Assembly: GCA_001002135.1 (NCBI GenBank)
Contig: LCLP01000002.1
Span: forward strand, 2,520 to 66,519
Source of the DNA: Candidatus Pacebacteria bacterium GW2011_GWA1_46_10
GTDB taxonomy: Bacteria; Patescibacteriota; Microgenomatia; UBA1400; PJMF01
Direction of reading: 5' to 3'
DNA length: 64,000 nt
Shown here: one piece after another, positions 1 through 64,000 of the stretch
How the letters are laid out: each line of letters starts with the position of its first letter
How positions within the stretch are numbered: position 1 is the first letter of the stretch
Notes under the pieces: generated by a model
Databases searched by the model: none
What the model was told of the DNA's origin: nothing
Seen by the model: only the letters and a program-made list of their open reading frames with translations
Translations under genes and position numbers: made by a program

Positions 1-46
1 TCCATCGGGACAACTGGGGTTAGATGATAAACTAATAAGCCATAAT

Positions 47-118
47 GGCCCCATCGTCTAGCGGTTAGGACTCCGGGTTTTCATCCCGGCAACTGGGGTT
101 CGATTCCCCATGGGGTCA
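47..118 (+). tRNA. tRNA-Glu (anticodon TTC)
   Basis: Cloverleaf read by eye: acceptor ggcccca/tggggtc, 3-bp D-stem, anticodon stem ccggg/cccgg with loop ttttcat (anticodon TTC), T-arm tgggg-ttcgatt-cccca. CCA is not encoded. Confidence 0.75.
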
Positions 119-124
119 CAACAA

Positions 125-580
125 TTATTCTTCAACATCTAAGGCGGAACTCTCCACCACACTTTCTTTAATAAAAGTTTCACCTGCCATAGCTGTCATC
201 AGTGCCAAGGTAAGGGCATTTCGCCTCCGTTCATAGTCATAGCCACCATAGGACAGAGCAATCGTATCGATAAAAGTGCCTAAGACAAAGTCAGAGAGTT
301 GGCGGGCTATTGCTGACTCATTTTCCGTTGCGAAACTACTGTTCCAAGTTTGTATAAGTTGTTTTAACGAAATTTGATCTCTAGACCCTCTAGATCCTTT
401 GTTTAAGATAGCTATGGAGACATCTTCAGGAATTGGTTGAACATTAAATACACACAATAAAGCGCGTATATGAGCAACAATTGGAGCTTCGTTCAAAGAA
501 CCTTCTGGTTCAAGAGCTGAAGTTACTGGCTCATCAAGTGGTCTTTCCTTTAGAGAAATGTATTTTTGCTCTTTTGACAT
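125..580 (-). CDS. hypothetical protein (151 aa)
   Basis: Clean ORF with coding-like composition. No motif recognised. Confidence 0.4.
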   Translation of the reverse strand: MSKEQKYISLKERPLDEPVTSALEPEGSLNEAPIVAHIRALLCVFNVQPIPEDVSIAILNKGSRGSRDQISLKQLIQTWNSSFATENESAIARQLSDFVLGTFIDTIALSYGGYDYERRRNALTLALMTAMAGETFIKESVVESSALDVEE

Positions 581-723
581 TCCGTTGTCTCCTTAATTTT
601 TATTGATACAAAATGATATAAAATAATACAAAAGTTACCTTTATGTTCTACCCTATAATTATTAAATTGTCAATTAGTTCAGCTTCTCTTGTTAAGTAAC
701 AAACACAGGGTTTTGCGCATTAA

Positions 724-1923
724 CTACCAAACAAAAATCCCATCATCAATTATTACCAGTTCTTTTTGAGGTGTAGAGTCATCGAGCGATTTTGCCGTTA
801 CTTGCACTGGCTCTGTTGATACGAAATCAACATGAAGCGGCGTTGCTCTACCACTAAACCCACGTGCTGCTAGTTCCTCATCATTTGTTGAATCTCCAGT
901 GTAAGTATCTGGGTAACACCTACCCAAAGCCAAATGAAAACCACCCATATTTTCGTCATACAACGTATTAGCTGTAAAATCACTAATATTAGATAAAGTT
1001 TTATCGGTAAAAGCCAACTCGCCAACAATATTACAGCCATTAGTACCAATCAATCCATTTAGCTCTTCTAGACCCTCTTCTGCAGTGGCCTCAGTTACCA
1101 CTCCATTAACAAAAACTAATTTAACTCCTTTGAGAACCTTGCCATTTAAAATTCTCGGAGTATTAAAATAAACATAGCCATTCACTGATCGGTAATCTGG
1201 TGAAGTCCAAACTTCAAAAGAGGGCATGTTGATTGTACTGCCACCATTCCATCTTCTGTTTTCTCCTACTTGGACAGTCAAATCTGTACTTTTATTTTTG
1301 ATCTGAAACTCAACGTTTCCTAGTTTATCTAATTTTTCTCTATTAAACTTAATACGCTCTTGTATTTCTTTCCATTTCTCAACAGGGTTAAGTTCATTAA
1401 GATAGCATGCTGCAATCACAACCTCCCATAATTTTTCTAAACTAATCCCAGCCAAATCAGCTTCTTCTTGAGTTGGAAAACGACAAAGTGTCCATGCAAA
1501 ATTTCCTTCAGCCTCTCTATTTGCCCGTATTTCTCTTATTGGGGTTTTTCCCTCGCTATAAATCCTTATTTGTTCTTGTGTTATACCTTCAAATTCATCT
1601 TGTGGGTAAACTGGCGCCACTTGAATAAGGTGATTTATTTCTTCTTCTCGAGCTAATGATGAGTTTGACAACCACTGCACTTGCTCTTCATTTCCCCCTT
1701 CAAGTAAAACGTGAATCATTCCCGGAGTAAAAGGGGAGTCTATTATCAATGCCCCTACTTTGGTTGCTGCTCTTGAAAGTTCAATAGCCAATGGTAAAGC
1801 AATGCCAGAACCATAGCTAATACTCACTACCTCACCAGCTTTAACTCCTTCTCCGCCTCCCGCAGCAAAATTAACCATTAAGTCTGCGTATTTGCCAAGA
1901 ATTTCTTGGTTCAGCTGATGCAT
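724..1923 (-). CDS. aminopeptidase, peptidase M29 family (AmpS / aminopeptidase T-like)
   Basis: 400-aa ORF. Overall similarity to thermophilic-type M29 aminopeptidases (GGGEGVKAGE..., NGKVLKGVKLVFVNG..., HLALG). Start placed at the internal ATG (MHQLNQ); the track ORF extends to 1971. Confidence 0.6.
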   Translation of the reverse strand: MHQLNQEILGKYADLMVNFAAGGGEGVKAGEVVSISYGSGIALPLAIELSRAATKVGALIIDSPFTPGMIHVLLEGGNEEQVQWLSNSSLAREEEINHLIQVAPVYPQDEFEGITQEQIRIYSEGKTPIREIRANREAEGNFAWTLCRFPTQEEADLAGISLEKLWEVVIAACYLNELNPVEKWKEIQERIKFNREKLDKLGNVEFQIKNKSTDLTVQVGENRRWNGGSTINMPSFEVWTSPDYRSVNGYVYFNTPRILNGKVLKGVKLVFVNGVVTEATAEEGLEELNGLIGTNGCNIVGELAFTDKTLSNISDFTANTLYDENMGGFHLALGRCYPDTYTGDSTNDEELAARGFSGRATPLHVDFVSTEPVQVTAKSLDDSTPQKELVIIDDGIFVW

Positions 1924-1970
1924 ATTTAGTTTTTTCTTCCTTAATAAATGTTGCGGAAGGGCTAAGGGCA

Positions 1971-2309
1971 CTAGATCTGCATATAGTGAAGATTTACAAA
2001 AGTTTTAGTATCGGTTGCTATTACTGAAGCCCAAGCATACCAATTCACTTCGCCGCTTTTGGGTTCAGTTCTAATAGGAAGAGTCATTCCCAACTCTTTT
2101 TCCATTGACTCCAAAACCCGATTAAATCCTTCATCTGTTCTAAGAGCAGCAATTGAAAGCAGTTCATATTCACTCAGTTCGGGAGCTTCTTCTTCAAGAT
2201 GTTTCTCACTCAACGCGACAATAAGTCCATTTTCCAACCTCACACCAGCTTTGACAGTCCCGCTCGGAAGAACAACTTTTTCCAAATGAACTTCTGAAGA
2301 TTGCAGCAT
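1971..2309 (-). CDS. hypothetical protein (112 aa)
   Basis: ORF only. Same strand as neighbours, consistent with an operon. Confidence 0.35.
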   Translation of the reverse strand: MLQSSEVHLEKVVLPSGTVKAGVRLENGLIVALSEKHLEEEAPELSEYELLSIAALRTDEGFNRVLESMEKELGMTLPIRTEPKSGEVNWYAWASVIATDTKTFVNLHYMQI

Positions 2310-2318
2310 ACCAACTTT

Positions 2319-2552
2319 CTAGGCAGCGGTTTGATTTCTACGATTATTTTCTTCGTATGCTTCTGCCTCATCCAAATCTTTTTGCTTGAGTGCAATCTCT
2401 TCCCACCACTTCAATCTCAAGTCGTTTTTTGATTCAGATGAAAAATTAGGAGACGTCAGCGACATTATAGGGATTTGGTTGATTCTTTCCCTAATTTTCT
2501 CCTCACTTCTGCCGCTCGGCTTATAACCTTCTGGAGTATTAAGTCTTGCCAT
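2319..2552 (-). CDS. hypothetical small protein (77 aa)
   Basis: ORF only. Confidence 0.25.
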   Translation of the reverse strand: MARLNTPEGYKPSGRSEEKIRERINQIPIMSLTSPNFSSESKNDLRLKWWEEIALKQKDLDEAEAYEENNRRNQTAA

Positions 2553-2645
2553 TTTGCCCTTCAGTTTAACATATTTAATACATAAATATATATACTAGTG
2601 AATCAAATTTTTCAATATTAGTTACATAAGCTAAGTAAAAAGAGC

Positions 2646-3062
2646 TCATAGAGAAAACCCGCTTTTAATTAAATTCTCCACTGATAAAAACAGTGGCTTG
2701 GGTAAATTGTCCCACTCAAACCACTTCCACTCAACACACTTTTCCGGCTCCATGGCCCTGGGTTTACCTTTAGCAGTGCACAGCACAAAGAGGGTAATGT
2801 AGTGTTTGTTTTCTTTGACAAAAAAATCGTTGGTGTAGGGTCCAAGTTCAACGTTTTCGATCTCGAGACCGGTTTCTTCCAACACCTCCCGTCTAGCACA
2901 GTCTTCAACAGTTTCCATAAACTCCAGGTGACCGCCAGGCAGGTGCCAAGTACCAGTGCCATGCGAGGTCAGGCGCTTGCCAAGTAGAATTTTCCGGTCG
3001 CGGATAATCATTACCGCCACCCCGACTTGTGGTTGAGTAGAGTATTGTGTCGTCATGGTCAT
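2646..3062 (-). CDS. NUDIX hydrolase
   Basis: Nudix box GGHLEFMETVEDCARREVLEETGL (GX5EX7REVXEEXG). Confidence 0.8.
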   Translation of the reverse strand: MTMTTQYSTQPQVGVAVMIIRDRKILLGKRLTSHGTGTWHLPGGHLEFMETVEDCARREVLEETGLEIENVELGPYTNDFFVKENKHYITLFVLCTAKGKPRAMEPEKCVEWKWFEWDNLPKPLFLSVENLIKSGFSL

Positions 3063-4186
3063 GAAATTTTAGCACGCAGGGCTTGGGTGACCATCCGCCG
3101 GAGTGGCAGTAAAACCCCGAACTGAGTAACCGCCATCACCAGCGGCACCCATTTCAAAGCTCCTTCCAGCGAAATCGACACCATCACCAATAAAAATACA
3201 ATTGAGAGACTGCGACCAAGATTAAACATCAGTTCATTATCCAGCACTACCGCATAATCCGCTTCTCCGTCCAGCACACCGTCCTCGCCGTCCATAATTT
3301 CCATAATCACCGTGTAACTGGCGCTCCAGCGAATCGGACTGACAATCATCACTGTAATCAGATAAACAGCCGCACCAAGCCACGAAAACTGCCAAATGAG
3401 AAAAAGACAACTCAGTAGGTACAACACGTTGGCCAATAATACCGTTCTTGGCGCGTATTTGATGTGTGTTTTGCGACCCAAAATATACATCACTCCAGCA
3501 GCTAGTAGCGCCGCCACCGATTGTAGAGTCCCTAAAATGCCTTCCTTGCTACCAAAGTAGAGAATCAGTGAGGCCGGCAAAAAGAAATTAATACCCCACA
3601 TTAGGTTAAAGAGCACGTTAAACAACCTGACTTGCCGCCAATGCTTGGATGGTTTACTCATAAATAACTTTTTTGGTATAACGCGCGGCATTGGGAAAAC
3701 CGCCACCAAACTGCCGCTTACGGTCAGCGACAAAAGCGCCAAGCCCAATAACACTTTGTAGGCTGACTCAGCGCTATACAGGTCAAGCTTCTCACCCGAA
3801 ACGATCAGCCACCCAATCACGATTGGCGCAATCACCTGCAGCAACAAGTTAACCACGTAATACAAATGATTATAAAAGCTACGGTTCCTGCCATGACTCA
3901 GTCGAAAATCCAGCGAATTGCGGTTACCCCAGAAAAAACCAGAGGCAGTCCCATACAGCGAACCATAGATAATCACGGATAACGGCGTCAACACCCCACT
4001 AAAAATCGCCAATGCCGAACCAATACCCTGCAATACCGTGCCAAAGAAATACAGATATTTGACATGAATTTTTCGCAACAGCAAACCGTTGGCAATAAAG
4101 CCAATCGGCAGACCAAGCACCCACCCCAAGTTATATAACCCGATTAATGTTACGTCACCACTCTGGCGCCAAAGAAAAGTATTCAT
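3059..4186 (-). CDS. polytopic membrane transporter (MFS-like)
   Basis: About 10-12 predicted TM segments with MFS-like glycine-rich loops. Start placed at MNTFLW (4186). The track ORF extends to 4285 through a 9-A homopolymer run (4211-4219), so the N-terminus is uncertain. Confidence 0.45.
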   Translation of the reverse strand: MNTFLWRQSGDVTLIGLYNLGWVLGLPIGFIANGLLLRKIHVKYLYFFGTVLQGIGSALAIFSGVLTPLSVIIYGSLYGTASGFFWGNRNSLDFRLSHGRNRSFYNHLYYVVNLLLQVIAPIVIGWLIVSGEKLDLYSAESAYKVLLGLALLSLTVSGSLVAVFPMPRVIPKKLFMSKPSKHWRQVRLFNVLFNLMWGINFFLPASLILYFGSKEGILGTLQSVAALLAAGVMYILGRKTHIKYAPRTVLLANVLYLLSCLFLIWQFSWLGAAVYLITVMIVSPIRWSASYTVIMEIMDGEDGVLDGEADYAVVLDNELMFNLGRSLSIVFLLVMVSISLEGALKWVPLVMAVTQFGVLLPLRRMVTQALRAKIS

Positions 4187-4372
4187 AAAAATACTGAGGA
4201 TTGGATCAGCCACCAAAAAAAAAGGCGTACGACAACAACATCCGGCGTAAACCCTCACCAAGCGCTTGAAAGTGATCAAGCTCAATCGCCATGCGGTGAC
4301 TCAAAAAGTTCATCAGACAGAATTATACGAGCAAAAACCCAGAAAATCCTCGTAATTCTGGTCTTGCCCCGT

Positions 4373-4378
4373 TATAAT
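4373..4378 (+). promoter_or_regulatory. candidate -10 box (TATAAT) for the tRNA-Cys/miaB/miaA transcript
   Basis: TATAAT lies 16 nt upstream of the tRNA-Cys 5' end. No good -35 is seen. Confidence 0.35.
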
Positions 4379-4394
4379 CCACCTATCATCATTG

Positions 4395-4470
4395 GGCACG
4401 GTACCAGAGTGGTCTAATGGCGAGGTCTGCAAAACCTCCGTTCGTGGGTTCGAATCCCATCCGTGCCTCC
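4395..4470 (+). tRNA. tRNA-Cys (anticodon GCA)
   Basis: Acceptor ggcacgg/ccgtgcc, anticodon stem gaggt/acctc with loop ctgcaaa (GCA), T-arm gtggg-ttcgaat-cccat, discriminator U73 (the Cys identity element). CCA is encoded; its A is the A of the miaB ATG. Confidence 0.8.
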
Positions 4471-5625
4471 ATGAAGCAGAGTTACTTTATTAAAACCTTC
4501 GGTTGCCAATCAAATAAAAGTGATTCCGAGCGAATTGCCGGCGACTATGAAGCACGCGGGTATGTGGAAGCGGACAGCTGGAAAAATTGTGATGAACTAG
4601 TTATCAACACCTGCGCTATTCGTCAGCGAGCTGAGCACCGAGCTCGTGCCTTTATCCATAATGTTGTCCAACACTACCAGCTGGCCAAACAACCACGACC
4701 CAAAATTATCTTCACCGGCTGTATGCTCCATCACGGCAAAAACAAGATTATGGAGATGATTCCAGTCATCGATGAAATCTTGCCGGTCAATGAAGTGGGT
4801 TTTAACCAAGCCGCCATACGCCGAGATAAAAAACACGCTTGGGTGCCGATCTCGGCCGGCTGTAATTCATTTTGCACTTACTGTATCGTGCCCTACTCAC
4901 GAGGGAGAGAACAGTCCCGCAGTCTGGATGAAATCATGGCCGAGGTGAAAGATTTAGTCGATCAAGGCTACACCGAGATCACTCTTTTAGGCCAAAACGT
5001 TAATTCTTGGGGCTTGGAAAAAGTTGGCATTGGCCTGCGCAAACTCTTTATGAGCGGTAAACCAATCACCCGCGAGATGCTACCCTCCAACACTTCACAG
5101 TACTTCAAACCTAAAGGGACACCGCCTTTCGTCAAACTCCTGCGTAAAATCAGTCAGTTTGACCAACTCAAAACCATCCGCTTCATCAGCGCCAATCCGT
5201 GGGACTTCCACGATGAGCTGATCGACGAGATCATCAACAACCAAAAAATCGATCGCTACGTGCATTTGCCGATTCAATCGGGTAGCAACAGTGTCTTACA
5301 CCGGATGAACCGCGGCTACAAAAAAGTTGACTATTTACGCATCGCCAAGAAACTGAAGGCAGGCGATCCATCTATTGTGCTGGGGACCGATATTATTGTT
5401 GGCTTTCCTGGCGAAACTGAGGATGAGTTTCAAGAAACCGTGGATGTTGTGGAAAGCACCCAGTGGAAAGTCGGTTTTGTGGCCATGTACTCACCACGCC
5501 CCGGCACCGCCGCTGATCGGCTGTATGAGGATGATATCCCACACGTCATCAAAAAACGCCGCTGGGAGATTTTGGACGAAATCATTAATAAAAATAATCT
5601 GCACCGTCGACCAAAAGTCGTTTGA
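4471..5625 (+). CDS. miaB: tRNA methylthiotransferase, MiaB-like radical SAM
   Basis: N-terminal MTTase motif IKTFGCQSN. Radical-SAM cluster CNSFCTYC. Located immediately upstream of miaA. The 18 N-terminal codons of the track ORF overlap tRNA-Cys and are discarded. Confidence 0.8.
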   Translation: MKQSYFIKTFGCQSNKSDSERIAGDYEARGYVEADSWKNCDELVINTCAIRQRAEHRARAFIHNVVQHYQLAKQPRPKIIFTGCMLHHGKNKIMEMIPVIDEILPVNEVGFNQAAIRRDKKHAWVPISAGCNSFCTYCIVPYSRGREQSRSLDEIMAEVKDLVDQGYTEITLLGQNVNSWGLEKVGIGLRKLFMSGKPITREMLPSNTSQYFKPKGTPPFVKLLRKISQFDQLKTIRFISANPWDFHDELIDEIINNQKIDRYVHLPIQSGSNSVLHRMNRGYKKVDYLRIAKKLKAGDPSIVLGTDIIVGFPGETEDEFQETVDVVESTQWKVGFVAMYSPRPGTAADRLYEDDIPHVIKKRRWEILDEIINKNNLHRRPKVV

Positions 5626-5628
5626 GTA

Positions 5629-6585
5629 ATGAAAAAACCTTTAGTCTTTTCCGTCGTCGGCCTGACCGCCACCGGCAAAACTGCTTTCGCCCTCCAACTG
5701 GCCGAGCATTTGCTTGACCAAGGCAAACAAAAAGTAATTCTCCTTGCCGCCGATTCCAAACAAGTTTTCCAAGGCTTGGAAATTCTCTCCGGCGCTGATA
5801 TCCCCAGTGATTTTCAACCCGCCAAGCAAGCTGAGTATCTTTACCCCTATTTCGTCAACACTAACCAACCAATCGAACTGCATGGAGTGGCTTGCGTTTT
5901 CGGCGATGCCGATTGGTCGGTCGCTCACTTTCAACGACTGTTTGAAAACCTGTATGGTCACGCGGACGGGCAAACGGCAATTGTTGTCGTTGGCGGCACT
6001 GGACTCTATCACCAGCAGATTTTCTCCCCAGCCGAAACCACTGCTATCAAACCAGACCTTCAGTTGCGCCGAAAACTTGACTCGCTCCCACTCAAAGAAC
6101 TCCAACAACACCTACAAACTACTTGGCCGGCACGCTGGAAACAAATGAATAATTCCGATCGAAACAACCAGCGCCGTCTCATTCGAGCGATTGAAGTCTC
6201 TCTAGCAGAAAAACCAATACCACCAACCGTCGGTGTTAGACCAGTTGCTCAATTTGGTTTGCAGCTGTCAATGAAACTGGTTGAGACCAAGATCGCTAAG
6301 CGAGTTGACCAACGGCTCAAACAAGGCGTAATTCAAGAAGTTAGGCAGTTTGAAAAAAAATATCGCACCAATGCTATCCAAGCCAAGGCTACTCTTGGCT
6401 ACCAACTGATCCTGAAGTACCTCAGTAAACATCTCACCCTCGATCAACTCAAAGCAGCCTGGACTCTCGAGGAAATTCAGTACGCCAAGCGCCAGCAAAC
6501 CTGGTGGCAAAAGCGCGCCGGTATCGAGTGGCTCTCAGCCGACAAGATTGATTTTTCCACCTTAAAAAGCTATAATTTCTCCTGA
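5629..6585 (+). CDS. miaA: tRNA dimethylallyltransferase
   Basis: P-loop GLTATGKT at the N-terminus, IPT-family length and layout, adjacent to miaB. Confidence 0.85.
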   Translation: MKKPLVFSVVGLTATGKTAFALQLAEHLLDQGKQKVILLAADSKQVFQGLEILSGADIPSDFQPAKQAEYLYPYFVNTNQPIELHGVACVFGDADWSVAHFQRLFENLYGHADGQTAIVVVGGTGLYHQQIFSPAETTAIKPDLQLRRKLDSLPLKELQQHLQTTWPARWKQMNNSDRNNQRRLIRAIEVSLAEKPIPPTVGVRPVAQFGLQLSMKLVETKIAKRVDQRLKQGVIQEVRQFEKKYRTNAIQAKATLGYQLILKYLSKHLTLDQLKAAWTLEEIQYAKRQQTWWQKRAGIEWLSADKIDFSTLKSYNFS

Positions 6586-6586
6586 A

Positions 6587-6933
6587 ACGCACAACCGGGC
6601 AATGGCTTTACACTTTAATTTCTGACTCTATCGGAAAAAGAAGTTATAAAGAGGAAAGTCCGGACAGCAGAGTAGACGGTGCCCCGTGAAAGCGGGGGAT
6701 CCCCGATAAAATCGGGGAGCCAGTTAGAGTAACAGTGACGATGCGGGTGGCGCCGCGTGAAACGACCAAGCGACTGGGTGCCTAGGGTGGCGACAATCCT
6801 CCCGGCTGCAACGAGCGACCTTGACCTGAATGGACCTACTCCCTATATCTTGCTTAGACAGCAAGAGACGGTCATCAAGCCTCGGCTAAGATAAATCTTG
6901 CTTAAACAGAATCCGGCTTACGAGTTGTGCGTT
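6587..6933 (+). ncRNA. rnpB: RNase P RNA (bacterial-type)
   Basis: Universal P4 strands GAGGAAAGTCCGGAC (5') and ACAGAATCCGGCTTAC (3'). P1 pairing between cgcacaac (6588-6596) and gttgtgcg (6924-6931). No ORF in the region. Confidence 0.75.
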
Positions 6934-6974
6934 TCTTCGTTATACTGTGGAGAGTACAGAGTGTAAAAGGAAGC

Positions 6975-7688
6975 ATGAATCCACAATTGCAAGCCTCACT
7001 TGTTTCTTCTTGGAATTATCTTTTGAACACCATCCTCAACAGCCTCGCCCTGCTGCTCCCGAAAGTAGTCGGGGCATTGACCGCATTAGTTGTCGGTGTG
7101 ATCTTCGCCAAGCTCATCCGCAGCGCGATCTATAAAATCCTCCATGCCTTAAGCTTGTCTCGTTTTGTCAACAAAACCCCGCTGCAAGTCGCGCTCCAAC
7201 AAGATAACCTTGGTCGACGGATCGAGGAAAACATTGCCAATTTTGTTTATTGGTTAAGTGTTTTAGTGGTGATTTACATTATGGTGGCCATCCTGGGCCT
7301 TAGCTCTGCTACCGTGGTACTGGAAAAAATCCTCGGGTACATTCCCAACGTCATTTCCGCCATGTTTATCTTGCTGTTTGGGATCTTGGTGGCCGGCTGG
7401 GTTGAAAATCTGGTTAAAGGAGCAGTTAGAGCGATTGACCAAAGAGCCAGCCGCATGTTGGGTAAAATCTCCGGCTACTTTGTAGTGATCTTAACTTCTA
7501 TGACGGCTTTATCAGAACTGGGCATTGCCGAAGATTTTCTCACTATCATGTTTATCGGCTTGGTCACCACCCTCACCTTAGGCTTTGGTTTGGCGCTGGG
7601 TTTGGGCGGCAAAAGTTTAGTCGAACACATCCTAGCTGATTGGTACAAAAACTTTTCGGGTAAGCCTCAAACCCCGAAGCGAAAATAA
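6975..7688 (+). CDS. membrane protein with conserved-TM-helix repeats (MscS N-terminal-like)
   Basis: Repeated TM helices resembling the MscS-family N-terminal helix (LPKVVGALTALVVGVIFAKLIRSAI). Start moved to MNPQLQ because the track ORF begins inside rnpB. Confidence 0.45.
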   Translation: MNPQLQASLVSSWNYLLNTILNSLALLLPKVVGALTALVVGVIFAKLIRSAIYKILHALSLSRFVNKTPLQVALQQDNLGRRIEENIANFVYWLSVLVVIYIMVAILGLSSATVVLEKILGYIPNVISAMFILLFGILVAGWVENLVKGAVRAIDQRASRMLGKISGYFVVILTSMTALSELGIAEDFLTIMFIGLVTTLTLGFGLALGLGGKSLVEHILADWYKNFSGKPQTPKRK

Positions 7689-7694
7689 TCCTCT

Positions 7695-8459
7695 ATGACT
7701 GCCTGGCAAGCGCTGATTTTGGGACTCGTGCAGGGTGTAACTGAGTTCCTGCCGGTCTCCAGCTCCGGACATCTCGCTTTGTTTCAGTATTGGTTCAACT
7801 TCCAAGAATCACTGCTTTTTTTTGATGTTTTTCTCCATGCCGCCAGTCTGATTGCCATTGGCTGGTTTTTTTGGCCGCACATCAAGCAACTCAAATTAAA
7901 AGACTATTGGCTACTGATAGTCGGCACCTTGCCGGCAGTGGGGGTTGGTTTGCTGTTTCAGGACACGATCGAGGCTTTTTTTAGCCTGCCGCTCCTGGTT
8001 GGCTTGGCTCTGATCATCACCGGTCTCATTAATGCTCAAAGCCAACGCTTGCTCAAAAGCTTACCAAAAGAACCCATCCCCCTGAACGAAAAAAAAGCGT
8101 TCGTGATTGGTTTTTTTCAATCACTGGCACTTACCCCAGGCATTTCCCGCTCGGGCACCACCCTCTTTGGCAGTTTTTCGCAAAAACTCAATAAGGAACA
8201 AGCCTTCACATTCACCTTTTTACTGGGCATTCCCGCTATTCTGGGAGCCAATCTTTTCCAAGTCATCCAGGTAATCACTGAAAACCAAACTCTGCCTCAC
8301 TGGTCGTTGCTACTGTCAGGCGGCGGGGGAGCGCTCATCGCCAGCCTGCTGAGCCTGGCCCTGCTTAAAAAATTGATTACCCAGTCCAAGCTTTACTTAT
8401 TCAGTTGGTATTGTTTACTGATCGGCGGCGGCGTCGTGCTGTCTCAATTAATTCGATAA
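7695..8459 (+). CDS. uppP: undecaprenyl-diphosphatase
   Basis: BacA/UppP signatures EFLPVSSSGHL and PGISRSG. Confidence 0.85.
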   Translation: MTAWQALILGLVQGVTEFLPVSSSGHLALFQYWFNFQESLLFFDVFLHAASLIAIGWFFWPHIKQLKLKDYWLLIVGTLPAVGVGLLFQDTIEAFFSLPLLVGLALIITGLINAQSQRLLKSLPKEPIPLNEKKAFVIGFFQSLALTPGISRSGTTLFGSFSQKLNKEQAFTFTFLLGIPAILGANLFQVIQVITENQTLPHWSLLLSGGGGALIASLLSLALLKKLITQSKLYLFSWYCLLIGGGVVLSQLIR

Positions 8460-9927
8460 GCCAGTGCTTCTACCACATGGGTGGTTTCCACATGTTCACT
8501 GTGTTCCAAGTCAGCAATGGTGCGCGCCACCCGCAAAACCTTTAAATAGCCGCGGCTGGAGAGGAGAAACCGACGCGCCGCCCGTGACAAAAATGCCAGA
8601 CTGCCGGCTGAATCCCGCCAAACTGCCGCAGTTGTTTGTATGACAAGACGGCATTGGTTTTTCCTTGACGTTTAAGTTGCCGCTGTTGGACCAGCGCCAC
8701 CGTTTGCCTAGCCCGCTCAGTTTGATGAAAAACTGTTTCTTGCTGCGCAAACCGCTCTGGATCGATGGACTGCATTTTCAGTTGAATGTCAATCCGGTCC
8801 AAAATCGGACCAGAAATACGCCGCTGATAGCGGCTGATCTCCCGCTCAGAACATTGACACTGCCGAGTGCTATGAAACTGATACCCACAAGGACAAGGAT
8901 TGGCCGCCGCCACTAGCATAAAGCGGGCAGGGTATTCCACGCTGCCATTCACGCGCGTAATCACCACCCTGCCATCTTCCATCGGCTGACGCAAGGCCTC
9001 CAGCGACGATTGAGAGTACTCTGGAAACTCATCCAAAAACAGGACTCCCAGGTGAGCCAGTGAGATTTCACCCGGTTGGAGGGTGTGACCACCACCGATC
9101 AGACCAGCGGTGGAAGTGGTGTGATGCGGCTCGCGAAATGGCCGCTCAACAATCAATCCTTGCTGAGCCAAACCCCGCAAGGAGTAGAGTTTGGTGACCT
9201 CGATGGCTTCCGCTTCCGACAGTGGCGGCAAGATACTGCGCATGGCTCGAGCCAGCATGCTCTTGCCAGCACCAGGCGAGCCGATCAAGAGCATATTATG
9301 CCGCCCGGCCGCGGCAATCTGAATCGCTCGCTTGGCTTGCTCTTGACCAACCATCTGACCAAACACGTCATCAGTTGACCGGCTAAATTGAGGAGAATGT
9401 GTACTCAGTAATGGTTTAATTGGCCTGGTAGCAAATCCCAACAACTGCCTCAGATGCTCGATCGGATACAGGGTTAACCCTCGAACTACTGCTACTTCTT
9501 GGCTATTCTCTCGAGGGAAAAAAATTCGCTTCACTCCCATTTCCTTGGCAGCCAGCACCATCGGAAACAGGCCTCTAACTGGCTTGAGGCTGCCATCCAG
9601 TGACAATTCCCCAAAAAACATCGCCCGATCAGTGTCCCAAGTTAGCTCCCCATACATTTTAAGCAAGCCCACAGCGATGGCTAGCTCGAGAGCACTGCTG
9701 GTTTTCTTGACTTCGGCCGGAGCCAGATTAACGATGGTGCGAATACTCCTGACGCGAATGCCGCAGTTTGTCAGAGCGGAAGAAATCCGTTCCTTGGCTT
9801 CATCAATGGCTTTATTGGGCAAACCAATCACAATCAAGGCTGGTTGACCTCGAGTACCATCGACTTCTACCTCAACTTTCGTGGCTTTCAACCCGGTCAT
9901 GACCATAGAAGTGCAACTGGCAAACAT
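8447..9927 (-). CDS. comM: Mg-chelatase-like AAA+ ATPase ComM/YifB, with an apparent frameshift near the 3' end
   Basis: YifB/ComM N-terminal Lon-like domain and Walker A GSPGAGKS. The canonical C-terminus ([19 protein letters not shown]...EALAYRIN) is read in a different frame from about 8625 downward; the frame switches near the run cccgccaaa. Confidence 0.7.
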
Positions 9928-9990
9928 ACACTTTTAAGTATCAGTAGTTAGTCTGACATCAGGCGTAACACTGATATAATAGAAAAATTG

Positions 9991-11211
9991 ATGAAAACGC
10001 TTTTATACCATTTGAAATATTGGTATCACTTCTTTAAAACTGGTCTGCTGAAGGGTTTGCCCGCTGCCATTCGTTATGGTTTTCCAACCCGTAAACTGAA
10101 GATTATTGCCATTACCGGCACTGACGGTAAAACCACCTCCTCTACCCTGATGTACGAGGTCCTGAAAGCAGCCGGCAAAAAGGCAGCCTTGCTGTCCACC
10201 GTCGCCGCCTACATCGGTACTGAGCAGATTGAAACAGGTTTCCACGTCACCAGCCCTGACGCTCATGACCTCCAAAAACTGATGGCCAAGATGGTGAAAC
10301 AAAAGATTAAGTATTTGGTATTGGAATTCACGTCGCATGGCGCTTACCAGCATCGGTTGTGGGGCATTAAACCGCTAATTGCCGGGGTGACTAACGTCAC
10401 CCATGAACACTTAGACTATCATTTGACCTATGAAAATTATGTCGAGGCCAAAGCCATGATCTTGGAGCGTGCCAAGATTGTGGTCCTCAACGAGGACGAT
10501 CAATCATTTCACCGTTTAAAAAAGTATCTCACCGACCATAATCGCGTCGTCACCTATTCGGTCGAAACACCACTGCCCAAAAAGATTCGTGACGCTGTTG
10601 AACCTAAGTTTCCAGAGCTTTACAACCAAATGAACGCTCGGCTGGTCACCAAGATCGCCACTCAACTGGGTATCAATCACCAAACTATCGCCCAAGGTAT
10701 TTGGAACTTCCAGGGCGTACCAGGACGCATGGAGTTTGTGCCTAATAAGCGCGGCCTTAAGATCGTCATCGATTTTGCTCATACCCCTAACGCGCTCGAG
10801 GAGGCGCTCAAAGCTCTGCGGCGTCATATGAAGACCAACCACCTGACTGGCCGCCTGATTGCTGTATATGGTGCGGCGGGCTTGCGCGACCTCACCAAGC
10901 GCCCGCTGATGGGGAAAGTTGGCGTGCAATATGCTGACTTGGTGGTTTTTACCGCCGAAGACCCCAGAACCGAGGATGTTTGGTCAATTATCCGCCAAAT
11001 GAAAGAACAACTGGTAGTTGGTCACAATCAAGTGGTGTCGCTTGGCGACCGAGAACAAGCCATTCATTTCGCGATTAACCACCTGGCGCGGCGCGGCGAC
11101 CTCGTCGCATTCTTTGGGAAAGGTCCAGAAAAGAGTATGTGTTATGGTACCACCGAGTTTCCATGGAGCGAGCGGGCAGTGGTCGAACAAGCCCTGGCTC
11201 AGAAAAAATAG
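9991..11211 (+). CDS. murE: UDP-N-acetylmuramoyl-tripeptide synthetase (Mur ligase, MurE-like)
   Basis: GTDGKTTSSTL P-loop and DFAHTPNALEEAL (MurE DYAHTPDAL motif). Located directly upstream of murC. Confidence 0.75.
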   Translation: MKTLLYHLKYWYHFFKTGLLKGLPAAIRYGFPTRKLKIIAITGTDGKTTSSTLMYEVLKAAGKKAALLSTVAAYIGTEQIETGFHVTSPDAHDLQKLMAKMVKQKIKYLVLEFTSHGAYQHRLWGIKPLIAGVTNVTHEHLDYHLTYENYVEAKAMILERAKIVVLNEDDQSFHRLKKYLTDHNRVVTYSVETPLPKKIRDAVEPKFPELYNQMNARLVTKIATQLGINHQTIAQGIWNFQGVPGRMEFVPNKRGLKIVIDFAHTPNALEEALKALRRHMKTNHLTGRLIAVYGAAGLRDLTKRPLMGKVGVQYADLVVFTAEDPRTEDVWSIIRQMKEQLVVGHNQVVSLGDREQAIHFAINHLARRGDLVAFFGKGPEKSMCYGTTEFPWSERAVVEQALAQKK

Positions 11212-11215
11212 CGGT

Positions 11216-12637
11216 ATGGAACTTTTGCATTTTAATTCTTTTTACTTGGTCGGCATCAAGGGGGTGGCGATGACGTCACTGGCCCAATTGTTGTTGGATG
11301 CCGACAAACAGGTGCAAGGGAGTGATACACCAGAAGATTTCCCGACCAAAATCCAACTTGACCGGCTCCAACTTTACCCTGATACACAATTCAAAACCCC
11401 ACTGCCAAGCACTATCGATTGTGTCATTTACACCGGCGCTCATAATGGTGGCAACAACCCACAAGTCAAATGGGCTAAAAAGCATCACATCCCGACTATT
11501 ACTCACGCTCAAGCGCTGGCGTACTTTTTTAACCAAAAGCGGGGAATAGCGGTGTGTGGGGTGGGCGGCAAATCCACGGTCGCGGCCATGATTACCTGGA
11601 TCTTGCACTCGCAACAGCTCAATCCGTCTTTTTCGGTGGGGGTGGGCAACATTCCTGGACTTGAGAAAACCGGCGCCTGGACGGACTCCAAATACTTTGT
11701 AGCGGAGGCAGATGAATACGTCGAAGATCCCACAATTAAAACAAAAGAAATTGTCCCTCGCTTTTCCTATCTCAAACCGTTTATCACGGTCTGTCCCAAT
11801 TTACGTTTTGACCACCCGGATGTGTACCGGAATTTTGAGCAGACTAAACAAGTTTTTGGCCAGTTCTTCACCCAAACTGATCCGGCTGGTGGTTTGATTG
11901 TCAATGGCGATGACCCAGTCCTGGTTAAACTGGCCAAGCAAGCTCATCCTCACGTACTCACCTTCGGCGAGAGCCATCATGTTGATTTCAGGTTGACCAA
12001 CTATCAATCACAGACTGGTCAAACGACGAGTACTTTTGAATATCAAGGCAAAACATACCAATTTACCCTCCACCTTCCCGGTAAATTCAATGCGCTCAAC
12101 GCCCTGGCTGCGATCGCCGCCACTAGTTTGACTGATTCACAAATCTTGAGCGACCACAACCTCAGTAAGTTCCGTTCCACTGCTCGCCGGTTTGAAAACA
12201 TTGGTGTTATTCACGGCGTGCAATGCTACGACGACTACGCCCATCATCCCCATGAGATCAAAGCCGCCATCGCGGCGCTCAACGAATGGTACCCCAAACA
12301 GCGTAAAGTGATTGCCTTCCAGTCTCACACCTACTCACGCACCAAACAACTTTTTGACGAGTTTGTCGACTCCTTCGCCGACGCCAAAGAAGTGGTGATG
12401 ACCGACATCTTTTCCTCCGCCCGTGAACAAAGTGATCCGACCATCTCTAGCACCAAGCTTTGTGAAGCAATCGAGAAAAAATATTCTCAGACCAAAGCGC
12501 AAAACCTGAAAACCAATAAAAAATTGGCCAACTATTTCAAAAAAGAGTTAAAACCCGGTGATATTTTCCTCACCCTTGGCGCAGGGGATATCTATGAAGT
12601 GTATCAGCTGTTAAATGAGGTTATTCTCAGCTTGTGA
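11216..12637 (+). CDS. murC: UDP-N-acetylmuramate--L-alanine ligase
   Basis: MurC N-terminus HFxGIGGxGMSxLA becomes HFNSFYLVGIKGVAMTSLAQLL here. P-loop CGVGGKSTVAAM. Start set at ATG 11216 (MELLHF). Confidence 0.8.
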   Translation: MELLHFNSFYLVGIKGVAMTSLAQLLLDADKQVQGSDTPEDFPTKIQLDRLQLYPDTQFKTPLPSTIDCVIYTGAHNGGNNPQVKWAKKHHIPTITHAQALAYFFNQKRGIAVCGVGGKSTVAAMITWILHSQQLNPSFSVGVGNIPGLEKTGAWTDSKYFVAEADEYVEDPTIKTKEIVPRFSYLKPFITVCPNLRFDHPDVYRNFEQTKQVFGQFFTQTDPAGGLIVNGDDPVLVKLAKQAHPHVLTFGESHHVDFRLTNYQSQTGQTTSTFEYQGKTYQFTLHLPGKFNALNALAAIAATSLTDSQILSDHNLSKFRSTARRFENIGVIHGVQCYDDYAHHPHEIKAAIAALNEWYPKQRKVIAFQSHTYSRTKQLFDEFVDSFADAKEVVMTDIFSSAREQSDPTISSTKLCEAIEKKYSQTKAQNLKTNKKLANYFKKELKPGDIFLTLGAGDIYEVYQLLNEVILSL

Positions 12638-12883
12638 AATCGTCATTACTACTTCTCTTCCATGCATGTCTTCTAAAATTATTTCACTGTCTAAACCATC
12701 AGCTCCTTTTCGATTCACCGCTTTTATCACCCCACTCTCCCATGCTCCACCAAAATAACGAATAAATCTAACTTCCTTACCAATTTTTCTTTCGTAAGCA
12801 CTAAGCCGGTATGCCCGTTCTATCCTCTTTTTTTCTTTCTTTTCTTCTCGTCTAGATTTTAACTCACCTAAAAACTCTCTCAT
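12611..12883 (-). CDS. hypothetical small basic protein (90 aa)
   Basis: ORF with a TGATATAAT box about 40 nt upstream and an AAGG before the ATG. No family recognised. Overlaps the murC 3' end by 27 nt. Confidence 0.35.
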   Translation of the reverse strand: MREFLGELKSRREEKKEKKRIERAYRLSAYERKIGKEVRFIRYFGGAWESGVIKAVNRKGADGLDSEIILEDMHGREVVMTISQAENNLI

Positions 12884-12928
12884 AAAGGCCTTGTTTTACT
12901 ACTTAATAGATCACGCTACATTATATCA

Positions 12929-14197
12929 TTGTGCTTGATGCATGAAGCCCCACTGATGTGCTACAGTAAAATCATGTTCAATATGTTCAAGAGGAGTAGT
13001 AAAGTTATGTTCAAAAGAAGGCGAAAGCTGCTGCCTGCGCTTTTACTGCTTATTTTTAGTCTGACTGGTTTAATTATTGCCTATCAACTGGTGGCTAAAT
13101 CACCTATTTTTACCACTTCTCGAGCCGCGGAAGGTTTGACCGAATACAACAATATTATCTATGGCTCTGCCATCGCTTACACTGGTGGGCGCGTTAACCT
13201 CAAGATGGACATTTATGTCCCCAAGCAGGCCACCGCTACCAATAGACTGCCAGTTGTAATTTACCTTCCCGGAGGCAGTTTTAAGGCTGCCCCCCGAAGT
13301 TGGGTACAACCAAGCGCCATGGAGTTGGCCCAATCAGGTTATGTCACGGCCGCAGTTGAATACCGCGTCCGTCCAGAAGAAACCGTCAGTTATGCCGCCC
13401 CTGATAAAGCTTTGCCAGTAATTCTTGATGCCCAACATGATGTCCAGGCTGCTGTCAGGTTCTTACGTGCCAACGCCGATAAATACAACCTCGACCCGAA
13501 CAGAGTTGGAGTAGTTGGTATTTCCGCTGGAGCGATCACCGCCCTTTATGTCGGTTATAACTATGAAGATCCCGGTGACTCTGGTAACCCTGGTTATTCT
13601 TCACGCGTGCAGGCAGTGGTCAGTATTGCCGGCGCGATGATCCAGCCAGAAAATTACATGGCTTCCGGCGACCCACCACTCTTAATGTTTCACGGTGAAA
13701 AGGACGGAGCCGTCCCATTTGCGATGGCTGAAAAAACCCGTGACGCTGCGAAGAATGTCGGCATTCCAGTCAAGTTTATTTCGTTCCCTAACCAACAACA
13801 CGTGATTTGGAACAACAAAGAAATTGAGCCAAATACTAATAATTTCCTCAAGCAGTACCTCAAGGATGTCTCAGCCACTCCATTGCCTTCTCCTTCACCC
13901 CAACCGTCACCAACCGGCGATAACACCAAACCAACAGAGGAAAACACTCCTCCCAACCAAAACACGGCTGGCCAAACACATTCCGTACAAAAACCAGGCG
14001 GTAAAACCCAAACAGAAAACCTGCTTTGTAGTCTCACCAATGGCTACTTACAAGCCAAAGGCCAACTGACGGAAGAGGAGCTAAAACAGCTAGATCACTT
14101 GATCGCAAAATACCACAACTTAAGTATTTTAGCTGAACTTGGTATCAGCAGTGCTGATGATCTGATGGTCTATTACCAGCAAAACTGCATTAATTAA
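12929..14197 (+). CDS. membrane-anchored alpha/beta-hydrolase (esterase/lipase-like) with a Pro/Ser-rich linker and a C-terminal extra domain
   Basis: Basic N-terminus plus TM anchor (KRRRKLLPALLLLIF...). Nucleophile elbow GISAGA. Oxyanion region VVIYLPGG. Linker PLPSPSPQPSPTGDNTKPTEENTPPNQ. The true start is probably an internal ATG between 12974 and 13007. Confidence 0.65.
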   Translation: MCLMHEAPLMCYSKIMFNMFKRSSKVMFKRRRKLLPALLLLIFSLTGLIIAYQLVAKSPIFTTSRAAEGLTEYNNIIYGSAIAYTGGRVNLKMDIYVPKQATATNRLPVVIYLPGGSFKAAPRSWVQPSAMELAQSGYVTAAVEYRVRPEETVSYAAPDKALPVILDAQHDVQAAVRFLRANADKYNLDPNRVGVVGISAGAITALYVGYNYEDPGDSGNPGYSSRVQAVVSIAGAMIQPENYMASGDPPLLMFHGEKDGAVPFAMAEKTRDAAKNVGIPVKFISFPNQQHVIWNNKEIEPNTNNFLKQYLKDVSATPLPSPSPQPSPTGDNTKPTEENTPPNQNTAGQTHSVQKPGGKTQTENLLCSLTNGYLQAKGQLTEEELKQLDHLIAKYHNLSILAELGISSADDLMVYYQQNCIN

Positions 14198-14251
14198 GCT
14201 TAACTCACAATGTGTTAAGGTTTACGAAAAAGTTAGAACCGAATTTCAAAA

Positions 14252-14578
14252 TTATTCGTTTTCTATTGAAACCCTGAGGTACTCTAGAGCGTTAGTGTAC
14301 TCTTTTGTTGTTTTTGCACCATCCAACCTATTCCAGCATTCCTGATAATAAGGACCTGTGTCATCCTCATCCTCGAAGAATCTTTGCTCTGAATAATGTG
14401 ATTTCATACTCTCTATGGCCAAAACTATCTTAGGAAGATGTTTAAAAAGTTGTTCTTCAGTTAAAGGATGGCGGCCCCCAGCGCACTCTTGTAAGAGTCC
14501 CATAACTTCAACTTTACTGACAGGTCTTACTTGGTTTGTGCCTTCAACCTCTGTTGGAGTTTCTACTGACCCCGACAT
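14252..14578 (-). CDS. hypothetical protein (108 aa)
   Basis: ORF only. Confidence 0.35.
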   Translation of the reverse strand: MSGSVETPTEVEGTNQVRPVSKVEVMGLLQECAGGRHPLTEEQLFKHLPKIVLAIESMKSHYSEQRFFEDEDDTGPYYQECWNRLDGAKTTKEYTNALEYLRVSIENE

Positions 14579-14753
14579 AGTCCCACCCCCTTTCTTGTGC
14601 AGAGATTATTTTAGCACTTAAGTCAAGGTTTAAGACCTAAAAATCAACGAAAAACTGGTAGATTATTTCAAAAAGAATCTAAAAACCCGATGACACTCTC
14701 CTCGCCCTCGACGCAGGAATATTTATGAAAAATTATTCCTAAATAATTTATTG

Positions 14754-14827
14754 TCGGGGAGACAGGACTCGAACCTGCGACCTCACGGTCCCAAACCGCG
14801 CACTCTAGCCATCTGAGCTACTCCCCG
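14754..14827 (-). tRNA. tRNA-Pro (anticodon TGG)
   Basis: Reverse complement folds as cggggag / D-arm gctcagatggctagagc / anticodon stem cgcgg-tttggga-ccgtg (TGG) / T-arm gcagg-ttcgagt-cctgt. Confidence 0.8.
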
Positions 14828-14831
14828 AATG

Positions 14832-14915
14832 TGCCGCGGGTGGGGGTCGAACCCACACTCTGTTGCCAGAACAAGATTTTAAGTCTTGCGTGTATACCGA
14901 TTTCACCACCGCGGC
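14832..14915 (-). tRNA. tRNA-Leu (anticodon TAA)
   Basis: Reverse complement: acceptor gccgcgg, anticodon arm caaga-cttaaaa-tcttg (TAA), long variable arm, T-arm gtggg-ttcgacc-cccac. Class II tRNA of 84 nt. Confidence 0.8.
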
Positions 14916-14966
14916 GTCACATTTCCAGATATGGACAACAAAAAGATTATATCACCAAACAAGTGG

Positions 14967-15416
14967 TTACTGAGATTTTTTCGGGAGCAAACCAAACTTT
15001 TTCGGGTAGGCCAACTGGAGAGTGAGAATAAACTCCGCAATCATCACCGCCTGGCAGGCCAGACAAACCGGACAAAGCACCTGCTCCACGAAGATTTCTA
15101 GGAAGGTAATGCGCAAACAAAACAACATGCCGAACGTGGCCATGAAAAAGGCCCATTTAAATCGTTTAAAAAACGCCGTGATAAAAATCACGAGGTAACC
15201 AACCAAACCGATCAAGGCCACCGGCATACCAAATAACTCTGATAAAGAACCGGTGGTGACGGGTCCACAACTAAAAACCGAGTTAATGTCACAGACCCCG
15301 ATATTCCGCTTGGTGTAGTATTCATAATACAAGTAGAGCGCCAATAAAATCCCCACTAAAGCTAGGTTCATCACCCACCAACGATACCTCACTAAGATTG
15401 GATCACTTTTCTTCAC
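14967..15416 (-). CDS. vitamin K epoxide reductase (VKOR) family thiol-oxidoreductase
   Basis: Four TM helices. Loop cysteine pair CDINSVFSC. Active-site CPVC within a TM segment. Confidence 0.7.
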   Translation of the reverse strand: MKKSDPILVRYRWWVMNLALVGILLALYLYYEYYTKRNIGVCDINSVFSCGPVTTGSLSELFGMPVALIGLVGYLVIFITAFFKRFKWAFFMATFGMLFCLRITFLEIFVEQVLCPVCLACQAVMIAEFILTLQLAYPKKFGLLPKKSQ

Positions 15417-15476
15417 AAATGAAGATTATTCTCCGAAGTTACGGTTTCTGCAAGAGAGTAACGAGAAACTAATAGT

Positions 15477-16838
15477 GTGAATGATCCACAACAAATCCTA
15501 AAACAATACTTCGGTTACGATACTTTTCGCCCACCGCAAGAATCAATTATTCAACATATTTTGGTGGGGGATCGCACACTCGCATTACTACCCACCGGGC
15601 AGGGCAAGTCGGTTTGTTACCAAATACCAGGACTGGTATCTCACGGCTTGACTATTGTGATTTCCCCCCTCATTGCGCTAATGAAAGACCAAGTTGATGC
15701 TCTTCATCACCGTGGGATCACCGCTCATTACGTCAACAGCACTCTGAGTAAAACAGAAATTGCCGCCAAATACGAAGACATTCGGCGCGGCCACTGTCGA
15801 TTCCTGTACGTGGCCCCCGAACGACTGCTGACCAAACCATTCTTAAAACTGATGCAAGCTCAATCACCCCAATTCGTCGCTGTCGACGAGGCCCACTGTT
15901 ACTCCACTTGGGGGCATGATTTCCGGCCGCATTACCGCGACATCCCGCGTTTTATCAGTAAGCTACCAACCGAACCAAAACTGGCACTCTTTACCGCCAC
16001 TGCCTCGAAAGCAGTAGTAGAGGATCTACAACAATCGTTTGGCGTTTCCACGAAACATACCTACCGTGGGAACTTTTTCCGCCATAATTTGTTTATCACC
16101 ACCCGCACCTTTGAACTGCGCTCACAGCGTTTTTTATATCTGGTTTACCTCTTGCGCCACGTTCATGCTGACCAAGTGGGTCTGATTTATGTGGCCACCC
16201 GAGAACAGGCCGAGATGTTGTATCAAGCGCTCAAACGACTCGATTTTGACCACCGGTTAGCCATTGACTACTATCATGCCGGCCGAACCAACCAAGAAAA
16301 AACCAAGATCCAAGAAAAATTTATCAATGACCAGCTGAAAATCGTCATTGCCACCAACGCTTTTGGCATGGGCATTGATAAGGACAATATCCGCTTTGTT
16401 ATTCACTGCCAAATGCCAGGTAGCTTGGAGAACTACGTTCAAGAAATCGGCCGAGCGGGCAGAGATGGTGAACTGAGTTGGTGTGAACTGTTATTTCATC
16501 CTTCGGATGTCCGGATTCATCAGCAACTTCAAGCAGGTAAAAAGGGTCAGCAGCGGGGACGGCGCTCACTACAGACCATGCTTGAATACCTAGAGAGTGA
16601 GCAGTGCCACCATCAGAAAATCCTAGCTTATTTCCAAGATCCGCAACGCTTCCCGCATGGCTGCCGCCGCTGCCAGCACTGTGCCCCATACTCCCAGCCA
16701 TTCCTTCACCAAATGCGTCTAGCCTTGCAAGATAAGCCAACTTTCCCGACCTTTATCGCCCAACAACAATATATACTGACTCAAAATCGAACACAAAATT
16801 GGTCCAAACTGATTGGCGTAGGCCTGGGAATGGTATAA
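15477..16838 (+). CDS. recQ: ATP-dependent DNA helicase, RecQ family
   Basis: Walker A PTGQGKS, DEAH box (DEAHCYSTWGHDFRP), RecQ zinc-binding cysteines in the C-terminal part. GTG start. Confidence 0.85.
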   Translation: MNDPQQILKQYFGYDTFRPPQESIIQHILVGDRTLALLPTGQGKSVCYQIPGLVSHGLTIVISPLIALMKDQVDALHHRGITAHYVNSTLSKTEIAAKYEDIRRGHCRFLYVAPERLLTKPFLKLMQAQSPQFVAVDEAHCYSTWGHDFRPHYRDIPRFISKLPTEPKLALFTATASKAVVEDLQQSFGVSTKHTYRGNFFRHNLFITTRTFELRSQRFLYLVYLLRHVHADQVGLIYVATREQAEMLYQALKRLDFDHRLAIDYYHAGRTNQEKTKIQEKFINDQLKIVIATNAFGMGIDKDNIRFVIHCQMPGSLENYVQEIGRAGRDGELSWCELLFHPSDVRIHQQLQAGKKGQQRGRRSLQTMLEYLESEQCHHQKILAYFQDPQRFPHGCRRCQHCAPYSQPFLHQMRLALQDKPTFPTFIAQQQYILTQNRTQNWSKLIGVGLGMV

Positions 16839-16847
16839 TACCAACCC

Positions 16848-17207
16848 ATGAGTGATCAAAAAATGACCTTGGTGGAGTTGGTAGAAAAATACCGCTCAAT
16901 TGCCGACTTTCTCAACACCCACTGGCCGCTGAAAGACAAACAACAGCAAACCTTTGCCCGCATCATGAAGTTGGTGGAAGAGCTCGGGGAATTATCCGAT
17001 GAAATTCTGACCAGCATGAATCTGGCGCGTGATTCCAAAATCGCCAAGTTTAGCCAGGAAAACATGCAGGATGAGTTCGCCGACGTCTTGGCTTCACTCA
17101 TTTTGCTGGCCATAGAACTGGACATCGATGTCGAGAAAGTGATGCGCAAAAAGATCACCTTTACCCGCGAGCGCTTTGGCATGGATTCCAAGCGCAGCAT
17201 GGTCTAA
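16848..17207 (+). CDS. MazG-like nucleotide pyrophosphohydrolase
   Basis: All-alpha NTP-PPase signature: EExxE (LVEELGELSDE) and later EFADVLASLILLA. Confidence 0.6.
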   Translation: MSDQKMTLVELVEKYRSIADFLNTHWPLKDKQQQTFARIMKLVEELGELSDEILTSMNLARDSKIAKFSQENMQDEFADVLASLILLAIELDIDVEKVMRKKITFTRERFGMDSKRSMV

Positions 17208-19024
17208 AGCCCCATGTGTTGATAGAGTTGCCCGTCTGAAAAACCTTTTTTGCGATAGTATTCTCTCGTGCCGATCGCCGAGATCACCGACAATCGCTTG
17301 AAACCCTGTTTCCTGGCCCGCTTCTTGGCTTCAGCCATCAACCTGGTACCAAGACCAAGGTGTTGGGCGTGTTTTTTAGCCTTAGCACCAATCTTGAGGG
17401 CCGGACCATAGACGTGGACTTCACGAATGATGGCGCTACCCTTGAGTTCGTCAATAAAGCCTGGTTGCTTAGGGAGGCTCAAGCGCAGGAAAGCGAGTAA
17501 CTTCTCACCCCTGGCGGTGGGCACCACGTATTGCAGAAACTGCTCTTCAGCTACGCTGGTCTGGTAGGTAACGGTTTTCAGCTTGATGTATTTCGGGTCA
17601 AATTTCTCCCCTCGAATTTCCCGGGCACGAATGTCATGCGAGTGCTGGCCAAGTTTCTCCAAGTGTGCTTCAGCAATCTGGCGGAAATTAGTTTTTTTGT
17701 TGCCTACCACAATATCAGTCGAGGGAATATCCCGAATCACTCGAGTGAGGCGGCAATAGGGCGAGGTAGCCAACAGTACGTGCGATAGAACGTCGAGCAA
17801 CTGCTGGTGGGTATACGGCTGCCATTTACCTGCCTGGTAATACTGCATTAACTCGGCGCTTTCGATCAGTGAACAGGGGTAAATCTTCAGTTCATCCGGG
17901 TGAAAATCAGGATCACTAAACAAGAGTTCGTAGTCCTTTTTATCGAGTGCTGGATCAGAACCGTAGAGATTGGCCATCCAGTGGGCGTGAATTTTAAAAC
18001 CGGCCTGACGCAGGAGCTTAAAGGCGTGCCGAGTGGCCGCTACATCATGGCCGCGGTGATTTTTCGCCAGGACCGAATCCTGCAGACTTTGCACCCCAAT
18101 TTGAGTCTTGGTACAGCCCAGTTTGCGCACGCGAATAACTTCCTCTTTGGAAATATTATCCGGCCGAGTCTCGATTACCAAACCAACGTTACGCACTTCG
18201 CCGGTTTCATTGATTTTTTGTTGAGCGGTCAACTCATCCCAAGTGGCGCTTTGGTATCTATCCAAACCAAGTTTTCGTTCCGGAGCTGTGTAAACTTCGG
18301 ACACCACTTGGTTATAGCGTTTGGTTAATTCTTCACCATGCACTTGCAATTTCTCGAAACGCTTAGCGTTTTCCTTGGGATCATCTGTTAAATACAATTG
18401 CTCTCGCGCCTCAAACTCGTGCTGTTTCTGGCGATAATACGAGCGAACTTTTGTCCGGTCGTCTCTGAAACCAAACTCATTCAAAGCGCGGAAACACTCT
18501 TTAATAAACCAGATTTGATAGCTTTCCGGGTAATATGACCAGGTGCCGCCGAGAATAATCAGTTCCACTTTATCGACGGGGTGACCCATCACAGAGAGGG
18601 CGTTGAGACGGTTGTACGTCTGCAAATATGGGTCAAAGTAGTTGCGCTCTGCCCGCTGGGCGCCCGGCTCATCACTCATGTAGGACTTGGGCATGCGGAT
18701 GTCATTGGGGCAGAAAATACACTTGCCAGGGCAGGGAAAAGGCTTAGTCAGCACCGTCACCGGCGCCACCCCGGAAATGGTACGGGTAGGCTTCATCATG
18801 ATTTTTTTGACCAAGGCTTCGTTGTAGGGTTTCAAGCCGTGGGTGCCGGCCAGTTGTTTGTAAGCTGTAATCAAGTCGGTTTTAGAAAGGAGAGTTTGAT
18901 TGGAAAGCGGTGAACGCTTAATCAACTTTTGCAACAACTGACCATCCACGTGTTTGGCTTGCTCCAGCGCTTTCCAAACAGTCAACACCTCTTTCAGATG
19001 GTCGGTATAATAAAACGGTTTCAT
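17204..19024 (-). CDS. elp3: Elp3-type tRNA uridine(34) carboxymethyl-synthase (radical SAM plus GNAT)
   Basis: Radical-SAM cluster CPGKCIFCPN (Cx3Cx2C). Central Elp3 domain. C-terminal GNAT acetyltransferase fold (HLGLGTRLMAEAKKRARKQGFKRLSV). Start placed at MKPFYY. Confidence 0.8.
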   Translation of the reverse strand: MKPFYYTDHLKEVLTVWKALEQAKHVDGQLLQKLIKRSPLSNQTLLSKTDLITAYKQLAGTHGLKPYNEALVKKIMMKPTRTISGVAPVTVLTKPFPCPGKCIFCPNDIRMPKSYMSDEPGAQRAERNYFDPYLQTYNRLNALSVMGHPVDKVELIILGGTWSYYPESYQIWFIKECFRALNEFGFRDDRTKVRSYYRQKQHEFEAREQLYLTDDPKENAKRFEKLQVHGEELTKRYNQVVSEVYTAPERKLGLDRYQSATWDELTAQQKINETGEVRNVGLVIETRPDNISKEEVIRVRKLGCTKTQIGVQSLQDSVLAKNHRGHDVAATRHAFKLLRQAGFKIHAHWMANLYGSDPALDKKDYELLFSDPDFHPDELKIYPCSLIESAELMQYYQAGKWQPYTHQQLLDVLSHVLLATSPYCRLTRVIRDIPSTDIVVGNKKTNFRQIAEAHLEKLGQHSHDIRAREIRGEKFDPKYIKLKTVTYQTSVAEEQFLQYVVPTARGEKLLAFLRLSLPKQPGFIDELKGSAIIREVHVYGPALKIGAKAKKHAQHLGLGTRLMAEAKKRARKQGFKRLSVISAIGTREYYRKKGFSDGQLYQHMGL

Positions 19025-19046
19025 ACTTTGAAGCCAGATTATAGCA
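19025..19046. promoter_or_regulatory. 22-bp divergent intergenic region with back-to-back -10 boxes for elp3 and the trm9-like gene
   Basis: On the minus strand, TATAAT sits 13 nt upstream of the elp3 ATG. The same bases on the plus strand (ATTATAG) lie 6 nt upstream of the methyltransferase ATG. Neither gene has a Shine-Dalgarno sequence. Confidence 0.4.
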
Positions 19047-19808
19047 ATGAAAGTCTCCACTATCCGTCAACTCAACGAATTCAACGCTAAGTTTTACCAA
19101 CTGACAGCGGAGGAATTCAGTAAAACTCGGGGTTTTTACTGGCAAGGGTGGAAAGAGTTACTGCCAATACTTCAACCGGTGGTCAAGGAAAAATCGCAGT
19201 TTAAAGTCCTGGACGTTGGCTGTGGCAACGGGCGTTTTGGGGAGTTTCTCTTTCGCCAGGTCGCCAAGAAAAAGCTCGTTTACCATGGTTTGGATAATAG
19301 CCAATCACTCTTGGCTACCGCGCAAAAAAAATTAGCGCCCCTCAAATTTGAAAAAGAATTTTTTACCGTTGATGTCGTTGAATCATTGCTCGATCAATCA
19401 TTAGAAAACAAACTACCACACAAAAAGTATCATTTGACCACGCTGTTTGGTGTCCTGCACCATATTCCCTCCACTAAACTGCGCCAAGAATTGATCAAAA
19501 CTCTTAGCAACTCCTTGACTTCAGGGGGACTGCTGGTGATGACTGCTTGGCAATTCCTCAATGACGAGCGCTTGGCCAAAAAGCAAATTCACCCCAGCAT
19601 CGTACAGATCGACCCTGAGGAACTGGAGTCAAACGACTTTATCCTTGATTGGCAAAGGGGCCTCACTGCGTACCGGTATTGTCATTTCACTGATGATCAA
19701 GAGATGGAGGAGTTAGTAAAAAACACAGACTTGAAATTTTTGAAACGTTACAGTGCCGATGGGAAAGCCGGCAATCTCAATGCTTACATTATCTTACAGA
19801 AGCCTTGA
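19047..19808 (+). CDS. Trm9/ALKBH8-type SAM-dependent tRNA methyltransferase (predicted cm5U to mcm5U)
   Basis: Motif I VLDVGCGNGRF matches Trm9 (VLDVGCGNGKY). Downstream VLHHIPSTKLRQ...SGGLLVMTAWQF parallels ALKBH8/Trm9 AVIHHFAT...RR...GGKALIYVWA. Divergent neighbour of elp3. Confidence 0.7.
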   Translation: MKVSTIRQLNEFNAKFYQLTAEEFSKTRGFYWQGWKELLPILQPVVKEKSQFKVLDVGCGNGRFGEFLFRQVAKKKLVYHGLDNSQSLLATAQKKLAPLKFEKEFFTVDVVESLLDQSLENKLPHKKYHLTTLFGVLHHIPSTKLRQELIKTLSNSLTSGGLLVMTAWQFLNDERLAKKQIHPSIVQIDPEELESNDFILDWQRGLTAYRYCHFTDDQEMEELVKNTDLKFLKRYSADGKAGNLNAYIILQKP

Positions 19809-19849
19809 AAGACACCCTGTTTCCAGATAAAATTGCGCCGTCCAACATT

Positions 19850-19920
19850 TGCCCGATCGTCTAATGGCAGGACAGCGGCCTTTGAAGCCGTGAATCTAGG
19901 TTCGAATCCTAGTCGGGCAT
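19850..19920 (+). tRNA. tRNA-Gln (anticodon TTG)
   Basis: Acceptor tgcccga/tcgggca, 3-bp D-stem gtc/gac, anticodon arm gcggc-ctttgaa-gccgt (TTG), T-arm ctagg-ttcgaat-cctag. Confidence 0.75.
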
Positions 19921-19923
19921 CAA

Positions 19924-20139
19924 ATGAAACTAGGAAAATATCAACATTCTAAAACCGGAAATTTTTACAAAGTTATTGCTGTCGTGAGGCACTCTGAAAC
20001 ACTTGAGGAGTTTGTATTCTACGAAGCCTTGTATAAAAATCCAGTAAGTAAATTTTGGGTAAGGCCTTTAAAAATGTTTTTAGAAAAGGTAGAAATAAAT
20101 GGGGAAAGGGTTCCGCGATTTAAGTATATTGAAATATAG
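19924..20139 (+). CDS. DUF1653-family small protein
   Basis: GKYQHSKTGNFYKVIAV...EEFVFYEALYKN...WVRPLKMFLEKVEINGERVPRF matches the DUF1653 pattern. Confidence 0.5.
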   Translation: MKLGKYQHSKTGNFYKVIAVVRHSETLEEFVFYEALYKNPVSKFWVRPLKMFLEKVEINGERVPRFKYIEI

Positions 20140-20191
20140 TTATGAGGTCTAAACGGGCCTAGACCGATATGCTCAGCCAGTTTAATAATCT

Positions 20192-20848
20192 ATGAACACA
20201 GAACAGTTACTCTCACAAGGTTTATCTATTTATTGTGAGAAGGGAGTGGGAAACCTAGCAACCCAGCCCTTAAACGCACTTTCCAACTTAGCAATTTTCA
20301 TCTCTGCATACTTTTCTTACCGGCTGGTTGTTTCTAGTGGCACTAAGAGTCGAGTGGTTCGTTTATTACCTTTAATCCTGATTCTCATTGGATTGGGCAG
20401 CGCTCTCTGGCATGGCGCACCTCACTACTTAACCAACTGGGCTGATACGCTCTCCATTGCCATTTTTCTGCTTTTTGTTTTTTATTATTTACTTGGCAAG
20501 TTATTTTCCGAAAAGGAATATGTCTTGTTAGTACTTCTTGTTTTCTTAGCAGTAGAAGCACCTTTCATTTTTGGCATTTTTCCGTCACTTAATGGTTTTA
20601 TCTCATACGTTATTGCACTCCTCTTTGCCTTGTCAATTCTGTTCTCCGTGCTAAAAAAATATAAGCTGTCTTTGAAACTCCCTGCCGTCATCATCACCCT
20701 GTTTTTGACGGCTTTCTTTTTCCGAACGACCGATATCTATTTATGTGGAATGTTCCCTGTTGGTACGCATTTTCTGTGGCATATCCTCAATTCATTCATG
20801 TTTTACTTAGTCGTTAAGCTGATGATTGTTTTAGAAAAAGCGAGATGA
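20192..20848 (+). CDS. alkaline-ceramidase-like (CREST superfamily) 7TM hydrolase
   Basis: N-terminal YCEKG...NALSNLAIF (ceramidase YCE / NxxSN motifs). C-terminal HFLWH (HxxxH metal-binding motif in the last TM). About 7 TM helices. Confidence 0.5.
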   Translation: MNTEQLLSQGLSIYCEKGVGNLATQPLNALSNLAIFISAYFSYRLVVSSGTKSRVVRLLPLILILIGLGSALWHGAPHYLTNWADTLSIAIFLLFVFYYLLGKLFSEKEYVLLVLLVFLAVEAPFIFGIFPSLNGFISYVIALLFALSILFSVLKKYKLSLKLPAVIITLFLTAFFFRTTDIYLCGMFPVGTHFLWHILNSFMFYLVVKLMIVLEKAR

Positions 20849-20927
20849 GGCAGGCGTTATAATAATAGGAAGTGTCTAGACCGAGCTGCTCATCAAATTC
20901 TTGTTATAATCACTTTTAACAATCACT

Positions 20928-21206
20928 ATGGAAAACTCCTTCCGCACCACTCTCCAAAAATACGAAAAAGCCATTGGCACTACTGCCTCGGTGCTGGCCA
21001 CCATTATGTTCATTTCTCTCATCGAGGTGCTGGTTACCAACTTTAGAGGTGAAACTAATACCATTGTGCTCCCCACCGCCACCGCCTTTAACGGTCTGTT
21101 TTGGACCCTCTATGGCTACAGTAAAAAAGACCTGATTATCATCATCCCCAACTCCATTGGTTTAATTTTAGGTTTACTGACCGCCATAGCAGCCTTCATT
21201 TCATAA
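20928..21206 (+). CDS. SemiSWEET / PQ-loop (MtN3-like) 3-TM transporter
   Basis: 92 aa with 3 TM helices and LPTATAFNGLFW (PQ-loop-like). The size fits a bacterial SemiSWEET. Confidence 0.45.
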   Translation: MENSFRTTLQKYEKAIGTTASVLATIMFISLIEVLVTNFRGETNTIVLPTATAFNGLFWTLYGYSKKDLIIIIPNSIGLILGLLTAIAAFIS

Positions 21207-21212
21207 GATAGT

Positions 21213-21659
21213 ATGGTAAAAATCTTGTCACACCAAGAGTTTCTCAAAACCTTTATCAACGTGCCGCGGGTGTCGGTCAATTTATTAATTGAAGATAAAC
21301 AAGGAAAACTGCTTTTAACCCAGCGCGCCATCACCCCCGGAGTAGGGAAGTGGCATTACCCTGGAGGATTCTTACTCAAAGGGGAAACAATCGAAGCCTG
21401 TCTCAAGCGATTAGCTAAGCGCGAGTTTAACTATGACCTCAAAGAAGCCCCTGAGTTTGTCGGCGTCTTTGAAAATCTAGCCGGTGACCCCCGCGGCCAC
21501 GTCATTGATCTGATGTATCGGTTAAAACTCAATCACCAAATCCCACTCAACGCTACCACCGAGACCAAAGCCGCTCAGTATTTCGATCGCATCCCCAAAG
21601 AGATTGGTTTTAATCACCACGAAACGCTGTTAAAATTGGGCTACAAAGTGGAGGAATAG
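21213..21659 (+). CDS. NUDIX hydrolase
   Basis: Nudix-box-like GGFLLKGETIEACLKRLAKREFNYDL. Confidence 0.65.
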   Translation: MVKILSHQEFLKTFINVPRVSVNLLIEDKQGKLLLTQRAITPGVGKWHYPGGFLLKGETIEACLKRLAKREFNYDLKEAPEFVGVFENLAGDPRGHVIDLMYRLKLNHQIPLNATTETKAAQYFDRIPKEIGFNHHETLLKLGYKVEE

Positions 21660-21668
21660 GAGTCTATC

Positions 21669-22925
21669 GTGAGCAAACAAAATTTCTACCAACAACTGCA
21701 AGCCGAAGTAAAACGCATCGACGCAGCCCACACCACCAAACGAGAGGAAGTGATTATCGATGGTTTCCAGTTTAAACCATCAGTTCACGCCCTCATTAAA
21801 GGTAAACCATTTCTAGTTTTTAACTCCAACGATTACCTTGGTCTGCGCCATCACCCGCAATTGGTACAAGCTGAGCATCAAGCCACCGACCAGTATGGCA
21901 CTGGTCCTGGGGCAGTCAGGTTTATTTCCGGCTCACTTAAAGTCCACCGTGACCTGGAAAAAGCGCTGGCCAAATTTCACCACCGCGACGACGCCATTAT
22001 TTTCTCCTCTGCCTTTGCCGCTAACCTCGCAGTACTGTTTTCACTGATCAAAGGCCAAAGCAGAGACTCACTGGTTGACGACAGCGTGATTGTCATTTCC
22101 GATGAGCTCAATCACCGCAGTATCATCGATGGGATTCGCTTGGCCAATTTAGCCAAAGAGCAAAAAGCCATTTTCAAACACATGAATGCTGATCACCTGC
22201 GACAGGTCTTGCAAACCAACGTCGGTAAATTCAAACGAGCGCTGATCGTGACTGATGGTATTTTTAGTATGTTGGGTGAATACCAAGACCTGAAAAAACT
22301 GCGCACTGTGATTGACAAATTTGATGACCAATACGAACTCGGTGTGTTGCTCGTGGTGGATGACGCCCATGGCGTTGGCGCCTTTGGCAAAACCGGCCGC
22401 GGCACTGAAGAAGTCTCCGGCGCGCCGGCCGATGTGCTAATCGGTACGATGGGTAAAGCGTTTGGTAGTGATGGAGGCTACGTGGTGGGTGAACAAACCG
22501 TGATCGATTACCTGCGCGAGTCTGCTGCCACCTATATTTATTCCAATAACGTCACACCAGGCACCGCCGCGGCCGCCCTGACCGCGGTCAAATTACTAGA
22601 TACTACGGAGGGTAAAAAGATTCTGCAGTCCTTAGTTGATAACATCACTTATCTCAAAAAAGGTCTCTTGAAACTTGGCTATCAATTCGCCGTCCAGTCA
22701 ACACACCCCATTCAAGCCATGCTCATCGGAGACACTACTAAAACCAAAGCCCTCAAACAAGCACTACACAAACAAGGCATCTTGGTCACTAATATTAACT
22801 ACCCAGTGGTGCCACCCGGCAGAGATGAAATCAGAGTCCAACTGAGTGCCGTCCACTCGCGAGCAGACCTGGATCAGTTCCTCAAAGCCACTCAAACCGC
22901 TGGCAAAAAGTTAGGCTTAATCTAA
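21669..22925 (+). CDS. kbl: 2-amino-3-ketobutyrate CoA ligase (glycine C-acetyltransferase), alpha-oxoamine synthase family
   Basis: Collinear with E. coli Kbl: FYQQL at the N-terminus, VFNSNDYLGL, VRFISGS, PLP lysine region TMGKAFGSDGGY, C-terminal IRVQLSAVHS. Confidence 0.75.
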   Translation: MSKQNFYQQLQAEVKRIDAAHTTKREEVIIDGFQFKPSVHALIKGKPFLVFNSNDYLGLRHHPQLVQAEHQATDQYGTGPGAVRFISGSLKVHRDLEKALAKFHHRDDAIIFSSAFAANLAVLFSLIKGQSRDSLVDDSVIVISDELNHRSIIDGIRLANLAKEQKAIFKHMNADHLRQVLQTNVGKFKRALIVTDGIFSMLGEYQDLKKLRTVIDKFDDQYELGVLLVVDDAHGVGAFGKTGRGTEEVSGAPADVLIGTMGKAFGSDGGYVVGEQTVIDYLRESAATYIYSNNVTPGTAAAALTAVKLLDTTEGKKILQSLVDNITYLKKGLLKLGYQFAVQSTHPIQAMLIGDTTKTKALKQALHKQGILVTNINYPVVPPGRDEIRVQLSAVHSRADLDQFLKATQTAGKKLGLI

Positions 22926-22931
22926 AAAAGT

Positions 22932-23159
22932 TTAGCGACGAGCCCGGCGCACGGCTTTTCGAGCAGTAGCCCGGCCTTTTTTCACCGCTTTTTTGGCTTG
23001 AGCGACGACTTTCCGTTTAGTAGTCTTTGCTTTGGCCGCCATCTTGCGTGCCTCACGACCGACCGCTTCACGGTTTTTCTTGCTGGACAAAAATACTGCC
23101 GCCGCACCGACAGTCATCCCAGTTAATAACGCGAGTAAACTACGACCTTTCTTAGCCAT
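22932..23159 (-). CDS. small membrane-anchored Lys/Ala/Arg-rich protein (75 aa)
   Basis: N-terminal TM helix (LLALLTGMTVGAAAVFL) followed by a highly basic tail. No family assigned. Confidence 0.35.
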   Translation of the reverse strand: MAKKGRSLLALLTGMTVGAAAVFLSSKKNREAVGREARKMAAKAKTTKRKVVAQAKKAVKKGRATARKAVRRARR

Positions 23160-23209
23160 GGTTTCCTTTGCTGTTGTTATTACTAATAAAAAGTATACAC
23201 AATTTAAAA

Positions 23210-24616
23210 TTACTTCGGAACCCGAATCAGCGACAAACTGTTTGTCAGTCCCGGTGTCTTCCAGATTGAGCCGTAAATAATTAATACCGTTTTGCCCGGC
23301 TCAACAATATTTAATTCCCGCAACTTTTGAGCAATTACTTCCGGTTCTTGGACCCCGCCGACCGGAAACTCCATGATGTGCGGCATCACCCCAAAGTAGA
23401 GCGCCAGTTTACGATAGGTTTGTTCATTACTGGTCAGCGCGTGAATCGGTACTTTTGGTCTAAAGCGAGAGAGCAACCCAGCTGTCGTGCCGATTTCGGT
23501 CAAACAAATAATACTATCAATCGCTTCAGCGCGATGTTGGATGAGGTACATCGCGGCGTGAGTAACCCCGCTGGGGTTGTTGTCATCCAGCCAATCTTCT
23601 AAATATGACTCCACATACGGCTCGTTAAACGCCGCAATCTTGGCTTGGGTCTCTACTGCCTTCACCGGATACTTGCCAATCGTTGTTTCCTCAGAAAGCA
23701 TCACCGCACTGGTGCTGTCATAAACGGCGTTAGCCACGTCACTGACCTCGGCACGCGTCGGTCGTGGTTCTTCCACCATCGATTTAAGCATCTGAGTGGC
23801 CGTGATCACCGGTTTGGCTAACAATCGACATTTGGCAATAATGAGCTTTTGCCAAAAGGCCAGTTGCTCAAACGGCACTTCCACTGCCAAGTCGCCGCGC
23901 GCCACCATCACCGCGTCACTCTCACGGATAATCTCATCAATATTGTCCAGCGCCGCTTGGTTTTCGATTTTAGCCACAATGCCGGATTTCAAGCCGCGCT
24001 TATCAAGTTCTCCTCGCAAAATCTCAATGTCTTTTTTATCCCGCACATAGGACAAACCAACATAATCCACTGCTGACTCAACTGCCCCATCCAACTGCAC
24101 CAAGTCTGCCGCAATCAGTGAAGGCATATCAATCGAAACGCCGGGAGTGTTCAAGCTTTTGTGTGGTTTCACTTCACACTGGTTATGAGCTCTCACCCGC
24201 AACTGCTGCGCTTCTTTCCCAACCACAGTAAACTCACACGCGCCATCATCCAAGAGCACCGTACTATTTGGTTTCAAAGTTTCCACCACTTGTTGGGGAA
24301 CAAAAACCGTTTTACCACTGACTTGGCGTTGGTCAGCGGAGAGTAATAATTCCTCGCCAGCAGCCAACGAAAAGCCTTTGTCAGCCGGCAACCAGATGCG
24401 AATTTCCGGACCTTGCAGGTCTAATAACACCGCTATTGGTTGCTGCAATCGTTGAGCAATATTTCTGACTCGACGAATCCGCTCCCGATGCCACTCTGGC
24501 GTGCCGTGCTTGGTGTTAAACCGCGCCACATCCATCCCGGCCAGCATCAGTTGTTCAATGACTGGTTCCGACTCAGTGGCCGGGCCGATGGTAGCGACGA
24601 TCTTCGTCAGTTTTTT
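23210..24616 (-). CDS. pyk: pyruvate kinase
   Basis: MKKLTKIVATIGPAT N-terminus and the K+/Mg2+ site region MVARGDLAVE. Length about 469 aa. Confidence 0.85.
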   Translation of the reverse strand, partial: KKLTKIVATIGPATESEPVIEQLMLAGMDVARFNTKHGTPEWHRERIRRVRNIAQRLQQPIAVLLDLQGPEIRIWLPADKGFSLAAGEELLLSADQRQVSGKTVFVPQQVVETLKPNSTVLLDDGACEFTVVGKEAQQLRVRAHNQCEVKPHKSLNTPGVSIDMPSLIAADLVQLDGAVESAVDYVGLSYVRDKKDIEILRGELDKRGLKSGIVAKIENQAALDNIDEIIRESDAVMVARGDLAVEVPFEQLAFWQKLIIAKCRLLAKPVITATQMLKSMVEEPRPTRAEVSDVANAVYDSTSAVMLSEETTIGKYPVKAVETQAKIAAFNEPYVESYLEDWLDDNNPSGVTHAAMYLIQHRAEAIDSIICLTEIGTTAGLLSRFRPKVPIHALTSNEQTYRKLALYFGVMPHIMEFPVGGVQEPEVIAQKLRELNIVEPGKTVLIIYGSIWKTPGLTNSLSLIRVPK

Positions 24617-24711
24617 CATTTTTTTCCGTGGGAACACGGGCAGTACTCATTTTTATTATAATACGCGTTTCACAAAATAGGTGGGAATACCTTACAATAG
24701 GGAACGTTTTG

Positions 24712-25380
24712 ATGAAAAAAATCAATTTACACGTTCAAAAAATGGATGTACTCGTCGCGCTCTACGTTTTTTGCGTGCTGATAGCGGAACTGATGGGCGG
24801 CAAAACTATTCCTTTAGTAAAGCTCGGGGGATACCAACTGAACGCTAGTGTGGCTATTTTTGTCTTTCCGCTGATTTTTACGATCAACGACGTCATTACG
24901 GAAGTGTTTGGAAAAGAGCGCACTAGAAGCGTTATCCGCGCAACCTTAATGATGGTTTTTTTGGTCATTATGGCTTCGCTTTTCTTTACAGCTCTCCCGC
25001 CTTCTACTCGCTTTACAGCGACAGAAGCCGCCTATGATCAAATCTTTCGCATCTCAGCTCGCATTGCCGCCGCCAGCTTAACCGCTTTTGCCATCGCCGA
25101 GTTTACCGACGTGCTAATTTTTAATAAAATCCGTCAGCGATTAGGAAAAAAGGCGCTGTGGTTGCGAAACAACGTCTCCAATTTTGTAGCGCAGTTTGCC
25201 GACACCACCCTGTTTATTACTTTAGCGTTCTACAACTTCGCTCTGCCGTTTCAGAGTAACTGGAGTTTTTTATTGAGCCTCATTTTGCCCTACTGGCTGC
25301 TAAAATGTTTCGTGTCAGTGGTTGAAACCCCATTTGTCTATTGGGGCGTAGCGTGGCTCAAGAAGGATAAACAGTCATGA
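24712..25380 (+). CDS. yhhQ: queuosine-precursor transporter, YhhQ/VUT family (DUF165)
   Basis: 6-TM protein with FVFPLIFTINDVITEVFG, the typical YhhQ motif. Start at MKKINL. Confidence 0.6.
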   Translation: MKKINLHVQKMDVLVALYVFCVLIAELMGGKTIPLVKLGGYQLNASVAIFVFPLIFTINDVITEVFGKERTRSVIRATLMMVFLVIMASLFFTALPPSTRFTATEAAYDQIFRISARIAAASLTAFAIAEFTDVLIFNKIRQRLGKKALWLRNNVSNFVAQFADTTLFITLAFYNFALPFQSNWSFLLSLILPYWLLKCFVSVVETPFVYWGVAWLKKDKQS

Positions 25381-25907
25381 AAATTATTTTGGCCATGGTT
25401 GAATCGGTTGATGGGAAAACCACCCATGGCGATGACTCAAGAGTTTTTCGCTGGACTTCCAAAGAAGACCAGGAACACTTCAAAAGATTGGTCAATCAAG
25501 CCAAATTGATTGTGATGGGGAGTAAAACATATGAAGCAGCCAAAAAAATGTTGCAGCATCAACCAGGCAAACTACGAGTAGTTTTCACTCACAACCCAGA
25601 AAAGTACGCCGACCAAGCTATTCCAGGTCAACTGGAATTCACTAACGAAACTCCGCAGGTTTTGGTTGATCGTCTAACCCAGCAAGGTTACGACGAACTC
25701 CTTTTGGCTAGTGGTGCCCAGGTTAATGGTTTATTCTTTGACGCCGGTTTGGTTGACGAAATTTTTCTCACCATCGAGCCAAAGTTACTTGGTATAGGTA
25801 ATCCGATGGCTATCCAAAAAAACATCATTAATCTCACACTACTTAACGTCGAAAAACTCAATGAGCGGGGTACACTGTTACTACACTACACAGTCAACAA
25901 GTCCTAA
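25377..25907 (+). CDS. RibD C-terminal-domain / dihydrofolate-reductase-like reductase
   Basis: MKIILAMVESVDGKT...IVMGSKTYE matches the RibD_C/DHFR-like fold signature. Confidence 0.55.
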   Translation: MKIILAMVESVDGKTTHGDDSRVFRWTSKEDQEHFKRLVNQAKLIVMGSKTYEAAKKMLQHQPGKLRVVFTHNPEKYADQAIPGQLEFTNETPQVLVDRLTQQGYDELLLASGAQVNGLFFDAGLVDEIFLTIEPKLLGIGNPMAIQKNIINLTLLNVEKLNERGTLLLHYTVNKS

Positions 25908-25910
25908 ATC

Positions 25911-27827
25911 TTACTCCTTATAAGTGTCTTCTTTTCTGGCGTAGACTCCAACCACGTATAATCTACCGTCTTCCCTCAGCTCAGCGATTACCCGATGCCG
26001 ACGACCGATCTTCAATCGGTATAAGTCAAAGCCATCTTTTGATTGATAACTGACAATTTTTCTCAGTGAGAGTAAGCCCTGATTATAAAGTTCAATTTTA
26101 CTTGTTAAATAATCTGCCGTCATCCCCGGCGGAAGTTCTTGTAAAACCTCGCGAGGTAAAATCATTTCCGGTCGCACCAACTTGGCTTCATACTCTCTTC
26201 GCAGTGAGGGTGAAACAACGTCCTCTTCAGCTGAATTTTTATTCGATCTGGCTCGTTTTTTCGAAGAAACACTGACAGCAACTCCTTTTTTCTTTGCTAC
26301 CGACACTACTTGTGGTTGGCCATTTCCCCTCTTAGCTGTCTCTTGCTGTTTCTTCACCGTTTCTTGCAACAAATCAGTCGCCAGCTTGACTAGAGCTTTG
26401 TGAACATTTTCATAAGTTTCGCTTTCTTCATCAAAATCGATCGCTAACACTTGCAAGACAAACTGTGGTTTTTTATCCTTGGTAATTTCCAACATAAATG
26501 AGATTTTCTTTGCCATACCTTCAACATTAATAAACTCAATCGAGATCAAAAAAGTCGGTGGATTTAATTCCAATTGTGACCGAAAAAGAGTTGTTTTATT
26601 TCCCGGCAAAAAATTCTCACTCAAACGGTTAAGAATCTCATCTTCAAGATGTATCTCTTTCTCTGAGAATTCCCCCACCGTTTGCCAATACTTTTCCCAA
26701 GTAGTTTGTAACTTAGCTTCTAACTGTTCTAGTGACTCAGCTGGGATTTTTAAAACTTTGGCACAAGCTGAAAGTAAAAGTTCTGGCCCATGATTTAAGC
26801 CTCTAGCGGTATCAAGAATCTTTTGAATAAAATCGTGGTACCACGGATCATTTGTTTCTTCCACATAATCCAACAGCGAGTTTAAAACATTGACAATACC
26901 ATTTTCTGTATTAGCCATTTCTCGATTCGCTAGCGAGACAGTCAACACTTTCGGAAAATCATACGTCTGACGCTGTTGATACATTTGCTCCAACGTCTCC
27001 AATAACCACCTGGCCGCGGCATGTTTTTCATCCCCAGGTTTTTTGATGGCGCCAAACACTTCCTCAAAATAACTGGAGAATGACTTCATAAAATGAATCT
27101 CGGCTGTACCCATGTGAAACTTCTTGCCGGTTTTTGTATGGCGCAGGGGAGGTATTTCATCTGATATCATTTGTTTAAAAATCTCTTGAAATGTTGACAG
27201 ATTAATATCTAAAAGATACGGGATTACTTCATCCAACAAACTCCAGTAAGAGTAGTTTTCTTCTCTTTCACAGATCCTTACCAGACACTCGGTTAAAAAC
27301 TGATATTCTTCCAGACTCAGTGGTTGTTTTCCTTTTGACACAAACGCCTGCTGAAAAACCTCAATCGGAAAGAGTGCGGCGGCTTGAAGTGACTGCCACG
27401 ACGCCGGCAGGGGATGAGTAAAGCCTTTTAACTCCAAACCAGGGCCATACAACCAAGTCGGAGTATGATAAGCCGCAATGTCCATCAAGATTTTTTCAGC
27501 TCTATTGAGTAAGCGCAGCCCCTCACCCGTGTTTTTTCTACTCATTTTTTCTAGTTCACTTCTGACTGCATTGAAAAGACTGTTAAAATCTTTCGCAATT
27601 TGTAAATCAAGGGCAATATTTTGCAGTCCCTGAATCCTGGCTTTGAGGTCGTTGGTTTCTGTGAGATTGTTTAAAGAAGAGTCATGTCTTACTTCAACCT
27701 TTTCGCGTAGCTGCCGCCAAAATGGCGCCAGTAGCGGCAGTTCCTTGGTCATCTCCTCTGTTGACTCCAGTAATAAATCATTATTTTTTTTCCACACCGC
27801 TTTGACTTCATCTTCTTCACGTGACAT
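25911..27827 (-). CDS. large hypothetical protein (about 640 aa) with a C-terminal RelE/ParE-like domain
   Basis: Helical N-terminal roughly 530 aa with no recognised family. Lys/Ser-rich basic linker (KKKGVAVSVSSKKRARSNKNS). The last roughly 95 aa (LPREVLQELPP...DLYRLKIGRRHRVIAELREDGRLYVVGVYARKE) follow the RelE/ParE toxin-fold pattern. Start set at ATG 27827; the track ORF extends to a TTG at 27899. Confidence 0.5.
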   Translation of the reverse strand: MSREEDEVKAVWKKNNDLLLESTEEMTKELPLLAPFWRQLREKVEVRHDSSLNNLTETNDLKARIQGLQNIALDLQIAKDFNSLFNAVRSELEKMSRKNTGEGLRLLNRAEKILMDIAAYHTPTWLYGPGLELKGFTHPLPASWQSLQAAALFPIEVFQQAFVSKGKQPLSLEEYQFLTECLVRICEREENYSYWSLLDEVIPYLLDINLSTFQEIFKQMISDEIPPLRHTKTGKKFHMGTAEIHFMKSFSSYFEEVFGAIKKPGDEKHAAARWLLETLEQMYQQRQTYDFPKVLTVSLANREMANTENGIVNVLNSLLDYVEETNDPWYHDFIQKILDTARGLNHGPELLLSACAKVLKIPAESLEQLEAKLQTTWEKYWQTVGEFSEKEIHLEDEILNRLSENFLPGNKTTLFRSQLELNPPTFLISIEFINVEGMAKKISFMLEITKDKKPQFVLQVLAIDFDEESETYENVHKALVKLATDLLQETVKKQQETAKRGNGQPQVVSVAKKKGVAVSVSSKKRARSNKNSAEEDVVSPSLRREYEAKLVRPEMILPREVLQELPPGMTADYLTSKIELYNQGLLSLRKIVSYQSKDGFDLYRLKIGRRHRVIAELREDGRLYVVGVYARKEDTYKE

Positions 27828-27884
27828 AGCTTCATTATAAATGCAAGTACCCCAGAGATAAAATGAACCTGATACAATCTGAGT

Positions 27885-28838
27885 ATGTCTCGGCCCCAAC
27901 TAATTCTCGCCGGCTCAATCGCCATTGATCGAATCATGAACTTTAAAGGTAAGTATCGGGATCTGATTCAACCAGAAAAAGTGCACGTGCTCTCGATTAG
28001 TGTGCTGGTCGATAAGCTCCAACATTCACACGGCGGCACTGGTGCCAACATCGCTTATAACCTTGCTCTGCTGGGAGAACAACCAATCTTACTGAGTGCG
28101 GTTGGTCCGGAAGCTGGTGATTATTTGAAAAAACTGCAACAATTAGGGGTTGATGTTTCCCATGTTTATATCAGCACCTTGCCAACAGCGAGCTTTAGTA
28201 CACTGACTGACTCTGAGGACAATCAAGTGGGTGGATTTTATCCAGGGGCCATGAGCGATTCAGCGACTCTGTCACTCATTCCTTGGAAAAACCAAGCTGT
28301 ACTGGCCGTCATTTCGGCTCATGACCCGTCAGCTATGCGCCAACAAGTGGAGGAGTGCACCCAAAATAGCATTCGCTATGTCTATGACGTCGGCCAACAA
28401 GTAGCGACCTTGCCCAAAGAAGACTTGTTGACTGGCATCCAGGGGGCAGAGCTCTTGTTTGCCAACGACTATGAACTTGGTTTAATCAGCCAAAAAATTA
28501 ACCAACCGGAATTCACGCTGATGAGCGCCGTGCCAATTTGTGTCACCACCCTTGGTGGCAAGGGCTGCCGAATCACCGGCCAGAAAGTCCCGGAAACACT
28601 CAATGTGCCAGCAGTACCGGGAGTCAAGGTAATTGACCCCACCGGTGCCGGTGACGCTTTCCGCGCCGGCTTCTTATTTGGCTACGTTCGCGACCTCCCA
28701 CTCGAAAAATGTGCTAAACTCGGGTCGGTGGTGGCCAGTTTCGCTATTACCGAGCATGGCACCCAAGAGCATTCGTTTACACTGAAGGATTGCCAAACTA
28801 AATACAATCAAGTCTACAAAGAAAAACTTGAGCTATGA
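27885..28838 (+). CDS. PfkB-family carbohydrate/nucleoside kinase (probable adenosine kinase)
   Basis: Ribokinase-like GG and DPTGAGDAF motifs. Translationally coupled to ahcY. Confidence 0.7.
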
Positions 28839-30127
28839 AAAACGATTATAAAGTCAAAGATCTGACGCTGGCCCGCTGGGGGAGAGAAGAAATCATCCTA
28901 GCGGAAAAAGAAATGCCAGGGCTGATGTCGCTACGGAACGAGTACAGCAAACAACAACCGCTCAAGGGTGCGCGCATTGCCGGGTCACTCCACATGACGA
29001 TTCAAACCGCGGTCTTGATCGAAACTTTACAAACGCTGGGTGCACAGGTTCGTTGGGCATCCTGCAATATTTTCTCGACCCAAGATCATGCCGCCGCGGC
29101 CATCGCTAATGTTGGCACGCCGGTCTTTGCTTGGAAAGGGGAGACAGAAAAAGAATATTGGTGGTGTACTGATCAAACACTCAAGTTTGCTAATGGCAAA
29201 GGTCCCAACCTGATCGTTGACGATGGGGGAGACTTAACAAAATGGGTTCATGAACAACATCCAGAACTCTTGAAAGATCTCAAAGGTGTCTCGGAAGAAA
29301 CTACTACTGGCGTTCATCAGTTGTACCAAATGCTCAAAGACAAGCAGCTGAAAATTCCGGCCATCAATGTCAATGACAGCGTCACCAAGTCGAAGTTTGA
29401 TAACAAATATGGCTGCCGCGAATCACTGGCCGATGGGATTAAGCGAGCCACCGATATCATGCTGGCCGGTAAAGTGGCCGTCATTGCGGGTTACGGCGAT
29501 GTGGGCAAGGGTTCAGCCCAGTCTCTCCAAGGTTTTGGTTGCCGCATTTTGATCACTGAAATCGATCCGATTTGCGCTCTACAGGCTTTGATGGAAGGGT
29601 ATGAAGTAGTCACGATGGAGGAAGCGGTGAAAGTGGCTGATATCTTTGTCACCGCCACCGGTAACCGCGACATTATCACCATCGATCACCTGAAGCAGAT
29701 GAAAGATGCGGCCATCGTTTGTAACATCGGTCACTTTGACATCGAGATTCAAGTTGATAAACTCAATAAATTTCCGGGGATCAAAAAGAAAACTATTAAG
29801 CCACAGGTTGACCTCTATACTTTCCCCGATGACCATCGCATTATTCTGTTGTCCGAGGGTCGTTTAGTCAATCTTGGCAACGCCACCGGCCACCCATCAT
29901 TTGTGATGTCAAACTCATTTACCAACCAAGTCTTGGCGCAAATTGAATTGTGGACGAAAGATTATCAGGTTGGGGTTTATGAGCTACCAAAAGAGCTCGA
30001 TGAAAAAGTGGCTAAACTGCATGTCGAACACCTCGGCGGAAAACTAACCAAACTCACCAAAGAGCAAGCAAAATATGCCGGTATCCCCGTCAACGGACCA
30101 TTCAAACCAGAATACTATCGGTATTAA
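28835..30127 (+). CDS. ahcY: adenosylhomocysteinase
   Basis: Full-length SAHH. NAD-binding domain [10 protein letters not shown]. Substrate-domain motifs. The start overlaps the kinase stop (ATGA). Confidence 0.9.
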
Positions 30128-30159
30128 TTTTTTCCTCGAGTATGATATGATTCACCTCT

Positions 30160-30702
30160 ATGCAAGGTCACCCTTTAGAAGCGGTAAAATTTCGGTATCC
30201 TTTGCCTCCAGAACAGCTTTCTCAATACCTCAAAAAGGGAATCAAACCACCTTTAGAAATTGCTGAACTTATTACGCAATTATTTTGCGGTCCCCATGAA
30301 CAACAACACATCAAAATGCTCCATGGAGGAAACACAAATTTACTTTTGTCATACAAAGGTCACGAGAGCTCATTGGCAAGCTGGCAAATAGAAGATGAGG
30401 AAATGAAGGTAGTGGCTTTGCAGGGGGCAAAATCGAGAAAATCATGGAGGGTTTCAAATGCTGTTGATTGGCCGAAGCTTTTCGCCCATGAATCTGTTGC
30501 TCTCGCACAGATGCCCGATGCGGGAATCCGCCGAATTACCATGCCAAGCATAAAAAATATTAAAAATTTCTATAATTCAGCAGAAAGCATTCGTGATTAT
30601 GAAACGGTTCAGACTGCTGCTATCCGTTATCGAGTATTTATCGCCATCGCCATGTTAGGCTGGTCTGAAGAAGAACATCAATTTGTGAGGGATCTTAAGT
30701 AA
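30160..30702 (+). CDS. hypothetical protein (180 aa)
   Basis: ORF only. Confidence 0.3.
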   Translation: MQGHPLEAVKFRYPLPPEQLSQYLKKGIKPPLEIAELITQLFCGPHEQQHIKMLHGGNTNLLLSYKGHESSLASWQIEDEEMKVVALQGAKSRKSWRVSNAVDWPKLFAHESVALAQMPDAGIRRITMPSIKNIKNFYNSAESIRDYETVQTAAIRYRVFIAIAMLGWSEEEHQFVRDLK

Positions 30703-31297
30703 GCTCTTTGCTCTTTATTAAAGTAAGCTGTTTCCTTCTCATTCCCAGCATCGTGGCAAATAAGCCATTGCCAAAAAACCAAACTACCGGATAGAGAGAA
30801 GTAACAACGGTGTATCTTTCTAGTGCCATAACCGCTAACGCAAAGCGAAGAGTGTTAATGACATAAAAGGCAAGGGTTTCAGAATACGGTTTGCGCCAAG
30901 ATTTGCGGATAGTCGGTATAAAGGCAAAAACTTCGGTGGTAGTCAACAAAATCACTGATAATACCGGTTGTTTTGCCACTAACCACAAACTCAATGCCAC
31001 AAAAGCCAGGATAAAGAAAACCGTATCGGCCAAAACAATATCCCGTTTACCCTTTTTAAAAAAACTTAAAGTAAATACCACAATCACCGACATCGCCGCC
31101 GCTAAAGTCACAAATGCTCCGGGACCAGCCTGATCACTGATTTGCAAGGCAAACACAATCGAAGTCATAATGCCCCAAATAAACCAGCTGTAAATATGAG
31201 GTTGGATTTTGTCTTGAATCAGATCGCGGATATAGGGCACGTAACCAATAAAGGTCAGCAGCACAGCAATAATGCCAACAATAACTTTGAAATCCAT
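30695..31297 (-). CDS. hypothetical 6-TM membrane protein
   Basis: Six hydrophobic segments. Downstream of, and on the same strand as, the ATP-grasp gene. Confidence 0.4.
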   Translation of the reverse strand: MDFKVIVGIIAVLLTFIGYVPYIRDLIQDKIQPHIYSWFIWGIMTSIVFALQISDQAGPGAFVTLAAAMSVIVVFTLSFFKKGKRDIVLADTVFFILAFVALSLWLVAKQPVLSVILLTTTEVFAFIPTIRKSWRKPYSETLAFYVINTLRFALAVMALERYTVVTSLYPVVWFFGNGLFATMLGMRRKQLTLIKSKELT

Positions 31298-31311
31298 TGA
31301 GAGTAATTCTA

Positions 31312-32439
31312 TCAGACAATCTTGAAGGATCTATTTATCCTCGTCCCAAACTCGGCCACGATACTTCGAATCAGTTGTTTGGACATGGCGATATTGACCT
31401 TTTTGGTCACGTCCCAGTCAATACCAGGACCAATATTGCCTTCGATAAAGTAGACATGGCTATGGTTGCTGATCACAAAATCAAGTGCGTAAAGTGATTG
31501 GGGTTTGTTAATTTTCCTGACGATTTTCCGGGCGATGGTGTGAATTCTTTTCGGAATATCACTTTCGGTCACATAAACTAGTTGCCCACCCTGGTGTTCA
31601 TTACAGCGAAAGTCATCGGCCTTGGCCATACGGATATAACACTGGAGTAATTGATCATGGTGAAATATCAAACGCAGATCAGTGGAGGTCTGCTTATTTT
31701 TATAGGCAAAACCTTTATCAAAAGAAACGAAGGGCTGTAAAACAAAGTGCATGGTTGGATGTTTCAGCATTAATTTTTTAATTCTAACTGCAAAATCCTT
31801 GGAAATTTTATAGACAAAGTTGCCGCTGGCGCCAAAACGGTCTTTCAGGACAATTTTTTCCGAAAAGTCACCGGCGTACCGCTCGTCCTGCATCAGTACG
31901 CGTAGCTTATTAAGCGCGATATCAATATCTATTGCTTTATTTGATCGAACGCTGACCGTCGGAATAGCGTAGCGGGGAAACTCTTTGTAAGTTAATTGCT
32001 TGTCAAAAAAGATATCGAAAAGCCCTACATCATTAAAAGGCGATACCGATTTATCTGATAACATTAATTTTCTTTCGGCAACCATAGCGGAGGAGAAGGG
32101 CAAAAATTTATCGAAAATCTGTCTTGACCTGGCACGTTTACCAACCTTGGACCAGTCACCCAACGAAGAAGTCCAATAGTTTTGACAGGTCCCTGGACCA
32201 ATAATATCTGACGAGGTCGTCAAGCCGGCATTCAGGCCAGACTTTTTGCATTGATCAAGAAAATAGGCATAGGACAAATTATAGTGCGCTTGTTTTGAAT
32301 CCAATAAAAATGGGTGTTGGCTATGAGCATCGGTCACAGAAGCACTAGCCGCTAAATTAGCAGAATAGACAACCAAAACGTCTAGATTGACCAAACTTTT
32401 CATAAAACATACTTGGGAATATGTGGTTCTAGTATACAC
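31312..32439 (-). CDS. ATP-grasp family ligase (orphan)
   Basis: ATP-grasp core elements VLKDRFGASGNFVYKI, LQPFV, FRCNEHQGGQ and ALDFVISNHSHVYFIEGNIGPGI (Mg/ATP-binding E-x-N). N-terminal roughly 130 aa unassigned. Confidence 0.6.
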   Translation of the reverse strand: MYTRTTYSQVCFMKSLVNLDVLVVYSANLAASASVTDAHSQHPFLLDSKQAHYNLSYAYFLDQCKKSGLNAGLTTSSDIIGPGTCQNYWTSSLGDWSKVGKRARSRQIFDKFLPFSSAMVAERKLMLSDKSVSPFNDVGLFDIFFDKQLTYKEFPRYAIPTVSVRSNKAIDIDIALNKLRVLMQDERYAGDFSEKIVLKDRFGASGNFVYKISKDFAVRIKKLMLKHPTMHFVLQPFVSFDKGFAYKNKQTSTDLRLIFHHDQLLQCYIRMAKADDFRCNEHQGGQLVYVTESDIPKRIHTIARKIVRKINKPQSLYALDFVISNHSHVYFIEGNIGPGIDWDVTKKVNIAMSKQLIRSIVAEFGTRINRSFKIV

Positions 32440-32471
32440 GAAAATAAGGTGAAAATCAGAGTAAAATGGAT

Positions 32472-32654
32472 TTATAGTTCAATCGGCTCTTGGATACGAG
32501 GATTTTCTTCTCCTACATTTGCACTATTTTTTGCAGTGCTTTTTGAAGTAAGTCGTTTAATCAGATCACGAACTCGATCTCTCAACGATTTTCTATTCAT
32601 CCCCATTACCATTTCATCAAGATCTCGGCCAAGAGTTAATTTTTCATTTATCAT
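32472..32654 (-). CDS. small ORF (60 aa) immediately upstream of the ATP-grasp ligase; candidate substrate or precursor peptide
   Basis: Charged, non-hydrophobic 60-aa ORF with a TATACT box about 12 nt upstream of its ATG. C-terminal region is rich in T/S/K and D/E (TSKSTAKNSANVGEENPRIQEPIEL). Confidence 0.3.
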   Translation of the reverse strand: MINEKLTLGRDLDEMVMGMNRKSLRDRVRDLIKRLTSKSTAKNSANVGEENPRIQEPIEL

Positions 32655-32722
32655 ATAAAAATTAGTATACAGCAGACTTTTTAATGTGGGTAAAGTGCGG
32701 GAGAGTGTTAAAACTCTTTTTG

Positions 32723-33310
32723 CTACTTACCAGTTGCTTTTAGTATCTCTGAATCTCTGATTAGGATCGCTCGATCGCAAGTGTAAATCAGACCCTTGTT
32801 GGGTTGTGATTCCAAGCCCAAATAGATGATTTCAACCTGCCTGTCTTTTGCTTCTTTGATTGCTGGTTGCAAGTCAGAGTCGGAGCTACAAAGAATGATT
32901 GTTTTTACTTTGCCATCACATGATTCTGCCGTCATATCGACTGCTATTCTTACATCAACACCTTTTTCACGAAACACCACCTCTTTCTTACCATTAATAG
33001 TCACCTCTTGTCCCCTAATGTTCCCTGCTTTGACAAATTTAAACGCCTGGTTTTGAAGACTCGCTTTAAGTGCTCTTTGCCGTTGAATTAATTCTTGAGA
33101 TTTCTTTAGTGAGTTTGGATGAAATCTTAACTTAGCAGCATAGAATCTCTTAACTGATACATTAATTCCGTTAAGAACTGTTGAAAATAATTGATCAAAA
33201 TTATATTTCTCTATATCAATTTTTTGGTCATGTTTAAGGCCAATTTTTCTGATGTAGTACTTCAGGTTTTCACTATCAATGTAGAGAATAGTTTGTTTCG
33301 ATTTAATCAC
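32723..33310 (-). CDS. NYN-domain (LabA/PIN-like) protein
   Basis: GVDVRIAVDM and ILCSSDSDLQPAI match NYN/LabA-like nuclease-fold motifs. Confidence 0.6.
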   Translation of the reverse strand: MIKSKQTILYIDSENLKYYIRKIGLKHDQKIDIEKYNFDQLFSTVLNGINVSVKRFYAAKLRFHPNSLKKSQELIQRQRALKASLQNQAFKFVKAGNIRGQEVTINGKKEVVFREKGVDVRIAVDMTAESCDGKVKTIILCSSDSDLQPAIKEAKDRQVEIIYLGLESQPNKGLIYTCDRAILIRDSEILKATGK

Positions 33311-33324
33311 AGCCGGTTTATATC

Positions 33325-33360
33325 AAAAAAAACCTCGTCGGGCCAGAGGCATGGACGAGG
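33325..33360 (-). terminator. intrinsic terminator downstream of the tRNA-Arg/tRNA-His pair
   Basis: On the minus strand, hairpin CCTCGTC-(14 nt)-GACGAGG followed by TTTTTTTT. Confidence 0.6.
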
Positions 33361-33427
33361 CGAGAATTACTTACATTAAACAAGAAACACATTAAAGTGT
33401 CAATAGCCACGTTTTGATATATATTGA

Positions 33428-33505
33428 TGGGGTGGTATACCGGACTCGAACCGGCGACCTCATCCTCCACAGGGACGCGCTCTAACCAACTGAGCTAATA
33501 CCACC
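33428..33505 (-). tRNA. tRNA-His (anticodon GTG) with encoded G-1 and CCA
   Basis: Reverse complement: g(-1) plus acceptor gtggtat/ataccac, discriminator C pairing with G-1, anticodon arm cgtcc-ctgtgga-ggatg (GTG), T-arm gccgg-ttcgagt-ccggt, 3' CCA. Confidence 0.8.
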
Positions 33506-33522
33506 ATTGTATGCTGCAAAAG

Positions 33523-33596
<74 letters not shown>

Positions 33597-33640
33597 ATTA
33601 TACATTGCTTGCGCCCGCCTGTTATTATACTCGATACAAG

Positions 33641-35887
33641 ATGTCATTCACCTTGAAAACACCCTTCCAGCCCACCGGAAACCAACCTCAAGCCATTAAG
33701 AAGTTAACCAAGGGTGTCGAGGCGGGGAACAAACACCAAACACTACTCGGTGTCACCGGTTCCGGTAAAACCTTCACTATGGCCAACATCATTGCCAATA
33801 CTCAGCGGCCAACCTTAGTGGTAGCTCACAACAAAACCTTGGCCGCCCAGCTATACCAAGAGTTCCGCGATTTTTTTCCCGCTAACGCCGTCAGTTACTT
33901 CGTTTCGTACTACGACTACTATCAACCAGAAGCATATATCCCCACCACCGATACCTATATCGAGAAAGAGGCTGATATCAACGATGAAATTGACAAACTG
34001 CGTTTGGCCGCGACGACCAATTTGCTGACCAGACCCGACACTATCGTGGTGGCTTCCGTGTCTTGCATTTACAACCTTGGTTCACCGGTCGAATATGGCC
34101 AATATTTGCTGGAGTTGAAGGAAGGCGAGATCATTCCCCGCAAATCATTGCTTCTTCAATTAACCAACCTGCAGTATGAACACAGCACCACCGATTTTCG
34201 CCGCGGCACCTACCGACCCAGAGGGGACACCATTCAAATTTGGCCGGCCTATCAAAACACCGCGCTCAAGGTAGAAACCCTAGAAAATAAAATCACTAAG
34301 ATCCAAGAAATCGACCCGATCAGCGGCAATGTGGTAATACCCACCAGCCAAGACCCGGAAACCCAGCGCTTCATTATTTACCCGGCTAAGCACTACATGA
34401 TGAACCAAGAGGCACAAACCGCAGGTATGAAAGAGATCGAAAAAGAACTCGAATTCCGCCTCAAGGAAATGGAAAAGATGGGAAAAACACTGGAAGCCTA
34501 TCGACTGAAACAGAAAGTCAATTATGATCTGGAAATGATGCGCGAGTTTGGTTTCGTCAATGGTATCGAAAACTACTCGCGCTACTTTGACGGCCGCAAT
34601 CCTGGTCAACCACCGTATACTTTGTTGGACTACTTTGCCGAGAGTCAAAAACGCTTTGGCCTCGATTCATTCCTGACTATTATTGACGAAAGCCACATGA
34701 CTCTCCCGCAGATCCGCGGCATGTATCATGGCGATCGCTCACGCAAAGAAACACTCATCGAATACGGCTTTCGCCTGCCGAGTGCTTTGGATAACCGACC
34801 ACTCCAATTTCATGAGTTTCTCGAACGTACACCGCAAAACATTTACGTTTCCGCCACCCCGGATGAGTGGGAGCAGCAACAATCCGGCCAGCATATCGCC
34901 GAGCAACTGATTCGGCCAAACGGCTTGGTTGACCCACTGATTGAACTGCGGCCAATCCAGGACCAAATCGAAGAACTGGTGATTGAGGTTATTCGCCGCA
35001 AGTCGGTCGGCCAACGGGTACTTGTCACCACGCTGACCAAAAAGATGGCCGAGGCATTGACAGAGTATCTGAACACCCCGGAAAAAATCGACAAGCTAAT
35101 TGCCAGTTTTCAGCAGAAACAGACAGTGGAAAAATACCCAGAAACAACCTATCAAAGAGATGAATATATTAATACTCAAAACATGGAAATAGGCAAGATA
35201 AATACAGCTTTTTTCTCTCGCATAGAGCCTCTGAAAAATACCAAACAAATCCCGAAACCGAAAGTTGCCTACCTTCACTCGGATATTGAGACGTTAGACC
35301 GCTCTGATATCTTGGACGATCTTAGGAAAGGTGAGTATGACGTGCTGGTCGGCATCAACCTCTTGCGAGAGGGACTTGATCTGCCCGAAGTCAGTCTCGT
35401 GGCCATTCTTGACGCCGATAAGGAAGGTTTCCTACGCTCCACCACTTCACTCATTCAAACCATGGGCCGGGCTGCCCGCCATGAGGATGGCCGGGTCATT
35501 CTCTTTGCCGACAATCTCACTAAATCCATGAAACAAGCCATCGAAGAAACTCAGCGCCGCCGTGAATATCAAGTCGACTACAACGCCAAGCACGGCATCA
35601 CCCCCCAAACTATCCAAAAACCCATCCGCGAAAAATTGTTGCTGCGGGAGGAAACCCATGCTGACAAGCAGCACAAAAAGGGGAGACTGGAAACTTTAAA
35701 AGGGACTACCATTCGTCTCAGTAAAAAAGAGGTCATTAACCTTGAATCGATCGACCCCGAGGCTATGACACCGGCAGAGAAAAACAAGCTGGCCCGTAAA
35801 CTTAATCGCCGCATGAAGCAGGCCGCCAATGACCTGGACTATGAGTTGGCGGCACTGCTGCGAGACACCATTCACAAACTGATGTGA
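33641..35887 (+). CDS. uvrB: excinuclease ABC subunit B, with an insertion of about 60 aa in helicase domain 3
   Basis: Walker A GVTGSGKT, beta-hairpin region, LVGINLLREGLDLPEVSLVAILDADKEGFLRS, C-terminal UVR domain. Extra segment at about 35072..35263 relative to the E. coli layout. Confidence 0.9.
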   Translation: MSFTLKTPFQPTGNQPQAIKKLTKGVEAGNKHQTLLGVTGSGKTFTMANIIANTQRPTLVVAHNKTLAAQLYQEFRDFFPANAVSYFVSYYDYYQPEAYIPTTDTYIEKEADINDEIDKLRLAATTNLLTRPDTIVVASVSCIYNLGSPVEYGQYLLELKEGEIIPRKSLLLQLTNLQYEHSTTDFRRGTYRPRGDTIQIWPAYQNTALKVETLENKITKIQEIDPISGNVVIPTSQDPETQRFIIYPAKHYMMNQEAQTAGMKEIEKELEFRLKEMEKMGKTLEAYRLKQKVNYDLEMMREFGFVNGIENYSRYFDGRNPGQPPYTLLDYFAESQKRFGLDSFLTIIDESHMTLPQIRGMYHGDRSRKETLIEYGFRLPSALDNRPLQFHEFLERTPQNIYVSATPDEWEQQQSGQHIAEQLIRPNGLVDPLIELRPIQDQIEELVIEVIRRKSVGQRVLVTTLTKKMAEALTEYLNTPEKIDKLIASFQQKQTVEKYPETTYQRDEYINTQNMEIGKINTAFFSRIEPLKNTKQIPKPKVAYLHSDIETLDRSDILDDLRKGEYDVLVGINLLREGLDLPEVSLVAILDADKEGFLRSTTSLIQTMGRAARHEDGRVILFADNLTKSMKQAIEETQRRREYQVDYNAKHGITPQTIQKPIREKLLLREETHADKQHKKGRLETLKGTTIRLSKKEVINLESIDPEAMTPAEKNKLARKLNRRMKQAANDLDYELAALLRDTIHKLM

Positions 35888-36006
35888 TATGGTAGGATCT
35901 CTTAACACTCCATAAAATGAAAAATAGCCAAGAACAAGTAATCTAAGAAATCACTGACCTCTTTAATAAAGCCAAAGCCAACAACGCTGGGAGAACACGC
36001 GTTGAT

Positions 36007-36285
36007 ATGATTGCCCGGGCAGTTCAAGCTAGCCAAGCCTTCATCCCAGGTAAAGTAGACACCGCTATCAGACGGTTGTTGGTACCTGACAGTAGTCGGC
36101 CGCGACTCCAAAAGTCCGGAGCGGAGCTCGCGCAGTACATCTTGCTAATGAGTGAAAACAACCCATTATTTGTGACTATTGCCAAGGAAATCCTACGCCA
36201 AGTAGCCGAGTATGATGGACCACCCATTCCACCATTTCAAAAACGTTCTAGGCCATATCGTTCGCAACGTTCAGCTTCACACTAA
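36007..36285 (+). CDS. hypothetical ORF in the uvrB-uvrA spacer (92 aa)
   Basis: ORF only, within an unusually long (about 500 nt) spacer. Confidence 0.2.
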   Translation: MIARAVQASQAFIPGKVDTAIRRLLVPDSSRPRLQKSGAELAQYILLMSENNPLFVTIAKEILRQVAEYDGPPIPPFQKRSRPYRSQRSASH

Positions 36286-36391
36286 TCTCATTCCCATAGA
36301 CTGATCTTGATTCATAATTTTGATTTACTAAGGACACTCGAAAATTTCCCGTAACAGCGCTATAATGGTTCTTCATTTTTTGGCTCAGCTC

Positions 36392-39361
36392 ATGAAAAAA
36401 ACTTCGTTAAACCATATCATTGTCAGGGGAGCGCGGGAACACAACCTCAAGAATATTTCACTCACTCTCCCCAAAAATCAACTCATAATTTTCACTGGTT
36501 TGTCAGGAAGTGGCAAGACCTCACTTGCCTTTGACACGCTGTACGCTGAGGGGCAACGCCGTTACGTGGAATCTTTAAGCTCTTATGCCCGCCAATTTCT
36601 TGGCATCATGAAGAAACCGGAAGTCGACCAGATTGAGGGGTTATCACCCGCAATTTCCATTGACCAGAAAACCACTTCCCATAACCCACGCTCCACCGTG
36701 GGCACCATTACCGAGATTTACGATTACTTGCGGTTACTCTTTGCCCGCATCGGTCACCCGCACTGCCCCAACTGTGGCCGCGAAGTCAGTACTCAGAGCG
36801 TTGACCAAATCATCAGCCACGTTATGGAGCTGCTGGAACAAAAGGCGAGCGCCAAACCCAGTCGACTGATGATTCTGTCGCCGGTAGTGCAGAACCGTAA
36901 GGGTGAGTTCTCGTCGCTCTTTGTAAACCTGCAGAAGCAAGGCTACAGCCGAGTACGCGTTGACGGACATGTCTATGACCTGTCAGAGGACTTTGGGTTG
37001 ATTAAAACGAATAAACACACTATTGACGTCATCCTCGACCGATTAAGCATCAGCCGTAAACAACTCCAAGACAAAACCGAATCAAAAACCCTCAAATCAC
37101 GTTTGTCCCAAACTCTAGAAGAAGCACTCCGACTTTCTTCAGGCTTGGTCATCGCCTCATTCGTCGAAGATGTTTCACTGGATTTCCCGGCCAAACCAAA
37201 AAAAATGGCTGACCACCTGTTTAGTGAGAACTTGGCTTGCAGCCATTGTGGTATTTCCATCAAACCACTCGAACCGCGTTTATTCTCATTCAACTCACCG
37301 GAAGGTGCTTGCCCCACCTGTAATGGACTCAGTTCGCTCTTACGCATCAATCCAGAAAAAATCATCGCGCCAAGTTTGACGCTCAGTGAAGGCGCCATTA
37401 TTCCCTTTGCCCGCACTATGAGTTATGACACCTGGTGGGCGCGGCTCGTACAGCAAGTGGTAGAAGAAGAGGGTTATGATTTCCGTCGCACCCCATACGA
37501 GGAGATAGCTGAGAAGACTCAACAAAAACTCCTCCATGGCTCAGACAAAGTGTACCAGGTAGTGGGAGAAAATCGTTTCGGCCGTCAAACGATAATCCAT
37601 GAACAGTTTGAGGGTTTTATAACCAACCTAGAGCGACGCTATAGCGAGACCGACAGCGAGTTTATCCGGCGTGAGATCGAAGAATTTATGGAAAAAGAAC
37701 TCTGTCCGGAGTGTCGCGGCCAGCGGCTGAAAAAATCAGCATTGGCAGTTACGATTCAAGGGAAAAATATCGCCAGTGTGACTAATCTCACTATCCATCA
37801 CGCCCTGGAGTGGCACACCGCACTCAAAAAACCAGATCTTTTACCGTCGCAGGAAAAAACCATCAGTGAATCAATCTTAAAGGAAATTATTGAACGTTTG
37901 AAATTCTTAAGTTCCGTCGGCTTGAGCTATCTCACCCTTGGCCGGGAAGCGTCAACCCTGGCTGGCGGGGAGGCTCAACGCATCCGGCTGGCTTCACAAA
38001 TCGGCACGGGTCTAACCGGTGTGCTTTACATCCTGGACGAGCCCACCATTGGTCTTCATCCCCGCGATAATAACCAGCTGATCAAAACGCTTAAAAATCT
38101 GCGCGACCAAGGCAACACGGTGATCGTGGTCGAGCATGACCGCGAAGTGATGCTTTCCTCGGATCACATTTTTGACTTCGGCCCCGGGGCAGGGAAACAC
38201 GGTGGCAAAATCGTCGCTGAAGGCAGTCCAGCAGCTATTATTAAAGATTCACAATCCACCACCGGCAAGTTTTTGGCCCGCAAAAAAAACATTGTTCGCC
38301 AAATTGAATCAGCCAGAAAAATGATCGACGCTGATCAAACTACTCAGGGCATCGGCACCCAAGGTTCGATCGCCATCCAAGGGGCTACTCACCACAATCT
38401 CAAAAACATCGATGTTAAGTTCCCACTTGGTTCGCTGACTTGTTTGACCGGTCTGTCAGGCTCGGGCAAATCAACGCTGCTGCATGACACGCTCTATCAC
38501 CAACTGATGAAACACTTGGAACGCAAGACCGAGGCTGCTCCTGGGCACGTCGACCGGATCACCATTCCCGACGTGGTCAAACGGGTCAGTCTGATTGACC
38601 AGAGCCCGATCGGCAAAACCCCGCGCTCCAACCCGGCCACCTATACCAAAGTCTTTGACTATATTCGTAAAGTCTTTGCCAATACCAAAGAAGCACACAT
38701 CCGCGCCTACAAACCCGGTCGTTTCAGTTTCAACGTCAAAGGTGGTCGCTGTGAAACCTGCCAAGGTGAGGGACAATTGAAGATCGAAATGCAGTTTCTA
38801 CCTGACGTCTACGTGGAGTGTGACGTCTGTCATGGTAAACGCTACAACGAAGAAACTTTACAGGTCTTATACAAAGACAAAAACATCGCTGAAGTGTTGG
38901 CATTGGGCATTGAAGACGCTCTCAAGTTCTTTGAAACTCACAGCACCTTGAAACACAAACTACAAACACTGGTTGATGTTGGGCTTGGCTACCTAGAACT
39001 CGGCCAACCAGCCCCAACCCTTTCCGGCGGTGAATCACAGCGGGTGAAACTGGCTCGTGAGTTAAGTATCCGCACCACTGATCATGTCGTCTACCTACTC
39101 GATGAACCAACCACCGGCCTCCACTTTGCCGACGTTCAAAAACTGCTGACCGTGCTGCACTCATTGGTCGCCCAAAACAATACCGTCATTGTTATTGAGC
39201 ACAATTTAGATATTATTAAAAATGCCGACTGGATTGTAGACCTTGGCCCCGAAGGAGGAGAGTATGGTGGTGAGGTCGTGGCCGAGGGTACTCCACAGCA
39301 GGTAGCCGAAAATAACAGTTCGTTTACTGGGAAATATTTACAAGCAGAATTGCCAGCATGA
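36392..39361 (+). CDS. uvrA: excinuclease ABC subunit A
   Basis: Two ABC modules: GLSGSGKTSLAFDT and GLSGSGKSTLLHDT, signature LSGGE x2, Zn-finger cysteines. Start at MKKTSLNHIIV. Confidence 0.9.
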   Translation: MKKTSLNHIIVRGAREHNLKNISLTLPKNQLIIFTGLSGSGKTSLAFDTLYAEGQRRYVESLSSYARQFLGIMKKPEVDQIEGLSPAISIDQKTTSHNPRSTVGTITEIYDYLRLLFARIGHPHCPNCGREVSTQSVDQIISHVMELLEQKASAKPSRLMILSPVVQNRKGEFSSLFVNLQKQGYSRVRVDGHVYDLSEDFGLIKTNKHTIDVILDRLSISRKQLQDKTESKTLKSRLSQTLEEALRLSSGLVIASFVEDVSLDFPAKPKKMADHLFSENLACSHCGISIKPLEPRLFSFNSPEGACPTCNGLSSLLRINPEKIIAPSLTLSEGAIIPFARTMSYDTWWARLVQQVVEEEGYDFRRTPYEEIAEKTQQKLLHGSDKVYQVVGENRFGRQTIIHEQFEGFITNLERRYSETDSEFIRREIEEFMEKELCPECRGQRLKKSALAVTIQGKNIASVTNLTIHHALEWHTALKKPDLLPSQEKTISESILKEIIERLKFLSSVGLSYLTLGREASTLAGGEAQRIRLASQIGTGLTGVLYILDEPTIGLHPRDNNQLIKTLKNLRDQGNTVIVVEHDREVMLSSDHIFDFGPGAGKHGGKIVAEGSPAAIIKDSQSTTGKFLARKKNIVRQIESARKMIDADQTTQGIGTQGSIAIQGATHHNLKNIDVKFPLGSLTCLTGLSGSGKSTLLHDTLYHQLMKHLERKTEAAPGHVDRITIPDVVKRVSLIDQSPIGKTPRSNPATYTKVFDYIRKVFANTKEAHIRAYKPGRFSFNVKGGRCETCQGEGQLKIEMQFLPDVYVECDVCHGKRYNEETLQVLYKDKNIAEVLALGIEDALKFFETHSTLKHKLQTLVDVGLGYLELGQPAPTLSGGESQRVKLARELSIRTTDHVVYLLDEPTTGLHFADVQKLLTVLHSLVAQNNTVIVIEHNLDIIKNADWIVDLGPEGGEYGGEVVAEGTPQQVAENNSSFTGKYLQAELPA

Positions 39362-39993
39362 AACAGTATCAATATTTACTCTTTGATTGGGATGGTTGTC
39401 TTGCTCAAACTCTGCCAATTTGGTTAGACGCCTACAAAGTAGTTTACGCAGCAGCTGGTGTTTTTCCTACCGATCAAGAAATAACCTTTCACTTTGGTGA
39501 CTGGGAAGCTCCCAAATACTATGGATTGGACGTCAAAAAAACTTTTGAAAAAATTGACGCTAGAGCACAGAAAGCGCTGGAGAAAGTAGCACTTTATGAA
39601 GGAGCTTATGATTTGCTTCATAAACTCAGGCCAATAAAAAAACTCGCCTTGCTTTCTAGCTCGGAAAAAATAACTTTAGAATATGGTTTAAAACATAATA
39701 AACTCGATAATTTCTTTGATGTTGTTATTTCCGGAGACGAGGTGCAAAATCACAAGCCTCATCCAGAAGTGATAAAAAAAGGACTGGCGGCTTTGGGTGG
39801 AAAAGAAGACATGGCAATCATGATTGGTGATTCAAGGAAAGATTTAGAGGCCGCTCAAAACGCCGGCATTGATTCTGTGCTCGTATATCCACCAGAAAAC
39901 AAAGTTTTCTATAATCTAGATGAGTTAAAAAAGTATCAACCAACGTATACTGTTTTTAGTTTTAATGAGCTGGAAAAAATACTGATACCATGA
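39358..39993 (+). CDS. HAD-superfamily hydrolase (phosphatase, subfamily IA-like)
   Basis: Motif I LFDWDG. Motif III/IV region (K...GDSRKDLEAAQNAG). Overlaps the uvrA stop by 4 nt. Confidence 0.7.
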   Translation: MKQYQYLLFDWDGCLAQTLPIWLDAYKVVYAAAGVFPTDQEITFHFGDWEAPKYYGLDVKKTFEKIDARAQKALEKVALYEGAYDLLHKLRPIKKLALLSSSEKITLEYGLKHNKLDNFFDVVISGDEVQNHKPHPEVIKKGLAALGGKEDMAIMIGDSRKDLEAAQNAGIDSVLVYPPENKVFYNLDELKKYQPTYTVFSFNELEKILIP

Positions 39994-41873
39994 ATAAACT
40001 ACTTCGACAGTTTGTTTACCTCCTTCTCTCATTTATTATTCTCGTTTCACCACTCGCCACTATTGTTCAACCAGTTGCCGCTCAAACAGAAACCACCAAA
40101 GCTTTCGAAAACTCCCTGACCACTACTTACACCGTTCAAGCCAACGGTGACACCCTTGTTCAACACAATTTCTCGATCAAAAACCTCACTCCGACCTATT
40201 ATGTCAGCCGACATGGCCTACGCATCAGTTCACCTAATATTAAAAGCGTCAAGGTCTCCGACAGGAGCGGTGAGATTCCCGCCGAGGTCACCCAAACCGA
40301 CAACCAAACTAATATCGGTATCACTTTCCCCAACGAAGTGGTGGGGGAAGGCAAAATTCGGCAATTCACCATTACCTATCTCAACCCTGATCTAGCACAA
40401 ATTCATGGCCGCGTTTTGGAGGTGGCCATCCCGCGGCAAGCCGACCCCACTGCGTACGATCACACTACCGTTATTTTGAACACTCCCTTAAGTTATGGTT
40501 CGCCTTCACGCGTCACACCAAACAGTAATTACAGCGCCACTTTCAAGGGCAATCAAGTCCAACTTACTTTCAGTGACTTGAACGGCAGTGGGGTGTGGGC
40601 CATCTTCGGCACCGAGCAAGTGTTTGATTTGAAATTTCGTTACTTTTTGGAAAACAATGACTCGCAACCAGTGTTGATGCAAGTGGCTCTGCCGCCGGAT
40701 ACAGCCTTTCAACGCCTGAATTATACTCAGCTTGATCCCAAACCAAAGGAAATTGAACTCGACGAGGACGGCAACTGGCTGGCCACTTTCTATCTAGGCG
40801 GCAACACTGCTCAAACAGTCACAGCATCAGCCACGGCCCTGCTGACACTGGAGCCAAATAACCTTGTTCCCATCCCATCACCACAACCTTTTCACACCCA
40901 AGCCCAACCATTTTGGGACATTAATAACAGCACCCTCCAAGCTTTGGCTAAAGAATACACTACCCCTCAGTCTATTTATGATTATGTGGTCAACACTTTG
41001 GAGTATTCTTTGCCGGAATCGACCGATCAACTGCAGCGAAAAGGTGCCGTTCAAGCTCTAAGTGCCTCGGCCCAAACCGCTTGCCAAGAGTTCTCCGATT
41101 TATTTATCGCTCTTGCCAGAGCCAATCACATTCCTTCACGCTTAGTGACCGGCTATGCCTACACCGAAAACAGTGATTTACGACCATTGAGCTTGGTGGA
41201 GGATGTTCTGCATGCTTGGCCGGAGTACTGGCAGGTCGAGAAAAATATCTGGCAACCCATCGATCCCACTTGGGAAAACACCACCGGCGGCGTTGATTAC
41301 TTCAACCAATTTGATCTTAACCACATCGTGCTGGCCATCAACGGGAAATCAAGCAGTCTGCCATATCCTGCTGGCTCTTACAAAACCGCCGAAAATTCGG
41401 AAAAAACCCTCGAAGTCACTTTCGGCACCGTTTTCCCAGTGCAAAGACCTGACATCACGGTGGTGGTTGAACCGCACCAAACCGCCGTCAGCCAACTACC
41501 AGGCTTTTATGACCTAAAACTGGAAAATATTACTGGGGCTGCTTGGTATGACGTTTCATTCGACGTCACGGCAGGTGGATCGCAAGTCAGAGTCTTTAGC
41601 TCCACCCAATTGAAAGCCCTGCTGCCATACCAAACCGTGACCATTCCGCTTTTTGTTTATAATACCCAAGGGACTTGGCCAACCAAAGATCAACTCACTA
41701 TCACGGTGAAGGTTGGTCAAGACCAAGTTCTCTCAACTGATGCCGAAATCACCAACGCACCCTACTTCACCCAATACCTCGCGCACCCATACACCCTCGC
41801 TTCCCTGGGCGCACTCTTCGTCCTCTTGGCCCTCGGCACCGGGAGTCTACTCGTTCTTCGACGCAAACGCTGA
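39990..41873 (+). CDS. secreted, C-terminally membrane-anchored transglutaminase-like cysteine-protease-fold protein
   Basis: N-terminal signal peptide. Transglutaminase core C(QEFSDLFIALARANHIPSRLVTGYAY)...H(AWPEYWQ)...D(PTW). C-terminal TM plus basic tail (LGALFVLLALGTGSLLVLRRKR). Confidence 0.65.
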   Translation: MNKLLRQFVYLLLSFIILVSPLATIVQPVAAQTETTKAFENSLTTTYTVQANGDTLVQHNFSIKNLTPTYYVSRHGLRISSPNIKSVKVSDRSGEIPAEVTQTDNQTNIGITFPNEVVGEGKIRQFTITYLNPDLAQIHGRVLEVAIPRQADPTAYDHTTVILNTPLSYGSPSRVTPNSNYSATFKGNQVQLTFSDLNGSGVWAIFGTEQVFDLKFRYFLENNDSQPVLMQVALPPDTAFQRLNYTQLDPKPKEIELDEDGNWLATFYLGGNTAQTVTASATALLTLEPNNLVPIPSPQPFHTQAQPFWDINNSTLQALAKEYTTPQSIYDYVVNTLEYSLPESTDQLQRKGAVQALSASAQTACQEFSDLFIALARANHIPSRLVTGYAYTENSDLRPLSLVEDVLHAWPEYWQVEKNIWQPIDPTWENTTGGVDYFNQFDLNHIVLAINGKSSSLPYPAGSYKTAENSEKTLEVTFGTVFPVQRPDITVVVEPHQTAVSQLPGFYDLKLENITGAAWYDVSFDVTAGGSQVRVFSSTQLKALLPYQTVTIPLFVYNTQGTWPTKDQLTITVKVGQDQVLSTDAEITNAPYFTQYLAHPYTLASLGALFVLLALGTGSLLVLRRKR

Positions 41874-43098
41874 AATCCTTTACGTCGGCAAGGCCAAAAA
41901 CCTCAAAAATCGCATTAAGAGTTATACCCAATATCAACAGCTTGCTCCCCGGATTAAGAAGTTAGTCACTTCAGCTAAACGAGTCAAGTTTGAAGTGCTG
42001 GACAGTGAGTTGGAAGCGCTCTTGATTGAGGCCGAGCTGGTCAGGGTTCATCAGCCATTTTTTAATATCCGTCTCAAAGATGATAAGTCACCGATTTACT
42101 TGGTGATCACTACTCATGAACAGTATCCCCGGGTCTTGCGAAAACGCAAAACCGATTTGGTCAAAGAAAAACCAACCGGCACTGTGTTAGGACCGTTTCA
42201 AAGTAGCTTTAGCTTAAACGAAGTGCTGAAAATTGCCCGCCGCATCTTTCCTTGGTGCGCTGATCCTGGCACCGGTCGACCATGCTTTTACTACCACCTT
42301 GATCTGTGTCCTGGCGCGTGTGTTGGCGAGACTACACCTGAAGACTACCGAGCCAACATTGACTCGCTGATCCTTTTTTTGCGTGGGAAAAAGAAAGCAG
42401 TGCTGCGTGATCTAACAACCAAAATGAAAACAGCGGCCGATCGACAACACTTTGAAAAGGCTCAACAGTACAAGGAAAAAATTCAACATACCCAAGAAGT
42501 GACTAAAAAACAATACCGACTCGCGCCCTCATTAGTTTTACCCGGCTTTGGCATGCGGCAAATTGAGCAAGGTTTAGTGGAACTGCAAAAAATCCTGCAA
42601 ACGTATACCAGTCTGCCAAAGGCTAAAAAACTCACCCGCATCGAAGGCTATGATGTGAGTAATATCCAAGGCAAAAATGCAGCCGTTTCTTTGGTGGTTT
42701 TCGAAAACGGGCAACCAGATAAAAAGCAATATCGACTTTTCAATATTTACACCATCGAAACAGCCAACGACTACCAGATGCTCCAAGAAGCACTCCAGCG
42801 TCGCCAAAACCACCCGGAGTGGAAAAAACCAGCTTTAGTGATGATTGATGGGGGAAAGGGACAAGTGAGGGCAGCTCTGTCCGTATGGCAATGGAGCAAT
42901 CCTATTATTGGTCTGGCCAAAAACCCTGATCGACTGATCGTGCCAACGAGTAAAGAGGGCAGAAAAATTACCTATCAAGTGCTGTCGCTGCCAGCCAGTC
43001 ATCCAGCCCTGCAACTAATCCAACGCATTCGCAATGAGTCGCACCGTTTTGCCCAACAGCAATTTCACCGCCGCCACCAGAAACAACTCCTTAAATAA
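41740..43098 (+). CDS. uvrC: excinuclease ABC subunit C (short form lacking the C-terminal HhH domain); 5' end overlaps the upstream gene
   Basis: GIY-YIG motif PGVYSFFDANAEILYVGKAKNLKNRIKSY starts at 41839. Shows the UvrB-interacting region and the RNase-H-like nuclease region (MIDGGKGQ...RNESHRFAQQQ). First in-frame ATG is 41740 (TTG at 41713), giving an overlap of at least 134 nt with the transglutaminase-like gene in another frame. Confidence 0.75.
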   Translation: MPKSPTHPTSPNTSRTHTPSLPWAHSSSSWPSAPGVYSFFDANAEILYVGKAKNLKNRIKSYTQYQQLAPRIKKLVTSAKRVKFEVLDSELEALLIEAELVRVHQPFFNIRLKDDKSPIYLVITTHEQYPRVLRKRKTDLVKEKPTGTVLGPFQSSFSLNEVLKIARRIFPWCADPGTGRPCFYYHLDLCPGACVGETTPEDYRANIDSLILFLRGKKKAVLRDLTTKMKTAADRQHFEKAQQYKEKIQHTQEVTKKQYRLAPSLVLPGFGMRQIEQGLVELQKILQTYTSLPKAKKLTRIEGYDVSNIQGKNAAVSLVVFENGQPDKKQYRLFNIYTIETANDYQMLQEALQRRQNHPEWKKPALVMIDGGKGQVRAALSVWQWSNPIIGLAKNPDRLIVPTSKEGRKITYQVLSLPASHPALQLIQRIRNESHRFAQQQFHRRHQKQLLK

Positions 43099-43115
43099 GG
43101 TACACTTATTGTGAT

Positions 43116-43478
43116 ATGAAACTGCTGCGCCCCATTATCATTACCGGCGCCAGCCTCTGGCTGCTGTCTTATTTTTTGCCCACCATTACCATTGTTGACT
43201 GGACCACGCTGCTGTTAGCCAGCATCGTGTTGGTTATCCTCAACAGCTTTATCAAACCCGTCTTAAAACTGCTGTTTCTCCCTATCAACATTGTGACACT
43301 GGGTTTTTTCTCTGTGGTCATCAATGTCGGGCTCTTGTGGTTGGCCACTTACCTTGTTCCTGGTTTCACCATTAGTAACATGGTTGTTTTCGGCTTTCAT
43401 CTCAACCAATTTTTCTCGATTTTGTTTGTTTCTATACTGATTAGTTTCATCCAATCTCTCTTTTCCTTTGTCTTGTGA
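43116..43478 (+). CDS. DUF360 / phage-holin-4-like small membrane protein
   Basis: 4-TM 120-aa protein. WLATYLVPGFTIS matches the holin-4_2/DUF360 signature. Confidence 0.45.
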   Translation: MKLLRPIIITGASLWLLSYFLPTITIVDWTTLLLASIVLVILNSFIKPVLKLLFLPINIVTLGFFSVVINVGLLWLATYLVPGFTISNMVVFGFHLNQFFSILFVSILISFIQSLFSFVL

Positions 43479-43497
43479 GCCTTTATAATGAATTTTT

Positions 43498-44427
43498 ATG
43501 AAGAAATTGATAGCTGCTTTTTTGGTGGGTCTGACTGCTTTTTTGCTGGCTACTTCCCTTAGTTTCGCTCAAACTGCTGATTTACTTGAGGAAATCTTTG
43601 ATGCCTCGCCTGGCGCTGCGGCCACCGAAGAGGGGAGCCTGGCTTCCGCGTCAGCCCAAGCCGAACAGCAACTAAAAGAGAAGAAAGATCAAGATATTAC
43701 CGATACCAGCGGTACCAAAAAGGGCAAACTGGCCACATTTCTTGATGAACACCCGATTGGGTCGCTCTCTTGGTACAATCCGCTTCAGCATGCCATTCGG
43801 GAAGCTGTGGGTAATGGCCTCCCTGCCAACATTATTGTCCTGCTGCTACTGTTCCCAATGATTACCTCATTGATTGCTTTCGCCCGACACGTCATTGGTT
43901 TGAAAGGTTTTGGCGTCTTTATTCCTGCTGTGTTGTCGGTGGCTTTTGCTTCTACTGGGATTCTTACCGGCGCAGTAGTTTTTATTATTGTTTTATTGGC
44001 CACCACGATCGCCAAGCTCTCGGTGAAACGGCTCCGTTTACCTCTTTTACCGAGAACTGCCATGTTGTTGTGGGTGGTGAGTCTACTGGTGGCACTCACC
44101 CTGATTGCTTCTTCATGGTTTGGAACAGCCTCACTGTTAACCCTCAATATTTTCCCCATCCTGATCGTGATGCTTATTACCGAAAACTTCATTAGTACTC
44201 AACTATTTAACAGTCAAAAAGAAGCTCTGAGTATTACTTTTGAAACACTACTAGTGGCTGTTTTGGGTGCTTTTATCATTAATATGGAGACCATCCAACA
44301 GTTTGTCCTGTTGTATCCTGAACTCAGTCTCATTGCCGTAGCGATTATCAACATTCTCGTTGGTCGATATACCGGACTCCGATTACTGGAGAAAACCCGT
44401 TTTCAGTCCATCATTGAAGAAGAGTGA
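43498..44427 (+). CDS. signal-peptide plus polytopic (about 7-TM) membrane protein, first gene of the ATP-grasp/QEGLA module
   Basis: Cleavable-looking signal peptide, an acidic roughly 85-aa extracytoplasmic segment, then about 7 TM helices. Stop at 44427 sits 8 nt before the RBS/ATG of the ATP-grasp gene. Confidence 0.45.
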   Translation: MKKLIAAFLVGLTAFLLATSLSFAQTADLLEEIFDASPGAAATEEGSLASASAQAEQQLKEKKDQDITDTSGTKKGKLATFLDEHPIGSLSWYNPLQHAIREAVGNGLPANIIVLLLLFPMITSLIAFARHVIGLKGFGVFIPAVLSVAFASTGILTGAVVFIIVLLATTIAKLSVKRLRLPLLPRTAMLLWVVSLLVALTLIASSWFGTASLLTLNIFPILIVMLITENFISTQLFNSQKEALSITFETLLVAVLGAFIINMETIQQFVLLYPELSLIAVAIINILVGRYTGLRLLEKTRFQSIIEEE

Positions 44428-44437
44428 GGAGTGTCAC

Positions 44438-45718
44438 ATGGTCTTGGAAAAAGACATTTTGGGAATGAACGCCCGCAACCAGCTCTTCGTTCCTCTCAAC
44501 CCGCCGCGAGCCGCGGCGATTTGTAAATCAAAATATGCGACCAAGCTCCTCCTGCAAAGCAAAAACATTCCCACTGCTGAGATTTACGGGGTGTTGGGTA
44601 CTCAGGAAGACATTGATGAATTTGATTGGCACAAACTGACCAAAGACTTTGTGATCAAGCCGACCAACGGCCATGCCGGCAAGGGAGTGATTGCTTTCCG
44701 TCATCAACACGCTGACAAAGAACATTGGACCGACGTGGTCGGTAAAACGTGGAGCCTGGATGACATTAAACTGCACTCGGCTGATATTTTGGCCGGCCAA
44801 TACAGCACCCATGGCTCCAATCACAACATCATCGTCGAAGAAAGGGTGCCTATTCATCCCAAACTGCTGAAATATACGTATAAAGGTACGCCAGATACTC
44901 GCGTGATTGTTTTCAATAGTGTGCCGGTGATGGCTATGCTCCGGCTGCCAACCGAAGAATCAGAAGGCCGTGCTAACGTCAGCCAAGGGGCGATTGCAGT
45001 TGGCATTGATATTGCCACCGGCATTACTACTCACGCCGTCGCTCACAAGAATCAACCAATTCAATTTCTGCCCAATACCAAACTAAAACTCAACGGCATC
45101 CAAATTCCATTCTGGCAACAAGTTTTAAAAATCGCTGTTGAAGCGGCTCGCGCGGCTGAACTGACTTTTACCGGAGTTGACCTGTTTGTCCACAAAGAAA
45201 AAGGTCCCATGGTAGTTGAGTTGAATGCCTATCCTGGCCTCTCGATCCAGATGGCTAATCGTGAGGGATTAAAACGCCGATTGGAAAGAGTCCAAGACCT
45301 TAATGTCCTGAATGCCGACCATGGTGTGAAAATCGGACAAGCGCTCTTTGCTGAACACTTTGCTACCAAAATCGAGGCCAAAGGGGAGGTGCCAATTCTA
45401 AATACTGAAGAAACTATCACTGTGTACGGTGACAATCGCCATAAAATTGAAGCCAAAGCGCTCATTAACACTGGTCGTTTCCGCACAGCTATTGCGAGCA
45501 GTCTGGCTAAAGAGTTAGCGCTGATTGAGGTTGATGACCTGCTGTGGTTTCAACAAGTTTCCGGTGAGGGGAAACGTCCCGTCATTGAACTGAAGTTTCG
45601 TCTTAAAGGAAAAACTGTCGAGACCTCCGCTGTCGTTTCCCGAAAACTAGACAGTGCCGCGCAAAAGATTGAAGTGGGGAGAAAGGACTTGTCGGGTTTT
45701 GTGATCCGACCAGCGTAA
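44438..45718 (+). CDS. RimK-like ATP-grasp ligase (alpha-L-glutamate-ligase-like family)
   Basis: ATP-grasp motifs FVIKPTNGHAGKGV, VEERVPIHP and VELNAYPGLSIQ. GAGGAG RBS 7 nt upstream of ATG 44438. Extra C-terminal roughly 120 aa. Confidence 0.7.
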   Translation: MVLEKDILGMNARNQLFVPLNPPRAAAICKSKYATKLLLQSKNIPTAEIYGVLGTQEDIDEFDWHKLTKDFVIKPTNGHAGKGVIAFRHQHADKEHWTDVVGKTWSLDDIKLHSADILAGQYSTHGSNHNIIVEERVPIHPKLLKYTYKGTPDTRVIVFNSVPVMAMLRLPTEESEGRANVSQGAIAVGIDIATGITTHAVAHKNQPIQFLPNTKLKLNGIQIPFWQQVLKIAVEAARAAELTFTGVDLFVHKEKGPMVVELNAYPGLSIQMANREGLKRRLERVQDLNVLNADHGVKIGQALFAEHFATKIEAKGEVPILNTEETITVYGDNRHKIEAKALINTGRFRTAIASSLAKELALIEVDDLLWFQQVSGEGKRPVIELKFRLKGKTVETSAVVSRKLDSAAQKIEVGRKDLSGFVIRPA

Positions 45719-45721
45719 ATC

Positions 45722-46687
45722 ATGGGACTAGTAGATGACTTAAATCCCACCAACTATCAAGAGGAAAAACAGCGTTTCCTCAACAATCCCACTTTTAACC
45801 CTCAGTTTCACTACAAACGAGAGTTTTCTCAAGAAGAACTGTCCCGCCACGGCTTTCCGGCTGATGGCTACCAACAACTGGCGCAACGCATCATTGACGC
45901 CACCTTTCAACAGTTCACTCCCCATGAGCTCCAAGCCCAAAGAGGTCGGTTGCTGACCCAAGATAAAGTGACAGCGGCCATCCAGCAGTTCCTTCAAGCC
46001 CACAGCTTAGAAAACCGTTTTCCGATTGTGTGGTCAGACAAGTTTGTCAGCCGGGCCTCAATCGACGCCCACAACACTATTCGTCTGCGCCTCCCTTGCA
46101 GTGTGTACGAAGAAGATCTGAGTGGTTTGATTTACCACGAAATCGGCACACACGTCTTGCGACGGGTAAACTACGAACAACAGCCATGGTACAAAAAGAA
46201 ACATCAGTTTGGTTTTTCTCCACACCTGAAAACAGAAGAGGGGATGGCCGTCCTACACTCGCTGTTTCCCAAAACCGAAGTCTTTGCCTATCGTCCAGCT
46301 ATCTATCACTTGGCTACGTACAAAGCTCAAGAAGGCTCATTTCTGGATGTGTGGCAATTCCTACTGCAATACTATGCCGAAGATCAGGAAACGGCTTTTA
46401 CGATCGCGGTCAAAAAAAAGCGCGGGCTGACCGATACCAGTCAGCCGGGTGGCTTTACCAAAGATCTAGTGTACTTTGAGGGCTTTGTGGATATCACTCG
46501 TTTCATGATTGCCAATCATTTTCCGCTCAAAGCACTTTACTTAGGCAAACTTTCCTGGCGAGACGTGGACCGCGCGCAGAAACTCAACCCAGATTACGAG
46601 CCGTTGCTGCCAATTTTTTACACCCGCGATCCAGCGGCGTACGAGCGGCGGGTCCGAGAGATCGCCAAAACAAACTTCCTCATTTAG
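45722..46687 (+). CDS. DUF1704 / QEGLA-motif protein with an HExxH zincin-like motif
   Basis: HEIGTH (HExxH) and TEEGMAV (QEGLA-like). Lies 3 nt downstream of the ATP-grasp stop. Confidence 0.6.
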   Translation: MGLVDDLNPTNYQEEKQRFLNNPTFNPQFHYKREFSQEELSRHGFPADGYQQLAQRIIDATFQQFTPHELQAQRGRLLTQDKVTAAIQQFLQAHSLENRFPIVWSDKFVSRASIDAHNTIRLRLPCSVYEEDLSGLIYHEIGTHVLRRVNYEQQPWYKKKHQFGFSPHLKTEEGMAVLHSLFPKTEVFAYRPAIYHLATYKAQEGSFLDVWQFLLQYYAEDQETAFTIAVKKKRGLTDTSQPGGFTKDLVYFEGFVDITRFMIANHFPLKALYLGKLSWRDVDRAQKLNPDYEPLLPIFYTRDPAAYERRVREIAKTNFLI

Positions 46688-46739
46688 AAACAGTCACTCC
46701 CCAGAGCACTCATTGCCAAAGCACCTATAATAGGGCTTC

Positions 46740-47816
46740 ATGAAAAGAATTGTGCTTGGACTATCTGGCGGAGTGGACTCCGCGGTCTCAGCTGTCTTAC
46801 TCAAAAAGCAAGGCTATCAAGTTGACGCTGTCTATCTTGAGTGCTGGCATGAACCGGGCTGTCGGGCTGAAGGGGATCGGCAGGACGCGCTCCAGGTCGC
46901 TCTCCAACTTGACTTGCCGTTTCAAGTGTTGAACTTCAAAAAACCCTACAGAGAAAAAGTGATGCAGTATTTCCTGGACGAATATCAAGCCGGTAGAACG
47001 CCCAACCCCGATGTGATGTGCAATAAGATCATCAAATTTGGACTCTTTTACGATTGGGCGATGAAACAGGGGTATGACGCCATCGCCACCGGCCACTATG
47101 CCAAAGCCGATGGCCAGTTTTTATACGTACCCAAAGACAAAATCAAAGATCAAACCTATTTCTTGTACCAAATTAGGCAAGAGCAATTGGCGCACGTTGT
47201 TTTCCCCTTGGCCGAGCTGACCAAACAAGCGGTTCGTCAACTCGCTCATCAAGCCAAGCTGCCGGTGGCCGACAAAAAAGATTCCGTCGGCATTTGTTTT
47301 GTGGGAGACATTAATGTTCCCAAGTTTTTGGCAGAAAATCTTGGCACCAAGCCAGGCAAGATCGTTGACGAGCATGGGAACATCCTTGGCCAACATCGCG
47401 GGTTGTGGTTCCACACCGTCGGCCAGCGCCATGGCTTTAACTACGATAAGAAAAAATACGCCCAACTCAACCCCATACTACACAAAGACGAATTGCCGGC
47501 TATGTATGTGATTGACAAAAACATCAAAGCCAACGAATTGGTCATCGGTCCCAAACAGGCCACGCGAGTGAAAACGCTTCACGTCTCCAATCTTCACTTG
47601 CTTGGTCTCACCCAAGCTGAGTTGTTCAAGCGAACGGACCTGCGGGTGCGTATCCGCCACACTGGCCAACTGACTGACTGTGAGATTAAGAAAATGGGTA
47701 ATAGGTATTCAGTCAAACTTAAACAACTAGTTGAAGGCGTTGCGTCGGGTCAATCTGCTGTGTTTTATACCTATGAAAAAGCAGGCAGATGCTTGGGGGG
47801 AGCAACCATAAATTAA
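46740..47816 (+). CDS. mnmA: tRNA-specific 2-thiouridylase
   Basis: PP-loop LSGGVDSAV, NPDVMCN, catalytic cysteines. TATAAT sits 9 nt upstream of the ATG. Confidence 0.85.
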   Translation: MKRIVLGLSGGVDSAVSAVLLKKQGYQVDAVYLECWHEPGCRAEGDRQDALQVALQLDLPFQVLNFKKPYREKVMQYFLDEYQAGRTPNPDVMCNKIIKFGLFYDWAMKQGYDAIATGHYAKADGQFLYVPKDKIKDQTYFLYQIRQEQLAHVVFPLAELTKQAVRQLAHQAKLPVADKKDSVGICFVGDINVPKFLAENLGTKPGKIVDEHGNILGQHRGLWFHTVGQRHGFNYDKKKYAQLNPILHKDELPAMYVIDKNIKANELVIGPKQATRVKTLHVSNLHLLGLTQAELFKRTDLRVRIRHTGQLTDCEIKKMGNRYSVKLKQLVEGVASGQSAVFYTYEKAGRCLGGATIN

Positions 47817-47886
47817 GCTGTATAACCGTTTTTCAAATGATATACTTTGATATAAAGTAGTAAACATTTATTTAGAAAGTACTTTA

Positions 47887-48051
47887 TGATTCGTAATATT
47901 GAGCAAGAAGAACCTGAAATTAATCCTGACGAAAAAAGTAAAGCAGCAAAAAAGCGAAAGGCAGAGGCTGAGGAAGAGGACCAACAGCAGAGGAAACGGC
48001 GAACCAGGTACTGGCAAAGATACAGACGTCTAATACGAAAAATCAATTGAT
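47887..48051 (+). CDS. possible small basic protein (54 aa, below the ORF-track cutoff)
   Basis: ATG...TGA ORF MIRNIEQEEPEINPDEKSKAAKKRKAEAEEEDQQQRKRRTRYWQRYRRLIRKIN found by reading the sequence. No homology known. Confidence 0.2.
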
Positions 48052-48068
48052 CCTTCCACAACTCTCCT

Positions 48069-48096
48069 TTGACTTTCCTCTGGCCTTTGTTACAAT
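48069..48096 (+). promoter_or_regulatory. sigma70-type promoter for the 16S rRNA (TTGACT-N16-TACAAT)
   Basis: TTGACT (48069-48074) and TACAAT (48091-48096), about 290 nt upstream of the mature 16S 5' end. Confidence 0.55.
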
Positions 48097-48384
48097 ACCT
48101 CCACTTCACAATTCTCGGTTCAAAAACTGAGAATTCTCGGCATTCGCAGATAAGGACTAGCGCCTTTCGCAGGGGCTCATCCTTTTTTCTGGTGAAGCGC
48201 ACTTTAACAAGTAAAGACTCAACAGCACCATCATGATTTCTGAAATAAACATGGTGGTGGAAATGCAAACAATTTGATGGATTTTATTTTGTGTAAAATC
48301 CGTTAATTCCAAATTGATAATTTGAATTGAACTTATTCAGTAAAATGAATGAGAAGGATTCAAACCTCAATAAGTTAAACTTTT

Positions 48385-49888
<1,504 letters not shown>

Positions 49889-50007
49889 TAAGGAGTAAGG
49901 GTAGGGGATATCACGACCCCCTTTCTCCCGTCCCGAGTAATCGGGACGAAATAACAAGTCCTGTGATTTTCAATGTCCAGGCCATTTCCACTACCGTGTT
50001 TGAGTCA

Positions 50008-50037
50008 GAGATCTGAACAAAAACCACCGCCAAGGTG
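50008..50037 (+). terminator. intrinsic terminator after the 16S rRNA
   Basis: AAAAACCACC-gccaa-GGTGGTTTTT, a 10-bp perfect stem, followed by a T-run. Confidence 0.7.
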
Positions 50038-50101
50038 GTTTTTTGTCATTTGATAACGTCGTTTGATAGAATAGTAAGTAGTAGTGATCAAAAAAGGAAT
50101 T

Positions 50102-50269
50102 ATGGAAGCCCAAGAACACAGAGCGAAAGCTCTCGAGTCTATCCGTCAGCAAATTGCCGAAGCTAGAGCGAAAATTGTTGATCCAGTCACGCCGCAGGCA
50201 GAAAAAGAAAAACTGGCGAGTAAGGTGCAGGAGTTGCTTAGATCAGCCGATCAATATTCAGAAAAATAA
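50102..50269 (+). CDS. small hypothetical helical protein (55 aa)
   Basis: AAGGA RBS 7 nt upstream of the ATG. The track ORF begins at an upstream GTG (50084). Confidence 0.3.
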   Translation: MEAQEHRAKALESIRQQIAEARAKIVDPVTPQAEKEKLASKVQELLRSADQYSEK

Positions 50270-50274
50270 TTACT

Positions 50275-50460
50275 ATGACAGAACAAGTGCAGATTGGGAT
50301 GAGACTTCCCGAACAAGAAGTGAGGTACATTATAGAAGAAATTAAGCTCTTGGTAAGAAGAGTACATGAAAAGAAACTTAGCGAGAGTGAACGACAAACT
50401 CACTTGAAAAGAATTGCTTCACTCCAACGACAGCTTCAAGAAAGTGGAGTAATTAAGTAG
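50275..50460 (+). CDS. small hypothetical helical protein (61 aa)
   Basis: ORF directly following the previous one. Charged helical sequence. Confidence 0.3.
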   Translation: MTEQVQIGMRLPEQEVRYIIEEIKLLVRRVHEKKLSESERQTHLKRIASLQRQLQESGVIK

Positions 50461-50587
50461 CCTCTTTTAGCCGGCTGAAAACCGCGACAATTAATAATAT
50501 ATCAAAAGATATATAAATGTATCTATCTCTGTCAAATACCCACTAAAAACTACTTGATAAACCCGCGTTTTTCAGTTATATTGCTGT

Positions 50588-50614
50588 TTAGCACTCGTGT
50601 ATAATGATTGCTAA
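50588..50614 (+). promoter_or_regulatory. CIRCE-type inverted repeat (HrcA operator) overlapping the clpB -10 box
   Basis: TTAGCACTC-gtgtataat-GATTGCTAA versus the consensus TTAGCACTC-N9-GAGTGCTAA (17/18). TATAAT lies in the spacer. The clpB ATG is 2 nt downstream. Confidence 0.65.
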
Positions 50615-50616
50615 TC

Positions 50617-53178
50617 ATGAATTTGAATCGATTTACCACAAAATCCGCCGAGGCCATCCAAGGCTCACTCCAATTGGCAGGCAAAATGAACCATTCAGCC
50701 TTGCACCCGTTGCATTTATTCCTTGTCCTACTGAGTCAAAAAGATGGCTTGATTCCCTCACTGGTGCAAAAACTTGAACAAGACGTCGACGCTCTCCAAG
50801 CAAAAGCAAAAGCAGCACTCACTCAATTACCAGTCACCAGTAGTTCAACCCAAGCGTATGTCTCACCCGAACTACAGCGGGTGTTCGAAGCGGCCGAAAC
50901 TGAGGCGGGCAAACTGCGCGATGAGTACATTAGCACTGAACATCTCCTTCTCGGGTTGCTCAATGACTCCAACATTAAAAAGCTCGTTGATCTTGATAAG
51001 CAAAAAGTGCTCGAAACTCTCAAAGCACTACGTGGCAGCCAGCGAGTGACTGATCCCGATCCAGAAGGCAAGTACCAAGCCTTGGAAAAATACACCCAAG
51101 ACTTCACTGAGTTAGCGCGGCTAGGCAAAATCGACCCAGTCATCGGGCGGGATGAAGAAATTCGCCGCATTACTCAAATTCTTTCTCGCCGCACCAAAAA
51201 CAATCCTGTGTTGGTGGGGGAACCGGGTACCGGCAAAACCGCCATCGTGGAAGGATTGGCCAAAAAAATCATTGACAACGACATCCCGGACGCGCTGAAA
51301 AACAAACGGGTTCTCAACTTGGATATGGGGGCACTGATTGCCGGGTCTAAATACCGCGGTGAGTTTGAGGATCGGCTGAAAGCGGTCATTAAAGAAGCGG
51401 AAGCTTCCGAAGGACAAGTAATTCTCTTTATTGATGAACTGCACACCATCGTTGGAGCTGGTGCACGGGAAGGCTCCACCGACGCCGGCAACTTACTCAA
51501 GCCTGCGCTCGCCCGCGGTCAGTTGCGCACCATCGGCGCGACGACCTTGAAAGAATACCGCAAATACTTGGAAAAAGACGCCGCACTCGAACGACGTTTC
51601 CAACCGATCATGGTCGAAGAACCTTCGGTGGAAGATGCCATTTCAATTCTACGCGGGATTAAAGAAAAATACGAAACTCACCACGGGGTCAAGATCCGTG
51701 ACAATGCACTGGTAGCCGCCGTGAAGTTATCTGATCGGTATATTGCCGATCGATTCTTACCCGACAAAGCCATTGATCTAATGGATGAGGCTGCTGCCGG
51801 TATCAGGATCGAGATCGACAGCAAACCCACCGTGATTGATCAGCTGGAGCGCAAAATTCGCCAATTGGAAATCGAAAAAACAGCTCTCAAAAAAGAAAAA
51901 GATCAAGCAAGTAAAGACCGCCTCAAGGAAATTGAAAAACAACTGGCCGAGTTCAACGAGCAACACAAACAACTGGAGCTGCACTGGCAAGCTGAGCGGC
52001 AAGCGATCGATAAAATCAAGCAGTCCAGCAAGGAAATCGATGAGTTGAAAGAGCAAGCCGCCCAAGCCGAACGCAACTACGATCTACAAAAAGTGGCCGA
52101 GATTAATTACGGCAAGATCCCGGCCCTGGAAAAACAGATTAATGAGGCCAAAAAAGAGTTGAAAAAAGTCCAGAAAGACCGGCAAATCCTCAAAGAAGAA
52201 GTGACGGAAGAAGACATCGCCGCAGTGGTGTCCCGCTGGACCGGCATTCCGGTGCAAAAAATGCTGGAGGGTGAGAGTGAGAAGCTCACCAAACTAGAAG
52301 AGGAAATCGCCAAACGAGTAATTGGTCAAAAACCAGCCGTCACCGCGGTGGCCAACGCTATCCGCCGCAACCGTGCCGGTATTGGTGAAACCAGTCGGCC
52401 AATCGGCTCGTTTATTTTCCTTGGGCCCACTGGGGTAGGGAAGACTGAACTGGCTAAAACCTTGGCCGAAGTCTTGTTCAACGACGAAAAAATGATGATT
52501 CGCATTGACATGAGTGAGTACATGGAAAAGCATTCCGTCGCTCGACTCATCGGCTCGCCGCCAGGATACGTCGGTTACGAAGAGGGTGGTCAGCTGACCG
52601 AAGCGGTGCGCCGACATCCGTACTCCGTAATTTTGTTTGATGAAATCGAAAAAGCTCACAGTGACATCTTCAATACTTTGCTGCAAATTCTCGATGATGG
52701 TCAACTGACCGATAGCAAGGGAAGAACCGTCAATTTCAAAAACGCTGTTGTTATCATGACCTCTAATCTTGGCAGCGACGTGATCGCCCAGGAACAAGGT
52801 GAGCCTGACAAACAAGCAGAAACTATTCACAAACTGCTCAAAGAACATTTCCGTCCAGAATTCTTAAACCGCATTGATGACATCATCATCTTCCAACCGC
52901 TGACTCAGGCTGAACTTACCCAAATCGTCGCCCTCCAGTTGAAAGATGTGGAACAGCGCTTGGCGCAGAAAGAAATCAGGCTGACCGTGGCACCCAAGTT
53001 GATCGAGCATTTCGCCACCGCTGGGTATGACGAAGTCTTTGGCGCCCGGCCGATGAAGCGACTGATTCAATCTGAACTCTTAGACACCCTGTCCATGGAG
53101 ATTATCCAGGGCAAACTAAAAGAAGGTGCCACTGTCAAAGCTGACTTTGACGGTCGGAAAATTACTCTCAAGTCATAA
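50617..53178 (+). CDS. clpB: ATP-dependent chaperone ClpB
   Basis: N-domain, two AAA+ modules ([15 protein letters not shown] and [15 protein letters not shown]) and a long coiled-coil middle domain between them. The presence of the middle domain indicates ClpB rather than ClpA/C. Confidence 0.9.
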
Positions 53179-53205
53179 AAATAATGGTACAATACTGACT
53201 CTAAT

Positions 53206-53279
53206 GGGTGTGTAGCTCAGGTGGTTAGAGCGCTGTCCTGATAAGACAGAGGTCCCATGTTCGAGTCATGGCATACCCA
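53206..53279 (+). tRNA. tRNA-Ile (anticodon GAT)
   Basis: Acceptor gggtgtg/catacccac-region, D-arm agctcaggtggttagagc, anticodon arm ctgtc-ctgataa-gacag (GAT), T-arm ggtcc-catgttcgagt. Confidence 0.85.
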
Positions 53280-53327
53280 CTAGTATTAAATTCGACTACG
53301 AACAATTAGAGCGTCCAGCCAAGCGAA

Positions 53328-53359
53328 AAGATCCCATGTTTGCAGTCTGCGCTACCCAC
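53328..53359 (+). repeat. degenerate 32-nt copy of the tRNA-Ile 3' end (T-arm plus acceptor)
   Basis: AAGATCCCATGTTTGCAGTCTGCGCTACCCAC versus tRNA GAGGTCCCATGTTCGAGTCATGGCATACCCAC. Followed by TTTTTT. Confidence 0.5.
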
Positions 53360-53426
53360 TTTTTTAACCTTGCTATTTAGCAGACGAAGCGATAGAATGC
53401 CAATCGAATCATAAGGATCAGCAGTT

Positions 53427-55832
53427 ATGGTCGGCATTTCGAGTAAACCTTCCAAAAAAACCAATGGCGCTCAGCCAGCAGTAATAAAAAGTTCATTGCT
53501 TGGACCATCACGGTACCCGGTGGTACCGCTGCGTGAAGGGGTGCTGTTTCCTCGCACTGAATCGGTCTTAAACTTTGGCCGGGATATCTCGCTTGAGGGA
53601 ATTAAGGCCGCTGCCAAACAAGCCCGTAGTATGATTGTCTTGCTTTCTCAGAAAGTGGCCGAAAAAAACTTGCCCTCACCAACTGACTTGTATCAAGTTG
53701 GTACTCTGGCAGTAGTCGAACGCACTATCAAAACCGATGAAGCCGTCAGTGCCTTGGTGCGCGGGCTGGGCCGAGTGAAAGTCAGCCGTTTCACCAAAGA
53801 TCAGCCATATTTAGAAGCGCAGGTAAGTAGATTAAAAGACGTTGAGATTGATGATGATGAAACCAAAGCGTTGGCCAATCACCTGCAGAAATCATTCCGT
53901 AAAACCGTCCAAATGGGTAAACCAGTGGAGTTTCTCAACTTCATGAAACTGCTGGGCGGCGTTAAACCAGGAGAGTTAGCTGATCAAGTCGCCAGCACCT
54001 TAAACATCACCACTGACATTAAACAAAGTATTTTGGAGACCACGAGCGTTAAAGACCGCTTGAAACTGGTCATCAAACACCTCACCCACGAAGTCAAAGT
54101 ACTGGAAATCGAAAAAGATGTCGTCCATAAAACTCAGGAACAGTTTGATAAACACATGCGGGAAAGCGTCCTGCGAGAACGGATGCGTACTATTCAAAAG
54201 GAACTTGGCGAGCTGGATGATGAAAAAGAGCTGGCCGGCAATTATGCTCAAAAACTCAAAAAACTCAAAGTAAATGCTGATGCTAAAGACAAGATCGGCA
54301 AAGAAATTAAGCGTCTCCAACAAATGTCTCCCAACAATCCTGAGAGTGGGTACGTGCGCTCGTGGTTGGATACTGTTTTCGAATTGCCATGGGGTAAAAG
54401 CACCACTACCAAAATTAATTTAAAAAAGGCCCAGCAAACTCTTGACGAGGCACACTATGGTCTGACCGACGTCAAAGACCGAGTGCTGGAACATATCGCT
54501 GTCTTGGAACTTAAACAACACACCCAAGGTAAAAAAGACAGCCAAATGCCCACCATTTTGTGTTTTGTTGGCCCACCCGGAGTAGGGAAAACAAGCATCG
54601 GCCGTTCCATTGCTGACGCCCTGGGGAAAACCTTTGTTAAAATTTCACTCGGCGGGATTCGTGATGAAGCCGAGATTCGCGGTCACCGGCGCACCTATGT
54701 CGGCTCCATGCCGGGCAAAATCATCAATGGCATTAAACAAGCCAAGAGTATGGACCCCGTTTTTATGCTGGATGAAATCGATAAAGTCGGCAGCGACTTT
54801 CGTGGTGACCCATCATCGGCACTCTTGGAAGTACTCGACCCAGAACAAAACAAAGAGTTTGTTGACCATTATCTTGATTTGCCTTTTGACTTATCAAAAG
54901 TCACTTTTATTACCACCGCCAACACCCTAGACGCCATTCCGCCAGCCCTCAAAGACCGGTTAGAGGTTATTCGTTACGTGGGCTATATCCCAGAAGAAAA
55001 ACTGCAAATTGCCAAGCGTCACTTAGTTAAAAAAGTCCTCACCGCTAATGGTCTGACGGACAAAAACCTCCGCTACACTGACGCTGCTTTGGCAAAAATC
55101 ATCGGCGGCTATACCCGAGAGGCTGGTGTTAGAAACCTTGAGCGTCAACTCCATACTATTGCCAGAAAAATTGCCCGCAAACTGATTACACAAACCAACC
55201 CAAAAACCGAGGCCGTCACTCCCAGTCAATTGACCAATTTACTAGGCCCACGCGAATACGACGAGGGTTTGGCTGAAAAAGAAGACCTGATTGGTGCCGC
55301 CACCGGCCTGGCCTGGACACCAGTTGGCGGTGATATTTTATTCGTCGAAGTGGCACTCACTCCTGGCAAAGGCAAAATCAATTTGACCGGCAAGCTCGGT
55401 GAAGTGATGAAAGAATCAGCCCAAGCTGCTCTGACTTATGTCAAAGCTCACGCCAAAGAATTAGCCGTCAAACAGAAAATGCTCGAGACCACCAACGTTC
55501 ACATCCATGTGCCTGAAGGAGCTGTGCCGAAAGACGGCCCTTCTGCTGGCGTGACAATTGCTACCGCGGTCGTTTCAGCCTTTACTGATCGACCAGTGAA
55601 AAAATCAGTCGCCATGACTGGTGAAATAACCCTACGGGGAAAAGTGCTCCGCATTGGTGGCCTCAAAGAAAAAACCATTGCTGCTCACCGGGCCGGCATC
55701 ACTACTGTCATTATTCCCAAAGACAATCAACGTGATTTAGCAAAACTGCCTGATGGAGTGAAAAAGGCCGTGGCTTTCAAACCAGTTGACTCAATTGGTG
55801 AAGTCTTAAAAATAGCCCTCTTAAAGGCTTAG
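53427..55832 (+). CDS. lon: ATP-dependent Lon protease (LonA)
   Basis: Lon N-domain, AAA+ module GPPGVGKTS, protease domain with the catalytic Ser in PKDGPSAG. Confidence 0.9.
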
Positions 55833-55852
55833 TCTGATACACTATCTCCACT

Positions 55853-56746
55853 ATGCGCAAAGGACTGATCGTGCTTGCTATCCTGCTGATCACTGCCATG
55901 GCGATCATGGTCGCTTATGGAGTAAACCCCTTAGAACTAAAGCTTAAGGCTGGTCTGCAAGTCACCACTGACAACGTGCCCGCCTCACTCTTTTTAAACG
56001 ATCAGTACCTTGATAAAACACCCTTTATTGATAAGAAAATTCAACCGAATATCTATAGCTTACGTATCGACCCTGACGATACAAGTTTAGCCGACTACGA
56101 ACTGCCCGTGACTCTGCATAAAGGCACGGTCACCGTCGTCACTTGGAAACCAGGTCCAACCTTGGAAACTTCCGGTGGGGTGGTATACGAAATGGAGCGA
56201 CTGCGCCAAAGAGGGGAAAGTCAAGTTGAGTTTCAAACCATCCCGGATGGCGCTATTCTCACGATCGACAACGGGGCAAAACAATTCAGTCCCGTCTTAC
56301 TCACTGATCTAGCAGAAGGGAACCACCAATTCGAGGTCAGTCTCCCTTCTTATGAAACCCAACAACACACCGTCAACTTGGTGAAAGGACATAAAATCAC
56401 TCTCACCGTTATTCTCGGCAAGATCAGTGACACGGTGGCCCCTGAACCAACCGCTACTGTCAGCGGTACACCGGCTGATGAAACTGCTTTACGTAAAACC
56501 TTCACAACACCACAGGTCCAAATTCTCAGCACTAACTTTTTCAGCAATGATCAGGAGGTACTGCGGGTGAGAGTTACTCCCACCCCACTGGGTGAAGAAA
56601 TCGGTTTTGCGCCAGTGGGCAGTTTTTACCCCTATCTTGGGGAGACTGAGGGTTGGTTAAATATTGAGTTTGCCGGTCAAGCCGGCTGGGTGAGTGCTCA
56701 ATACAGTCAAAAAATCGAAGCTTCTGGTGCACAAACCGCTCAGTAA
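55853..56746 (+). CDS. membrane-anchored PEGA-domain protein with a C-terminal SH3b-like domain
   Basis: N-terminal TM anchor. PEGA-like IPDGAILTIDNGAKQFSPVLLTDLAEGNHQFEV. C-terminal GWLNIEFAGQAGWVSAQY. Confidence 0.5.
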   Translation: MRKGLIVLAILLITAMAIMVAYGVNPLELKLKAGLQVTTDNVPASLFLNDQYLDKTPFIDKKIQPNIYSLRIDPDDTSLADYELPVTLHKGTVTVVTWKPGPTLETSGGVVYEMERLRQRGESQVEFQTIPDGAILTIDNGAKQFSPVLLTDLAEGNHQFEVSLPSYETQQHTVNLVKGHKITLTVILGKISDTVAPEPTATVSGTPADETALRKTFTTPQVQILSTNFFSNDQEVLRVRVTPTPLGEEIGFAPVGSFYPYLGETEGWLNIEFAGQAGWVSAQYSQKIEASGAQTAQ

Positions 56747-56763
56747 TTGTTATAGTATCAGTA

Positions 56764-57555
56764 ATGCCAAATACCTCTCAACCAATCGTCAAAACTCTGC
56801 TCATTATCGGCGCCATCGTCCTCTTTTTCCTCGCCGGTCGATGGTTTAACCCCAACTGGGGCAGGCTAGAGCTTGGCCAACCCGCCACGCTGACCGTGAC
56901 CGGTCAAGCCGATGGCACTCAGACCAACCAAATCGCCACTTTCTACGCCGGAGTAGTCGCGAACAACCCCGATCGAGATGCTGCAGTCAGCACCGTCAAC
57001 GAGCAGATGGCTGAATTAATTCGACAAGTCAAAGAGTTTGGTATCCCTGACGAGGACATCAAAACCGAGAACATCACTGTCTATGAATACACCGAGTCGC
57101 CTCCCTATATTTTAATGGAGGAGAGCGCAGCAGAGCCGGCGATCTTCCCGCCTCCACCAGCCCGAAAAGGTGAAAAGGTCTGGCAAGCGAGCAATAACAT
57201 CACTATTACTTTGCGTGATGTTTCTCGCGCCACCGCATTGGCCACTCTTATTACCAATACCGGCGCCACTACTGTCTCTGGACCAAACTTCACGATCGAT
57301 GACTCAACTGTTCTCGATCGACAACTCTTACAGCAAGCGATGCAAGATGCCCGTGAAAAAGCCGAGTTACTATTGGCGGGCACTGGTCAACGAATCACCA
57401 GAATCATCACCATCTACGAAAACGAAGCCTACACTCCTTATCCGCTGTCTGCCCAGTCAAGAGCAACCGACGCCAGCGAGACTGCTGTGCCAGTCGAGCC
57501 TGGCTCACAAACAATCACTAAATCCATCACCGTCATTTTTGAAATTAGTCGCTGA
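56764..57555 (+). CDS. SIMPL-domain (DUF541) protein
   Basis: TM anchor followed by the SIMPL pattern (LTVTGQADGTQTNQIATFYAGVVANNPD...ENITVYEY...). Confidence 0.6.
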   Translation: MPNTSQPIVKTLLIIGAIVLFFLAGRWFNPNWGRLELGQPATLTVTGQADGTQTNQIATFYAGVVANNPDRDAAVSTVNEQMAELIRQVKEFGIPDEDIKTENITVYEYTESPPYILMEESAAEPAIFPPPPARKGEKVWQASNNITITLRDVSRATALATLITNTGATTVSGPNFTIDDSTVLDRQLLQQAMQDAREKAELLLAGTGQRITRIITIYENEAYTPYPLSAQSRATDASETAVPVEPGSQTITKSITVIFEISR

Positions 57556-59650
57556 CGAACCGCTCCGGGTTGATAAACCACTCCGGCTCAATAATCAGCA
57601 CATCTCCTTGATTAAAAACCGTCTTACCCAGCTGTTCTAAACCAGTTTGATCCAGCCGATAGGTTACCCGCTCTTTGCTGCCAATAAAAATATAGCTCAC
57701 TTGGTATCGAGCCAATAACTCATGAGCTCTCAAACTTTCCGGTTGCTCGTAAATAATCTTCACTTCCTCCGTCCGCAACCGAGGCACAGCTGGTCCGCCG
57801 CGCCACAGCCATTCGTGCGCCCGCCAACCCATCACGGTTGGCAAACCAGCAAAAACCGAGACTCGAGCAAATTGCGTGTAACTATCACCCACCGCCTCCA
57901 GCACCACTGGCCGACCAGCAGTTTGATGACGTAGCCAGAGGATCGCTTCGTACTCATCAGGTGAGGATGTCTGTAACCAAGCCAAGCCATTAAGCCCTGA
58001 TCGAGTACGAAACTGGTCATAGTAGGCCGGGTAGCCTAAAAACGGATAGGTCAAAACCCCCAGGACAAACAAAGCCGTCAAGCTTAACAAAACCAACCGG
58101 CCAACTGCCGGTAAAAACGCTCGCTGACGGGATAAAACTCCAACCAGCCAGCCAATCACGATATTCATCATGATGATCGCTTGAAAAACAAACTTAAACA
58201 TCGTGTTAGCTCGAGGAAAAGTGGGATAAATGTCCTTAAAATAGATCACCTCCGGTAAAACTAGTAATAAAAAAGCCATCAACCCAAGTCCGTAGAGAAA
58301 CACCAGTGGCCAAACAAGCCGTTTTTTCCTTTTCATCATCAGCCAGCCCACCCCCAACGCAGTGGCAGTGAAAACAACGTGTCCGGTCCACAACACCATC
58401 AGCTGCCATAAGGGCGAGCGTTCAGTAACCAGAAAAACTCCTTTAATAATCGAGGTAAAGTTCAACCACCACGGAGCCAGCACGACCACTGCGACTCCCA
58501 CCACATACATCGCCGCTACCAAGAGAGTCCAGACTTTCTTGGTCGATTGCAGTAAAACCATGACGCCCAAGAGAACCAATAACAAACCATAAATCAGCAT
58601 GTCCCAAGTATTCGTCATCCCTAAAACCCCCAACATTACCCCTAACACCACACTCCAGTGAATCAAATCGAGATCGTGCCAAACTCGGTCGAGGACTAAG
58701 TTTTTCGACTCCATCACTTGTCTCAACCAGTGCCAGATTACAAACAGCGTCAACAACACCAGTGGCACTCCCCAAAAATGAGCATGTAAATCACTGACCA
58801 CAAAACTGTAGGCCGGAATTTCATGAATAGCGTGCTCAATCAATCGAGTGACATCTGGGTACCAATACCCCACAAAAGTTTGATTTTTCAGCCAATACCA
58901 AATAGGGTGTGAGTTGCCACCAAACACAATCAGCGCGGCCGTGGTCAAACCAGCCGTGATCAATGGCCAACCACCCACCGCTCGACGAGGGAAAAAGCTT
59001 CGTAAAATTGTCTGTCCAAGGGCAAAACTTTCTAGTAACACCAACCCCATCACCCAGCCCAGTAAAACGTTGAAGCCAATTTCCACCGGTAAATGCCAAA
59101 AGCGCAGTAACAAGCTACCTAAAAAATGACCAAAACTGTAATAATTAACATTCGCCCCGGCCAACCAAAAATCCTCAGCTGGCAAAGTGGGGGAACGTAG
59201 ATAGCCTTGCATTAAACCGGCGTTCATAAACTTTTCCAAATCTAAAACAGCCGGGTGGAAAGTACGCACTAAAGCCAAAAACAACAAGCCAAATAAAAAG
59301 AGAGCTTCTTGAAACACAATCATCCGAGCATGGGTTCGCAGAAAGCGGCGTACATTTTCGCGGGCGCGAATTGGTAGTACACCATACACTCCAACCAATA
59401 ACACCCCCAACAACGACCAAAATCCGACCGTCGTATTGATCGGGATTCCAAGGTGAGCGATCAACCAAATGATTAACCCCAATCCCAACCACCCGATCAC
59501 CCTGCCCCAAGCCCACCATTCTGGTTGAGTTTTCGCCTGACCTAGAAAAGCCAATAACAACGGCAAACCAAGTAATTGAATCAACAGTGAACCAATTCCC
59601 AACAACAGTAAAAAGAGGGCATCACCAAACATACTCCAGCATGATAGCAA
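57545..59650 (-). CDS. DUF2298 (Chlor_Arch_YYY) large polytopic membrane protein
   Basis: About 700 aa with more than 14 TM segments. GANVNYYSFGHFL is a YYY-type motif. Confidence 0.5.
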   Translation of the reverse strand: MLSCWSMFGDALFLLLLGIGSLLIQLLGLPLLLAFLGQAKTQPEWWAWGRVIGWLGLGLIIWLIAHLGIPINTTVGFWSLLGVLLVGVYGVLPIRARENVRRFLRTHARMIVFQEALFLFGLLFLALVRTFHPAVLDLEKFMNAGLMQGYLRSPTLPAEDFWLAGANVNYYSFGHFLGSLLLRFWHLPVEIGFNVLLGWVMGLVLLESFALGQTILRSFFPRRAVGGWPLITAGLTTAALIVFGGNSHPIWYWLKNQTFVGYWYPDVTRLIEHAIHEIPAYSFVVSDLHAHFWGVPLVLLTLFVIWHWLRQVMESKNLVLDRVWHDLDLIHWSVVLGVMLGVLGMTNTWDMLIYGLLLVLLGVMVLLQSTKKVWTLLVAAMYVVGVAVVVLAPWWLNFTSIIKGVFLVTERSPLWQLMVLWTGHVVFTATALGVGWLMMKRKKRLVWPLVFLYGLGLMAFLLLVLPEVIYFKDIYPTFPRANTMFKFVFQAIIMMNIVIGWLVGVLSRQRAFLPAVGRLVLLSLTALFVLGVLTYPFLGYPAYYDQFRTRSGLNGLAWLQTSSPDEYEAILWLRHQTAGRPVVLEAVGDSYTQFARVSVFAGLPTVMGWRAHEWLWRGGPAVPRLRTEEVKIIYEQPESLRAHELLARYQVSYIFIGSKERVTYRLDQTGLEQLGKTVFNQGDVLIIEPEWFINPERFVSD

Positions 59651-59693
59651 ACTTTACCTGACAAAAGCAGTTGATTCTCTCGTCAATTCTTGC

Positions 59694-60956
59694 TCAACGT
59701 AAGGGCAATAGCCACACAGTTTGAGAGAATGCGCTGGTTACTGGTAAACCAATCCAGCGGGGATAGTACAACCAAAAAACCCACACCAAACTGGTCAAGG
59801 CCACGAAAAATGCCGCTTTAAAATAAGGCTTCCCAGCACGCAGATATATTTCATGCCACCAATACGCCAACAGAATCGCGGCAAACGGGGTGGCAGGGGT
59901 GTAATGATAGTAGAAAAGTAAACGGGGACTAGCCAGCCACGGTAAAAAGACGACGGCGAAAATCATCACTACCACACCGAGGGTTTGCGTCAATTTTTTA
60001 CGCTTTGTCCGCCACAATACACTCAACGCAAACCAGACCGCCCCAAATTCAAACCAGGCTAACAAAGGATTATTAAAAGCATAGATATCACTGTTTTCAA
60101 CGCCATGCCAATACCACACCGATGTAAGATTTAGAGGCCACTGCCATGGCACTGATTGATCGGGGTGATTGACCTGAAGCAATAGTTCGTACCGCACAAT
60201 GTTAGTTTGCAACTCAATAAAGTAGCGAAAGTCCTTGCCTTGTAAAAACATTGGGGTAAAGCTAGCCACATACACTACTCCCGGCACCACGATCAATGAA
60301 AAGATTAGCCAAGGTATTTTCTTGAGCGTTCTTTTCTGCAACATTCCCAGCATTTCCCAAATCAGCAAACCAACCAACCAGAAAACCGCTGACCATTTGG
60401 TAGCTAAACCCAAACCACCCAAAATCCCTACTGGCAGCAACCAGGCTGCTCGAGCCGACCGCCGATACCATAAATAGCTCGCTATCGCAGCTAACAACCA
60501 GACAGTAACAAACACATCATTCATCGCCACCCGAGACTGCACTAACCATAACCCGTCTAAACTCAACAGCAGTGCGGCCAGTAAACTGAGTGATATTTTG
60601 CGAAAAGCCAGCTGAGCCACCACAAACACCAATGCCACTCCTATCACCCCAAATACCGCCGAGGGTAGCCGCCAGGCAAAGGCATTATGACCAAACGATT
60701 GAAAAAACAAGGCTTGAATATATTTTGCCAGCGGCGGGTGCAACCAATCATGATTGTCAAAACCGTAAATTGGTCCATGCCACCACTCAAACGCCCGCGG
60801 GTCATTCTCCGCCATCAACCGCACAGCTGGCACGTGATAGCGTTCATCAAAGACAAACTCTGCTGGCAACTCTAAGCGATACAACCGAGTAATCAAAGCA
60901 AACACTCCAATGCCAAACAAGGCAACAAAAGGAAGGAGTGACTGAATACGTTTCAT
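59694..60956 (-). CDS. GT39-family (PMT/ArnT-like) lipid-linked-sugar glycosyltransferase
   Basis: N-terminal loop DE motif (VFDERYH). Polytopic GT-C topology. Start overlaps the tpiA stop (ATGA). Confidence 0.6.
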   Translation of the reverse strand: MKRIQSLLPFVALFGIGVFALITRLYRLELPAEFVFDERYHVPAVRLMAENDPRAFEWWHGPIYGFDNHDWLHPPLAKYIQALFFQSFGHNAFAWRLPSAVFGVIGVALVFVVAQLAFRKISLSLLAALLLSLDGLWLVQSRVAMNDVFVTVWLLAAIASYLWYRRSARAAWLLPVGILGGLGLATKWSAVFWLVGLLIWEMLGMLQKRTLKKIPWLIFSLIVVPGVVYVASFTPMFLQGKDFRYFIELQTNIVRYELLLQVNHPDQSVPWQWPLNLTSVWYWHGVENSDIYAFNNPLLAWFEFGAVWFALSVLWRTKRKKLTQTLGVVVMIFAVVFLPWLASPRLLFYYHYTPATPFAAILLAYWWHEIYLRAGKPYFKAAFFVALTSLVWVFWLYYPRWIGLPVTSAFSQTVWLLPLR

Positions 60957-61666
60957 TTCGCCTTGGGAATACCCAGGGCAGTTTTCAAAACTGTTACAAA
61001 TTGTTTCGCGTCAAGCGAAGCAGTGCTGATAATTGCTCCGTCCGTCACCAAGAGGTATTCACTGATATTCAGCTCATCAACACTGCCGCCGTAGAGAAAC
61101 GGAACCGCACCAAACAACCGTTGCACTTTACTCTGAAATTCCTTAACCTCTGAGAGTGGCACATTATGGCCACTGCCAATTGCCTGAGCAGGTTCATAGG
61201 CCACCAACCACTGACCGTTTAAACCTTCATCCAACGCTGCTGCTTGCGCCTCAACTGTTTGTTGATCAACACAAATGATCGGCGTGATACCGACATCCAG
61301 TGCTTGCTCAATTTTTCTAGCCACTGTCTGCACTGTCTCATGAAAGTAACGGCGCCGTTCAGAATGACCCACCAAAGTATACTTCACCCCCAAACCCTGC
61401 AGATTCACCCCAGAAACCGCTCCATTATATGACCCAGCCGGAAAAGGACTGATATCCTGTACTCCCAACTGCCAACCTAATTTTTCGATCGCCGAGCGCA
61501 GTGGGACAATAAAGGGAAAAGGCGGAGTAAGAGCAATGGTGGTGTCTTTTGGTAGGGAGAAGTCTGGTGGGAAAGCACCGAGCAAATCGTGTACCGTTTG
61601 CAACCACGCTTCAGCCTGAGTAAGTGATTTTTGCGATTTCCAATTCGCCACAATTAATTCCGGCAT
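60953..61666 (-). CDS. tpiA: triosephosphate isomerase
   Basis: ANWK, VGHSERR and AYEPAQAIGSG signatures. Start at MPELIV. Confidence 0.85.
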   Translation of the reverse strand: MPELIVANWKSQKSLTQAEAWLQTVHDLLGAFPPDFSLPKDTTIALTPPFPFIVPLRSAIEKLGWQLGVQDISPFPAGSYNGAVSGVNLQGLGVKYTLVGHSERRRYFHETVQTVARKIEQALDVGITPIICVDQQTVEAQAAALDEGLNGQWLVAYEPAQAIGSGHNVPLSEVKEFQSKVQRLFGAVPFLYGGSVDELNISEYLLVTDGAIISTASLDAKQFVTVLKTALGIPKAK

Positions 61667-61715
61667 ACCGCTTGATCTTATCATCTTCTTAAGACAGAAG
61701 AAAAGGCGTGATAGG

Positions 61716-63635
61716 ATGACGAGCATGAGCCAACTGTTAACCGGCCTTAACAACCAACAGCGAACCGCTGTCCTTCATGAGAGTGGCCCGGCCGTCGTGC
61801 TGGCCGGAGCGGGCAGCGGCAAAACAAAAGTGCTCACCACGCGCGCCGCTTACCTTATCGAGCAAAAAAACATCCGGCCAACAGCCATTATGCTCGTCAC
61901 TTTTACGAATAAAGCCGCCGGCGAAATGAATAAGCGGGTGATGAAACTAACTGGTCAGAAACTTCATTACTCAGGGACGTTTCACAGTTTGTGCGCCAAG
62001 ATTTTGCGCCGCCACGCCCACTCAATTGGCTTAAGCCCTGATTTCACCATCTACGATAGCAGTGACCAGCAAGCCTTAATGAAACAACTGTACCGTCAGC
62101 ATCACTTCGATCCCAAAAAATATAAACCGCAGTTTATCCACGCGCTGATTTCACAAGCCAAAAATGAAATGCTGACTCCTCAAGAGTATGAAGGCTTGGC
62201 TCACGACGCCGTTCAGGAATTCGTCGCCAAAGTGTACCGACTTTACCAACAAGCCTTGCAAAAACAGCAAGCGCTGGATTTTGATGACTTGTTGCTGGAA
62301 ACCGTCCGGCTGTTTCGTGAAGACAAAGCTACCCTGACCACATACCAACAACAGCTTCAACACGTACTGGTTGACGAATACCAAGACACGAATAAAGCAC
62401 AATATTACCTCACCAAATTCTTAGCCGCGCCGCAAAACAACCTCTATGTAGTCGGCGATTTCTCCCAAAGCATTTATGCTTGGCGTGGGGCTGACTACCG
62501 CAACCTAATGAGGTTGAATCAAGATTTCCCAGATTTAAAAGAGTACCGACTCGAAAAAAATTATCGTTCCACCCAAATCATCTTAGACGCGGCCACCCAA
62601 GTCATTTCTCAAAACACCTCTCACCCAGTACTTGATCTTTGGACCGACAATATTACTCAAGAAAAAATCCAAATCATCGAAACCGCTGACGAAGAAACCG
62701 AGGCCGAAAAAATTGCTCAACTCATTCAAACGCAAGTTAGTCTTCACTATCACGACATCGCCATTTTATACCGCACCAACGCGCAGTCGCGACCGTTTGA
62801 AGAAGTGTTTGTCCGTCGGCAAATTCCGTATCAGATTATTGGTGGCATCAAGTTCTACGAACGAGCCGAAATCAAAGATCTTTTGGCATACCTGCGCTGG
62901 AGTGTCAATCCGGCCGATGAAGTCAGTCACGAGCGAGCCGAGAAAAACGGCAAACGGCGACTGCAAAAACTGACCGAGTGGCTCAAAGAACACGCCGACC
63001 AAATCACTGCCTCACCGCCGCTCGACTTACTGCAATACATTCTCAAGACTACTGACTATTTAAAGACTTTCAACGAAGATGACCCACAGGATCTCGCTCG
63101 TATCGAGAACATCCAGGAATTACTCAACACAGCTGCGCGTTTCACCAACGCACAGCAATTTTTGGAAAATGTGGCCCTGGTTCAAGATGGCTATCTGCAT
63201 GACCTAGCTGTCGGCGAGCGGCCAAACGCCGTGTCACTAATGAGCCTACACTCTGCCAAAGGGCTTGAATTTCCGATGGTCTGCATTGTTGGGGCTGAGG
63301 AGGGCTTGCTGCCGCACCAAAAATCACTCTGGGACAAAGCACAAATGGAAGAAGAACGGCGACTTTGTTACGTTGGCATCACCCGCGCCAAAGAGCGGTT
63401 AGTTATCACCTACGCCAGACGGCGCTGGAACTTTGGGCACGTTTCCCACAGCATCCGTAGTCGCTTTTTGTCAGAAATCGCTAAAGATTTAATCCAAGAA
63501 ATCGGCGTTACCAATCCATCCGTCTCCCAACCAATCGCCCGTTCGCAAGCAGCAATCAAAAGGGTCATTGATGATGACACTCTTGATGCTCTCCTTGATG
63601 GCCAAATCGATGCGAAACAATTTCTTGACTCATGA
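61716..63635 (+). CDS. UvrD/PcrA/Rep-family superfamily-1 DNA helicase
   Basis: Walker A AGAGSGKT plus the SF1 motif set (TFTNKAA, VDEYQDTN, YRS, VGITRAKE). Confidence 0.85.
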   Translation: MTSMSQLLTGLNNQQRTAVLHESGPAVVLAGAGSGKTKVLTTRAAYLIEQKNIRPTAIMLVTFTNKAAGEMNKRVMKLTGQKLHYSGTFHSLCAKILRRHAHSIGLSPDFTIYDSSDQQALMKQLYRQHHFDPKKYKPQFIHALISQAKNEMLTPQEYEGLAHDAVQEFVAKVYRLYQQALQKQQALDFDDLLLETVRLFREDKATLTTYQQQLQHVLVDEYQDTNKAQYYLTKFLAAPQNNLYVVGDFSQSIYAWRGADYRNLMRLNQDFPDLKEYRLEKNYRSTQIILDAATQVISQNTSHPVLDLWTDNITQEKIQIIETADEETEAEKIAQLIQTQVSLHYHDIAILYRTNAQSRPFEEVFVRRQIPYQIIGGIKFYERAEIKDLLAYLRWSVNPADEVSHERAEKNGKRRLQKLTEWLKEHADQITASPPLDLLQYILKTTDYLKTFNEDDPQDLARIENIQELLNTAARFTNAQQFLENVALVQDGYLHDLAVGERPNAVSLMSLHSAKGLEFPMVCIVGAEEGLLPHQKSLWDKAQMEEERRLCYVGITRAKERLVITYARRRWNFGHVSHSIRSRFLSEIAKDLIQEIGVTNPSVSQPIARSQAAIKRVIDDDTLDALLDGQIDAKQFLDS

Positions 63636-63719
63636 AAAGTGAGAGAAATCACCGCGCTGACAGCATAAGTCACCGTTCCTCACTGACAACTCCAGGGAAT
63701 ACTTTTATAATCAATCAAT

Positions 63720-64000
63720 ATGCTGATCAGGGCAGTTAGAAATGAGGAGCGGGCAAAGTATGACTCAGTGGTCCAACACCCACTCCAATCCTGGGCTTGG
63801 GGAGAGTTTCGCAAACAAACCGGCGTGGCGGTGGAACGACTCGGCTTTTATGAGAACGGCCAACTCACCCAGGGTCTTCAAACCACTTTTCACCCCATCC
63901 CACTGCTGGGCAAAACCGCCGGCTATGTTCCCAAGGGTTTCGCCCCCAACGAAGATCAATTGGCCGCCCTTAAAACCCTAGGTGAACAACACCATGCTTT
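63720..64000 (+). CDS. FemAB-family peptidoglycan aminoacyl-transferase (5' partial, runs off the window end)
   Basis: Frame read by hand: MLIRAVRNEERAKYDSVVQHPLQSWAWGEFRKQTGVAVERLGFYENGQLTQG...GYVPKGFAP. The LQSWEWGEF-type motif is typical of FemAB. TATAAT sits 8 nt upstream of the ATG. Confidence 0.5.
   Translation, partial: MLIRAVRNEERAKYDSVVQHPLQSWAWGEFRKQTGVAVERLGFYENGQLTQGLQTTFHPIPLLGKTAGYVPKGFAPNEDQLAALKTLGEQHHA

Follow-up and report, generated by a model that had tools for sequence, protein, structure and literature searches.

In the accessible literature, wobble chemistry derived from cm5U is archaeal and eukaryotic, and reviews regard bacteria as essentially without it. Eukaryotic and archaeal Trm9 require Trm112. 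The Elp3 and Trm9 genes of Sulfolobus solfataricus cluster, and the Trm9-Trm112 enzyme of Haloferax volcanii has been described as a functional orthologue of the eukaryotic one (PMC6144793). For bacteria, a 2017 review of Trm112 reported homologues of Trm112-dependent methyltransferases, Trm9 included, to be undetectable (PMC5372719). A 2020 review confined bacterial Elp3 to Dehalococcoides, recorded no direct xcm5U evidence there and stated that xcm5U had never been demonstrated in Elp3-bearing bacteria (PMC7663514).

The DNA analysed here (the window) is a stretch of 64,000 nucleotides from Candidatus Pacebacteria bacterium GW2011_GWA1_46_10. It contains two divergent genes, for Elp3 and for a Trm9-like methyltransferase, which we judge to be a new bacterial variant of the known Elongator/Trm9 pathway, present in this candidate-phyla-radiation bacterium and in several other phyla.

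The divergent gene pair and its distribution

The elp3 gene (17204..19024, minus strand) encodes a stand-alone protein of 606 aa with radical-SAM and GNAT/KAT domains. These limits follow public gene calls on identical DNA, which start the gene at an internal ATG at window position 19024; the entry in the open reading frame list is longer (17204..19060, minus strand, 618 aa, GTG start). The trm9-like gene (19047..19808, plus strand) encodes 253 aa counted from its ATG, a class I SAM methyltransferase and predicted tRNA (cm5U34) carboxyl O-methyltransferase. The first-pass annotation put the two starts 22 bp apart, and this is exact when counted from the ATG at 19024, the divergent spacer between the two ATG codons being 19025..19046. 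In relatives of the pair the spacer is mostly 20-110 bp. With only 22 bp between the genes, each promoter must sit within the 5' coding region of the opposite gene. A promoter-like site for the methyltransferase gene (TCAACA-18-TATAAT, 18982..19011, plus strand), a consensus match only, lies within the first elp3 codons. Such a shared control region suggests that the two genes may be co-regulated.

The divergent arrangement recurs across phyla. Starting from the methyltransferase, Elp3 was found within 10 kb in 51 of 80 genome loci; the genes were divergent in 50 of these 51 and in most were less than 150 bp apart. Starting from Elp3, the methyltransferase was carried divergently, with a typical gap of ~40 bp, at 67 of the 74 metagenome loci that had enough upstream sequence. 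The adjacency is not universal: in 21 Chloroflexota-type loci no Elp3 lies within 10 kb of the methyltransferase, and at 7 metagenome loci no methyltransferase lies within 4 kb of Elp3. Paired loci range from 31 to 72% G+C and belong, according to record names, to Patescibacteria, Chloroflexota, Myxococcota or "Deltaproteobacteria", and Spirochaetaceae. Outside the Patescibacteria-type loci, the pair is the sole conserved element of the neighbourhood. In Dehalococcoides mccartyi, too, a Trm9-like gene diverges from that for Elp3 across a gap of 43 bp. The pairing is beyond chance, and the conserved divergent adjacency suggests a functional link in which Elp3 would supply cm5U to the methyltransferase. 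Elp3 had been called rare in bacteria, which is too strong: the methyltransferase family occurs in at least 379 species-representative genomes and forms ~1,787 clusters at 50% identity.

The Elp3 protein

The protein matches TIGR01211 over its full length (461.3 bits against a cut-off of 350; residues 67-601), and its best solved relatives are all Elp3 (PDB matches MinElp3, 1.7e-97, and DmcElp3, 1.5e-90). The Fe-S motif C98-x3-C102-x2-C105 lies within 'FPCPGKCIFCP'. On careful alignment these radical-SAM cysteines are intact, correspond to MinElp3 C90, C95 and C98 and are invariant in 42/42 relatives. The C-terminal part matches GNAT. In MinElp3 the KAT-domain residues K150, K266, Q461 and Y517 are needed for acetyl-CoA binding or hydrolysis, K150, K266 and Y517 having been established by mutagenesis (PMC6367351). 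The counterparts of these last three are K152, K344 and Y589, which together with H537 are kept in all 42 relatives; at the Q461 position the protein has Glu535, and DmcElp3 likewise has Glu (E386). The AF2 model (pLDDT 81.7) has the two-domain Elp3 fold and matches 11 Elp3 chains (archaeal, bacterial, yeast and human) with E-values of 1e-34 to 1e-29 and TM scores of 0.84-0.90, the next radical-SAM enzyme, HemN, scoring 25 orders of magnitude worse (1e-5). Family model, PDB, structure and residues therefore agree with the first-pass reading of a radical-SAM plus GNAT Elp3 homologue with a Cx3Cx2C cluster and a C-terminal acetyl-CoA fold. The protein is a bona fide Elp3 and its predicted activity is cm5U34 synthesis.

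It represents a long bacterial form, in which a helical segment of ~75 aa extends the N-terminus and ~76-80 aa are inserted at residues ~185-264. The Cys3 zinc motif, a feature of archaeal Elp3 (PMC6367351), is absent: S462, D464 and A467 replace the cysteines, and S, D and A predominate at these positions across the family. The motif is not family-defining, because eukaryotic Elp3 lacks it. Its absence separates the long-form bacterial clade from earlier-described prokaryotic Elp3.

The methyltransferase

A profile of 45 homologues was searched against 177,635 PDB sequences. The top match was Yarrowia Trm9 (5cm2_Z, 1.8e-8), with a runner-up at 1.5e-7. Trm9 also outscored the other families in hmmsearch (Trm9 46 bits, UbiG 25 (24.9), CmoA 22, CmoM 15, UbiE 2 (2.4)) and in hhalign (107, against 54-78 for E. 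coli UbiG, CmoA, CmoB, CmoM and UbiE). The sequence margin of Trm9 over these five families is moderate. Many family members are labelled 'tRNA (uracil-5-)-methyltransferase TRM9' by JGI, independently of this analysis.

The motifs that had suggested a Trm9/ALKBH8-type enzyme are mostly as first described, with VLDVGCGNGRF at residues 54-64, HH at 138-139 and GG at 160-161; the supposed 'WA' is a trivial slip for the aromatic motif 'TAWQF' (W168). Function of yeast Trm9 is abolished by alanine at R29, D72, H116, W145, W168, R241, Y243 or N271 (PMC4678810). Seven of these eight essential residues (all except Y243) are invariant in 45/45 members: Trm9 R29, D72 and H116 correspond to R28, D83 and H139 of the methyltransferase, and W145, W168, R241 and N271 to W168, W202, R210 and N245. 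The counterpart of Trm9 H115, H138, is invariant too, and the proposed Y18 (Y17 here) is kept in 44/45 members. The essential Y243 is replaced by Cys (C212) in 44/45. In Trm9 the beta3-beta4 loop makes contact with Trm112; here this loop has 8 extra residues and a predicted helical structure.

A generic class I enzyme (UbiG/UbiE-like, or an rRNA or protein methylase) whose adjacency to elp3 is meaningless would fit the NCBI name 'Methyltransferase type 12' and the curated Pfam and NCBIfam models, which identified the protein no further than 'class I methyltransferase' and otherwise scored below cut-off (UbiG TIGR01983, the best of these matches, 36.6 against 103; UbiE NF001244 29.5 against 216). 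Structure searches with the AF2 model (pLDDT 94.4) did not discriminate between Trm9 and other families. Set against this are the lead of Trm9 over UbiG, UbiE, CmoA, CmoB and CmoM in both the HMM and the profile-profile tests, the invariance of Trm9-specific substrate-pocket residues outside the Rossmann core, and an adjacency to Elp3 that is kept across phyla and a twofold G+C range as all other neighbours change. The idea of a generic methyltransferase is thus largely refuted, and we consider it very improbable. A bacterial Trm9 is the best reading of the protein, in line with its initial assignment to the Trm9 type over UbiE/UbiG.

Surrounding genes and missing partners

The window also carries mnmA, miaA and miaB candidates, as had been listed for it. 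The mnmA gene (46740..47816, plus strand) is clear: it encodes a bacterial-type tRNA 2-thiouridine(34) synthase (NF001138 380.5 bits against 284; Pfam tRNA_Me_trans), the predicted source of s2 in mcm5s2U. It lies 27 kb from the elp3/trm9-like pair, and its link to the pair is one of predicted function, not of physical clustering. The MiaB-type methylthiotransferase gene (4417-5625) passes the TIGR00089 family model and falls below the miaB equivalog cut-off (329 against 355); the MiaA-like gene (5629-6585) has Pfam IPPT matches and is below the TIGR00174 cut-off (112 against 148.65).

A tRNA-Gln(UUG) gene (19850..19921, plus strand; ARAGORN, Rfam 62.8 bits) begins 42 bp past the methyltransferase stop codon, with a promoter-like site of its own at 19805-19833 in a promoter scan. 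This tRNA has U34 and belongs to a class whose eukaryotic members bear mcm5s2U, and is therefore a predicted substrate of the pair. In many Patescibacteria-type loci the pair is likewise followed by tRNA-Gln(UUG). Four tRNAs, all with U34, recur within 10 kb of the pair in such loci: Leu-UAA, Pro-UGG, Gly-UCC and Gln-UUG.

The tRNA gene bears on whether the pair acts on a substrate other than U34, or whether Elp3 has a non-tRNA role such as protein acetylation and the methyltransferase works on the same target. Elp3 has long been annotated as a histone acetyltransferase, a name that NCBI gives to the protein here as well, and the long form carries an extra N-terminal helical domain and a ~78-aa insertion. 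Against a non-tRNA target, the hydrolysis of acetyl-CoA by Elp3 depends on tRNA as its trigger in archaea, bacteria and eukaryotes alike (PMC6367351). The Trm9 residues modelled to read the uridine ring, N271, H115 and W145 (PMC4678810), have invariant counterparts, and a U34 tRNA gene lies immediately downstream. Such a target therefore seems highly unlikely, and U34 of tRNA is the preferred one.

No other Elongator subunits were seen near the pair. A search for a YcaR/Trm112-like ORF in the window and 1.5 Mb of related loci (tblastn and motif scan) found none, with low sensitivity for a 60-aa protein. Both results agree, at that sensitivity for Trm112, with the first-pass expectation of an Elp3 working without other Elongator subunits and a Trm9 without an obvious Trm112. 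The window and ~2.1 Mb of related flanking sequence likewise yielded no MnmE or MnmG.

Proposed pathway

Both proteins belong to their families by direct comparison, their catalytic residues are conserved, and the divergent adjacency extends across distant bacteria. On these grounds the two genes probably make up the wobble-uridine pathway of Elongator and Trm9 in a minimal bacterial form, with MnmA adding s2. In the first step, stand-alone Elp3 would cleave SAM on a [4Fe-4S] cluster bound by C98, C102 and C105, its GNAT domain would take the acetate of acetyl-CoA, and the carboxymethyl group would be placed on C5 of U34, giving cm5U34. In the second step, the adjoining Trm9 orthologue would methyl-esterify the carboxylate with SAM to give mcm5U34. 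In the third, MnmA would add s2 on the U34 tRNAs for Glu, Gln and Lys, giving mcm5s2U34. The route would be a hybrid, with archaeal/eukaryotic chemistry at C5 and bacterial chemistry at C2. The tRNA substrates and nucleoside products are those expected from the family assignments, and the pair would presumably be active without Elp1/2/4/5/6 and without Trm112.

How such a pathway relates to MnmE/MnmG can be read in two ways. In Patescibacteria, and perhaps in other carriers, the Elp3/Trm9 module may have taken over entirely from MnmE/MnmG, with the split codon boxes decoded by eukaryote-type mcm5s2U from a three-enzyme hybrid route of stand-alone Elp3, a self-sufficient Trm9 and bacterial MnmA; Trm9 would then need no Trm112 because the surface that Trm112 protects in eukaryotes would lie under the longer beta3-beta4 element. 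We hold this reading only tentatively, leaning towards doubt. If true, no smaller genetic module for mcm5(s2)U synthesis than this three-enzyme one would be known, and it would include the first bacterial Trm9.

The pair may instead be active and supplement MnmE/MnmG, on a subset of U34 tRNAs or only under certain conditions, which we rate somewhat below an even chance. The subset could be, for example, family-box tRNAs of the kind modified to cmo5U/mcmo5U in other bacteria; the chemistry would be the same and the physiological role different. In favour of a supplementary role, the MnmE/MnmG search spanned the window and ~2.1 Mb of flanks only, eukaryotic Elongator modifies family-box tRNAs too (PMC6367351), and the tRNAs recurring near the pair in Patescibacteria-type loci are the four named above (Leu-UAA, Pro-UGG, Gly-UCC, Gln-UUG). 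Loss of a near-universal pathway would also be unlikely in the large-genome Chloroflexota- and Myxococcota-type hosts. Against it, two redundant C5 pathways on the same tRNAs would be unusual.

In hundreds of bacterial species, the model organism Dehalococcoides mccartyi among them, the gene for a predicted Trm9-type enzyme with a conserved active site is tightly tied to that for Elp3. If the proposed pathway is correct, mcm5U and mcm5s2U are present in bacteria, Trm9 is able to evolve independence of Trm112, and the candidate phyla radiation, whose translation machinery is unusual, gains a concrete trait of that kind. The pair would then also be a compact two-gene cassette for installing a eukaryote-type wobble modification in E. 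coli, useful for decoding engineering and for work on the Elp3 mechanism, which is hard to approach in a six-subunit complex.

Comparison with known systems

The MnmE/MnmG(/MnmC) pathway to cmnm5U/mnm5U resembles the proposed one in acting on C5 of U34 in the same tRNA class and in relying on MnmA for s2, but its enzymes are unrelated (a GTPase and an FAD/folate enzyme) and its side chain is different. CmoM, which converts cmo5U to mcmo5U in the CmoA/CmoB/CmoM pathway of Proteobacteria, is likewise a class I methyltransferase that esterifies a wobble-uridine carboxylate. Its similarity to the methyltransferase is much weaker than that of Trm9 (15 bits and hhalign 60 against 46 bits and 107), and the Cmo side chain is ether-linked and derived from carboxy-SAM, with no radical-SAM/acetyl-CoA enzyme involved.

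DmcElp3 (PDB 5L7J, 5L7L, 6IA6), the bacterial Elp3 on which studies have been done, is also stand-alone, with Cx3Cx2C spacing, Glu at the MinElp3 Q461 position and a divergent Trm9-like partner at the 43-bp distance given above. It differs in being a short form of 459 aa that has neither the N-terminal extension nor the insertion and in which the zinc cysteines are retained. The methyltransferase paired with it has 224 aa and falls in another Trm9-like subfamily, closer to the canonical type, which has 'RYYRLY' and lacks the beta3-beta4 insertion.

Archaeal Elp3 (M. infernus, M. jannaschii) is stand-alone as well, and MinElp3 is the closest solved relative of the Pacebacteria protein. The archaeal proteins combine a Cys3 zinc motif with an N-terminus that is basic and flexible, whereas in the Pacebacteria protein the zinc cysteines are missing, the N-terminus is predicted to form an ordered helical domain and the ~78-aa insertion is present. 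Archaeal Trm9 is a partner of Trm112, and the host here is bacterial.

From the eukaryotic system (Elongator Elp1-6 with Trm9-Trm112, or ALKBH8-TRMT112) the bacterial pair differs in that Elp1/2/4/5/6, Kti proteins and Trm112 were not observed in its vicinity, thiolation is predicted to proceed via bacterial MnmA and not Ncs6/Urm1, and the genes are adjacent and divergent. The bacterial methyltransferase has Cys in place of Y243, 8 additional residues in the beta3-beta4 loop and, unlike ALKBH8, no AlkB or RRM domain. Shared with eukaryotes are both catalytic folds, the predicted order of cm5U and then mcm5U, the Fe-S cysteines and KAT residues of Elp3, the lack of the Cys3 zinc motif, and the Trm9 residues R29, D72, H115, H116, W145, W168, R241 and N271.

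The elp3-methyltransferase pair

The open reading frame (ORF) of elp3 spans 17204..19060 on the minus strand, and that of the methyltransferase 19047..19808 on the plus strand. In public gene calls on identical DNA, elp3 starts at an internal ATG at window position 19024 and encodes 606 aa. Because the minus-strand gene begins at this internal ATG, the start codons are 22 bp apart, and with this call the spacing given in the first-pass annotation is borne out. The short spacer would place each promoter within the 5' end of the other gene. A promoter scan found TCAACA-18-TATAAT at 18982-19011, which is a consensus match only. The host belongs to the Patescibacteria (candidate phyla radiation). 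NCBI lists the same two proteins under KKU18062.1 and KKU18063.1 (Candidatus Pacebacteria bacterium GW2011_GWB1_47_8 and GWA1_46_10), with the names 'Histone acetyltransferase, ELP3 family' and 'Methyltransferase type 12'.

Most of the motifs reported earlier are present. Elp3 has Cx3Cx2C, and the methyltransferase has VLDVGCGNGRF, HH and GG; its aromatic motif reads TAWQF, not 'WA'. The original observation in this window is confirmed, and its interpretation, an Elp3 and Trm9 pathway for wobble uridine, is supported in its core.

A Trm9-type methyltransferase

In the product of 19047..19808, METHYLTRANSFERASE, Pfam and NCBIfam recognise only a class I SAM methyltransferase, with the specific models far under cut-off. 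Since all specific HMM models fell below cut-off, the Trm9 idea was tested directly. A profile of 45 homologues (A1) placed Yarrowia Trm9 (5cm2_Z) at the top of all PDB sequences (1.8e-8). The Yarrowia sequence was then used as the Trm9 query, with E. coli UbiG, UbiE, CmoA, CmoB and CmoM as controls. Against the family HMM Trm9 scored 46 bits (UbiG 24.9, UbiE 2.4, CmoA 21.7, CmoB 12.7, CmoM 15.3), and in hhalign comparison with A1 it scored 107 (UbiG 78, UbiE 54, CmoA 72.5, CmoB 61, CmoM 60). A UbiE-type identity, the alternative raised at first reading, is not supported, as Trm9 lies above every control by both methods; the proposed Trm9-type assignment is favoured.

Eight Trm9 residues lose function in vivo when changed to Ala: R29, D72, H116, W145, W168, R241, Y243 and N271. 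These residues, listed in the Trm9-Trm112 structure paper (PMC4678810), are not part of the generic Rossmann core, and in the published model they make up the cm5U pocket. Seven of the eight have counterparts here (R28, D83, H139, W168, W202, R210, N245) that are invariant in 45/45 family members, while the position of Y243 holds a nearly invariant Cys212. The counterpart of H115, H138, is likewise invariant in the family, and that of Y18, Y17, is found in 44/45.

At E <= 1e-30 the family falls into about 1,787 clusters of 50% identity, and many members were labelled TRM9 independently by the JGI pipeline. Among the best 150 of the 1,787 clusters all proteins are stand-alone (235-303 aa), and no fusions of Elp3 with the methyltransferase or of the methyltransferase with Trm112 (Rosetta-stone evidence) were found. 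A TBLASTN search with YcaR of E. coli and a scan for the Cys-knuckle/GIP motif, both of low sensitivity, turned up no credible Trm112 match in the window and 1.5 Mb of related loci.

A long-form Elp3

With 461 bits, Elp3 clears the 350-bit cut-off of the curated model TIGR01211. Its closest solved relatives are Elp3 of M. infernus (MinElp3, 1.7e-97) and D. mccartyi (DmcElp3, 1.5e-90), and mammalian and yeast Elp3 are also among the best (about 1e-75 to 1e-79). Every Elp3 structure superposes on the AlphaFold model (pLDDT 81.7) with a TM of 0.84-0.90, and in a search with this model the next radical-SAM enzyme was 25 orders of magnitude behind. The Fe-S cysteines C98, C102 and C105 are invariant in 42/42 Elp3 relatives, as are K152, K344 and Y589. 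The latter three correspond to MinElp3 K150, K266 and Y517, which mutagenesis showed to be required for acetyl-CoA binding and hydrolysis (PMC6367351). At the position of MinElp3 Q461 there is Glu535, as in DmcElp3.

Unlike the prokaryotic Elp3s reported to date, the protein carries an N-terminal extension of ~75 residues, predicted to be helical and ordered. In addition, a helical insertion of ~76-80 residues (query 185-264) replaces 4 residues in MinElp3; several of its positions, e.g. Y237, N238 and W262, are conserved in this Elp3 clade. The clade also lacks the Cys3 zinc motif (residues 462-467), unlike other prokaryotic Elp3, where it has been called strictly conserved (PMC6367351). In one metagenomic elp3 (L130 4001-5824, plus strand) codon 236, inside the variable insertion, is TAG, where a 99.8% identical locus (L124) has GAG; this is either a nonsense variant or a sequencing error.

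The TIGR01211 product name at NCBIfam is 'tRNA uridine(34) 5-carboxymethylaminomethyl modification ... Elp3', and it has propagated to many bacterial records. According to the Elp3 literature the product is 5-carboxymethyluridine (cm5U), contrary to the NCBI wording; cmnm5 is the product of MnmE/MnmG.

Conservation of the pairing

When one genome from each GTDB species was scanned with A1, relatives were found in at least 379 genomes. Among the best 80 loci, 51 have Elp3 within 10 kb, in the same divergent arrangement in 50 of the 51 and mostly with gaps of <150 bp. In 8/80 the upstream sequence was too short to judge. In the remaining 21, all with Chloroflexota-type titles, no Elp3 lies within 10 kb, the sequence covered reaching at least 3 kb upstream and 3.3 kb downstream. 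The reverse scan of metagenomes with Elp3 returned 80 loci, 74 of them with at least 800 nt upstream, and in 67 of these 74 the methyltransferase is divergently adjacent, typically at ~40 bp.

Pair-bearing loci range from 31 to 72% G+C, and among the taxa named in the titles of their records are Patescibacteria, Anaerolineae and other Chloroflexota, Myxococcales, 'Deltaproteobacteria', Spirochaetaceae, WWE3 and TM6. No phage-borne copies were found. Clustering of all neighbouring ORFs showed that outside Patescibacteria-type loci the pair alone is conserved. Such conservation amid changing neighbours is a classical signature of functional coupling.

Some MAGs (L010, L012-L014, L017, L020, L022, L053 and others; G+C 0.33-0.44) are titled 'uncultured Pseudomonadales', 'Gammaproteobacteria' or 'Limisphaerales'. 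These labels are probably wrong, because the synteny of Leu, Pro and Gln tRNAs, MazG and RecQ matches Patescibacteria.

Neighbouring tRNAs and genes

The window contains eight tRNA genes. One of them, tRNA-Gln(UUG) (19850-19921, plus strand), lies 42 bp past the methyltransferase stop codon and has a promoter-like site of its own. Most Patescibacteria-type loci also have this tRNA gene downstream of the pair, near the methyltransferase in L010, L011, L013, L022 and L069 and within 3-9 kb in many other loci; in a record titled TM6 (CP011212.1) it lies ~200 bp downstream. Other tRNAs recurring within 10 kb of the pair are Leu-UAA, Pro-UGG and Gly-UCC, all with U34. The presence of U34 tRNA genes near the pair could reflect either inherited synteny or a functional link.

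On the other side, a MazG-like NTP pyrophosphohydrolase gene (16848-17207, plus strand) is convergent with elp3, the two sharing 4 nt at the 3' end of elp3. A homologue adjoins elp3 in 50/115 pair-bearing loci, all with Patescibacteria-type synteny, and a RecQ-like helicase gene (15477-16838) is conserved similarly. A third system gene beside the pair was considered and rejected: only these two recur, solely in Patescibacteria-type loci, and this looks like inherited synteny.

Other features of the window were also recorded. A 71-aa DUF1653 ORF (19924-20139, plus strand) lies between tRNA-Gln and a ceramidase-like gene; among assemblies of this species it is called in L002, L003 and L006, not in L001, L004 and L005. 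At 43498-46687 (plus strand), just upstream of mnmA, there are genes for a 7TM-transglutaminase-like protein (PF14402), an ATP-grasp protein (PF14397) and a MATCAP/DUF1704 metallopeptidase (PF08014), a cluster of three that resembles a cassette for peptide ligation and modification. Between mnmA and clpB there is a solitary, complete 16S rRNA gene (48382-49887, plus strand), with tRNA-Ile(GAU) 3.3 kb beyond it, past clpB. No 23S or 5S genes were found in the window, and the rRNA operon is apparently unlinked.

A predicted wobble uridine pathway

The first-pass annotation had listed mnmA, miaA and miaB in the window. The first is present at 46740-47816 (NF001138, 380 bits against a cut-off of 284). 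The other two are present as a MiaA-like gene (5629-6585; Pfam IPPT, TIGR00174 under cut-off) and a MiaB-type methylthiotransferase gene (4417-5625; family model passed, miaB equivalog just under cut-off). TBLASTN searches with the E. coli proteins detected no MnmE/MnmG in the window and fetched loci (1.52 + 0.65 Mb; 8-20 kb per genome), which is weak evidence, as it covers flanks only.

In the pathway suggested by these genes, Elp3 alone would convert U34 to cm5U34 with SAM and acetyl-CoA. The Trm9-type enzyme would methylate the carboxylate to give mcm5U34, and MnmA would thiolate the Glu, Gln and Lys tRNAs to mcm5s2U. The tRNA-Gln(UUG) directly downstream is a predicted substrate.

Comparison with known systems

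DmcElp3, the studied and structurally characterised bacterial model, is a short form, unlike the long-form Elp3 of the window. In D. mccartyi CP019867.1 its gene (L175 6001-7380, plus strand) also has a divergent methyltransferase gene 43 bp upstream (224 aa; L175 5283-5957, minus strand), and the same is seen in L176. In hhalign this methyltransferase reaches 79.6 with Trm9, compared with 28-42 for the E. coli controls, and it carries the motifs HH, TVW, LVPW and RYYRLY. Judged by sequence, it is Trm9-like and belongs to a separate and more canonical subfamily than A1. A Trm9-like partner of DmcElp3 makes Elp3-Trm9 pairing a general bacterial feature and no peculiarity of one genome. No mention of this neighbour was found in the accessible literature, with a prior mention possible (Glatt 2016, Selvadurai 2014). 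A gene for QueH, which acts in another wobble-base modification, lies ~2.3 kb from the D. mccartyi pair.

For Patescibacteria and the candidate phyla radiation, a literature search turned up nothing relevant on Elp3, MnmG or wobble modification. A 2017 Trm112 review detected no bacterial genes resembling eukaryotic Trm112-dependent methyltransferases (PMC5372719). Among archaea, Sulfolobus has been noted to carry clustered Elp3 and Trm9 genes, and in Haloferax Trm9 has been validated as a partner of Trm112 (PMC6144793). The mcm5 pathway itself is already known, as is bacterial Elp3, which a 2026 paper places in 'numerous bacteria'. From this comparison, what therefore appears to be new is a bacterial Trm9 family, undescribed save for automated labels, that is coupled genetically to Elp3 and combined with MnmA, apparently without Trm112.

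Follow-up and report, generated by a model that had tools for sequence, protein, structure and literature searches.

E. coli RelE relies on an Arg/Arg/Tyr set to bind mRNA in the ribosomal A site and cut it there. Stand-alone mRNA interferases of this type (E. coli RelE, 4v7k/4fxe; aRelE, 1wmi; PF05016 RelE/StbE) comprise about 90 amino acids and are encoded with relB-like or other antitoxin genes. RelE-type domains also form the very C-terminal end of certain large polymorphic toxins, the Tox-RelE proteins, where the active site is likewise defined by the equivalents of the RelE active-site residues R61 and R81, and which possess signal peptides or T2SS export, RHS repeats, HINT releasing peptidases and a downstream Imm54 (Zhang, de Souza, Anantharaman, Iyer, Aravind 2012, PMC3482391). 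A third group, the multidomain RelE/ParE fusions, combines toxin and non-toxin part in one polypeptide with no separate antitoxin gene; described partners are antitoxin domains (YefM, ParD, HigA/YiaG HTH, BrnA, MqsA) or a transmembrane domain (ToxM), and others occur in ptuXYZ operons (PMC11980606). Further multidomain RelE/ParE proteins with no recognisable antitoxin exist according to Gerdes, who left them unanalysed.

The gene considered here lies in a 64,000-nucleotide stretch of Candidatus Pacebacteria DNA, the whole of which is referred to as the window, and shares features with each group. Its RelE-like domain forms the tail of a 638-aa protein, as in Tox-RelE, and no antitoxin gene accompanies it, as in the fusions; the partner, however, is a region of about 500 residues of no known family, located outside a defence island. 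The earlier note on this DNA had regarded RelE folds fused to large proteins as unusual. The architecture is indeed unusual but, given the Tox-RelE and multidomain RelE/ParE precedents (PMC3482391, PMC11980606), not unprecedented, and it represents a new arrangement within a superfamily already known.

The gene and its relatives

The gene and the hexamer in front of it have the following positions in the window:

25911..27827, minus strand: complete coding sequence, 638 aa plus stop (open reading frame list and identical NCBI entries)
27834..27839, minus strand: TATAAT hexamer, set exactly 6 nt before the ATG (sequence read directly)

The open reading frame exists where the earlier note had placed a 640-aa protein, but counted from the ATG the product has 638 aa. 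Identical proteins from Candidatus Pacebacteria MAGs are deposited at NCBI (KKU18072.1, KKU84561.1 and HCR81657.1), annotated 'hypothetical protein'. As judged by comparative sequence analysis the frame is a real gene, because it recurs in full length at a syntenic locus, with 35% identity, as well as in a third sequence that is more distant. The TATAAT hexamer, which stands at an identical distance from the ATG at the homologous locus L002, points to a leaderless transcript and speaks for the ATG as start; a consensus promoter scan did not call a full promoter at the hexamer. A longer, TTG-started frame extending to 27899 would overlap the divergent PfkB gene; both the alignment with the homologue P0002 and the TATAAT box argue against it. 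An internal start at the invariant M555, which would yield a free toxin, is not supported, as no Shine-Dalgarno-like sequence precedes it in any of the three members of the family.

An exhaustive single-sequence search among 1.84 billion representative proteins recovered only two true relatives (35% and 26% identity). The family comprises three sequences in about 15 billion, with pairwise identities of 23-35%. P0004, also returned by this search, is a repetitive Ser/Thr-rich protein with a composition-driven match and was set aside. A word-indexed search with full-length alignment found the query itself only, and no relatives were detected by pattern scans of genome, metagenome and viral contigs or by tblastn against plasmids and phages. 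The complete layout recurs in each of the three members: an acidic N-terminal region of helical character is followed by a basic linker of Lys/Ser/Arg and this by a conserved domain of about 90 aa at the C-terminus, the latter being the best-conserved part (55-58% identity versus 18-44% elsewhere). The gene has a GC content of 0.41 compared to 0.467 for the window; as other poorly conserved neighbours have the same GC, the value is not diagnostic of horizontal transfer.

Fold and active-site positions of the C-terminal domain

The C-terminal domain and the residues aligned with the RelE active site map as follows:

25914..26186, minus strand: RelE/ParE-like (BECR-fold) C-terminal domain, residues 548-638, pI 9.4 (profile, AlphaFold, Foldseek)
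25920..26018, minus strand: stretch with four residues aligned with the RelE active site (alignment of three members)
26016-26018, minus strand: R604, aligned approximately with RelE K54
25992-25994, minus strand: R612, aligned with RelE R61
25935-25937, minus strand: R631, aligned with RelE R81
25920-25922, minus strand: Y636, aligned with RelE Y87

Taken singly, each statistic is borderline, and none of the curated cut-offs is reached. The full protein and the isolated domain have no meaningful match in Pfam, NCBIfam, PADLOC or PHROGs, the window's own domain not even at E<=10, and BLAST gave no alignment between the domain and E. coli RelE; compared with stand-alone RelE proteins, the Pacebacteria domain is too divergent for any curated model. 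Matches to MBF1, histone and YycE at E~0.2 are noise, and a phmmer match of the C-terminus to 'Cake' designer-repeat proteins in the PDB (E=1e-11) was rejected as a sum over identical repeats, each only of E~800. The domain of the homologue P0002 has as its top two Pfam matches, both sub-threshold, PF05016 ParE_toxin (E=0.12, 13.4 bits, cut-off 23) and Gp49 (E=0.14, 12.7 bits). A profile of the three domains retrieved only two matches among 5.8 billion proteins, 87-aa members of PF05016 (E=0.015 and 0.088; 33 and 31 bits) with 42-45% identity over the last 40 residues, whose cluster is named 'mRNA interferase RelE/StbE' by JGI. P0006 agrees with the domain at 18 of 40 residues, including the signature RxxxG-YRV...R(K)EDTYR, and matches aRelE 1wmi (E=1e-5) and 2khe, the latter in turn matching E. 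coli RelE. The best PDB match of the domain profile is P. horikoshii aRelE 1wmi (E=0.058), covering nearly the whole domain, and hhalign against PDB RelE sequences gave P=2.6e-4, or 1.7e-5 with P0006/P0007 added, at a probability of 42-78% and over the last ~37 residues only. These residues are the three strands bearing the active-site residues and not a generic hairpin; the string quoted in the earlier note, YRLKIGRRHRVIAELREDGRLYVVGVYARKE, corresponds to residues 603-633. A RelE HMM run over 1332 six-frame open reading frames ranked the C-termini of the family first.

The AlphaFold model of the domain (pLDDT 86.4, pTM 0.76) was derived from an alignment of five rows, two of which are genuine RelE/ParE proteins chosen by similarity and may bias it. 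It contains the elements b(555-556), a(559-562), a(571-582), b(588-595), b(601-607), b(611-617) and b(623-630), that is an N-terminal strand, two helices and an antiparallel C-terminal sheet in the order b-a-a-b-b-b(-b). The predicted order matches that of stand-alone RelE apart from one additional strand, 588-595, which follows helix 2 and precedes the YRLKI strand, and a single-sequence full-length model, made without any RelE row, gives the same succession of helices and strands. In Foldseek, all PDB matches with TM>=0.45 (12 of 12, probability up to 0.99) are RelE-superfamily toxins, among them HP0892, HP0894, YoeB, HigB, YafQ, BrnT and RelK. A comparison with viral structures was uninformative.

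Could the C-terminus nevertheless be a small alpha+beta domain unrelated to RelE/ParE that resembles it by accident? The sub-threshold statistics, a model possibly steered by its two RelE rows and the appearance of SnoaL-like and cystatin-like folds at similar Foldseek E-values would fit such a fortuitous resemblance. These non-RelE matches, however, reach a TM of 0.2-0.3 with a probability <=0.3, compared to 0.45-0.56 and up to 0.99 for the RelE family, and the convergence of independent methods on one superfamily, the secondary-structure order of the RelE-row-free model and the 18 identities shared with P0006 likewise speak against accident, which we consider quite improbable. Profile and structure searches, as the earlier note had anticipated for the C-terminus, return the RelE/ParE superfamily and essentially nothing else coherent; the assignment of the domain to this superfamily as a very divergent member is supported by several weak lines from sequence and modelling.

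The active-site positions provide a further comparison, for which the E. coli RelE sequence was checked against PDB 4v7k. R604, R612, R631 and Y636 are invariant in all three members despite their low overall identity, so that equivalents of RelE R61, R81 and Y87 are retained at the positions which the earlier note had proposed to inspect. For K52/K54 the equivalent can be placed only to within a register of two residues, and position 606 is unconserved (K/R/P). The invariant basic residues are R552, K577, R589, R604, R612 and R631. Stand-alone RelE toxins share the C-terminal signature (D)LYRLRxG-YRV...R(K)xDxY, which ends a few residues after the tyrosine, the basic R61/R81 positions, the tyrosine at the Y87 position and a basic surface charge. 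They usually have Tyr/Cys after 'YRVI', where an invariant alanine, A615, replaces the canonical aromatic residue following the YR motif here.

Pfam places the closest relatives by sequence in PF05016 'ParE_toxin', which could indicate a ParE-type domain poisoning DNA gyrase rather than a RelE-type RNase. PF05016, however, also includes an entire subcluster of mRNases that depend on the ribosome, as well as E. coli RelE itself (PMC11980606). The RelE/StbE naming of the relatives' cluster, the match of P0006 to aRelE, the end of the domain two residues after Y636 as in aRelE and the retained R61, R81 and Y87 equivalents also count against a gyrase poison, which is thereby very improbable.

The N-terminal region, the linker and the genomic setting

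Three segments precede the RelE-like domain:

26610..27827, minus strand: acidic, predicted all-helical N-terminal region, residues 1-406 (low-confidence model, no family detected)
26328..26609, minus strand: residues ~407-500, comprising a beta unit of four strands (413-463) and, after it, a long helix (470-500) (both predicted with low confidence)
26187..26327, minus strand: basic Lys/Ser/Arg-rich linker with a KKR cluster, residues ~501-547 (composition and single-sequence model)

The single-sequence AlphaFold model of the full protein, a check suggested by the earlier note, yielded the order of helices and strands but, at pLDDT 41, is otherwise unusable. By this low-confidence model residues 1-496 are predicted to be mostly helical, in agreement with the helical region described earlier, and the failure to recognise a family extends from reading the letters to Pfam, NCBIfam, PADLOC and PDB profile searches, which were empty: Pfam matched no part of residues 1-547, and residues ~407-500 gave no family match. 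A core common to the three members spans residues ~116-345 (window 26793-27482) and contains the motifs HTPxW..GPG, EEYxF, DPRHxAA(R/K) and EETxDPWY. The Lys/Ser-rich basic linker of the earlier note could be located at residues ~497-547. It has a pI of 10.4, compared with 9.4 for the C-terminal domain and 5.1 for the N-terminal 496 residues, and is present in all three members with poorly conserved sequence; as its pLDDT is 25-33 in the single-sequence model, it is probably disordered.

The stop codon lies 3 bp from a convergent RibD_C-like (RibD_C/DHFR-like) gene and the start 57 bp from the divergent PfkB gene, which leaves no room for a small antitoxin-like frame; the earlier note had likewise seen none adjacent. 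Nor was an antitoxin gene found at any of the three loci (window, L002, L003/L004), where flanking frames have no room, or an antitoxin domain (YefM/Phd, ParD/RHH, HigA/YiaG HTH, BrnA, MqsA) in the three members by Pfam, NCBIfam, PADLOC and PDB profile searches. RibD_C-like, PfkB, MGMT-like and Band_7 genes are the neighbours across the loci; the arrangement at L002 equals that of the window, and the housekeeping synteny is conserved in two genomes, with the gene being part of neither a defence island nor a mobile element. The gene evolves much faster than these neighbours (35% versus 66-90% identity). Synteny walks from PfkB did not find the family at the locus in Ca. Pacebacteria RIFOXYA1_FULL_38_18, the nearest GTDB genome (PfkB 68% identical), or in the metagenome contig L006 (PfkB 72%); as other genes occupy the position beside PfkB, the family is absent there and not merely diverged.

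This setting bears on the possibility that the RelE fold has been domesticated as a non-cleaving RNA- or ribosome-binding module, which would bring the N-terminal region to ribosomes or transcripts in normal physiology. The lack of an antitoxin at any locus, the stable position among housekeeping genes in two genomes, the basic linker with the many invariant basic residues of the domain and A615 in place of an aromatic residue are all compatible with it. On the other hand, exactly the residues of RelE catalysis are invariant, and fast evolution together with absence from the same locus in the next-closest genomes would sooner be expected of a conflict or accessory gene than of a core ribosome factor. 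Domestication is possible, but doubtful.

Patescibacteria are largely epibionts, and the protein might alternatively be an effector exported by the episymbiont, with the C-terminal RNase acting in a host or competitor and the N-terminal region serving export or entry. Precedent exists in large secreted toxins that end in a RelE domain (Tox-RelE; PMC3482391), the N-terminal region is fast-evolving, and the third member is encoded ~2.4 kb from a gene matching DUF8128 with weak (DUF87, TrwB_AAD_bind) or faint (T4SS-DNA_transf) matches to T4SS-type ATPases. The protein, however, lacks both a signal peptide and a transmembrane segment (its highest Kyte-Doolittle score over 19-mers is 0.99), and library scans of its full length revealed no RHS, filamentous-haemagglutinin, HINT, releasing-peptidase or trafficking domain. 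Toxin-cassette arrays and, at all three loci, a downstream immunity gene are equally missing, and plasmid, phage and viral collections contained nothing, so that delivery is unlikely.

Working model and significance

The most likely working model, with a probability of about 0.5, is a one-gene combination of toxin and regulator, a lineage-restricted multidomain member of the RelE/ParE (BECR-fold) superfamily in Candidatus Pacebacteria of the Candidate Phyla Radiation (CPR). According to this model the last ~90 residues would be a very divergent RelE-type domain which keeps the Arg/Arg/Tyr set, connected by a basic, probably disordered tether of ~50 residues to an acidic, mostly helical region of ~500 residues found nowhere else. 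The RelE-like domain would act as an effector that cleaves RNA, probably in dependence on the ribosome, or that at least binds RNA or ribosomes, and the fast-evolving N-terminal region would restrain or direct it in cis, replacing the missing antitoxin. What is observed is the architecture and its retention in three distant sequences, a RelE-like fold at marginal statistics, the conserved active-site equivalents and the lack of an antitoxin gene; RNase activity, ribosome dependence and regulation in cis are inferred. The charge split between the acidic N-terminal region and the basic linker and domain is as in antitoxin/toxin pairs; family, profile and neighbourhood searches produced nothing that ties the N-terminal region to antitoxins or sensors. 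As an active RelE without antitoxin should be harmful, the domain may be catalytically tamed.

A more specific version can be put forward only tentatively. The gene could represent an undescribed single-gene CPR toxin system, in which an active RelE-type ribosome-dependent RNase is permanently tethered to a large, rapidly evolving acidic region of novel fold. This region would serve as built-in antitoxin and as a sensor of phage, host or stress by which the RNase is set free, analogous to CapRel although made of unrelated parts, or alternatively as a guide into the host cell of the epibiont.

General importance is limited because the family is tiny. If inactive, the domain would be a case of toxin-fold domestication. 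If it is an active RNase, a minimal-genome bacterium would possess a RelE toxin that is accompanied by no antitoxin gene and contains no recognisable antitoxin domain, which raises the questions of how the RNase is kept harmless and what triggers it. It would then also provide a first clue to what one of the numerous orphan 'hypothetical' proteins in Patescibacteria does, and constitute a fourth architecture of multidomain RelE/ParE proteins beside toxin-antitoxin fusions, ToxM and ptuXYZ.

Gene, start and relatives

The reading frame at 25911-27827 proposed in the earlier note was confirmed on the minus strand, together with its C-terminal string and Lys/Ser-rich linker. An alternative TTG start would extend it to 27899, into the start of the divergent PfkB-family kinase gene. 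Translation more likely begins at the ATG, because the alignment with P0002, a relative described below, begins with P0002 residue 7 on target residue 12, and because a TATAAT hexamer precedes the ATG at the same distance here and at the homologous locus L002. Its placement 6 nt before the ATG in both loci suggests a leaderless mRNA; no Shine-Dalgarno motif lies between hexamer and ATG in either gene.

Features of the target gene and protein
25911-27827, minus strand: target ORF, 638 aa counted from the ATG
27834-27839, minus strand: TATAAT, exactly 6 nt 5' of the target ATG
L002 about 9989-9994, plus strand: TATAAT, exactly 6 nt 5' of the ATG of the 35%-identical homologue
Residues 1-496: N-terminal region, pI 5.1, net charge about -21
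Residues 497-547: Lys/Ser-rich basic linker, pI 10.4
Residues 548-638: basic C-terminal domain, pI 9.4

The 100% identical NCBI entries KKU18072.1, KKU84561.1 and HCR81657.1, from Candidatus Pacebacteria MAGs, are labelled 'hypothetical protein', and the full-length target matched nothing in Pfam, NCBIfam, PADLOC, PHROGs or the PDB sequences. phmmer, run exhaustively over 1.84 billion representative proteins, gave four matches: a fragment of the target itself; P0004, dismissed as a compositional false positive; P0002, of 627 aa, which aligns along its full length at 35% identity; and P0005 (659 aa, 26% identity across matched stretches in phmmer, 23% in the full-length alignment A1). The distribution of the architecture, raised in the earlier note, is thus confined to three sequences in this search, and searches of viral contigs, plasmids and phages turned up no relatives. 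In all three members a helical N-terminal region, whose conserved core covers roughly residues 116-345, is followed by a basic linker that includes a KKR cluster and then by the C-terminal domain. The linker clusters (KKRARS, KKRNK and KRKKRKRMK; window 26187-26327, P0002 residues ~500-535, P0005 residues ~520-570) resemble an RNA-binding tract or a signal of the nuclear-localisation type.

The RelE-like C-terminal domain

The C-terminal domain most probably adopts the RelE/ParE fold, as the earlier note had read it, with a probability of roughly 0.85-0.9; six tests converge on this one superfamily, though with marginal individual E-values and no support from curated models. The target domain matched no curated RelE/ParE model even at E<=10, nor did BLAST align it with E. 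coli RelE. A profile built from the three family domains and searched against 5.8 billion proteins gave exactly two matches (E=0.015 and 0.088), both 87-aa PF05016 members which exceed the Pfam threshold on their own and whose JGI cluster is named 'mRNA interferase RelE/StbE'. One of them, P0006, matches archaeal RelE 1wmi (E=1e-5) and 2khe, which in turn matches E. coli RelE; the target domain and P0006 share 18/40 identical residues over DLYRLKIGRRHRVIAELREDGRLYVVGVYARKEDTYK. Against 177,635 PDB sequences, the best match of the profile was the archaeal aRelE 1wmi (E=0.058, positions 15-90 of 91), and the top two Pfam matches of the P0002 domain were ParE_toxin (E=0.12) and Gp49, HigB-like (E=0.14).

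In a profile comparison, hhalign aligned the family profile with two PDB RelE sequences at P=2.6e-4, and at P=1.7e-5 when P0006 and its fellow PF05016 match P0007 were added, in both cases over the last ~37 residues only. Among 1332 six-frame ORFs from the window and related loci, a RelE HMM including P0006 and P0007 ranked the C-termini of all three members top; a second HMM, made from just the two PDB sequences, placed two members first and did not list the target. The AlphaFold2 model of residues 548-638 (five-row alignment, pLDDT 86.4, pTM 0.76) runs strand, helix, helix, four strands, and all 12 Foldseek matches in the PDB at TM>=0.45 were RelE-superfamily toxins (HP0892, HP0894, YoeB, HigB, YafQ, BrnT, RelK; probability up to 0.99), with a best TM of 0.56, marginal E-values throughout and two true RelE/ParE proteins in the input alignment; unrelated folds with similar E-values had TM 0.2-0.3. 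A single-sequence model of the whole protein, with no RelE sequence as input, shows the same RelE-like element order at low confidence. Chance resemblance to RelE, third in likelihood among four rivals, would accord with the marginal E-values; against it stands the convergence of the six tests.

In the PDB, residues 543-638 also matched designed 'Cake' beta-propeller repeat proteins (E=1e-11), an artefact of summing 5-9 identical repeats, each with E 300-1100; whole-sequence E-values mislead for such proteins.

Predicted active site and proposed action

K52, K54, R61, R81 and Y87 of RelE are reportedly, in work of Neubauer et al. in 2009, catalytic in A-site mRNA cleavage. The corresponding positions, the check named in the earlier note, were read from an alignment of E. 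coli RelE (sequence checked against PDB 4v7k), 2khe, 1wmi, P0006 and the three members. The equivalents of R61, R81 and Y87 are kept, while that of the lysine is uncertain in register.

Active-site correspondences
RelE R61, target R612: column fully invariant
RelE Y87, target Y636: column fully invariant
RelE R81, target R631: aligned
RelE K54, target R604: aligned, but the register against K52 is uncertain by two residues

All four target residues are the same in the three members at an overall identity of 23-35%, and the target, like aRelE, stops two residues past the tyrosine. R61 and R81 define the RelE toxin active site (Zhang et al., PMC3482391). A ParE-like gyrase poison, the least likely rival, would fit the Pfam label 'ParE_toxin', yet the label does not imply gyrase poisoning since PF05016 also holds E. 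coli RelE and a whole mRNase subcluster (PMC11980606).

Identity between target and P0002 is 55-58% in the C-terminal domain and 18-44% in the N-terminal part, and the domain is thus the most constrained portion. As the Arg/Arg/Tyr set is conserved in addition, the domain would still bind and probably cut RNA, most plausibly on the ribosome like RelE. The foremost rival, an RNA- or ribosome-binding module with its catalysis tamed, would share the binding; the conserved set argues for retained cleavage. Because unrestrained RelE would be harmful and the rest of the protein is acidic, large and fast-evolving, we infer that this remainder keeps the domain restrained or directs it, acting in cis, and the basic flexible linker could let the domain swing out.

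An invariant 'RPxM' sits right at the beginning of the domain (residues 552-555, window 26163-26174; also in P0002 and P0005), and its Met aligns with the start Met of free-standing RelE toxins. This Met may be what is left of the start codon of a toxin gene that was once separate; an internal start there is unsupported, as no ribosome-binding site lies upstream.

Known systems and genomic surroundings

The best-supported reading is a RelE-type protein with several domains and no antitoxin. Neither an antitoxin nor an immunity gene adjoins the target, P0002 or P0005, which extends the earlier note's observation to all three loci, nor, in any member, do the N-terminal 547 residues contain an antitoxin-type domain, a secretion signal, an RHS or HINT module or another known domain, in line with the lack of a recognisable family noted before. 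The target has no signal peptide or transmembrane segment. The second-ranked rival, in which an epibiont exports the protein as a Tox-RelE-like effector, would share the RelE-like domain; Tox-RelE polymorphic toxins carry RHS, HINT and Imm54 (PMC3482391).

The target agrees with the RelE superfamily in predicted fold and aligned active-site residues, but departs from classical type II toxins in model threshold, size and antitoxin gene, and from polymorphic toxins and described TA fusions in every accessory feature. RelE domains on large proteins have precedents: besides the Tox-RelE toxins, there are mono-gene modules in which TA pairs are fused, the transmembrane ToxM, and ptuXYZ (Gerdes 2025, PMC11980606). 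Many multidomain BECR proteins, with antitoxins unidentifiable or members too few, were omitted from that analysis (PMC11980606), and the target belongs to this remainder. The fusion, called unusual in the earlier note, is new as an architectural variant of a known superfamily, represented by an orphan three-member family, but not as a large RelE-domain protein (PMC3482391, PMC11980606).

The window is ordinary chromosome of a Candidate Phyla Radiation bacterium, with genes for pyruvate kinase, a Vut_1 transporter, RibD_C/DHFR-like, PfkB, AdoHcy hydrolase, UvrA/B/D, ClpB and Lon, one 16S rRNA and eight tRNAs. The P0002 locus is syntenic (AdoHcyase, PfkB, [gene], RibD_C, Vut_1, pyruvate kinase, aminotransferase), so at least two related genomes have kept the gene by vertical descent, and the 66-90% identity of flanking proteins against 35% for the target points to unusually fast evolution. 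In the next-closest genomes, Ca. Pacebacteria RIFOXYA1_FULL_38_18 and metagenome contig L006, whose PfkB proteins are 68% and 72% identical respectively, different genes adjoin PfkB. The surroundings of P0005 (MGMT-like, Band_7, NfeD, an HTH protein and a DUF8128-matching gene) are wholly unlike those of the two Pacebacteria copies. In this context (L003 4499-6484; L004) its gene comes directly after the MGMT-like gene, and ~2.4 kb away the 661-aa DUF8128-matching product shows weak DUF87 and TrwB_AAD_bind and faint T4SS-DNA_transf matches (T4SS-type ATPase families).

Further features of the window and L002
48382-49887: 16S rRNA
50608-53178: clpB
53206-53280: tRNA-Ile
53427-55832: lon
30160-30702, plus strand: 180-aa ORF, no Pfam match
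30695-31297, minus strand: 200-aa hydrophobic ORF, no Pfam match
31312-32439: ATP-grasp (RimK-like) gene
22932-23159, minus strand: very basic 75-aa ORF
L002 14758-14940, plus strand: 60-aa gene

The rRNA genes appear unlinked because the remaining 14 kb of the window after the 16S gene hold no 23S gene; protein genes set 16S and tRNA-Ile apart. The two neighbouring unmatched ORFs (30160-31297) have a low GC of 0.41-0.42, as the target gene likewise has a low GC, and precede the RimK-like gene; a RimK-like gene also occurs near the homologous L002 locus. The 75-aa ORF, flanked by the aminotransferase and pyruvate kinase genes, has a hydrophobic segment at its N-terminus and a tail rich in Lys, Ala and Arg, and the 60-aa gene of L002 occupies the equivalent position.

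Follow-up and report, generated by a model that had tools for sequence, protein, structure and literature searches.

A Patescibacteria module of 7TM, ATP-grasp and MATCAP-type genes that may write and erase Glu-rich C-terminal tails

We analysed a window of 64,000 nucleotides (64 kb) from Candidatus Pacebacteria bacterium GW2011_GWA1_46_10. It holds three tightly coupled genes that encode a seven-transmembrane (7TM) protein, an ATP-grasp ligase and a metallopeptidase. The gaps are 10 nt (7TM to ligase) and 3 nt (ligase to peptidase), and our ORF coordinates agree with the spacing given in a sequence-only reading of this DNA. The GAGGAG proposed there as the ribosome-binding site of the middle gene was found to overlap the TGA stop of the 7TM gene, 6 nt before the ligase ATG at 44438. 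The same reading had recognised a known kind of ligase, metallopeptidase and 7TM module, and the matches to PF14397, PF08014 and PF14402 are all above cutoff. Its description of the module as uncharacterised is outdated: the homologous rloABC genes of Pseudomonas aeruginosa were characterised by genetics and structure in 2025, with RloA a secreted retropepsin, RloB an inactive transglutaminase joined to a 7TM module and RloC an ATP-grasp protein (mBio, PMC12239564), and DUF1704 is the MATCAP/TMCP tubulin carboxypeptidase family (PMC10499314). The features are as follows.

39990-41873, + strand: gene for a secreted, C-terminally anchored transglutaminase-core protein (PF01841, 66 bits)
43116-43478, + strand: gene for a DUF360/Phage_holin_4_2 small membrane protein (PF04020)
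43498-44427, + strand: gene for the 7TM_transglut-family membrane protein (309-aa ORF; PF14402)
44362-44424, + strand: cytoplasmic C-terminal tail GRYTGLRLLEKTRFQSIIEEE of the 7TM protein (predicted topology)
44426-44431, + strand: GAGGAG, Shine-Dalgarno-like, for the ligase gene (read from the sequence)
44438-45718, + strand: ligase gene, ATP-grasp plus retropepsin-fold domain (426-aa ORF, ATG start)
44438-45313, + strand: ATP-grasp ligase domain, RloC/TIGR02291-like, aa 1-292 (PF14397, TIGR02291)
45395-45715, + strand: retropepsin-fold pseudo-protease domain of the ligase, aa ~320-426 (retropepsin fold)
45722-46687, + strand: gene for the MATCAP-type peptidase (321-aa ORF; PF08014)

The module sits in a long co-directional array, in which uvrBA - uvrC - mnmA - 16S is conserved CPR synteny. 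The DUF360 gene (PF04020, 81 bits; cutoff 28.8) ends 19 nt before the 7TM gene, not 20 nt as first read. It had been suggested as a possible member of the operon; it adjoins the module in 56/72 related loci but is not obligatory, and its product is a possible accessory of the module. The transglutaminase-core protein has an intact Cys365/His408/Asp425 triad, and its gene is found upstream of the module in 46/58 loci. Its membership is doubtful because uvrC separates it from the module here; several loci without it still have MATCAP, and the protein has no similarity to the inactive-transglutaminase domain of RloB.

The first gene had been read as encoding a signal peptide and seven transmembrane segments, and hydropathy agrees: a signal peptide (aa 1-25) is followed by an ectodomain of ~85 aa, seven segments (aa 110-288) and a tail. 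The protein matches PF14402 at 98.5 bits (cutoff 25), and no domain matched its N-terminal 113 aa. It is 32% identical (E 7e-22) to the 7TM part of Legionella RloB, and the RloB model NF052267 matches at 64 bits (cutoff 900) over model positions 315-507 only. By sequence, then, the protein is the equivalent of the RloB 7TM module minus the inactive-transglutaminase domain. Hydropathy and the positive-inside rule give an N-out/C-in topology, which places the C-terminal tail in the cytoplasm by prediction. This tail carries a conserved juxtamembrane RLLE..RF motif and then three terminal Glu residues (44416-44424), ending in ...IIEEE.

The ATP-grasp domain matches PF14397 (ATPgrasp_ST) at 214.9 bits (cutoff 31.4). 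Its best NCBIfam match is TIGR02291, at 251 bits and under the 314 cutoff, and it is 36% identical (E 7e-58) to a Legionella RloC-like protein. The closest folds, as top Foldseek matches, are RimK, cyanophycin synthetase and ArgX/LysX. The ATP-grasp core is intact, and residues K74, E134/E135, D248, E261 and N263 are invariant in 42 homologs and would be the ATP/Mg2+ ligands. As the sequence-only reading had held, the ligase is not a bona fide RimK: it scores 21.8 against a cutoff of 331 with NF007764 and 65 against 143 with TIGR00768, and it matches PDB RimK sequences only locally (E 2.5e-5).

The C-terminal part of the ligase chain was overlooked in that reading and corresponds to the third rlo component. 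The fold test assigned this domain to the retropepsin fold, and a Pfam search returned no match at E up to 10, PF05618 included. The domain has NTG (aa 344-346, nt 45467-45475) in place of the catalytic DTG and retains a GR(K)D motif (45674-45688). NTGR fills the catalytic site, and the catalytic position aligns with the D of stand-alone DTGA paralogs; one such CPR retropepsin matches PF05618 at 39 bits, and we found no stand-alone retropepsin in the window. Among 104 of 120 homologs, the other 16 having no motif found by search, the position is N in 99, S in three and D in two. RloA D48N is catalytically inactive (PMC12239564). From the replacement of the catalytic Asp by Asn, the fused domain is judged to be catalytically dead. 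Extra arginines lie where the active site used to be (NTG-R-x-R), and no signal peptide was found on the chain.

The third protein matches PF08014 (formerly DUF1704, now MATCAP) at 95.5 bits (cutoff 27). Against human MATCAP (7z5g) it aligns at E 1e-43 over aa 7-319, with 32% identity over 320 aa. Its HEIGTH motif (aa 139-144, 46136-46153) had been read as HExxH; it is HExxxH, and TEEGMAV (aa 171-177, 46232-46252) supplies the EEG third ligand. These motifs, defined as in PMC10499314, are kept in 114-116 of 117 peptidase homologs, and no signal peptide was found in the 117. The assignment to the QEGLA family must be withdrawn, since TIGR02421 gives 97 bits against a cutoff of 338.65; the protein belongs with the eukaryote-type MATCAP enzymes. 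It shares 24-28% identity (44-77 bits) with Legionella and Photobacterium QEGLA proteins, versus 132-150 bits with human MATCAP. The third gene is thus, on homology, a MATCAP-type gluzincin metallocarboxypeptidase that has all catalytic residues and is predicted to be cytoplasmic. The zincin or carboxypeptidase fold expected in the sequence-only reading follows from direct homology to the solved human structure.

We surveyed 80 species-level loci, with counts taken over assessable subsets. The expected co-occurrence was found: the 7TM gene directly precedes the ligase gene in 75/75 loci, and MATCAP is present in 51/72. The three genes stand far beyond chance, because each has hundreds of homologs and 7TM-ligase synteny holds in every assessable related genome. 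Three forms alternate in the role of active peptidase: MATCAP, a DTGA retropepsin encoded on its own and a fused domain whose DTGA is intact. D[TS]GA occurs in the fused domain of 0/55 MATCAP-containing loci and of nine basal MATCAP-less loci, and in four MATCAP-less loci a stand-alone PF05618 retropepsin lies exactly in the MATCAP slot. Three proteins (P0468, P0469 and P0503) are single chains carrying ATPgrasp_ST and MATCAP; the retropepsin HMM finds the middle domain in P0468 and P0503, and in P0469 it was seen by eye only.

Tail chemistry correlates with the presence of MATCAP. Glu is the C-terminal residue of the 7TM protein in 86/120 homologs, across at least eight differing tail architectures. 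Tails ending in E occur in 50/55 MATCAP-containing loci versus 3/19 MATCAP-lacking ones (Fisher p = 2e-9, uncorrected for phylogeny). These eraser and tail correlations rest on few independent events: by Fitch counting, MATCAP and the E-tail need a minimum of 6 changes each, and the intact fused motif a minimum of 1. Five MATCAP-containing loci with intact MATCAP active sites have non-E tails. The classic rloB tails of Legionella and Aeromonas, where there is no MATCAP, are not acidic.

We put at about even the chance that the module represents the rloBC system in a Patescibacteria variant and is a cytoplasm-facing, membrane-tethered writer/eraser of Glu-rich C-terminal tails. The parts of the module are firm, and the substrate is what we infer. 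The sequence-only reading had the 7TM component place the chemistry at the membrane and suggested an envelope-modification or signalling system, but a site at the envelope is not supported here. Because the ligase, the dead protease and MATCAP have no signal peptides and the 7TM tail is predicted to be cytoplasmic, the chemistry would be membrane-proximal yet intracellular. The ligase would extend a C-terminal carboxylate by glutamate(s) or another residue, in the manner of RimK on RpsF; the dead retropepsin domain, with its extra arginines, would bind the acidic tail instead of cutting it; and MATCAP would shorten the tail residue by residue. In the most speculative step, the acceptor for both enzymes would be the 7TM protein's own cytoplasmic ...IIEEE tail, the length of which would tune whatever the protein does. 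By analogy, that function is probably envelope or osmotic homeostasis: deletions of rloB and rloC suppress rloA1-3 defects (PMC12239564), and at low salinity a QEGLA protein of Photobacterium increases 27-fold and the ATP-grasp next to it 38-fold. Both eraser types are known to act on Glu-rich tails, with RimB and RloA cleaving polyE (PMC12239564) and TMCP/MATCAP enzymes stripping C-terminal residues from acidic tubulin tails and deglutamylating (PMC10499314).

A rival that we consider unlikely, though the strongest of those weighed, is that the cytoplasmic product of the ligase is free poly-alpha-glutamate or a short peptide, which the 7TM protein exports or displays at the envelope as an osmoprotectant or wall modifier. 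MATCAP and retropepsin would then only control the cytoplasmic pool or chain length, and the acidic tail would be a primer, a docking motif or irrelevant. RimK can make free poly-alpha-Glu (PDB 5zct title), and whichever kind of tail is present, the 7TM and ligase pair forms the invariant core; this core also occurs with basic tails (KK/KR), so the acidic tail cannot be required for its function. Since RloA is secreted in P. aeruginosa, the rloBC product must reach the periplasm there. A periplasmic eraser implies that the product is exported and is not a cytoplasmic tail, which counts against the tail as acceptor, and free polyE is considered a possible substrate by the authors (PMC12239564). 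However, no CPR eraser form has a signal peptide, each is fused to or adjoins the cytoplasmic ligase, and export leaves unexplained why Glu-terminated tails track MATCAP.

Somewhat less probable is that translational coupling gives rise to the Glu-terminated tail as a by-product, its purine-rich 3' codons serving as the ligase-gene ribosome-binding site, and that the real substrate lies elsewhere. Such an explanation touches the substrate only and is compatible with the writer/eraser reading. In about 17/50 E-tail loci the terminal GAG/GAA codons do double as the Shine-Dalgarno, with GAGGAG or GAGGAA 9-16 nt before the ATG, and MATCAP-less clades have other purine-rich endings (AAA/AAG, AAGGAG). 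But E tails are kept where the gap is 19-27 nt (seven loci) or 95 nt (L091) and where the genes overlap by 17 nt (the DDQSE clade), and they also occur where, as in this window, the Shine-Dalgarno follows the stop codon. In long divergent tails (…SQEEE, …DDQSE, …PGLEE), the acidic end alone is conserved.

Two further readings appear very improbable. One is that the system is of the RimK type and modifies ribosomal protein S6, or some other soluble protein, by glutamylation, with the 7TM protein as regulator or anchor only. RimK is the closest solved fold and pairs with the retropepsin RimB, and basal clades have additional RimK-like ATP-grasp genes alongside the module; against this, the RimK models score far under their cutoffs, the ligase gene always comes with a coupled 7TM gene, an unsystematic look recognised no rpsF near the module, and the 7TM gene is the sole ORF of at least 80 aa ending in EEE within the window. 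The other, mere CPR housekeeping synteny with no joint function, or a variant in which the ligase amidates a surface polysaccharide (cf. the Pfam name 'sugar-transfer associated'), fits the long array, promoter and terminator scans that stayed at chance level, and the TGase, uvrC and DUF360 genes that accompany the module in many loci, but not 7TM-ligase adjacency from CPR to Gammaproteobacteria at 32-36% identity, MATCAP-ligase fusions in some lineages, recurrence in unrelated gene contexts (L091 and L095, whose 7TM tails end in TEE) or the lack of a glycosyltransferase nearby.

The writer/eraser reading bears on a current question: in the 2025 study, rloB and rloC were found to produce something that is toxic when it is not removed by polyE-cleaving proteases (PMC12239564). 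The Patescibacteria variant offers a concrete candidate for the rlo substrate, the 7TM partner's own Glu-terminated tail, together with natural experiments in the form of three interchangeable erasers and single-chain fusions. If the proposal is true, the tail would join RpsF and SdeA as the third polyglutamylation substrate known from bacteria, and the module would be a working model for the rlo-system substrate. Among organisms with very small genomes, at least 585 species-level genomes retain the module, with ligase identity of 62-90% among the 120 nearest relatives, which argues for an important, unexplored function. It also connects a bacterial ligase/peptidase operon with the human tubulin detyrosinase family. 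Among the bacterial MATCAP proteins found, the one nearest the human enzyme (38% identity) sits in the same three-gene module, which suggests an origin for the eukaryotic eraser. We raise, only tentatively, a prokaryotic counterpart of the tubulin-tail code and possibly the source of its eraser, in which a genome-encoded poly-Glu tail of the 7TM protein would be reversibly lengthened by the ligase of its own operon, read by the dead retropepsin and shortened by a true MATCAP ortholog.

The rloABC system has a role in tolerance of hypo-osmotic conditions, in cell shape and in biofilm. Compared with it, the module has a homologous 7TM module, a homologous ATP-grasp and the same order, 7TM then ligase. 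It differs in that the 7TM protein has no inactive-transglutaminase ectodomain; the retropepsin forms one chain with the ligase and is cytoplasmic and dead (D to N), whereas RloA is separate, secreted and active; MATCAP is added as active peptidase; and the host is an uncultured Patescibacterium, whereas 96% of reported RloB matches are Proteobacteria (PMC12239564). RimK-RimB-RpsF, which carries out and reverses C-terminal polyglutamylation of ribosomal protein S6, likewise combines a cytoplasmic ATP-grasp writer of the nearest solved fold, a retropepsin eraser that is also cytoplasmic and an acceptor ending in Glu-Glu. Our ligase, however, is no RimK ortholog, its 7TM pairing is obligatory and its candidate acceptor is a membrane protein tail.

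In the tubulin cycle (TTL/TTLL versus MATCAP/TMCP [KIAA0895L, KIAA0895] and CCP), residues are attached to an acidic ...EE C-terminal tail by an ATP-grasp and taken off again by a carboxypeptidase, as proposed for the module, and the eraser is likewise a true MATCAP-family enzyme with HExxxH and EEG. The module's writer is of the ATPgrasp_ST/RloC type rather than TTL-family, there is no tubulin, and the N-terminal extension that the eukaryotic enzymes carry is missing from the bacterial MATCAP proteins. The gammaproteobacterial QEGLA proteins (TIGR02421, flavohemoglobin expression-modulating protein; for example in Legionella and Photobacterium) share PF08014 and the HExxxH and (Q/E)EG motifs, and the salinity-responsive Photobacterium gene adjoins a GshB-like ATP-grasp; unlike the module peptidase, these proteins are 430-660 aa long, with a differing partner ligase and architecture. 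Finally, the LysX/ArgX-LysW amino-group carrier system has an ATP-grasp, among our top fold matches, whose target is the C-terminal Glu of a dedicated partner protein, as the module ligase is proposed to act on a C-terminal tail, but the system is biosynthetic, with a carrier protein, no peptidase or 7TM partner and an ATP-grasp of another clade.

The module belongs to a co-directional array that runs uvrB, uvrA, HAD hydrolase, secreted transglutaminase-core protein, short uvrC, DUF360, the module, mnmA, 16S rRNA, clpB and lon:

39990-41873, + strand: transglutaminase-core protein (TGase), secreted and C-terminally anchored, with Cys365/His408/Asp425 intact
~41875-43098, + strand: uvrC, short at ~407 aa, with GIY-YIG, UVR and UvrC RNase H domains; its start is ambiguous (overlaps the TGase end)
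43498-44427, + strand: 7TM protein gene, 309 aa, 7TM_transglut 98.5 bits (Pfam)
44426-44431, + strand: GAGGAG before the ligase ATG, read from the sequence
44438-45718, + strand: ligase gene, 426 aa, ATG start, ATPgrasp_ST 214.9 bits (Pfam)
45722-46687, + strand: MATCAP gene, 321 aa, PF08014 95.5 bits (Pfam)
48382-49887, + strand: full-length 16S rRNA gene

The positions of the three module ORFs, their spacing (10 nt, then 3 nt) and the GAGGAG on the middle gene were all as the sequence-only reading had them. The DUF360/Phage_holin_4_2 gene, which that reading placed 20 nt upstream, has its 3' end 19 nt before the 7TM gene. Promoter and terminator scans of 39.5-48.4 kb of the window stayed at chance level and are silent on operon limits. 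Because of this result and the long co-directional array, tight spacing alone counts as weak evidence here, and the argument must rest on conservation.

In a census, one genome per GTDB species was scanned. At least 585 genomes held a relative of the ligase, and the best 80 of these loci were analyzed with HMMs built for this purpose. The 7TM gene was directly upstream of the ligase in 75 of 75 assessable loci, and MATCAP was directly downstream in 51 of 72, so the co-occurrence that the sequence-only reading proposed to check by census was borne out. DUF360 lay upstream in 56 of 72 assessable loci, and TGase and uvrC further upstream in 46 of 58, in the repeated order uvrA-(HAD)-TGase-uvrC. 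Several loci had MATCAP without the TGase/uvrC/DUF360 block. Thus, the 7TM protein and ligase form the core, and MATCAP is an accessory that is often present. The closest homologs of all three proteins were from Patescibacteria (Pacebacteria, Paceibacterota and Woesebacteria MAGs). Many record titles (L008, L010, L011, L013 and other related loci) read "uncultured Pseudomonadales bacterium" despite a Patescibacteria-type gene order; the ligases of these loci are 60-76% identical, one record is labeled TM6 and another Vitreimonas, and these taxonomic labels look unreliable.

In the window, the TGase gene sits between the HAD hydrolase gene, which it overlaps by 4 nt, and uvrC, with its stop just before or overlapping the uvrC start. 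We considered whether TGase could be a detached ectodomain of RloB, the inactive transglutaminase-7TM protein of the Pseudomonas aeruginosa rloABC system. We rejected this, as BLASTP found no similarity between TGase and the RloB inactive-TG domain and the gene is missing from several MATCAP-containing loci. A Pfam scan did not detect a C-terminal helix-hairpin-helix region in UvrC. No 23S rRNA was found in the 14 kb after the 16S gene, where clpB, a tRNA and lon lie instead; therefore, the rRNA genes appear unlinked.

The peptidase had been read as a QEGLA protein with an HExxH motif. Neither label held: HEIGTH is HExxxH, the atypical motif reported for MATCAP/TMCP (PMC10499314), and the TIGR02421 QEGLA score was 97 bits, far under the cutoff of 338.65, while the human MATCAP/KIAA0895L crystal-structure construct was matched end to end (E 1e-43). 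PF08014, formerly DUF1704, is itself now named MATCAP. Members from Patescibacteria (CPR) scored 132-150 bits against human MATCAP (31-33% identity). Their scores against the QEGLA proteins of Legionella and Photobacterium were only 44-77 bits, and human MATCAP matched those proteins at 38-45 bits. When 1.84 billion representatives were searched exhaustively, E 1e-30 was reached by only 105 proteins; eukaryote-type MATCAPs ranked roughly within the top 40-100, one of them 84% identical to human and several 47-69%. The MATCAP catalytic motifs are kept in 114-116 of 117 CPR homologs, and none of the 117 has a signal peptide. By its sequence, the window peptidase is a true MATCAP. Of the prokaryote-like MATCAPs recovered, the one nearest to human (L095:2836-5972/P0375; 323 aa, 213 bits, 38% identity) sits in a 7TM-ligase-MATCAP module like that of the window and bears on the origin of the eukaryotic enzyme. 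The GC content of the L095 contig is 56%, and many of its ORFs lack a Pfam match.

The ATP-grasp site of the ligase is also intact. HMM cutoffs ruled out membership in RimK; the best NCBIfam match, TIGR02291, was below its own cutoff (251 versus 314 bits). Residues ~293-426, conserved across every homolog, had no Pfam match at E up to 10, only chance matches when a profile was compared with PDB sequences, and a weak hhalign match to Legionella RloA, the retropepsin of the rlo system (E 0.026, probability 1.9%). AlphaFold gave a confident model of the region, with pLDDT 80-92 inside the full model and 87.7 alone. The domain could be named only because a fold search and stand-alone paralogs resolved what sequence searches could not: it is a RimB/RloA-type retropepsin. 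Its catalytic residue is dead. The window ligase has N-T-G at aa 344-346 where a retropepsin has D-T-G, and of 104 close homologs assessable at this position, 99 have N, 3 have S and 2 have D; P. aeruginosa RloA D48N served as a catalytically inactive control (PMC12239564). Instead of the Ala seen after the motif in active enzymes, the fused domain has two arginines (NTG-R-x-R). In a motif-level alignment, the counterparts of the polyE-coordinating RloA R114 and R137, the RPV and S(R/K)K positions, are still basic. We infer from these residues that the fused domain is a putative polyE-binding pseudoenzyme.

In four MATCAP-less loci (L012, L017, L035 and L037), the MATCAP slot is filled by a stand-alone homolog of the ligase C-terminal domain (125-148 aa) with AK(I/V)DTGA and IGR.D intact. 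The D of these paralogs aligns in the same column as the N of the fused domain, and one copy matches PF05618 (39 bits). In a basal MATCAP-less clade (9 loci), the fused domain itself has D(T/S)GA. The fused motif is degenerate in 55 of 55 MATCAP-containing loci (NTGR, NTSR, KTGR, DTKR, HTGR or NTLR); the intact motif is a single change on the ligase tree, so this correlation represents one evolutionary event. ATPgrasp_ST and MATCAP also occur in a single chain in three representative proteins (P0468, P0469 and P0503; 787, 805 and 747 aa), with a degenerate retropepsin-like middle domain detected by HMM in two and by eye in the third. At L091:2362-6329, the 7TM protein before the ligase-MATCAP fusion gene has an extracellular PKD-domain ectodomain, versus a short one in the window; the fusion-gene contigs L093 and L094 are too short to reveal a 7TM neighbor. 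These alternation and fusion patterns argue that the ligase and peptidase would act together in the cytoplasm and that MATCAP probably displaced the catalytic role of the retropepsin.

Six of the basal MATCAP-less loci with intact DTGA (L077, L079, L080, L082, L084 and L086) have one or two extra RimK-like ATP-grasp genes after the ligase. Extra ATP-grasp genes are also found in some MATCAP-containing loci (L016, L055, L060 and L071), which suggests multiligase systems. L082, scanned at 8269-10399, also has a SAM methyltransferase and a ~200-aa protein without assigned identity, and similar ORFs occur in several others of the six loci.

By hydropathy and the positive-inside rule, the 7TM protein is predicted to have its N terminus outside and its last 21 residues, GRYTGLRLLEKTRFQSIIEEE, on the cytoplasmic side; LRLLEKTRFQSIIEEE is a peptide of this tail. 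Glu is at the C terminus in 86 of 120 homologs, whose tails fall into at least eight architectures that differ greatly in length. Among the 120 are IIEEE(E), ...SQEEE, ...DDQ(S/A)E, ...APEQEE and KDEE, and the genome loci add ...PGLEE, ETEE and LLNE/SVIE. Two loci reached independently, via the MATCAP search, end likewise: L091 in ...HTEE, 95 nt before its fusion gene, and L095, whose fused domain has MNTAR, in ...IIDTEE. Among the 80 best loci of the census, tails ended in E in 50 of 55 with MATCAP versus 3 of 19 without (Fisher p = 2e-9 on raw counts, phylogeny ignored), with minimum changes of 6 for MATCAP and 6 for the E tail. Tails of MATCAP-less loci are basic (KK/KR), two classic rloB tails examined were not acidic, and the 7TM-ligase core is also found without acidic tails. 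A degenerate MATCAP does not explain the non-E tails of five MATCAP-containing loci, as the motifs are intact in all five.

The ribosome-binding site could itself be the source of the Glu tail, as the Shine-Dalgarno sequence of the ligase gene coincides with terminal GAG/GAA codons of the 7TM gene in ~17 of 50 E-tail loci. This covers only about a third of cases, and E tails are also seen where the genes are 19-27 nt or 95 nt apart, where they overlap by 17 nt and, in the window, with the Shine-Dalgarno after the stop codon. Among window ORFs of at least 80 aa, the 7TM gene is the sole one with an EEE ending; two others end in two acidic residues, a NUDIX hydrolase ORF (21207-21659, +; ...YKVEE) and an ORF without annotation (125-592, -).

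RimK extends the EE terminus of RpsF with Glu. RimK, cyanophycin synthetase and LysX/ArgX are the closest folds to the ligase, and all extend peptide or protein carboxylates. PolyE is cleaved by RimB and RloA (PMC12239564), and MATCAP/TMCP trims acidic tubulin tails and deglutamylates (PMC10499314). In the mechanism we propose, the ligase would be the writer, the pseudo-retropepsin a reader or scaffold and MATCAP the eraser, acting on a Glu-rich C terminus at the inner membrane face. Most speculatively, the acceptor may be the 7TM tail. A role in envelope or osmotic homeostasis may be guessed only by analogy, from the rlo phenotypes and low-salinity induction in Photobacterium: deletion of rloB or rloC suppresses the defects of a triple protease mutant (PMC12239564), and low salinity raised expression of an annotated P. 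damselae QEGLA gene 27-fold and of its neighbor, a "glutathione synthase," 38-fold (PMC10308900). In a Photobacterium sp. DA100 replicon (L089:3044-6047), a GshB-like ATP-grasp gene is directly followed by an ORF of 662 aa (stop to stop), whose C-terminal half is the QEGLA domain.

The general neighborhood of ATP-grasp, 7TM/inactive TG and peptidase was reportedly first described by comparative genomics by Iyer et al. in 2009. In the searchable literature, we found nothing on DUF1704 or MATCAP with ATP-grasp. We likewise found no account of an architecture shared across CPR in which the ligase carries a dead retropepsin, of erasers that alternate in three ways, of triple fusions, of the peptidase as MATCAP proper and close to eukaryotic enzymes, or of a Glu-terminated tail covarying with MATCAP. 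The main interest is that the rlo substrate question becomes testable and that a bacterial operon is linked to a tubulin-code eraser.

Genetic characterization now exists for one member of the general neighborhood, rloABC, whose RloA cuts runs of at least 8 Glu (PMC12239564). A Legionella adelaidensis plasmid carries the classic operon: a DUF785 retropepsin, an inactive-TG plus 7TM protein and an alpha-L-glutamate-ligase-like protein. The last of these, RloC-like, shares 36% identity with the window ligase domain (E 7e-58). The RloB-like protein shares 32% identity with the window 7TM protein over its 7TM half (E 7e-22), with the juxtamembrane RLLE..RF aligned; the NCBIfam RloB match of the window protein is likewise limited to the C-terminal 7TM part. 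Thus, all three rlo components are represented in the window in a different arrangement: the ectodomain has been lost, an inactivated retropepsin is fused to the ligase, and a MATCAP gene is added.
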